DNA from: Tubiluchus corallicola
Lineage: Eukaryota > Animalia > Priapulida
DNA length: 38,908 bases
Direction: 5' to 3'
Assembly: GCA_030141605.1 (NCBI GenBank)
Contig: JAQGDQ010001477.1
Location: forward strand, 1 to 38,908
The position numbers were made by a program, and so were the translations under genes. Under the pieces are notes generated by a model that saw only the letters and a program-made list of their open reading frames with translations, searched no databases and was not told where the DNA came from. Shown piece after piece: positions 1-38,908 of the stretch; the stretch's first letter is position 1, and every line of letters starts with the position of its first letter.

Positions 1-1033
1 ACCCATAATGTCCTTTGAATCCTGTAACCGATCAAATGCTTGAAAAATTGACCAATCCCTTACTCCAATCTCTCAACCATCCAGTCATTAAAATGACCCA
101 TAATGTCCTTTGAATCCTGTAACCGATCAAATGCTTGAAAAACTGACCAATCCGTTACTACAATCTCTCAACCATCCAGTCATGAAAATGACCCATAATG
201 TCCGTTGAATCCTGTAACCGATCAAATGGTTGAAAAACTGACCAATCCCTTACTACAATCTCTCAACCATCCAGTCATGAAAATGACCCATAATGTCCTT
301 TGAATCCTGTAACCGATCAAATGCTTGAAAAACTGACCAATCCGTTACTACAATCTCTCAACCATCCAGTCATGAAAATGACCCATAATGTCCTTTGAAT
401 CCTGTAACCGATCAAATGCTTGAAAAACTGACCAATCCCTTACTACAATCTCTCAACCATCCAGTCATGAAAATGACCCATAATGTCCTTTGAATCCTGT
501 AACCGATCAAATGCTTGAAAAACTGACCAATCTCTTACTCCAATCTCTCAACCACCCAGTCATTAAAATGACCCATAATGTCCTTTGAATCCTGTAACCG
601 ATCAACTGCTTGAAAAACTGACCAATCCGTTACTACAATCTCTCAACCATCCAGTCATGAAAATGACCCATAATGTCCGTTGAATCCTGTAACCGATCAA
701 ATGGTTGAAAAACTGACCAATCCGTTACTACAATCTCTCAACCATCCAGTCATGAAAATGACCCATAATGTCCGTTGAATCCTGTAACCGATCAAATGGT
801 TGAAAAACTGACCAATCCCTTACTCTAATCTCTCAACCATCCATTCATGAAAATGACCCATAATGTCCTTTGAATCCTGTAACCGATCAAATGGTTGAAA
901 AACTGACCAATCCGTTGCTCCAATCTCTCTACCATCCAGTCATGAAAATGACCCATAATGTCCGTTGAATCCTGTAACCGATCAAATGGTTGAAAAACTG
1001 ACCAATCCGTTACACCAATCTCTCAACCATCCA
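1..1033. repeat. 95-bp tandem satellite, ~11 copies, truncated by window start
   Basis: Unit ACCCATAATGTCC...CATGAAAATG recurs at 1, 96, 191, 286 ... 951 with few substitutions and no indels. Confidence 0.97.
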
Positions 1034-2640
1034 CTGCTCGGTGCAACGAAACTTGACTCAATTACGCTGCATTTTGTAATAAACAGCAATTTTCCAGTGA
1101 ACAAGGTTTAACGGCTCGGCGGGGGATAAAAGTGCCTCTGTTCCGCCATGTTGACAATCTGCGTATCTCCAATCCAAGCGGCCAGGGGCAGAGGTAACAA
1201 ACCCGGGGGTTCCCACTTCTTTCATTGTCTTTCTTTGTTTGTCAAATTTTTGTTAGTTCCTTGCGGCATTGTTAGGTTGTTGTCTGATGGAATTATTCTG
1301 TTGATTAGTTTGCTCACCTATGATTAACACTCGACCACGTTTATAAATGACTGTAGTAGTTGCTTAATTACATTATGACTGATGCTGATAGCATCGGTAC
1401 TTGTCGGATGACCCCCAGGGGCGTATTAACCAATAGGATAACTAGGCTATAGCCTAGGGCATCAAAGTGTAAGGGGCACAATTTAGAAAAAAATCTTATT
1501 CTCTTCGTAAAACTTGTATACTTTCACATTCATGTAAAGGGCGTGTTATATAACACACCACAGGCAGTTACTTAACGCAGTTTTTATGTGTGCCACATAA
1601 CGGACAGGTGCAATTTACTACACAACAAGCACTTGTGCAGCCAGTATGAATATAAGCGCCATGCAAAAACATGTAATTAATAACGGCATTCTTATCTTTT
1701 ACAATGTCACCCAGAAAACCTGATCCACAGAACGAAAGTTTCATCTTTGATCTTCGGCTTGTGCGGCACCTGCAATGTTTTCCCAGTAGATGCTATGAGC
1801 ATGCGCAGTTGTATTAAGCATTGCGTATCGGAGAGACTGATAGTTTACGTTTTTACTGAAGCGGTTTCGCCACCTACAGATGTTACTATCAAACAAAAAG
1901 CAGCAAGTGTAACTTTAATACTTTTTGTCTAGGTTAGTGTGTTTTGTCTTCAAAAAGCTGGCTAGTGAGATAGAAAAATCAATAAGAACTGGTCTATAAA
2001 GAAGTCCTTTACAACTTAAAGTTTGTTCAAAATATCTGGCAAAGTGACTTGAGCACTCAGTTCTGCTTAAATTTTCGTATTTATAAACTTCCCAATAAGC
2101 GTCTGTTGACTTTTTGAATCAGGGCCCGAAGCTGTTTAGTAGTTCATTGTGGAGGAGGGACCTCCTTGAAGACAAGTGTTTACATACTGCCTTTGCTGGT
2201 TGTGTTTTATAAGCTGCTCGACGAAAACAAGCTTAAGAAGATTTCTCCTCTTGTGAGGCGGTTTCTCTCTTTAATTTGTTTGCAAGGGAAAGTAAATATT
2301 GAAAGCATGATGATAGGTTACCTTCATTCTCAGATTTTCAATGATCGTGTTTTTTCTGTTGTTTAAACTATCTTAACTAAGCCACTAGGCTATGCGGACA
2401 GTTATTTATGTTTAGCTGCATTATAGAGCCACTTTAATTACTTCTGTTACTATGAAGTGGTGTATATTTACTATTAAACTATGTCCTGTTTGTCTACCAG
2501 TCTTTATTAGTTACTTAAATCCACTTATAGTTTAGTCTCGCTGTGGGCCCTATTGCCAGTGATAATAACGCCAGTTTGACTGACTGTAAGTTAATATTGT
2601 CACTTTCCAGCATTGTTGTATTGTTGAAAGAAATGAGCGA

Positions 2641-3125
<485 letters not shown>

Positions 3126-3516
3126 GCAGGGACCAGACAGACAATCAGACAGATAGAGAGGAGGAGAAAACAGAGAGAGAGAGAGAGAAGAGATAGAAAG
3201 AAAAAGTGGACGAGAGTAAAATTGTTAATATTTGAATTATTTTTACTGATCGCGTTCTCAAAATGCTGAAATGACAATGTTGATAGTTGATCGTTGTTGT
3301 TGTTGTTGTTACTGGTCATTGTTGTTGTTACCGGTCAGTACGTCTACGAGCACTAACGTCCTCTAAATGCATGACCTCACCATCTATTAGAAATGCCAGC
3401 CATCCATTTAAATGATGATGACAGATATGACGATCATTTCCAGAGCTTCTAGGAGGGCATTTATACTCAAGAATTAGGGGTGGAATTAGAGGTGGCTCTA
3501 TGAATCTTTACAACCT

Positions 3517-4148
<632 letters not shown>

Positions 4149-4469
4149 CATTATTTGGTAAATAAATGCTCACAATTGTGGGGCTTAAAAAAGAAAATTC
4201 TGTAATCTTTACCGAACACAGGTTCTTTTGTTATCCGACATGTAGACTGATCGGCAATGCAAACAAGAGAACAGCTCTTGGTGGTTCAGGTATGACAGCT
4301 TATACCTGGAAGTAGGTCTAAATATGGTAGAAATCAATTTCCGATTGAGAAAATATGGAAGTTGTTCAACTTCTGAGGCAGAGAACCTACCAAGATAAAT
4401 GCACCAATAGAAAAAATAACCCAGTGAATTTTCATGTTGGTTATTAAATGTTTTTTACTTTCTATTTTT

Positions 4470-5285
4470 ATGAACGACGAATCAAATGAATAAACAAATG
4501 CACTGATGCATGAGCAGAGAAATAAGCAAACGAATGAAGTAATAAATGAACGAACGAATAAACAAATGAACGAATGAATAAACAAATTATCAAACAAAGA
4601 CATTTACTTAGAAACAAAGAAAAGTGGGTGAGAATATAAACCATGTGAAAGCTGGTGTTGATAATTAAAATGGGTTGATTAATGAATGAATGAATGAATG
4701 GGTGAATGAATAAATGAATGAACGAGTAAATGAATGAACGAACGAATAAGGAAATTATCAAAAAAAGAAATTTACTTAGAAACAAAGAAAAGTGGGTGAG
4801 AATATAAACCATGTGAAAGCTCGTGTTGATAATTAAAATGGATTAATGAGTGAATAAATGAATGGATGAATAAATGAATGAACAAGTGAATGAATGAATG
4901 AACGATTAAACAAATGAATGAACGAATAAACAAATTATCAGACAAAGAAATTTACTTAGAAACAAAGAAAAGTAGGTGAGAATATAAACCATGTGAAAGC
5001 TGGTGTTGATAATTAAAATGGATTGATTAATGAATGAATGAATGGATGGGTGGATGAATAAATGAATGAACGAGTAAATGAATGAACGAATGGGTGAATG
5101 AATGAACGAGTAAATGAATGAATGGGTGAATGAATGAATGAATGAACGAGTAAATGAATGAATAAATGAATGCGTGAATGAATGAACGAGTAAATGAATG
5201 AATGAATGAATGGGTGAATGAATAAATGAATGAACGAGTAAATGAATGAATGAACGATTAAACAAATGAATGAATGAATAAACAG
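4470..5285. repeat. degenerate (GAAT)n satellite with three copies of a ~90-bp block
   Basis: GAAT/GAAC runs; block AAATTATCA...TTTACTTAGAAACAAAGAAAAGT...GATAATTAAAATGG at about 4585, 4752 and 4933. Confidence 0.9.
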
Positions 5286-5534
5286 ACAAAAAGACTGGTC
5301 AAATGACAGAGATGCAAAAATATTAACGAAGAAATAGTCAAACTAAAAAAGAAAAGCTTTAAAAATTCATTACAAAGACTACAGATGATTCACTATTTTT
5401 AGCTTAGGAATTGCTCACAGTGAAGTAACAATTTCATTGTACTTAATAATCTTGTAAGAATTTAAAGCAAATTTGCTATTACTCTGAAAACTAAATTTAT
5501 TGTGCTCTGGAATTTTTTACCTTGCTAGTTCTGG

Positions 5535-5661
5535 AGACGCCTAATTGTGAGTCGTGGCGACGCCCTAATTGCCAATCCTGGCAACGCCTTTATTGTCACA
5601 ATAGTGACTCCCTGATTGTGAGTCGTGGCGACGCCCTAATTGCGAATCCTGGCGACGCCCT
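5535..5661. repeat. short degenerate ~23-bp tandem repeat
   Basis: GGCGACGCCCTAATTG(C/T)GA-like unit repeated about 5 times. Confidence 0.75.
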
Positions 5662-6344
5662 CAGTCAATTTTTAATCATAACTTAATGAGTTAATAAGCA
5701 CTAGATGAAGGTTAAGAAACGTGTAAGTTACTAGTGCAAGCACGTAGCAAAGATAAACAATCAGACAAGGCGACTGTTGTCTACCCACAATGCTGTGGTA
5801 ATAAAGCCAAACTGAATTAGCTCTTCGTAACCGGAATAAAGTCAAGCTGAACCCGTCACTTTCTTAGCGGCATTTGTAAGAACTTTACAATCTGCTTATC
5901 CACACCAATTGTGGCAAAAATAGATCGTTGTGAGGGTTCTGGTTTTTAAGCAGAGAAAAGTAAACCGTGACTTTGTGAATAAACTGCTAGAAGGTGCTAG
6001 CTTAGTATAGTAACATTATGGGAAGTGCTCGCACATTATTGATCATCAGTGGGTGAACAGTGGACGTACTTGCATGCTATCGGAAATGCACAGAGCACTG
6101 GTTTAGTTTTATCTCTATTTCCGAAGGGTAATAAAATTGATACAATTAAAATAATTTTTTTCGTTTTCCTATTATATTCGCCTGGATGCATTCATTTTAA
6201 ACTGCATTAATATGACATTGATAGGAGAAAATGCTTTTTCATTTTAAAACATTTTTATTCACATGTCGATCGATGTCATTATTGAGCAAAGAATTTTTTT
6301 GTTTGCCAAAATACTTTTGCATTGTTGCTTAGCAGATACTGGTA

Positions 6345-7275
6345 ATACATTTAGATACATATAGATGTCGTGATGACATGGTTTCATACATTTAGATACT
6401 GTGCTGATAGGTTTCAGTACATTTAGTGACTGTCATAATACATTTAGCTACTGTGATGATACGCTTAGATACATTTACATAGTGTGATGATATGTTTAGA
6501 TACATTTACGTTCTGTGCTGATACACTTAGATACATTTAGAGATTGTGATAGTATGTTCAGCTATTGTGATGGTACCTTTAGTTACATTTAGATACATTC
6601 AGGGACTGTGATAATAGATTTAGATACATTTACATTCTGCGATGATACGTTCAGATACATTTAGAGACTGTGACAATACGTTTAGATACATTTACATTCT
6701 GCGATGATACGTTCAGATACATTTAGAGACTGTGACAATACGTTTAGATACATTTACATTCTGCGATGATACGTTCAGATACATTTAGAGACTGTGACAA
6801 TACGTTTAGATACATTTACATTCTGCGATGATACGTTCAGATACATTTAGAGACTTGACAATACGTTTAGATACATTTACATTCTGCGATGATACGTTCA
6901 GATACATTTAGAGACTGTGACAATACGTTTAGATACATTTACATTCTGCGATGATACGTTCAGATACATTTAGAGACTTGACAATACGTTTAGATACATT
7001 TACATTCTGCGATGATACGTTCAGATACATTTAGAGACTGTGATGATACGTTTAGATACATTTACATTCTACGATGATACGTTTAGATACATTTAGAGAC
7101 TGTGGTAGTATGTTCAGCTATTGTGATGATACCTTTAGTTACATTTAGATACATTCAGGGATTGTGATAATACGCTTAGATACATTTACATTCTGCGATG
7201 ATACGTTTGGATACATTTAGAGATTGTGTTAGTATGCTTAGCTACTGTTTAGATGCTTTTAGATACATTTAGATA
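6345..7275. repeat. 62-bp tandem repeat (dimer of 31-bp subunits) with degenerate flanks
   Basis: Unit GATACATTTACATTCTGCGATGATACGTTCA-GATACATTTAGAGACTGTGACAATACGTTTA; homogeneous about 6620-7100, decayed on both sides. Confidence 0.93.
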
Positions 7276-7953
7276 GTGAAGTGATACAGTTGGAAACAGT
7301 TTTTTCGTCGAACTTTCTTTTTACAAAAATATCCAGAAAGTTCACTAAACAATTATTTTTATTATTACTTTTTAATCAACTACGTTGACAAGAAGTTTGA
7401 AACGAGTGCATTTGATCTAACTGCTGATAACTTGCCCTTGTTCCCAACATTATTAATTTGTATAAACAACCTGAAAAAGAAATTGCAAAATATCTTTAAG
7501 TTTCAATAGATTTTTATCTTTAGTTCAAGCTTCTCTTCGGTAGGTGGCGGCATGTATGATAAAATTAGAAAACACAAAACAGTTATGGCGAAAGAAATTG
7601 TTCGTTTAGTAAAGCTACGTCCACACTGTAGACACGTACTGCCCAATAGTTCGAATATTTAACTTGCAGTTTTTTTAAAGTTTTCAGTTTTTGCGATCAT
7701 AATGCGATAACGCTTGATTAAAATTTCCACTTAACCCTTTACCGTTTTTCAAATCATGCTGAAATTGATGCAAAAACTGAAATCTGTCAGCGTTAAATTT
7801 AATTAATTGACGGGATCGTACGAGAAATGTCAGGAATTCGGGAAAATTCACTGCTGATAGGAACTTAGCAGGATAGAGAAATGAAAAGTTCTAATCTGGA
7901 AAACGTAGGTCTAAATATTAGACATATTATGTGTGCTATGTGGGTGTTATTGG

Positions 7954-8387
7954 CTGGGGCGTAGCCAGGTTTTGAAATTGGGGGGAGCAAGCATATAAAA
8001 AGGGCGTCACACATGCCACACAATTTTTAATGCATTTATTATAGATTTTACTTGTGTGTTTAAAATCAGAACACGAGGAGGATGCAGTTTCTTAAAGGAA
8101 GTACATAGTTGTTATTTCGTACATAAAAATAAGAAATAAAAAAGTTTTATAGTAAGCTTTTAAATTTCGAAACTTGATAGAAACGTTGTTACTTAATTTC
8201 AAATGTAAAATGCAAATTTATAGCAAGTTAGTAAATTTCAAAACTTGATAAGAACGTGTGTGTTACTTAAATTTTAAATGTAAACAAAATGAAAGAGTTT
8301 CGATGCTGCTGTTGAAAAAGTGACACTTTTGAAAAATGTGGTGGGGGAGCAGTCGCTTCCTCTGCTCCCCTGTTAGCTACGCCACCG
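7954..8387. mobile_element. hAT-type MITE
   Basis: Imperfect TIRs CTGGGGCGTAGC / GCTACGCCACCG; exact 8-bp TSD GTTATTGG at 7946-7953 and 8388-8395. Confidence 0.88.
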
Positions 8388-8597
8388 GTTATTGGTGTTA
8401 CTTGTTTGAACATGTAATGTGTAAGCTTGCAAGCTTCACTGTGTAAAAATAATGAAAGAAAAACGAATCTCCTTCAAACAGCCAATCAGTGATCTGCAAA
8501 TTAACAGGTTTTTCAAATGTTTTGAAGAATTTTATTTTATTTTCTGTGCAGTTTTGCAGAACCGGCGTTGACCAGTAAAAACACGTGCCTCCATACC

Positions 8598-8921
8598 TCA
8601 TCCGGTTTATTCGATTTAGATGCAAAAATTATGGATGTGGCTATGCACTCATCCGGTTTATTGGATTTAGATGCAAAAATTATGGATGTGGCTATGCAGT
8701 CATCCGGTTTATTCGATTTAGATGCAAAAATTATGGATGTGGCTATGCATTCATCCGGTTTATTCGATTTAGATGCAAAAATTATGGATGTGGCTATGCA
8801 TTCATCCGGTTTATTCGATTTAGATGCAAAAATTATGGATGTGGCTATGCATTTATCCGGTTTATCTAATTTAGATGCAAAAATTATGGATGTGGCTATG
8901 TATTCATCCGGTTTATTCGAT
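8598..8921. repeat. 51-bp minisatellite, ~6.3 copies
   Basis: TCATCCGGTTTATTCGATTTAGATGCAAAAATTATGGATGTGGCTATGCA(C/T) at 8598, 8649, 8700 and onward. Confidence 0.95.
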
Positions 8922-9725
8922 GAGGTAGCAAGATCGACTACATCAGAAACACATACAGTCCAGACGCCTGACTATGAGACGCGTTTATCTGTTTTTATTC
9001 GTTATTTCGTCTGAGCTTTGACCCTGTAAACAGCTCTAATCTATCTTTCATCTTGAACGTCTCATATGCTGGTCACTTTCTCTCTACGGTAACATTATAA
9101 TATCCGGGACAGGTTGAAGGGTTGTGTATATATAAACATCGTAAGTAGAGCTTTCAAAATTAATAAGTGTAATATTGCTAGTAGTGGGTCTGCATGAGTG
9201 ACATCATCGTTCTCAATTGAAAATAAGTGATTTGATAGAAGCTTCGAAACGTCAGAGGTATTTTGATTTGAAATTGCAATTAAACCAGTGTGACGTAATG
9301 TATAGACGTCACTTTTTTTCATTTGTGACGTGTCTGTTTCTTAAGTTGTTCAAAACAACAGTAATGGTTCTCTCAAAAATTTCTTTGATTCTTTGGAGTG
9401 AACATCAAGGCGCTGGATATACATACAAACCCTTTTCTGGATACGCTACAAGGTTATTTCAGACGGTGCGCCCCAAATGCTAGATTATTGTGTTTTGTTG
9501 TTATTAACGAAAAGTGAACAGCACTGCAGTTAGATCATTGTAGTTCATTCATACCAATCTTTCTCTGTAATTCCTGTGTTTTCAATACTGTAATTTTCGT
9601 CGGTTGGATGCATTTTCTATAACATTGCTGAAGCTCAGAGGATTGTGATTTAACGATGGTACCAGTGTTATTCACACACCGTGTATACTTTCTGGTAGAA
9701 ATTTATTTAACATGTCTTTATATGC

Positions 9726-10357
9726 TTCTTCTTCTTCTTCTTCTTCTTCTTCTTCTTCTTCTTCTTCTTCTTCTTCTTCTTCCCAGCTTTTCCCTGTGCG
9801 GGGTCGCCGTTGTGAATGAATCTTCCCCATGCATTCCTGTTGTTGACCATCTCTTCATTTATGTTCTTCTCTTTAAGGTCTCCATTAATACATTCAGTGC
9901 ATCTCCACTTGGGTCGTCCTCTTCTTCTATTTCCCAGCACTTCCATTTCCATGACCTCCCTTCCCACATGATCTTCACCGACTCTTCTTTTCAGGTGTCA
10001 ATACCATCGCAATCTTGCGAGGCTTCCACTACTTTTACTGTTCCTCTGATATTATTATTTCTAATTTTATCTCTTCTTGTTATTCCCACCATCCATCTCA
10101 ACATCTTCATCTCCACCACACTCATTTTCTTCTCTTCGGTCTTCTTTAGAGAAGCTGCTTCCAGCCCATAGATTAGAGCGGGTCTGACCACTTCTTTGTG
10201 GACTTTACCTTTAAGTCTCACCGACTCATTCATAGAAGGTTTTGGCGCTGTTTTTACAGGCGGATGCCCTTCCTGACCCTAACCCTCCCTATTTATCCGG
10301 CTTTGGGACCGGCACTGAATTGGGCTGGCTTGCCCCCCCCCTCCCAGTGGCTAGGTT
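9726..10357 (-). mobile_element. non-autonomous, internally deleted RTE-clade LINE derivative (5' UTR joined to ORF 3' end plus (AAG)n tail)
   Basis: Minus-strand translation RLKGKVHKEVVRPALIYGLE...EMKMLRWMVGITRRDKIRN / ARLRWY*HLKRR...GNRRRGRPKWR is the typical RTE ORF C-terminus, with a frameshift and a stop. (AAG)n tail at 9726-9782. TSD TTAACA(T/A)GTCTTTATATGC at 9707-9725 and 10356-10374. Confidence 0.92.
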
Positions 10358-10358
10358 A
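10277..10358 (-). ncRNA. twister self-cleaving ribozyme (P1-type; 5' strand of P1 missing) at the RTE 5' end
   Basis: Minus strand reads U|AA CCU A GC C ACUG-[hairpin]-CAGU G CCGG UCCCAAAG CCGG AUAAAU AGG GAGGG UUAGGG. This is collinear with the Oryza sativa twister core as I recall it (UAA CAC UGCC..GCCGGUCCCAAGCCCGGAUAAAAGUG GAGGG). P2 CCU/AGG, P3 ACUG/CAGU, P4 CCGG/CCGG, pseudoknot CCC/GGG. Confidence 0.85.
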
Positions 10359-11338
10359 ACAAGTCTTTATATGCTTAATTACTTTAAATCAGCAGTACGA
10401 GTGTACTTTGAGACATCAACCACTCCCTCATCAGTTCCAAAGTGCTGATGAAGTCTGTTTCATACCCATCTGTGTATGTTTCTTAAAAGAAGACAGGATG
10501 ATTTTTCATGTGTTAACCCATTTTCAAATCCGATAAAAAGTATACATTGTAACACAATTAGTACAGCTAAAGCGTTTCTGATAATTAGATAATAGATTAA
10601 AATCTTAATTAACGGTGGGTGAGCCCAACTATTGATGACATCACAAGCTAACATAATTTTCAATAACAAAAATATTCCAAGAGCGTGTTGCACGTGTTTG
10701 CGAAATCGAAAATCGAAGTACAGTGCTACTGTAAGGTACTCAGTGTGTTGCACTAAACTAGGCAAGTTTTAAGATTTTTTATTTCAAATTTAATGCTGTG
10801 TTCACACATGAGTAGTCGAACATGTATAGTACGTCAGAAACGAACACTTCTAAACCGAGAGTTACAGCATCTGTTTTTTCGTATAATGCGTTTCCGAAAT
10901 GCAGGTGCTAGTGCCCGTTTAACTATCAATGCAAAATGCAGGTAACAGCAAAGAACTAGCGACGCGAACGTGAAATTGTGTTTGTGTGGTAATAATTTCT
11001 TGACGTAAGTCATTTTTGAAAAAAAATAGTATGTTTCCTTGCAATATGATAAAGAGTAGATTCTTTTGACCTACAATTTAAGATTGTGTCCTGTTTTGCT
11101 TTAATTCTCACAACATGCAGTAAGAATGTCCATCTATCACTTAACAGCAAAAGCGTATTGAGCCATTACGATTAGCTCAGTCTACTGTACATGTTTGCAT
11201 ACATGTTTATCATCGCAATCTTCTCATCAATAGCAGCTTATCGCTGATGAGGTGGTCAATATTTTAAGACGGCCGGTTGCGTTGTGTATTTACAAAATGT
11301 CGTGCCTTTGTGGCAGAGAAAAACATGAAAGAAAGCTT

Positions 11339-11482
<144 letters not shown>

Positions 11483-12100
11483 GTCACATTAAAATGTCGA
11501 ATAAAGTAACAGCTAATGTATTTTCTTAAAGTAGCTGTTCTTTACATTATTGATAATCAAGGTGATACATTTAAGTGTTTGTCCTACTAAATAATGAGCT
11601 TTTGTTCCACAAATGGATTCCGTCCATCCTTGTCAGGATTTGTGTCGGAAAGTTTGTCGGTATAAAACAAAGACTGATTTATTTACCTGTCACGCCCAAT
11701 TCATCATTAACACTTTGGCGTGTTTGTTTTGAAGCTTTGTGGTCCAAACAGGAACAGTACAAAAACACATCCTTGTGGTACGCCTGATGTCTAGACGACA
11801 TTCTGACGTTGCTTTTCAGAATTATTGTGCAGTTACTGTGTTATGTGTATGCACTTTATCAAGGTATAGGTGCAGGCGCATTGGCTGTAGATCAAAGTTT
11901 TTATGGCTCCAGGCAAGTGAGATGCCCTGCAGGCCGCTCCTAGTAAATCCAAGATTGGTTTTCCCGCGAGGTTTCCTAACTTTCACTTCAAGAGTAACCA
12001 ACAAGTTTTTCGTGTACAAAGAGTACATTTATATGACGTGTAAATTCTACAAGTGCTTGTAGCGTATTAGTAGCAGTTCTACAATCTTGCTGTTTACTTG

Positions 12101-12322
12101 TATGGCGATTATATGTTAATTGTACGCAACTGTTTGTGGTGTACTATCGTTCATGTCTTTATCGTGCAATATATAAGAATTTTTTGTGTGCAAGAAGCGC
12201 GAGCTGCACTTGCATGGCAATTATATGTTAGTTGTATGCAACTGTTTGTGGTGTACTATCGTTCATGTCTTTATCGTGCAATGTATAAGAATTTTTGTGT
12301 GCAAGAAACACGATCTGCACTT
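12101..12322. repeat. ~112-bp tandem duplication (2 copies)
   Basis: ATGGC(G/A)ATTATATGTTA...GCAACTGTTTGTGGTGTACTATCGTTCATGTCTTTATCGTGCAAT...CTGCACTT occurs twice. Confidence 0.9.
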
Positions 12323-12944
12323 CTAACTCTATTAAATAATGCAACAAATTTGCATAGTGCCTTATAGTTCGCATTAACTAGATAATTTAGTTCCAATAAG
12401 TTTGAAACTTGAATATCCTTGGCTCTTCTGTTACAGAAATATTGTAAGCACATTGTAGCTGCAAAATATTTGTTGTATGCTAAGAAATTTTTATCCTGTA
12501 AAGTTGCCTAGAAACACATGAAATTAATGGGATTAGGCGTTTTCATTACGTTTCTGTCCGAAAGGTCACATTTATGTGTGACTGAGGCATGTGACGTCCC
12601 CTTCCCTAACGTATTAAGCACGTGCTAATTTCCTTTTCGTCCTTTTCTCATTTGTAATTATCAAATCTTAAACGCTTTTTTGAGACGGTTGAAATGCAAA
12701 GAAGCACGTGACACCATTACTGCATGGTACCTGCCTCTTAATACTAATCAATTTGATTTTATGATCAATTTCCCGGTGGCTTCTTATGACGCGTATCGTC
12801 TGTATGGGAAGCTGTACCAGTCGCCAGCTGCACCTCATTCAGGCTGGTTGGTAGTGAATGAATGAATGCCTCAGATTGGAAGATTGAAAAAAGAAAGAAA
12901 AGAAAGAAGGAAAGGGCGACTGAGTGAGTGAGGTACTGTATGAG

Positions 12945-13365
12945 CGAATGAATGAATGAACGAATGAATGGATGAGTGAATGAATGAACGAATGAACGAG
13001 CGAATGAATGAATGAATAGGTGAATGAATGAATGAATGAACGAATGAGTGAATGAATGAATGAACGAGCGAACGAATGAACGAATGAATGAATGAATGAA
13101 TAACTTAACGAACGAATGAATACGTGAATGAATGAACGAAAGAATAAGTGAATGAATAAATGAATTGATGAATGAATGAACGAATGAATGAATAAATGAA
13201 TGAATGAATGAATGAATGAATGAAAGAATGAACTAATGAATGAATGAATGAATGAATGAATAAATGAATGAATGAATGAATGAATGAATGACTAAATGAA
13301 TTAATTAATGAATTAATAAATAAATGAATGAGTGAATGAATGAATGATTGTAAGAATGGATGAAT
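12945..13365. repeat. (GAAT)n microsatellite
   Basis: Directly visible, with GAAC/GAGT variants. Confidence 0.97.
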
Positions 13366-14235
13366 AAATGAAGATTAAAAAATAAACAAATATTATTTTT
13401 TATTTGTATAGATTAAAAATTGTAATATATTTATAGATATATATGTATATTCACTAAAACTTTAAACAGGTTTGTAAAATCTAATATAAAGATTTCAAAA
13501 AATAATTCTCAAAATAAATATTATGCAGGCCCATAATGAGGTGAACTATGAAAATCTTAGGCTATTATATTAGACACAGTACACTTACGAAAGTACACAG
13601 TTTTTTAAAGTTTGTTTACATCATTCATTTCATGATTCACTGGAGTAACTCAGTTTTACGAAACAAATAAAAACTAGCATTATGTATAATGCATCAATAT
13701 GGTTATTGACATGTATCACATGACACAATCAACATGTATGAATCATGATCGCAACTTTGTGGATTGTTTGTCTGTGGCTGTTTAGTTGTTTATTGTTTAT
13801 TTTATTTTTATAATTCATGGTTCTTAGGTGGAACAAGTGATAGTTGCCTCCCATATATAAACAAGAAAAACAATCATTTTATTAGCCAAAAATTAAAATT
13901 AAGCCTGTTTTGTATTTTTACTTGGAACATTATTATGGCTAAAAGGAATACTAGCCATTGGTCAGTATAAATTTACCATTGATGATTTGAGTGGTTCATT
14001 TTCTTATGTCTTGTGCGTTTACCTGGTTTTTACGAGTCATAAAGTCATAAAATTTATTTGAGCATTTTACCTCCGGCTGTGTGCTAAGATGTCGTCTAGA
14101 AATTATTTAGTATAATTTATTTTAGAAGTTTCTGTTTATTTTCGCGTGGCGCCCTCTGTTTTCCTCAACTAACACTAATGGATTAATGAACAATTATTTT
14201 AACAGTTCAAGCGATTGATGATGATACATGTAATG

Positions 14236-15845
14236 GAAATGCCAAAGGGAAAGTTTACCAGACAATGCATTTGTGTACACGTCACAATGCTATTATAACA
14301 ATAACAATTTCAACAGCTAGCTAGAACCTTGCCTTGTTCATTTTTCCTTGTTCGCAAGCATAGGGGTAAAACTAATGCTGTACGAGCTTCTTTCAGTGAG
14401 TGCAGTGCTAAATAGTTCTGAGACATGGTCAAATTTGGCAACTGATTGGGAGAAATTAGAAATGATTCAAGCAAATGCTTTAAAAACATTATTTAACCTT
14501 AGTGAATCAACGCCATACTGGGGATTAGTAACTGAAATAGGCATATGGCCTCTAAAACATAAAGTAAACTATAGGAGATTGATGTTCTATCGGAATTTAT
14601 TGATTAGTAAACCAAAGAGATTAGCATCAGAGATACTCGAAATGCAAATAAACAGTGTACACAAAAGGTCATGGTATAATAAAGTATTTGAGACTGCAAA
14701 AATATATACCATAGATGCTAATAAAGAAAGGGTGAAGGTCATGAAAAAGTCTGAATGGAAGAAAGAAATAAAGAATAAGATTGAATGTTGTATAAAGAGC
14801 GAATGTGCAGAAAAATGCAGGAGCAGCACTAAATTAAGATTTTTAAGGCATACCGAGTGGAAACGACAAAATTACATAGACACATGCAAGCCAGAAGAGG
14901 TTAAAGATATATTGAAAATAAGACTGAATATGATTAAAGTTAAGGGGAACTACAGGAATGTGTTTAAGGATCAGTTATTATGCCCAGTGTGTGAGGAAGA
15001 TGATGACACTACTGAACATATGCTTAGATGTTACAGATATGGAGAATGGAAAAAAATTTTGAACTCAGATGTATTAATGAACAGTGAAAAGGAAGGATTG
15101 CTAGAAATTAGAAATCTAGTGAACGAATGTGTGGAATACAGGATAAAGACAAATAAAGACATTAAACTTGGAAAAGACAAATAAAAGATCAGCGTTAAAG
15201 AAGAAGAGACTTTGCACCCTATAAAGGTGCCCGCCTCGGATAGGTGGAGAGAGTCGAGTATCGCAATCGCAATCGCAAAAGCAAACTCCTGCTAGTAAAT
15301 CACTCTACACACAGACTAATGCATAGTTAAGTAAAGTAAAACAACTGAAGTTACTGAGACCGGATGCAGCAGATGGCTTTGCTTTACAAACATCTCTCGA
15401 GGTGCCTTTTGTCTAACTACCTAATGCGCCCTGAGTTTCTGCGCCTAAGGATTACATCATCAATCTTTACTTCTGACTCAGCCGGTCTAACATCAGCTGA
15501 TCTTCACGTGATATGTCACACCTAACTGGGCTTCTAGCCAAGACAATAATTTAATCTTGCAAGTCTGTGTACTTGGCAAAGTGCAGTACCTGAACACTTC
15601 ACCCTAATAAGTCATTTCACAGTTCACAGGTGATGATCATGAAATGTCAAAGGGAAAGTTTACCAGACAATGCATTTGTGTACACGTCACAATGCTATTA
15701 TAACAATGACAATTTTAACAACTAGCTAGAACCATGCCTTGTTCATTTTGTCTTGTTCTCAAGCAAGATCCTGCTACAGGATCACTCTACACACAGGCTA
15801 ATGCATAATTAAGTAAAGTCCAGGTAAAATAACTAAAGCTACTGA
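14236..15845 (+). repeat. ~200-bp direct repeat pair; first copy (14236-14360 + 15284-15357) is split by the LINE, second copy 15641-15845 is intact
   Basis: GAAATG(C/T)CAAAGGGAAAGTTTACCAGACAATGCATTTGTGTACACGTCAC...CAAGCA|A..TCCTGCTA...ATCACTCTACACACAG aligns across both copies. Confidence 0.88.
14361..15278 (+). mobile_element. 5'-truncated non-LTR retrotransposon (post-RT C-terminal region with CCHC zinc knuckle, (ATCGCA)n tail); clade uncertain
   Basis: Frame open to 15184, including LNSSETW...LEMIQANALKTLF...TPYWGLVTEIGIWP and KIRLNMIKVKGNY...CPVCEEDDDTTEHMLRC. Short 3' UTR, (ATCGCA)3 tail at 15260-15277, AAGCA duplicated at 14356-14360 and 15279-15283. Confidence 0.88.
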
Positions 15846-16058
15846 ACTGATGTTTTGTGTTACCCACATGTCACGTGACGATTGTAGTTAAGACGTGTTG
15901 TTGTTGTACAGTTTACATTTGACCTACAGCAACTGTGCGTGCGCACAACGAAACTATGAAAAGGCTTATTATATAATTATTTTATATTCTTATGGATGAA
16001 ACTGCGTGATGATACAATATCTGAAATGAAGGTCCAATGAATGAGTTTGGACTGTCGT

Positions 16059-16585
16059 GACCACCGTAGCCTGGTGGACTAAGGCATTTGGAACGTAAGA
16101 AGAACATCCTTAGTTTAAATCCAGACTGCCTTCGAATTTTTTTATTTTTTTCCGTCTAACAAGAACATCTTTGGTTCAAGTCCAGGCTGCATTCCAAATT
16201 TTTTATTTTTTTCCGTCTAAGCACAACATGCTTGATTCAACTCCAGACTGCATTCCAAATTTTTGATATTTTTCCGTCTAAGCACAACATCCTTGGTTCA
16301 AGTCCAGGCTGCCTTCCAAATTTTTTATTTTTTTTCCGTCTAAGCAGAACATCCTTGGTTCAAGTCCAGGCTGCCTGCCAAATTTTTGATTTTTTCCGTC
16401 TAAGCAGAACATCCTTGGTTCAAGTCCAGGCTGCCTTCCAAATTTTTGATTTTTTTCCGTCTAAGCACAACATCCTTGGTTCAAGTCCAGGCTGCCTTCC
16501 AAATTTTTTATTTTTTTCCGTCTAAGCACAACATCCTTGGTTCAAGTCCAGGCTGCATTCCAAATTTTTGGCATTTTTTCCGTCT
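16059..16585 (+). repeat. tRNA-like (SINE-type) head followed by a ~61-bp tandem array, 8 copies, each with a Pol III B-box-like motif
   Basis: A-box-like TAGCCTGGTGG at 16067-16077. GGTTCAAGTCC at 16173, 16295, 16357, 16417, 16478 and 16539, with variants at 16112 and 16234. Each is followed by T-runs. Confidence 0.8.
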
Positions 16586-17119
16586 TTCAAGTTTGGTGTC
16601 AAAATTTAGTTAATTATGGGGTTATAAAATCACCTCGTCTGATAATTCAAACGGTTGTAATGACATACTGCGTTAATAAGAAAATTATTAACGTCAAAAG
16701 TGTCCATGACCCGTCAGAAGTATCTTATAAATTCATATACATTACTAGTACAACAATTAGGATCCTGCCGAGATGCATGATTTCGTTCAGTAATACTTAC
16801 TATGGCACGTTGAAACCAGCTCTGGGTAACCATGATTAAAGGAAAAGAAATCAGACTTTTGAGTATATACCAAAAAATCCGTACAAACTTATATTACTTA
16901 GCATTAAATGGACCTGCTTGAAAGACTCATGCAGTTGGAAGATAAAATTGTTATTAATTTAAAATGTTTTCGCCAACTGGGTAAAACGTCACTGTGTCAC
17001 CTTCCCAGTGTGCCACACTGGCTCACCAAAGCGCATTACTAATCTTATTGGCAATATAAGGTAATTTGTGCTTTTGCTCGAACCGGGCTTGTAAAATATG
17101 TTCTACGAGTGCTTTACTT

Positions 17120-17995
17120 TTCAAACTTTACACAATGTTATCTTGTTGAACTTATTTCAAACATTTTCCTATTAAAATGGCTGCACTTAGCTGTCATCGC
17201 TGAAATTTAACTTTACAGGTTTTACACAGCGTTACTGCTAACGCAAGCCCTGTATGCAAGAAGACAAAATTTTCAAACTACGCAATGTTATTTTCTTGAG
17301 CTTGTTTCAAACTATTTCCTATTAAAATGGCTGCACTTAACGGTCATTGCTGAAATTTAACTTTACAGGTTTTACACAGCGTTACTGCTAACGCAAGCCC
17401 TGTATGCAAGAAGACAAAATTTTCAAACTACGCAATGTTATTTTCTTGAGCTTGTTTCAAACTATTTCCTATTAAAATGGCTGCACTTAACGGTCATTGC
17501 TGAAGTTTAAATTTACAGGTTTTACACAGCGTTACTGCTAACGCAAGCCCTGTATGCAAGAAGACAAAATTTTCAAACTACGCAATGTTATCTTGTTGAA
17601 CTTGTTTCAAACTATTTCCTATTAAAATGGCTGCACTTAACGGTCATCGCTGAAGTTTAAATTTACAGGTTTTACACAGCGTTACTGCTAACGCAAGCCC
17701 TGTATGCAAGAAGACAAAATTTTCAAACTACGCAATGTTATTTTTTGAGCTTGTTTCAAACTATTTCCTATTAAAATGGCTGCATTACGGTCATGCTGAA
17801 GTTTAAATTTACAGTTTTACAGCGTTACTGCTAACGCAAGCCCTGTATGCAAGAAGCAAAATTTTCAAACTACCAATGTTATTTTTGACTTGTTTCAAAC
17901 TATTTCCTATTAAAATGGCTGCACTTAACGGTCATGCTACAGTTTTACACAGCGTTACTGCTAACGCAAGCCCTGTATGCAAGAAGACAAAATTT
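17120..17995. repeat. 150-bp tandem repeat, ~6 copies
   Basis: ATTAAAATGGCTGCA at 17171, 17321, 17471, 17621, ~17770 and ~17909; the last two copies carry many small deletions. Confidence 0.95.
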
Positions 17996-18787
17996 GTTAA
18001 ACGTTGAAAACGAAAATTTGAAGCTTTGTTTATGAGATTCAACGTTCTAGAATATCAGTGTGAAAGTCCAGCCTCATAACCCGCCTTGACCTAACTGCCC
18101 CACATCTTTGGCCATCATTAATAGAACCAATAATTACAGAGAAATTAAAGTCATAATCCGTTTCTGATGGTTCTTAAAGATAAGTTTCATCACAGCTCGC
18201 CCGGCGTTGTTTCTTTCACGTCTTCTACGGTTACTCAAAAGGGACAACACAGAAATCTCTTTGGAGTTGCACTTTGGAGGAGCAATAATTTGGAAAGTGG
18301 GTCATCCAGTTCTGTACGCGATAATCATTGAAATGCCAATTGCCTTATTTGTCCAGAATAGCTCGAGTTGGCGGATGCAATGATTAGAATTCAAGGTCGC
18401 TATTATAATCTTCTGTTTTGTTATGATGATAATAAATTCACTGGGAATAGGGAATATCTCATGCGAAATAGACTCGCTTTTCAATACAGAATTTTTGTCC
18501 ATTTTTGTAAAGCGATTTTTAATCAATCGGCCATTATTCGTGTCAAGGGATTGTGTTAGTTGTACATTATACAACTATAGAGCTTTATCATTGCGTTCAT
18601 GAACAAAGTTTAGTTTCTGTTCTTATGCATGTCAATAGCACACTAATAATTTATCCACCTGCGTAATAATTGCATAGTCTGCTTGTCTGTCTGTCTATCT
18701 ATCCGGAGCAGATTAATTTGAAAGATATTACACACAGTGTTCATTATCTTTACTTGAAATTCATGCTCACTGTTACACGACACGGGA

Positions 18788-18823
<36 letters not shown>
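18788..18823. repeat. (GAT)n microsatellite
   Basis: Directly visible. Confidence 0.95.
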
Positions 18824-19104
18824 AGAGTTATATCAAGAACCATTGCTGTGACAAGAGGGCAGTCAGTGACAGAAAGTTGAAATAAATTTATGACGTTTTA
18901 TTATTCTGGGGTGGAGTTACTTCATCTGTATTGCATGTTTGTCGGTTTTATGGACTTGTGATGTTTCATAATAATCGTTCTTCAAATAGAATGTAAAATG
19001 GATAAGCCTGTTTGGCTATATTTGGTATTAGTAAAACATAAAAACGTTTTATCATTGTCCATAATCGACCAAATCTAGTCTAACTCGTAGGCGACAAAAA
19101 TAAC

Positions 19105-19350
19105 GTGGTGTTGTGTAATGCCGTGTCGTGCTGTGTTGCATTGTGCCGTGTTGTGCTGTGTTGTGTAATGCCGTGTTGTGCTGTATTGCGTTGCGCCGTG
19201 TTGTGCTGTGTTGTGTAATGCCGTGCTGTGCTGTGTTGTATTGTGCTGTGCTTTGTCATGTTATGTTGTTTTGTGTTGTGTTAAGCAGTTTATATGACAG
19301 TGGGTTACATTCGGTCTGTGTTACGGTACATTACGTTATGTTACGTTAGG
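19105..19350. repeat. degenerate pentanucleotide repeat (GTGTT/GTGCT)n
   Basis: Directly visible; explains the Cys-rich ORF 19128..19349. Confidence 0.88.
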
Positions 19351-19493
19351 CTGCATTATGTTGCACGTTGAAGTCTGTCACATGATGTACAGCATTTGTT
19401 ATATCGCGTAGGTTAATTTTGTTTTTCATTTGTTTTAGTATTCTTTATCTCTTTGCAATCTTGAATCTAGCACACTCAATGGTTGGCTCTTAC

Positions 19494-19738
19494 TTAACGT
19501 AGGTGCTTATGGCGAGACGGGTATCTAGCACATCATACATCAAGTACAATCCTCGAAGATAAGATACAGCCAGAGTGCTCTTAGCTTCTTCTGGATGTTT
19601 ATACTCCTCCCTCCAGGAAGCGAGGTCACCCAGAAACAGTTTTCTCAACACAGTCACCCACCAATTTATTGAGTAAGCATACCGTTGTTTAACTTCGTAG
19701 TCAAGCACACACTGTGACCATTCAGCTAATAATCCGCC
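19494..19738 (-). CDS. candidate internal coding exon of an unidentified minus-strand gene
   Basis: Bounded by TATATGCAG acceptor and GTAAGA donor; 245 bp with only one open frame (GGLLAEWSQCVLDYEVKQRYAYSINWWVTVLRKLFLGDLASWREEYKHPEE...ISTYV). No family recognised and no firm partner exons. Confidence 0.35.
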
Positions 19739-20809
19739 CTGCATATAACACTAGTTACAGTACAGGTGTATCATGCTACAATTCACATTGCATTCATTCT
19801 TATAAACTTAATAATTGTTTTGAATGCATTGCAATGCTTTAAATTGCATTGCATTGTACTGCCCTACATTGTATTGCGCATTGAGTTGTATTTTGTAAGG
19901 GACGCTTAACAATGACGGCATTGTTACATTTTGTTAAATTTTGTCATTTTATCTAGGATTTTTACGTTTTTGAAACGTTGGAATTTTTTTACGGTACTGA
20001 TAGTTAAAAGCACGAGATGGTCAAGTGCATATCTAGAGTAGCAAGTCCAGTGGAAACGTTGACCCTTGTCCTTCACAGCTGTAAACCTTCAACCCCACCT
20101 TGTCACAGCTTTGCAACACCTGTGATTTAATTAAGATGGCTGAAGCAGTTGAGTTTTGTCTGAATGTAAATATTTGCTGGACGCTTGACACTTGACATTC
20201 GTAAACAGCGCGTAACTGTTTGGCCAATGTCCACTTCTGATAAGTGGACTTTACCTTTAGACCGCCAATATGTCAGCTACTGTGAACACGTACAGTAGTG
20301 TTAACTAGGTTTTATGCCTTTACAAAGGTTACTGCTATAAATAAGGACTTTCACTGGCTTTATTGTATTTCTGTGTTGATTTCATGTAAGAAAAAAAGTT
20401 ACACACTACAAACAGTTATGAAACTAAAAATTTATCTTTCATTTTCCTATTGTAATAGGATATTAGCAAACTTAACCTACCTCTGTTATGTGCCAGTCTC
20501 TGTTAATGTTACTGTCTAGAATACACAAAGCGGTTGCGATTCATGAGCAAAAAAGTCATTAATACTAGCTTCTAAATCAATTATTTTATGGGTTTACTGT
20601 TTACAAGTGTACTTTATTTATTTATTATATATACATTAAGTGTATAAAGCTACAATTTATTGGAATGTCACTGTAGTAGCTACGCAATTTTTCACAAAAT
20701 TATAGCAAGTCATAATTTTCGAAGGAGTTTAGTTGGTTGTGATGAAATTCGCATAGTATTTCAGACACAGATTTGCTTTCTTACACGATTTACTTTACGT
20801 GAGTGATTA

Positions 20810-21490
20810 CCACGCATTACTCGTGCTAAATAAATATTATTCATCTATATTTGCAACCTCTCTACATAATAATCCTCTATATTTTCAACCTTTTTGGATA
20901 TTGCTTGTCTTAAATAAATGAGTATGTTACTCACCTATATTTTCAACACTTCTACATGTTACTCATGTTAAATAAATTAATATATTACTCATCTATATTT
21001 GCAGTCTTTCTGTAGTTTATTAGTGGTAAAAATGAGTGTTACTCATCTATATTTTCAACACTTCTATATGTTATTCATGTTAAATAAATTAATATATTAC
21101 TTATGTATATTTGCAATCTTTCTGCATTTTATTAGTGGTAAAAAATGAGTGTTACTCATCTATATTTGCAACCCTTTTACTTTTACATGTTACTGGTGTT
21201 AAATAAATGAATAAATTACTCATTTATATTTGCAATATTTCTGCATATTACTCGCATTAAATAAAATTTATTGAATATGTTACTCATCTGTATTTGCAAC
21301 CCTTTTGCATATTACTTGCGTTAAATAAAATTTATTGAATATATTACTCATGTGTATTTGCAACCCCTTTGTATATTACTCGGGTTAAATAAAATTTATT
21401 GAATATATTACTCATCTGTATTTGCAACCCTTTTGCATATTACTTGCTTTAAGTGTTAAATAAGTGAATGCATTGCTCGTCTATATTTGT
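20810..21490. repeat. degenerate AT-rich tandem repeat (~55-67 bp)
   Basis: Recurrent TTACTCATCT(A/G)TATTTGCAACC...TTAAATAAA motif, about 10 copies. Confidence 0.85.
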
Positions 21491-21825
21491 AAATGACCTA
21501 TATTATAAATTCCATGTTATATTATAAATTACTATATGTTAAACATCTGATTAAATTACTCTTTGACACGTGCAGCCCGTCTATATATTACTTGTGTTGT
21601 TTCTTCTACATCGATTTCTTCTTCTTTCTTTTCTCTCTCTTCTTCTTGCTTTCTGAGAACACAACCTAGCGTATGTAGCGTAAGGATTTCTCTTTTTTGG
21701 GCTGATGCTTCTTTGTAAGAACGTAAAGATTCCTAATATATTAAACCTCTTTTCTATTTAGCTCTAGCATCTTGTTGAGAATAAATCTAAAATTTTCTCT
21801 CTAACTACCAGCAGTGAATCTAATG

Positions 21826-22188
21826 TAGGCCAAATTCCCACCAGTTAAAGTACGCCCTGGCGAACGAACCACCAGAGAAAGGACCATCGGTCAAAGTACA
21901 CCCGGTGAACGAACCACCAGAGAAAGGACCATCGGTCAAAGTACACCCGGTGAACGAACCACCAGAGAAAGGACTACCATTCAAAGATTCATTTAAGAAA
22001 CAGGACAGAACTGCCAAAATGAGTCAAAGTGCGCATGCGCAGGTGATTCATTAACCGATGGGTCCCTGTCCACCGTTTTGCCGTGTAGCACTTTGGCACA
22101 GAACAAATATGTCAGACTGAAGGTTTTTCTTTGACCGGTGGTCTCTTGTCTTGTGGTCCTAGCTCTGACCGTTCACCGATATTACCTA
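21826..22188. mobile_element. probable non-autonomous DNA transposon with subterminal 45-bp tandem repeats
   Basis: GAACGAACCACCAGAGAAAGGACCATCGGTCAAAGTACACCCGGT about 2.5 times at the left; inversely oriented related motifs (TTTGACCGGTGGTC, TGTGGTCC) at the right; ends TAGG...CCTA. The tandem repeat is certain, the element limits are inferred. Confidence 0.5.
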
Positions 22189-23312
22189 TAATAAAAATTA
22201 ACAAAACAAACTATTAATGTGAATTGAGTTAGTCGCTTTCTTTTTTTACAAAGTGTGAGTGCAGTAGAGTTGCGTCATAAATGCGCGCTGGTTTACGTAG
22301 TGCGTGATTATTTCACATGTGTGACAGAAAGGATTAATTATGAAACCTGAACTAGAACCAGTTGCTCCCATGATCTCTATTTCCTGTTGTTTAATCTAAT
22401 TTCGCTTGTCAGCTTAGTCGAGTGAAGAGCGGGTGAGAAAGATAATATACCCCCCGTAGAGGGGGAGACAAACAGGAACTGGGGGTTGGGCCTGCAAGAC
22501 AACCAAAGTCCCTACAGCTCCCGTGATATCTACATCTTATCTGTCATGTCAATGTTAGTGGTGAATTCAACAGATTCATTTTTCACCGTCAGCAGCTCTT
22601 TGTAAAACTTCCCGAGTTTTGGGAACGCTCCTAGTTCCAGTTCCCATTTCCTGGCAAGAAAAGGAACTGATTCAACTAGTTCCTCTGACTTTAGGAATGC
22701 AACTACACCCATTTTTCAGTTTCTTTGCACCAAAAAGAAAGCAATTATGTTATTTACTTCATTTTTTCTGTACATTATCCACGGAATTGTGTATCTTAAA
22801 CGCCTTTTATTCTCAACGACAAAATTTTTTGTTTTTTTAGAGAGAGGAAAAAACTGCCACAAAAATTTATGTAAGTTTTAAGCTTATGAAGCAAGGAGCT
22901 CTAATATGATTTTAATTGCAAGTTCCATTGTAAGAAAGTGAATTCAAAATCATTGCTTTAATAACATTCTAAAAATAGCGTTTCATTTTGATGTAACAAA
23001 CCAGCTACACTTCCAAATTTCTGGAAGTTGCAGATATGTTTTTCCACGAACTGCCCTCGTCCGTTTTGAATTATATGTATATATTGTATATAGTCGATTA
23101 TAATTGCGCGTAATATTATAATGTATATTTTGTTTTAAATTTTTGGCGCAGTAGTTTTTAGTTTGCACTGGACGCATTTGCCTTTAACAGTTGCGTGAAT
23201 TTTATTCTCATGCTGCGATGTTCTTTTATGCTTTTATAGTTATGAATATCGATTTTTTATGGCAAATAAAGATTATATATATAAGCTTTTAGGCGGCAGT
23301 GCTACCTTTGGG

Positions 23313-23674
23313 CAGGGCCTATTTCAGCCTAGGCGAGGCCCGGGGAAGTGGGCCGTGTGAGGCCCCATCGGGGGGGGCACTACCATGGTTGGCGCCCAGA
23401 AAATTTTTGAACTGCTGGAACGCCGGAGAAGCATTTTCGAAGAGAAAATATGGAGTTATACAATTGTTAAAGGAAAGAACAATTGAAAGAAAAACTGCTT
23501 TATTCTTAAGACCAGTCCTTAATACTTGTCAATACTGGCAAACAGCGCGCGTACGGCAAGAGAGAGAGGGGAGGCAGTATGTTCGCACAAAAAAATGTTA
23601 CCTTGGCGCGAGGCCCTCCTGGAGGGTGAGGCCCCGGGGAAGTATCCCCACTTCCCCCCTTGAAATAGGCCCCC
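23313..23674. mobile_element. hAT-type MITE
   Basis: TIRs CAGGGCCTATTTCA / TGAAATAGGCCC; 8-bp TSD CCTTTGGG at 23305-23312 and 23675-23682; empty-site paralogue at about 23758-23820. Confidence 0.9.
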
Positions 23675-25538
23675 CCTTTGGGTGCTAACAGTTCTCTTGT
23701 ACTGGGTGAACAATAAACTTGTAACAGTAATACCTGAACTCCATAAGAAGCGTTTAAGCGGCAGTGATACCTTGGGGCGCTAACAGACCTCTTGTACTGG
23801 GTGAACAATAAACTTGTAACCATTGAAGTATAATACATTATTGTTTATCTACAAATTACTCTTTTGTGTGACTGGATCTTGAGTACTCCAGCAAGAGAAG
23901 GCAAAAACCCTCCAGCAAACATGTTGAGAGTTGACTGCAGTGTTTAGGCTGAAAAGCAGAGCAGTGAACACGGTGCCGTTTCAGTGTCTGTTCCGTCAAC
24001 AGGCAACGGCAATCCGTTGGCAAATTACTATGCGGCATTTGCAAAAATTCTCGAGAAAATCATATCTCATACATATAAATATATCAGCAGAATAAGTACA
24101 AATCAGTAGCACCCGCTTGTATATAGAGATATGATTTAAATGATTTCAAAAATCATTTTTAATTCCACATTGTAAATGTATTTTCAATCTTGCAATTGCT
24201 CTGATAAGTTATAATTATGATTATGGTATTTTGGTTTGATATAGGAGTCGTGAATTTAAGATAACATTCATATTTTACATTCCTGGCCACAGTCCTAGTA
24301 TATTTTACCTACGAAGCTACAGAACACCCTTCTTACCTGCATTTACACCTGTTTAACTTTACTAGACGAAATTTAAGTAATTTCCGTTCTTAGCTATTCT
24401 TGCGTAATTAGGGCTGCCTAATTTGATTGATTGTGAGAGTCTGCCAGGTCTGCTCTCGTGAAATACGCCTACTTACTTGACCCAACCGACCTTGGCGTAA
24501 TGGTCAGCGTAATTATGTAATGATTGTGCCAGTTCACCACCGTAAAGAATGGCTAAAATTTTCTTATTGGCAGACTTGCCGGAAACAGTGTGTTATTTGT
24601 TGGCAAACAGTTTAAAGATGTTGCCATGGCTGAGTCTAATATGCAGCTCTATGCCAGTAGGACAAGATAGGATGGCCCGGCGTTACTTGCTTTGTGTGAA
24701 AATGGATGTGTTTGATTCTGGGTCCTGTAGGGCGTGGGTAGAGGGCCTGTAAGTGTATTGAAAAGACTACAGGCTGTAACAACGTAGAACTTACCTGTAA
24801 GCCAAACTTTCTAATGCGCGAAGTGTTCCGCATAATACAAAAAATTTCATACATTGTAATTATAATGTAACGGAATTCAATGTGGCGCCATCTTTTGAAA
24901 ATACAGATAATTATGAAAAATAATACTGCACACTTTTCACGTGTAGGAATTTATAAATCTTCACTTTTGCACTTTTACATCACTAGGCAGCAGGGTTGTT
25001 CCTGCTTTCTGATTTACTTTCAACCGGGATGTTCAAATTGGCTGGTTTATCAGTTCGATTTAAATAGAAATTTACCCAGTTATAGCCCTGCAAAGAAGGG
25101 ATTTCTGGTGGACAAGTGACGACTCACTTTATGGGGTTAAAACAATTTTCAAGATTTCAATCGTTTTATTTTTTCCGAACTGCCAGGTTCTGGTCAATTT
25201 GTCCCCAATTCTGTGTAAGTTAGGTCTTTAATGGCAACTTTGGGCAAATTTTACCAACATAAAAATAAAGGCGCCCGTTGGGATGTAATCATTTCCTGAA
25301 CGAGTGTTTTTGTTCTTATGCGTCAATTGATCTGACTTCCAAGTAGGTCAGTGGCATTTCTTTTTTCACCAGATAGTCCGAATGAATGTTGTACTTAAGC
25401 TCACACCTCAATAGTTTGTTGTAATAAATAAGATGCACATGGGAATTATAGCAGTTATAATTACATAGGAATAATTGTATCAAACAAAAATGATTTTTTC
25501 AGGTTTGTGATTTGAGAATCTGAACTAATTCAGAGACG

Positions 25539-25677
25539 ATGAAGCAATTCTCAACTGTGATAATACTGGTGCTGACATCTGTTTTTGGATTCTCTGTCTA
25601 TGTTTCAGCACAGCAGCTAGAACTATCCAATGAAAACGAGATTCGTAATTTACAGGTTTTAGAGAATGCAACTGTAG
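25539..25677 (+). CDS. cadherin-related protein, coding exon 1 (signal peptide + start of EC1)
   Basis: Acceptor TTTTTTCAG ending 25502; ATG 25539; MKQFSTVIILVLTSVFGFSVYVSA-QQLELSNENEIRNLQVLENATV; GTAAGT donor, phase 1. Confidence 0.85.
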
Positions 25678-27199
25678 GTAAGTAACCACCACTATTGGGC
25701 TTGAAAAATTGTTATAGTCGAATTTGAAGTATTAATTCTACTGGTTGAATTGATAGTAGTTGGTCAAAGGAGCTGCTTTCCTAAATAGTTATGACTGATT
25801 AATTTATACATCATCACCATTACACCACACACTGATTCAGCGGCAGTGAGCCAGCAGGCCTCGCATTGTCGGTTAATAAGTATTAATGGTCTCACAAAAA
25901 GGGAAAAACAAGGTTACAACTTGTCACAAACAGTTATATCCAAGGTCAGTAAAATCAAGCAAGACAAAACAGGAAAATAGAAAGAAGTGAATCTGGATTG
26001 TCTTAACAACGATGAGGCATTGTGGATCAAGATCTATATAGTAATTATTAGAATTAGGCCATTTTAGTTTCTAACTTAGCATAGAGTATAAATTAGAAAG
26101 AAAAGAAACTAAAGAAATAATAATTATTAAAAAAATAAAATTATTGAAGAAGAACAAAACGCATGTAAAGTACTAAATAGTGAAAAACAAACAATCATTG
26201 CGAGCAATATATTATCATTAAAAATTGTTCAAAATAAGGTTCGTTATTTCAAAAAGACTCAACTGAAGAACAAAAAGTGTTGCTATAGGAAAAGAGGGTA
26301 AATTACTTAAAAGGTTTACAAAAATTGTGTTCCGAAGATGCACCTTATTGCGTTCAGATCACAGCGCCGAGCACGTGGTGCAGTCAAACACTACATAGCA
26401 GCATCTAATTTTTTGTTGGATTACTGGTGTTTACTTGCCTTGAGGGCAGATTTATTTTGGAGTTCTGCCTGCCCTGCCTAATGTCTACAATAGACATATA
26501 GCTACAAACGGGTACCGGTAGTGAGAGTAAAATTTACAAAGTTTTAAAAAATCAATAGAAAGTAGAAAGTCACCAAATCTGACATTAATTTTACCAAAAT
26601 AACTAGAAAGTTCATAAAAATTTTGCACCTCTCCTGGGGTGTTCTTGCTCGATTCACTGTGGTAAAGCGTCATTCGCATGTTTTATGGGTTTAGCGTTTG
26701 GTTCTCACTTTGAATATAACAATGAACTTCAGTTCAGTGACGTATTGCCCTGGACAGATAATTCAGTCTCGGTCATCTCTATCATGGATTTGTACTGGCT
26801 TACGTGCGAAGCCCAACACACTGGTTGTGATGTCAGTGATGTTTGTGAAGCAATGCTCTCTGATTCCGGCAGCTCCTGCAGCCAACCTGGTGCCAAACGT
26901 ATCGCTCCGCTTTCCTTTGGGCTACACCAGGGAGGAAGAGAGGGAGTTCCTGTTGTCTGGGCAACTCAGGATTTCCATACACCCTGCCCAGGCATGCGCC
27001 CTGGAGAGGCCACGTTAGTGTCACAGCTAAATCATTTGAAATACAGACAACAGGAAAATGTTATTATTATTTGACACAGCCAATATAAATAACTAAAAGA
27101 AATTCTGAGAAAGTGAAATCAGTTCAAAATATATTTTTATTATGAAATTTGAAAATAAACTAAACACGGAACATTTGGGTGCCCCCCTCCCCCCTGTAA

Positions 27200-27274
27200 G
27201 TTTAGTATGGGACAGGGGACGAAATTATGAAATATGGGACATGTCCCATTTTTAAGGGATGTCTGGCAACCCTA
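27200..27274. mobile_element. single end of a hAT-like MITE
   Basis: GGGAC subterminal motifs ending GTCTGGCAACCCTA (reverse complement of a TAGGGTTGCCAGAC terminus); no partner end or TSD found. Confidence 0.45.
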
Positions 27275-28500
27275 TGTAAGGTCTCTATGCAATAACTGTC
27301 ATTGCAATATGGCGCTTAAAAGTGGACACAAGAATTGCTTACGCTGTTTTATAAAATGAATGTGGTAGGATGTATGCACATTTTTTGAGGAAAATAAGAT
27401 TTTTTTAACACTGGGCACTTATATCTGGTGCATCTGGAAATTTGGTATCCTAAGCTATAGCCTAGTTAACCTAGCTATTGCTAAATATGCCCTTGGGTTA
27501 ATCTAAATTAGCATCTTTGTGTTATGGTTAGGGTTAGGGTTAGAGTGCTAAGCCTTTAGTGACAGTAGATTTAACATTTCAGGGATTAAGAGTAAAGAGC
27601 ATCTAGGTTCATGTACTGTAAGTTTGGGTCATGGGAAAGGTCAAAGGTCGCTGAAAACTCACTATCTAAAAGACTAACCTACATAATTTGAAGCAGAAGT
27701 GACACAATGTAATGGTAGATCAGTTTGGCAGTTGGTGGATAACTTGTGAAAATATGTCGCTTGTACATGGGAAGATAGTGGACATGTGAAGCCATGTGTT
27801 AATAAAGAAAATTTATCATCCTTAATGTGAAGGATTTTAGGTTATTTTATTACTTCAGTGTTCTCTCATTCTGTAAACCCCCCTATACTGTCCTTTAACT
27901 GCATTCGTGTGTATGTCTTGACTTGGCTTCTTTCTGTCATGCTCTACTGACAGAGCTCGTTTACCTGGCTAGTTGTCAGTCTGTTCTTGGCTAAGAGAGT
28001 CGTTGTTGTTGTTGTTGTTGTTTTGTCTCAGTTAAACCATTTATTTGTCAAGAGTAGTAGAGCCATGATGTAAGCTTATTTTGATTATTCATTCTCACTT
28101 TATTATTAATTTCTTTGTTTCCTTTTTGGCTCAAATTAGTTTATTATATTTTGTTATGATTTTTCTTACAGATAAAACGTAATAAAGCTACCCAAACATG
28201 AATTTTTTGACTTTGGGCATCACGAAGTAGTAGTCTGTCACACTTAATGTTCTTAGTGTTTGAGAGAGCAGAGCTTAAAATAATGTGGTCAGAGGAGGAA
28301 AATTGCCAATGGAGCACCAACCTAAAACTGGTTGCCAAATCGATACAAACTGGAGGTTGACAAATGAGCTTAAAATAAGCGTTACTAATTTTCTTAAATG
28401 AGAATGACTGCATTTGGTGTTCATGATTAACTTAAACGTGCAGTTCAGTGAAGCCTTCAACATTGTTCCTAAGCGATAACTTGCTCTGTTTTATTTCCAG

Positions 28501-28670
28501 ATACTGTGCTTGGCACCGCGTATTTTGTGAACAACGATGGACAAGTTACAGCCAGTGTCAAAAGTGTAGAAGTTGATAATTCACCAATTGTCGAGTCTGT
28601 TATCGGATTCGACATTTTCAATGAGAGTACATTGTACATAATCTTGACTTCTCATAGTCTTGATTGGTCG
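28501..28670 (+). CDS. cadherin-related protein, coding exon 2 (EC1)
   Basis: TTTATTTCCAG acceptor, phase 1 to 0; (D)TVLGTAYFVNNDGQVTASV...LYIILTSHSLDWS; GTAAGT donor. Confidence 0.85.
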
Positions 28671-28766
28671 GTAAGTGAACATCTTGAATCCTTTTTAAAG
28701 ATTGGAATGCCAAATAAGGAAATGTTGAAAATCGGCAGAAAATTCTGGTTTCTGGCAATCTATAAA

Positions 28767-31085
28767 AAGCCATTGGTCTGTAGAAATTACTCCTTGGTCT
28801 GTAAGAAGTCATTGGTCCATAGAAATTACTCTCTCTGTAGGAAGCCATTGGTCTGTAGAAATTACTCCTTGGTCTGTAAGAATCCATTGGTCTGTAGAAG
28901 TTACTTCTTGGTCTGTGAGAAACCATTGGTCTGTAGATATTACTCCTTGGTCTGTAAGAAGCCATTGGTCTGTAGAAATTACTCCTTGGTCCGTAAGAAG
29001 CCATTGGTCTGTAGATATTACTCCTTGGTCTGTAAGAAGCCATTGGTCTGTAGAAATTACTCCTTGGTCTGTAAGAAGCCATTGGTCTGTAGAAGTTACT
29101 TCTTGGTCTGTGAGAAACCATTGGTCTGTAGATATTACTCCTTGGTCTGTAAGAAGCCTGTGGTCTGTAGAAATTACTCCTTGGTCTGTAAGAAGCCATT
29201 GGTCTGTAGAAGTTACTTCTTGGTCTGTGAGAAACCATTGGTCTGTAGATATTACTCCTTGGTCTGTAAGAAGCCAGTGGTCTGTAGAAATTACTTCTTG
29301 GTCTGTAAGAAGCCATTGGTCTGTAGAAGTTACTTCTTGGTCTGTGAGAAACCATTGGTCTGTAGATATTACTCCTTGGTCTGTAAGAAGCCAGTGGTCT
29401 GTAGAAATTACTCCTTGGTCTGTAAGAAGCCATTGGTCTGTAGAAGTTACTTCTCGGTCTGTGAGAAACCATTGGTCTGTAGATATTACTCCTTGGTCTG
29501 TAAGAAGCCAGTGGTCTGTAGAAATTACTCCTTGGTCTGTAAGAAGCCATTGGTCTGTAGAAGTTACTCCTTGGTCTGTAAGGAGCCATTGATCTGTAGA
29601 AATTACTTCTTGGTCTGTAAGAAGCCATTGGTCTGTAGATATTACTCCTTGGTCTGTAAGAAGCCATTGGTCTGTAGAAATTACTCCTTGGTCTGTAAGA
29701 AGCCATTGGTCTGTAGAAGTTACTTCTTGGTCTGTAAGAAGCCATTGGTCTGTAGAAATTATTCCTTGGTCTGTAAGAAGCCATTGGTCTGTAGAAATTA
29801 CTCCTTGGTCTGTAAGAAGCCATTGGTCTGTAGAAGTTGCTTCTTGGTCTGTGAGAAACCATTGGTCTGTAGATATTACTCCTTGGTCTGTAAGAAGCCA
29901 TTGGTCTGTAGAAATTACTTCTTGGCCTGTAAGAAGCCATTGGTCTGTAGAAATTACTCCTTGGTCTGTAAGAAGCCATTGGTCTGTAGAAATTACTTCT
30001 TGGTCTGTAAGAAGCCATTAGTCTGTAGAAATTACTTCTTGGTCTGTAAGAAGCCATTGGTCTGTAGAAATTACTCCTTGGTCTGTAAGAAGCCATTGGT
30101 CTGTAGAAATTACTCCTTGGTCTGTAAGAAGCCATTGGTCTGTAGAAATTACTCCTTGGTCTGTAAGAAGCCATTGGTCTGTAGAAATTACTTCTTGGTC
30201 TGTAAGAAGCCATTGGTCTGTAGAAGTTGGTTGTAGAATTACTTCTTGGTGTGTAAGAAGCCATTGGTCTGTAGAAATTACTCCTTGGTCTGTAAGAAGC
30301 CATTGGTCTGTAGAAATTACTTCTTGGTCTGTAAGAAGCCATTGGTCTGTAGAAATTACTCCTTGGTCTGTAAGAAGCCATTGGTCTGTAGAAATTACTT
30401 CTTGGTCTGTAAGAAGCCATTGGTCTGTAGAAATTACTCCTTGGTCTGTAAGAAGCCATTGGTCTGTAGAAATTACTCCTTGGTCTGTAAGAAGCCATTG
30501 GTCTGTAGAAATTACTTCTTGGTCTGTGAGAAACCATTGGTCTGTAAGAAGCCATTGGTCTGTAGAAATTACTCTTTGGTCTGTAAGAAGCCATTGATCT
30601 GTAGAAATTACTTCTTGGTCTGTAAGAAGCCATTGGTCTGTAGAAATTACTCTTTGGTCTGTAAGAAGCCATTGATCTGTAGAAATTACTTCTTGGTCTG
30701 TAAGAAGCCATTGGTCTGTAAGAAGCCATTGGTCTGTAGAAATTACTCCTTGGTCTGTAAGAAGCCATTGGTCTGTAGAAGTTACTCCTTGGTCTGTAAG
30801 GAGCCATTGATCTGTAGAAATTACTTCTTGGTTTGTAAGAAGCCATTGGTCTGTAGATATTACTCCTTGGTCTGTAGAAATCACTTCTTGGTCTGCAGAA
30901 GTTACTCCTTGGTCTGTAAGGAGCCATTGATCTGTAGAAATTACTCCTTGGTCTGTAAGAAGCCATTGGTCTGTAGAAATTACTTCTTGGCCTTTAAGAA
31001 GCTATTGGTCTGTAGAAATTACTCCTTGGTCTGTAAGAAGCCATTGGTCTGTAGAAATTACTCCTTGGTCTTTAAGAAGCCATTG
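28767..31085. repeat. 39-bp intronic minisatellite, roughly 60 copies (18+21-bp subunits)
   Basis: Unit GCCATTGGTCTGTAGAAATTACTCCTTGGTCTGTAAGAA; both subunits contain TTGGTCTGTA. Source of five spurious long ORFs. Confidence 0.98.
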
Positions 31086-31413
31086 TAAAAATGTAGTGGT
31101 ATCCTCAGTATACTTTCCTAAGATGCCTGCATGAAACCAATCTAAACATTTTGGGCACATTGTAATATCTAGTTGTTATAAAAAAACAATTAAAAATAAA
31201 GTTGTCAACAAACTAAGTGTATTCTTGATGATTTAACAAGCTACTGTTTAAAAGCAATGTTATAGTTATTTAACTTAACTTTTCACAAACTGTTGTTAAG
31301 TACAAGCTCTTGTGTTTGATTACCAAATGAGTTTTTATTTTTGGTCACCAGGTGGCAGAAGAGAATGTTTTTACCTGAATTCATGCATAAATTTCGTTTA
31401 ATTTTTTTTCCAG

Positions 31414-31470
31414 CGAACTAATCAATACACAATAAGGTGGACATATAAAGACCAGGCTTCAGTAGTGGAA
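31414..31470 (+). CDS. cadherin-related protein, coding exon 3
   Basis: T8CCAG acceptor, GTAAGT donor, 57 bp, phase 0-0; RTNQYTIRWTYKDQASVVE. Confidence 0.82.
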
Positions 31471-32645
31471 GTAAGTACGAAAGTATGAATTTGTGAATAA
31501 CTTAGAAGGTTCTGAAAATTTAAAGGGCAAGACAACACTTTCTTAAATGAAGCATAAAACTTCATCTTGAAATTTTGTGTTAATTACATGCTATCTTATT
31601 GCACACAGTGTTTGCATTGGCAGTATGGCTGCATGAAACTTGTAAATTTAAACTTCTGTGATGACTTAGATGCAGCCATGTTAACAGTTAGTCATTTAAA
31701 ACAAGTTTAGATAACATAGTATAACGTGTGAAAAAATAATCACAGTATTCGTAGCACATTCTACGCTAACTAGCAAAAGTTTAAATTTATGTTGTCAGTA
31801 AGATCGATAATTTATTTTTTCGTGAACCAGCGGTGCACACTGGGATGGCCATGCAGTTGCACTGAAAACATCTTACAAGCATAATACTGTGGGTGCTAAA
31901 ATTTTGACTTGTATTGCAAATTGACATGTGTCAAGGAAAGGTGCGAATACTTCTAGCTATTCAAAATGGATGCTATTAAAATATGAACAAAAACAGGTCA
32001 GACCATCAACCTTTGTTTCGGAGTGACTGGTTTCTTCTCTGATGCCGTGGAAATACAAGGGATGGAAGTTCATTTTACTGGCATAAAAATATTACTCTTG
32101 TTTTATCCGAAACATATTAACATAATGTTTTGCTGGCAAAAATGCACTGAACAATGCTACAATGTATAACTCTCAAACACTGACTGCAATACAATTAATC
32201 AGGTAGTTAATCACAGCATTGTTCATTAGCATTACTGATATTTGTGGAATCCACTACTTTCTGCATCCAGTATTAAAGATTAATAACATAGAATTCCATT
32301 AATTTTATATAACCTGTTGAAGAGAGCAGTGGTTTCCCGAAATATCGTTAATAGTAATAAATCATGTGGTAACTAACTACCGCTTTATTTTTTATAGATA
32401 CACAACACAGTTCATCAGTTTTTAAAATCACAACGTTGTTTACCCCTAATTTACTGCCTAGATCGCAAGCTCTAGCCAGAAACTATGTTAGAGGGGTTTC
32501 TTATCTTGATGTTGAATTTGGCAACTAATTAAGAGACACTGATCACTCGGAGCATGTTAACTTTTTTATTCGATGAGTTGACTTGGAGGATCGGAAAGAA
32601 ACTTGTTTAACTGTAATTACTTATATTTGTTGTGTTCATTACCAG

Positions 32646-32741
32646 GTTGAATTTATAACGACGCTGCGAGTGCTTGATGTTAATGACAATGCCCCCGTGT
32701 GGCAAGCTGTGGTACCTAGTGGTAAACTAGAAGTCAATGAA
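32646..32741 (+). CDS. cadherin-related protein, coding exon 4 (EC1-EC2 calcium linker)
   Basis: VEFITTLRVLDVNDNAPVWQAVVPSGKLEVNE contains the canonical DxNDNxP motif; CAG/GTAAGT, 96 bp, phase 0-0. Confidence 0.93.
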
Positions 32742-32913
32742 GTAAGTTAGTTTAGTATACTGTGTAGTAGTTATATTACTATTGCTAATGTAGATGCAAT
32801 TATGCTTCTATTGCAAATAGACGAATTATTAACCTGCACAAAAGGACATGATATATAAGAATGGTACAGATCAATTGATATAATCGATTATAATCAGTTT
32901 GAGTTTTTAATTA

Positions 32914-33238
32914 CAGTCAACTCTCGTTAAACCGGACTAATTGGGGGTGGGGGGGGTGTCCGGTTTAGCCGATTGTCCGATTTATCCGATATGCCTATAT
33001 ATGGTCTATATTACACAGGAATAATCACCTTAACAAGGCCTATATACATTGCACTATATACTGTGCACTATATACTATATTGTATATTACTTTAAAATAG
33101 TTAACCTGTGAGGATAAAGAAATTATTGTACAGTTGGTAGGCCGTGTTGTGTTTAGCGCTCAGTTTCCTTTGCCACGGATGATGTCCGTCTTATCCGATA
33201 TCCAGGCTAACATTGTCCGGTTTAACGAGGGTCGACTG
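32914..33238. mobile_element. Tc1/mariner-pogo (Tigger-like) MITE
   Basis: 24-bp TIRs CAGTCAACTCTCGTTAAACCGGAC / GTCCGGTTTAACGAGGGTCGACTG flanked by TA on both sides. Confidence 0.9.
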
Positions 33239-34241
33239 TACTATCATCACTTATTTTTTCAACTGCTTATGCAAATCAATGGTATTTAATAGTAGTACCA
33301 TTTTCAAGAAGTAATGTTGATTTTTAGAAATTCTGCAAAAATGATACAACAAATATAGCTGCCATTGTACACAGTCTGGCAAAGTGGCGCTACCTTTTGG
33401 CAATAATTTACTGCACTGGTGTCGTTGGTTACTGATGTCATTGCTTGTATGGATGTGGAGGTTTCTCATGAGCATAAATTTTCGTAGACACTCTCTTTCT
33501 CGATTATGAAAATGCACCAGATGTCCTGCCACTAGTTTTGTGTAACTATTAGGATAAGGTGTTTTGTAGAAGTTTGTGCAAATTTCTAACCTTGTATGTG
33601 TGAGTTTTATAATGTAAGTAAAATGAAACATTAGTAGTTTAATGGTAAACTGGACGATTGTGTAGACATTAGTTCGAAATGAAGAATGCTCTAAAATAAT
33701 GAAAACTACAACAGCTTTTTTGAATCAAAGCTTTTATTAAATAATAATTTTACCTCTGGTAGTTAAAGTTTGTTAAAGTTTCAAAGCTACACGAGGCTCA
33801 GCAAATCCACTAAGACTGGCAATTGCACATTTTTTGTCACATTCTTATAGCCGGCAAATAGGCGCAGTTCTGTGATAAGCATGATCATGAGCTGCAGTGT
33901 TCGTTTGTGACGTCAGGGTGACATAGTGCTCATTTTCCTGACATCACATCTACGTCTTATAGCAATCTTTGCTTACTTAAACTCCACGTGCAGGGAAGAT
34001 GTCTACCATTGCACAAACTGTGGTTAGTTTGTGACGTAAGTGAAAGCTGTGTTTGGCTGCCACTAATTAACTTTTCATTCAAATACTAGAAACAACTGTT
34101 CACTTTTATAGGCAGGAAAATGTATATTTTGGACAGTACATTAAGTCTGATCAATTTTTTTATCATCATAGAATTTGAAATACCAAACTTGTTTCTGTAA
34201 AATAAGATAAAAGACATCAATGAGTAATCATGTAATTTCAG

Positions 34242-34334
34242 ACTGAGCCAGTAGGAACCTTCATATTCCTGTCTTCTGCATCGGATATTGATTATTACAA
34301 GGGAGCTTATGTAGACTACTTTTTCAGTGAAACG
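34242..34334 (+). CDS. cadherin-related protein, coding exon 5 (EC2)
   Basis: TEPVGTFIFLSSASDIDYYKGAYVDYFFSET with PVGT and AxDxD motifs; TTTCAG/GTAAGA, 93 bp, phase 0-0. Confidence 0.9.
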
Positions 34335-35554
34335 GTAAGATGATGTAATTGTTTTCTTTACTTCAGTTACTCCCTTTCATTCTTCTTACATTCAGCTGGC
34401 TGCTTATCTAGTCAGATTTTGTGTGTGAATCTTACTTATCAAAAGTTGAAAATATTAAATAGAGAACATCGTTAACTAAACCTAGAGCTAGTTCACACAA
34501 TAGTCTGATGATCAACATAGGTCTTTATTATAGACTCCCGACATCTTTATTTGAAACTCTATGGACAATGAATAAGTCATAAGTCATTTATTTGACCTTA
34601 CACATTTACAATGGTTACATATACAATATCTAGTGCTACAATTGATATAAGAAATACTGCACAGGAAAAGCCTCAAACACTGTTCACTTATATACGAAGG
34701 TAAATGTGTTGCGGGCAATCAAAAAGCAGGGCTTGTTAGATTTTCTAATCGTGATAAAAAAAACCAAAATGAATACTATTTTATATTTCATTGCTTAAAG
34801 CACAGGGTAGCTCATAACATTTTAAATAATTCTATAGTTGAACTGTATTCTAACTATGTAATGGTTAGTTTGAAAGAGAAGTCATTCTCCAATTTTATAT
34901 GCAGTCATCTGATGAACTAATCCAGTGTATTGTAGCTAAGTACTCTTCTATACAAGTAAGTTGTTACATGTATCTCAATTGGCCTTGTTTTTCCATGTAT
35001 CAAATATGTGAAAGTCATGTTTAAGGTTGTAGATGAATCACTTTGTAGAAAAAGAATAAAACACTGTACTACATATCTGCACAAAACTGAAAACGTTTAT
35101 TAGACTACATACACATATGTAGAATGACTGCTACACTGAACACTGAGGACAAGAGTGTCCTGCACTGATCACTGAGAGTTAGACAGTAAGTAACATGAGT
35201 ATCACGACTAGCATGACTTCTGCACTGCACTGCATTGAGAGTGAGACAGAGAGTCACATAAGTAGCACGACTGCACTGCACTGCACTGAGAACGTGACAG
35301 AGAGTGACTAGAAGTAGAATCCAGTCAGTATATATAGGTAGAGGTAATTATGCAAACTTGGCTTCACAAATACCATTACATTAAAATAGGGGGAGATCCA
35401 ATGAGTATGCATATTCACTGGACCGAACAATTATACTAGGGGTGAGTTTGGCTAGTAAAAATGTAAAGTGATTAGTCATTAGATGGCAGCACCTTAAAAT
35501 ATACAGTTACAACTTCCACAAAATACACTAAACTTAATAAATTTTTTGTTTCAG

Positions 35555-35677
35555 ACGGAGAGTTCGGGTTACTTTTACTTCAACTATTCCGTGTTTAGCG
35601 GTAATGTGTCAGTATATCTAAATAAATCATTCGACTACCAAGAGCGAAGCATTCACGAGGTTACCCTGATTGCTAGA
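35555..35677 (+). CDS. cadherin-related protein, coding exon 6 (EC2)
   Basis: TESSGYFYFNYSVFSGNVSVYLNKSFDYQERSIHEVTLIAR with LDYE-like FDYQE; TTTCAG/GTAAGT, 123 bp, phase 0-0. Confidence 0.9.
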
Positions 35678-35859
35678 GTAAGTTGAATTCTTGTTGTTTA
35701 TTACTTTTAACGGAAGTGGTGCTGACAAGCCACTGGCGTAGCATTGTCTAGTGGTTAGTTTTTTTTGCTGGATTACTGCTGTGTTTACCTGTCTGAAGGC
35801 AGATTTCTTTTATTTTAGAATTCTGCCTGCCCAATGTCTACAATAGACGTGACGGGCGT

Positions 35860-35889
35860 ATGATGATGATGATGATGATGTTGATGATG

Positions 35890-35952
<63 letters not shown>

Positions 35953-35969
35953 TGATGATGATGATGATG
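35860..35969. repeat. (GAT)n microsatellite
   Basis: Directly visible, about 110 bp. Confidence 0.97.
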
Positions 35970-36242
35970 TTTATCGAAGAGTATTTTTTAAGAAAAGTTC
36001 TTTGCTCACTGTATTTATGTATACTCCTCAGTATGAATCCACTTTTTTACATAACAAAAAAAAATGCCTCCATTCATCCACATCCTCCATATTTAACAAA
36101 AGTAATACAGCAAAGGAAGCCACATAAAAGCAGCTTTGTTGCAAGTTACCTATCCATTTGATGCCCAGGTCCAGCATTGCTTGACTTTGCACCGGCCTTG
36201 TTTCACCAGTTTTTCTGGCATATTTGACATTATATACTAACG

Positions 36243-36804
36243 AATTTTCACAATTAGAAATAGTTTTCATATATATCTGCTTGCAAAACAAAATAGTCCA
36301 TAGGTTTGCATAGTTAAAAGTATGTTATAATGGTTCAAAGTTCAATGCACCAAAAATTTGGTCAAATGTCAATTTTTGTACAATAAGAATGCTAAATATA
36401 TTGGACTTTTATATTCTAGCATCAAATTACCGAGAAAATTTTAAAATGATACTAGAAACTGAATTGTTTGCCCCCCTACTCACTTTTCTCTTATCTCACT
36501 CACCTCATTTTGCTATATCATCCGATGTCTAGTGTCTAGTTTGCATTAAATTTGCAGAAAAAGTGAGTAGGGGGGCAAACAATTCAGTTTCTAGTATCAT
36601 TTTAAAATTTTCTCGGTAATTTGATGCTAGAATATAAAAGTCCAATATATTTAACATTCTTATTGTACAAAAATTGACGTTGATAAATTTTTTTAGTGCA
36701 TTGAACTTTGAGCATTGTAACATACTTTTAACTATGCCAACCTATGGACTATACTTCGGTTTGCAAGCACATATATATGAAAACTATTTATAGTTGTGAA
36801 AATT
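36243..36804. repeat. long inverted repeat / foldback (arms ~36243-36489 and ~36556-36804, ~66-bp spacer)
   Basis: For example GAAACTGAATTGTTTGCCCCCCTACTCACTTTT versus AAAAGTGAGTAGGGGGGCAAACAATTCAGTTTC; complementarity extends about 245 bp. Confidence 0.93.
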
Positions 36805-37173
36805 TAATTAATCTCTGGTGGATTTCTAAGCTTTCTTAATTCATTCAGTTTTGATTTTGAGTCCTGTTCCTGCAAAGTTTGTATTTTTTGTTGGACTAGG
36901 TATTTGGCTTTGTCTGCATCACTAAAACCAATGTATTTTCTGAACTTTGAACAAAACATTTACTTTTTCCGTGCTTTGCTAAATTTTCTTTTGCAGACTT
37001 TTTGCTACACTAAATACACTTGATGAACTTTTATAACTTTTGCCCAACAGTTACTCCAATTTGTTATTGCCTACCACTAATATCTGCATAAAAAACTCTG
37101 TGAAACAGATTTTGAGAATGGTTTGACTAAGCATTCGTATCTGTATTCACTGCCTGCCAGTCTTGCTTTCCAG

Positions 37174-37306
37174 GAAGTGAAGTTATTATTTCCAAATTCT
37201 CAGCGATTAAATCGAGGTCACCATGACATAAAAGCACTTGTCGATGCTTGCAGAGCAAATGGAGTAACAGATTTAATTCTGTTACATGAACATCGAGGAG
37301 AACCAG
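37174..37306 (+). CDS. IMP4: U3 snoRNP protein IMP4 (Brix domain), internal exon
   Basis: [44 protein letters not shown] matches IMP4 (ELKLVFPGAQRMNRG...ANGVTDLLVVHEHRG); TTTCCAG/GTAAAT, phase 0 to 1. Confidence 0.95.
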
Positions 37307-37851
37307 GTAAATAATAAATATTTTTGTCACAGAATTTTTATACAGCTGTTTTCATTCAAAGCATCGTTGTGAGATATGAGATTTCATCTTGTTGGCAATA
37401 GAACTGAGTTGCTGATTTCTGTATGTTGAATATTGATAACTTCAAGAACAATAGACCTTAGAACCTAATGTTTTGCTGCACTTTTATTTATTTTTTGCAA
37501 TTGTTGTTCTAATGTGCAGTTACTACTTAAATGTATCTAGCTTCAGATTATGTCTCTTTTTTGCCAAATTTTCGTTTACCTCTAATTTTAATTTTCTTTA
37601 TTTTATTTTTTGATTTTTTTCCAGTGTCAGTACTTATTCTATATGTATGAGTGTGTGCATATTCGTTTTAATTTGCCCGGAACCTTGTTGTAGACATGCT
37701 CGAAGTTATACTGTCTAAACATTTTGTCTGTCTTCTTAGAATGTTGTGAATTAAACATGGCTTTACTTTTATTTTGTTCCTTATTTGAAATATTCGAAGC
37801 CAAACCCACAACTTTCACATTGGATGTAGTACATATACATGCTTTTTTCAG

Positions 37852-38006
37852 ATGCTATTCAGATCTCTCATTTGCCATATGGTCCAACAGCCACCTTCAC
37901 TCTGTCTAATGTTGTTATGAGGCATGACATACCTGAAGCAGGTACAATGTCAGAAGCTTATCCTCATTTGATTTTTGACAAGTTTACCACTAGACTGGGA
38001 CGAAGA
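37852..38006 (+). CDS. IMP4: IMP4 internal exon
   Basis: (D)[51 protein letters not shown]; Brix HLPxGPTA motif; phase 1 to 0. Confidence 0.96.
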
Positions 38007-38295
38007 GTAAGAATTTTAACATCTTGCTTTGCTTATAGTTATTGGTAACTCTGTTTTAGCATGTGCCTCAGGTCTTGATAATTTGTTACTTATGTCTCAA
38101 TATAGCAAACCTTTTCCTTGCTTGTCTATATGTGTTTTGTCTTCTTTTTTCTTGTTATATAACATTGTAGTTACGTATGTTACCTATGTATTGTTGTAAC
38201 CTATGAGCAGTACTACAGCATTAGCGGGGTAAAACTTATTGTATGTACTTTTATACTTTTACAGTTTTATTAATGTAATTAATTTTTTGTTACAG

Positions 38296-38390
38296 GTGTG
38301 TAACATATTGAAGTATCTATTTCCTGTTCCTAAGGATGACAGTAGGAGAGTAATGACTTTTGCAAATCAAGATGATTATATCTCATTTCG
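38296..38390 (+). CDS. IMP4: IMP4 internal exon (gene continues past the window)
   Basis: VCNILKYLFPVPKDDSRRVMTFANQDDYISF(R); TTACAG/GTAAAA, phase 0 to 2. Confidence 0.95.
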
Positions 38391-38908
38391 GTAAAATCAA
38401 TTTTTTTCAATAATTTTTTAAGTAAAGCATTAACTTATTATAAGGAAAAACACACAAAAACGCTTAAATCAAAATTAAATTGTAGGTGTTATAATCAAAA
38501 TCAATACACACTTATTTTACGTATGCACGTACTTATGCTATACTTTACCTGTAAGCTGAACAGTACGAGACTATTATTCAAGCAAAAGCACGTAGAAAAG
38601 CTTAATCAGCTCTATAGTTTTCTAGTTAAGTTCTTGAAGTAGAATTTGGAATTTTGCCGATAGTTATTTTGCCTGTTGGGGGACGTTTTTTGGTAATCCA
38701 CAATGTTATGAAAATAATGCCTCTTTGAAGCAAAGTATGACCTGTATGACTTTATGTCATTACTAATGTCAAAATTTTTAGATGCAAGTGTTAATTTGAA
38801 ACAGCATTTTTAAATGTTATAATAAACACTTTTGCAGTCTGACAATGCCAAAGTTCCATTACAGTCGTTGTCATTTGTACACTCATAGTTATTTCTTGGC
38901 AATTTCAT

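What the first reader, a model, noticed from the sequence alone, without database searches (positions are those of the whole stretch)
10277..10365. Twister ribozyme at the retroelement 5' end, with the insertion boundary at the cleavage site
Seen: the minus strand reads ...CUUGUU|AACCUAGCCACUG...CAGUGCCGGUCCCAAAGCCGGAUAAAUAGGGAGGGUUAGGG. It has the U|A cleavage dinucleotide, P2 (CCU/AGG), an extended P3, P4, the CCC/GGG pseudoknot and the conserved G of GAGGG. The TSD runs up to that U|A (10358/10357, with a 2-nt AA overlap), and the 5' strand of P1 that should pair with UUAGGG is replaced by host sequence. Established: twister ribozymes occur at the 5' end of RTE elements such as Schistosoma mansoni Perere-3. 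Inference: this copy was reverse-transcribed to the end of a self-cleaved RNA, so it records ribozyme processing of the parent transcript.
Basis: partly seen in the sequence, partly recalled or inferred. Interest (0 to 1): 0.85.

Follow-up and report, generated by a model that had tools for sequence, protein, structure and literature searches.

The report
Twister-headed mini-RTE retroelement copy
This is a 630-base copy of a jumping element that keeps only the two ends of a likely RTE-type retrotransposon; it and dozens of sister copies begin at the base where a twister RNA is predicted to cut itself, so self-cleavage likely trims the element's RNA out of host transcripts, a set-up already published for a blood-fluke element.

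Summary
Rfam twister-P1 matches 10279-10362(-) (49.9 bits, E 2.4e-8 over the window; below the 67.2 gathering score). A 21-nt target-site duplication (1 mismatch) reaches the predicted U|AA cut at 10358/10357. The element (10357 to ~9725, ~630 nt) is not a full retrotransposon. It joins the twister and 5' UTR to the last ~145 codons of an RTE-like ORF (nearest named proteins: crab and shrimp) and a (GAA)19 tail. It belongs to a high-copy family that likely shares this deletion. In public contigs from two studies, sister copies switch to unrelated flanks at 10357 (59 contigs), 10358 (24) and 10359 (12), roughly what chance extension from one start at 10357 predicts. Corrections: the U is host DNA and is not conserved; P2 has 4 bp; and this copy has a lesion in the 2-bp pseudoknot that ~99% of family depth lacks, so it may cleave poorly. 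Cleavage was not tested. The same TSD/twister arrangement is published for Perere-3 (PMC8501958), bipartite RTEs are known, and this scan noted three similar elements in other genomes. Verdict: a new member of a known kind.

The parts
10356..10376 (-). 5' copy of the 21-nt target-site duplication; its last two bases (AA, 10357-10356) are also the first two bases of the element; supplies the -1 U and a weak P1 5' strand
   Evidence: (D13)
10277..10357 (-). Twister ribozyme (P1 type with P3) minus its P1 5' strand. AA 10357-10356; P2 10355-10352/10291-10288; GC 10351-10350; P3 10349-10343/10319-10313 with a G tract inside; P4 10312-10309/10300-10297; loop 4 10308-10301 with a lesion at 10302-10301; GAGGG 10287-10283; P1 3' strand 10282-10277
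   Evidence: family letters
10224..10277 (-). Rest of the 5' UTR, with a 17-nt block (10277-10261) identical in 5 of 5 aligned RTE-type twister loci; 11 of the 17 letters were in the search pattern, so this is partly by selection. Ends at a possible start of the parent ORF
10223..10224 (-). Internal-deletion junction (about +/-3 nt), where ~840 codons (~2.5 kb) of the parent ORF are missing
   Evidence: match to P0016 starts at residue 840, window 10224; contigs end or diverge at 10223/10224; one X3 contig carries upstream RT sequence beyond 10219
9800..10223 (-). C-terminal ~145 codons of an APE-RT (RTE-like) ORF, with a frame break at ~10018-10015 and a stop at 10000-9998; no start of its own beyond the junction ATG, no RT domain
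9725..9799 (-). Short 3' end and (GAA)19 tail (9782-9725)
9707..9727 (-). 3' copy of the TSD; its first AAG overlaps the last unit of the tail
   Evidence: (D13)

Best explanation
This is a complete, target-site-duplicated copy of a ~630-nt internally deleted, likely non-autonomous RTE-type retroelement whose copies begin at the predicted cut site of a 5' twister ribozyme, which likely releases the element's RNA from longer host transcripts. Steps: (1) shown: the element is the 5' ~134 nt plus the 3' ~500 nt of an APE-RT LINE, with a (GAA)n tail and a 21-nt TSD. (2) Shown: sister copies pass from element to unrelated flanks at the AA of the twister. (3) Inferred: a master copy is transcribed by read-through from host promoters, and its twister cleaves N|AA (P1 supplied by whatever flank is there, or absent), giving an RNA that starts 5'-HO-AA. 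(4) Inferred from known LINE biology: the protein of a full-length RTE binds the 3' end in trans, the GAA tail anneals to the nicked target (AAG overlap), and reverse transcription runs to the cleaved end, where the AA overlap with the target may help second-strand joining. (5) Inferred: this copy has since acquired a loop-4 lesion and sits in a flank that offers a competing helix over the cut site, so it is likely a poor or dead ribozyme and a dead-end copy.
For: Twister-P1 hit, E 2.4e-8. TSD ends at the model's cut site. Loose ends behind 10357/10358/10359: X1 20/8/7 of 69 partly laid contigs, X2 28/10/5 of 102, X3 11/6/not shown of 41, with flank agreement of only 0.44-0.58, i.e. different sites. 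The fall-off roughly fits one start at 10357 plus chance matches to T-rich flanks (X2 p=0.74; X1 p=0.047, with an excess at 10359). A uniform spread over 162 positions is rejected (corrected P<=2e-13 in each run). Depth falls to single-copy level (10 in X1) past 10363. About 99% of family depth reads the canonical loop 4 at 10301-10302 and a G-C instead of G.U at 10319. Depth runs on at 40,000-48,600 across the deletion junction in X1, with no pile-up of loose ends there among the rows shown. The 3' part is 77% identical over 143 aa to a 987-aa APE+RT protein. A relative (L001) has the same twister/UTR block ahead of a 1019-residue open stretch. Perere-3 shows the same junction, with cleavage to 5'-AA for any -1 base (PMC8501958, sections read).
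Against: No cleavage or transcript was observed. A pile-up of full-length 5' ends would also arise from an internal promoter or from one master copy with that end. Only ~5% of summed X1 depth (about 1,200 of 23,000) aligns through this copy's G tract to the tip, so the junction sample is small and biased to similar copies. X1 and X2 are one sample and may be the window's source. X2 has a second pile-up of 17 contigs at 10341 (likely alignment stops at the G tract, but real truncation is not excluded), and 72 loose-end rows were not shown. The score is below Rfam's gathering cut-off. Nested folding gives z=-0.94 and prefers a helix that buries the cut site. Covariation over 5 rows is not significant (2 pairs, 76/500 shuffles). 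No listed contig bridges the deletion junction by 31 nt on both sides.
Confidence: 0.84

Rival explanations
1. The twister is inherited baggage. The family's master copy simply began at the AA (because the autonomous parent was once cleaved there), and its RNA is now started at that base by an internal RNA polymerase II promoter, so the 5' end records a transcription start, not ongoing self-cleavage.
For: An internal promoter gives the same pile-up of 5' ends. The canonical core in ~99% of family depth may reflect recent expansion (this copy differs at 4 of 162 positions) rather than selection. Kojima 2018 (PMC5786205, section 23) notes that LINE 5' extremes drive transcription.
Against: The end falls exactly on the scissile bond placed independently by the Rfam model. 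The same holds in Perere-3, where cleavage was measured (PMC8501958). The ribozyme was kept while ~2.5 kb, and in many copies a further ~95 nt, were lost.
Confidence: 0.1
2. The short form is a one-off internal deletion (template jump during this insertion, or a later deletion) of a full-length RTE, not a propagating non-autonomous family.
For: No listed contig bridges the junction by 31 nt on each side, and some contigs end or diverge at 10223/10224. One X3 contig carries RT sequence upstream of 10219, so longer elements exist.
Against: Summed depth is thousands of times the flank depth in every bin across the junction, and only 69 of 690 X1 contigs are partly laid, with none piled there among the rows shown. 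Several contigs in two studies share a further ~95-nt deletion, as expected of a shrinking family.
Confidence: 0.04
3. The match between TSD and cut site in this copy is a coincidence: a 5'-truncated cDNA ended near the twister and joined the target through an AA microhomology.
For: The AA is present in both TSD copies, so at this locus it cannot be assigned to the element.
Against: In sister copies the alignment runs through the AA and stops there whatever the flank; ends at 10355-10356 are not among the listed pile-ups.
Confidence: 0.02

Closest known systems
T-variant twister ribozymes at the 5' end of Perere-3 (RTE clade), Schistosoma mansoni; Liu et al. 2021, PMC8501958 (abstract, results sections 17-19 and 21, discussion read; supplement searched, part 1 of 104 read, three PDFs in it unreadable)
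   Same: Twister core at the element's 5' end; TSD directly against the AA of the cut site; P1 5' strand supplied by the target; short-repeat 3' tail; no fixed target site.
   Different: Here the element is a ~630-nt bipartite derivative with no APE or RT domain, in another animal lineage (nearest named proteins from Scylla and Penaeus). P2, P3 and the tail unit (GAA vs GTAA) differ. Cleavage was measured there, not here.
Truncated twister ribozymes at the 5' end of RTE-superfamily retrotransposons; one sentence citing work in preparation in de la Pena and Cervera's review, PMC7761336 (passages read; authorship recalled, not shown by the call)
   Same: States the general rule: truncated but active twisters conserved at RTE 5' ends, for processing from upstream transcripts.
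   Different: No data, species or non-autonomous families are given in that passage.
Bipartite non-autonomous RTE LINEs (Bov-A, RTESINE1/2, WALLSI3, MAR4_MD); Kojima 2018, PMC5786205 (passages and section 23 read)
   Same: Only the 5' and 3' ends of an RTE are kept; microsatellite tail; the 5' end is the LINE's own 5' end.
   Different: The passages read discuss ribozymes of the HDV type (citing Ruminski 2011), not twister. This element still carries ~145 codons of the ORF end.
R2 SIDEs and R2/R1 hybrid SIDEs; Eickbush and Eickbush 2012, PMC3414825 (abstract and discussion read)
   Same: A 5' self-cleaving ribozyme joined to a LINE 3' end, transcribed with the host RNA and mobilised in trans; proposed progressive shortening by further deletions.
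   Different: HDV-like ribozyme (type as stated in PMC8501958), site-specific in 28S rDNA, rare; here twister, many unrelated target sites, high copy.

Membership tests
Twister ribozyme, type P1 (Rfam RF03160) | Covariance-model match over the whole model | tested here: met
   1-68/68, E 2.4e-8 over the window
Twister ribozyme, type P1 (Rfam RF03160) | Score at or above Rfam's gathering threshold | tested here: not met
   49.9 vs 67.2 bits; this copy has a host-derived P1, a long P3 insert and a loop-4 lesion
Twister ribozyme, type P1 (Rfam RF03160) | A+1, A+2 and the G of GAGGG present; P2, P4 and the 3-bp pseudoknot paired | tested here: met
Twister ribozyme, type P1 (Rfam RF03160) | 2-bp pseudoknot (GC with loop-4 GC), this copy | tested here: not met
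   G.G and C.A in register; pairs only after a one-base shift that opens P4 pair 4
Twister ribozyme, type P1 (Rfam RF03160) | 2-bp pseudoknot, family majority | tested here: met
   19,396 and 19,286 of 19,503 depth in X1 and like shares in X2 and X3 read the canonical letters at 10301 and 10302
Twister ribozyme, type P1 (Rfam RF03160) | Compensatory changes in the stems | tested here: inconclusive
   2 of 18 pairs change on both sides in 5 rows, two of them near-identical; 76/500 shuffles reach this
Twister ribozyme, type P1 (Rfam RF03160) | Site-specific self-cleavage | not testable with these tools
   needs an in vitro assay
Perere-3-type retroelement T-variant twister | TSD abuts the AA of the cut site and supplies P1 5' | tested here: met
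Perere-3-type retroelement T-variant twister | Copies share the 5' end at the AA with different flanks | tested here: met
   59, 24 and 12 contigs end at 10357, 10358, 10359 in X1, X2, X3
Perere-3-type retroelement T-variant twister | Complete APE/RT ORF downstream | tested here: not met
   only residues ~840-986 of a 987-aa homolog are present; P0001 has no Pfam hit
RTE clade of non-LTR retrotransposons | Parent with a single ~1000-aa APE+RT ORF | tested here: met
   best homologs P0016 (987 aa) and P0006 (962 aa) carry Exo_endo_phos and RVT_1; the label RTE for this layout is recalled, no call names it
RTE clade of non-LTR retrotransposons | Placement in the RTE clade on an RT tree | not tested
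   no reference RT set was fetched
Bipartite non-autonomous LINE / SIDE | Only 5' and 3' ends of a LINE, with tail and TSD | tested here: met
Bipartite non-autonomous LINE / SIDE | Many copies share the deletion junction | tested here: inconclusive
   depth is continuous and very high across it, which favours sharing, but no listed contig bridges by 31 nt on both sides and no assembly is held
Bipartite non-autonomous LINE / SIDE | Intact autonomous partner in the same genome | tested here: inconclusive
   one X3 contig continues into upstream RT sequence; a full ORF was not seen

The most novel reading that the evidence does not exclude
A high-copy twister-headed SIDE family caught in the act of shrinking (about 630, 540 and possibly 320 nt forms), in which each new target site decides whether the copy can be a parent: the flank either completes P1 or, as here, forms an 11-pair competing helix over the cut site. 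The insertion site would then act as a heritable on/off switch of retrotransposition, and the family would be a natural test of the open question why only ribozyme-bearing LINE clades spawn bipartite non-autonomous elements.
Probability: 0.25. Interest if true: 0.5.

Novelty: new member of a known kind. Interest (0 to 1): 0.3.

Why it matters
It adds a family-level case, outside flatworms, for twister ribozymes defining the 5' end of RTE-type elements. It also shows that a protein-free derivative keeps the ribozyme while discarding most of the ORF, which points to RNA release rather than translation as the needed function. With many copies in different flanks, it offers material for testing how the target site affects cleavage. 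The principle itself is published (PMC8501958, PMC3414825, PMC5786205), so this is an extension, not a discovery of mechanism.

Tried and rejected
No genome assembly is held for the window, so copies could not be counted or aligned; public contigs were used instead. The Rfam gathering scan gave 0 hits; the five other Rfam matches near the site had E 0.5-7 and were rejected as chance. No second twister and no other RTE fragment lies in the window. Expression: no RNA holder listed; the one possible RNA run, X7, laid nothing; neither is evidence. X6 carries the same species label as X1 but covers almost none of the element body; not interpreted. X5 (share 0.04) holds short pieces of a related element; not used for host or habitat. 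Summed contig depth was not converted into a copy number, as the tool warns against it. Nested-only folding (z -0.94, 34 of 200 shuffles as stable) cannot model the two pseudoknots and was not taken as a test of the fold. Covariation on 5 rows was underpowered. Pattern scans gave 2 metagenome loci, 2 genome-collection loci and 0 viral loci; all 4 were chosen by the twister core, so their Rfam hits are not independent support. Pfam found no family above cut-off for any of 16 window ORFs or fragments scanned. The UUAGGG of P1 resembles a telomere repeat (recalled) but varies among relatives, so it was rejected as chance. Host identity was not established: nearest named proteins are decapod, but retrotransposons are reported to move between aquatic animals (PMC5055719, abstract). 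Whether the loop-4 lesion is real or an assembly slip in two adjacent homopolymer runs was not resolved: the X1 contig of this locus ends at 10303, just short of it. Literature searches listed no paper on a twister-headed bipartite RTE family in a crustacean. The library lacks most subscription papers and Repbase. The supplement of PMC11662667, which may list crustacean twisters, could not be read. Six taxon terms were absent from the readable part of the PMC8501958 supplement.

Full report
Observation. Rfam twister-P1 aligns over its full length at 10279-10362(-) with 49.9 bits, E 2.1e-10 on a 351-nt stretch and E 2.4e-8 as the only match at E<=0.5 in the 38.9-kb window. It is under the gathering score of 67.2, so the gathering scan returned nothing. 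The model places the U|A step at 10358/10357. Pair by pair: P2 has 4 Watson-Crick pairs, P3 has 5 plus 2 G.U, P4 has 4, and the CCC/GGG pseudoknot has 3. The 2-bp pseudoknot is G.G and C.A in register and pairs only after a one-base shift that takes C10300 out of the fourth P4 pair. Host bases 10363-10360 can form a weak P1 (C-G, U.G, U-A, G.U). A 21-nt direct repeat with one mismatch lies at 10356-10376 and 9707-9727; about 1e-5 such matches are expected in the window. It overlaps the element's first AA and the tail's last AAG.

What the element is. Between the repeats lie about 630 nt: twister, a short UTR, then coding-like sequence and (GAA)19. The coding part matches residues 840-986 of a 987-aa protein (P0016) in two frames, 110 of 143 residues identical, with a frame break near 10018-10015 and a stop at 10000-9998. 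P0016 and P0006 carry endonuclease and RT Pfam domains in one ORF, the layout I recall as RTE-clade; no tree was built. Of 44 homologs found for the 73-aa fragment, the best named ones are from Penaeus and Scylla (Scylla P0013 77% over 141 aa). The host is therefore plausibly a decapod, but this is not established, since such elements are reported to cross between aquatic animals (PMC5055719, abstract). About 2.5 kb of the parent ORF are missing at 10224/10223.

Family evidence. No assembly is held, so contigs of public runs were laid on the locus. X1 and X2 are one sample, possibly the source; X3 is another study. Summed depth over the element body (9810-10319) is tens of thousands in X1 against 10-14 in the flanks; the tool warns this is no copy number, so I say only high copy. 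Contigs that leave the element for unrelated sequence do so behind 10357, 10358 and 10359: 20, 8 and 7 of 69 partly laid contigs in X1; 28, 10 and 5 of 102 in X2; 11, 6 and not shown of 41 in X3. Flank agreement is only 0.44-0.58. One start at 10357 plus chance matches to a 32% T flank predicts 29.8/9.5/3.7 for X2 (p=0.74) and 24.2/7.8/3.0 for X1 (p=0.047, excess at 10359, perhaps T-rich targets). A uniform spread over 162 positions is rejected in each run. So the AA belongs to the family, and the U before it does not: 59 of these 95 contigs have another base there. Limits: 72 loose-end rows were not shown (about 85 contigs, roughly one per row); X2 has 17 contigs stopping at 10341, at the G tract, likely alignment stops; and only about 5% of X1 depth aligns through the G tract to the tip.

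At 10301 and 10302 about 99% of depth in all three runs reads the canonical loop-4 letters, and at 10319 a G-C pair replaces this copy's G.U. This copy differs from the majority at 4 of 162 positions. Depth stays at 40,000-48,600 in X1 across the deletion junction, with no loose-end pile-up there among the rows shown, so most copies likely share it, although no listed contig bridges it by 31 nt on both sides. One X3 contig continues from 10219 into upstream RT sequence (by hand it reads GVICDKRIPA, matching the homologs), so longer forms exist. Many contigs in X1 and X3 join 9862-9865 to 9957-9964, with depth dropping three- to six-fold in X1 over that stretch, and one X3 contig joins 9819 to 10135: shorter subfamilies.

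Relatives. Pattern scans gave four loci and none in viral contigs. All have twister-P1 hits, but by selection. L001 has the twister and the same UTR block ahead of a 1019-residue open stretch. L003 and L004 show one P2 and one P3 pair changed on both sides; with 5 rows this is not significant (76/500).

Mechanism. Most likely (0.84), master copies are transcribed by read-through and the twister cleaves N|AA to give a 5'-HO-AA RNA. A full-length RTE protein then copies it by target-primed reverse transcription from the GAA tail to the cleaved end, leaving the TSD against the AA. Structure, boundaries and shared 5' ends are shown; transcription, cleavage and trans-mobilisation are inferred. This copy is probably a weak ribozyme today. 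McKinley et al. 2024 (PMC11662667; passages and section 35 read) report that P1 and the -1 base are tolerated, while two defects in the 2-bp pseudoknot lower mean fraction cleaved from 0.76 to 0.36 and a defect at P4 pair 4 lowers it to 0.58. In addition, the nested minimum-energy fold pairs UUAACCU with GGGUUAG and extends with four host-derived pairs, burying the cut site (pseudoknots are not modelled, z -0.94). The lesion could also be an assembly slip; the locus's own X1 contig ends at 10303. Rivals: internal promoter with a vestigial ribozyme (0.10), one-off deletion (0.04), chance truncation at an AA microhomology (0.02).

Comparison. Liu et al. 2021 (PMC8501958) describe the same junction in Perere-3: TSD against the AA, P1 supplied by the TSD, cleavage with any -1 base. 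PMC7761336 (passage) says truncated twisters are conserved at RTE 5' ends. Kojima 2018 (PMC5786205) lists bipartite non-autonomous RTEs and leaves open why only RTE, Ingi/Vingi and R2 make them. R2 SIDEs (PMC3414825) are the ribozyme-plus-3'-end prototype. PMC6154101 and PMC6765202 were seen as passages only. My searches listed no paper on a twister-headed bipartite RTE in a crustacean, but Repbase and one relevant supplement were out of reach. Three unchecked notes of this scan describe the same kind of element in other genomes; none matched this sequence.

Verdict. Real, well supported, and a further member of a known kind. Interest 0.3.

Noticed in passing
window 9865-9957 and 9820-10134: Many family contigs skip ~91-99 nt here (depth dips three- to six-fold in X1), and one X3 contig skips 315 nt: shorter subfamilies of the same element.
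   Followed up: partly
window 10483-10760 (to ~10811): A second very high-copy dispersed repeat just upstream of the insertion, also present in run X6; imperfect 34-nt inverted arms at 10506-10539 and 10778-10811. Possibly a small DNA transposon.
   Followed up: no
window 10331-10344: The G tract inside P3 seems to vary in length among copies, and the locus's own X1 contig is 4 letters shorter over 10303-10405 than the window, likely here: allele or assembly slip.
   Followed up: partly
window 16096-16585: Eight tandem copies of a 61-nt unit that contains GGTTCAAGTCC, which looks like a tRNA T-loop/B-box (recalled), perhaps derived from a tRNA or SINE.
   Followed up: no
window 28759-31085: A 39-nt minisatellite of about 60 copies creates open frames of up to 791 codons on both strands; the two scanned have no Pfam match above cut-off.
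   Followed up: partly
window 8547-8954: A 51-nt tandem repeat shares a 13-nt word with the twister P4/L2 region at 10291-10303 (D4); probably chance.
   Followed up: no
L003 1795-2754 and L004 690-888: Contigs in two marine bacterial genome assemblies carry twister-headed RTE-like DNA, likely animal contamination; the 5' part of the twister is tandemly duplicated in both.
   Followed up: partly
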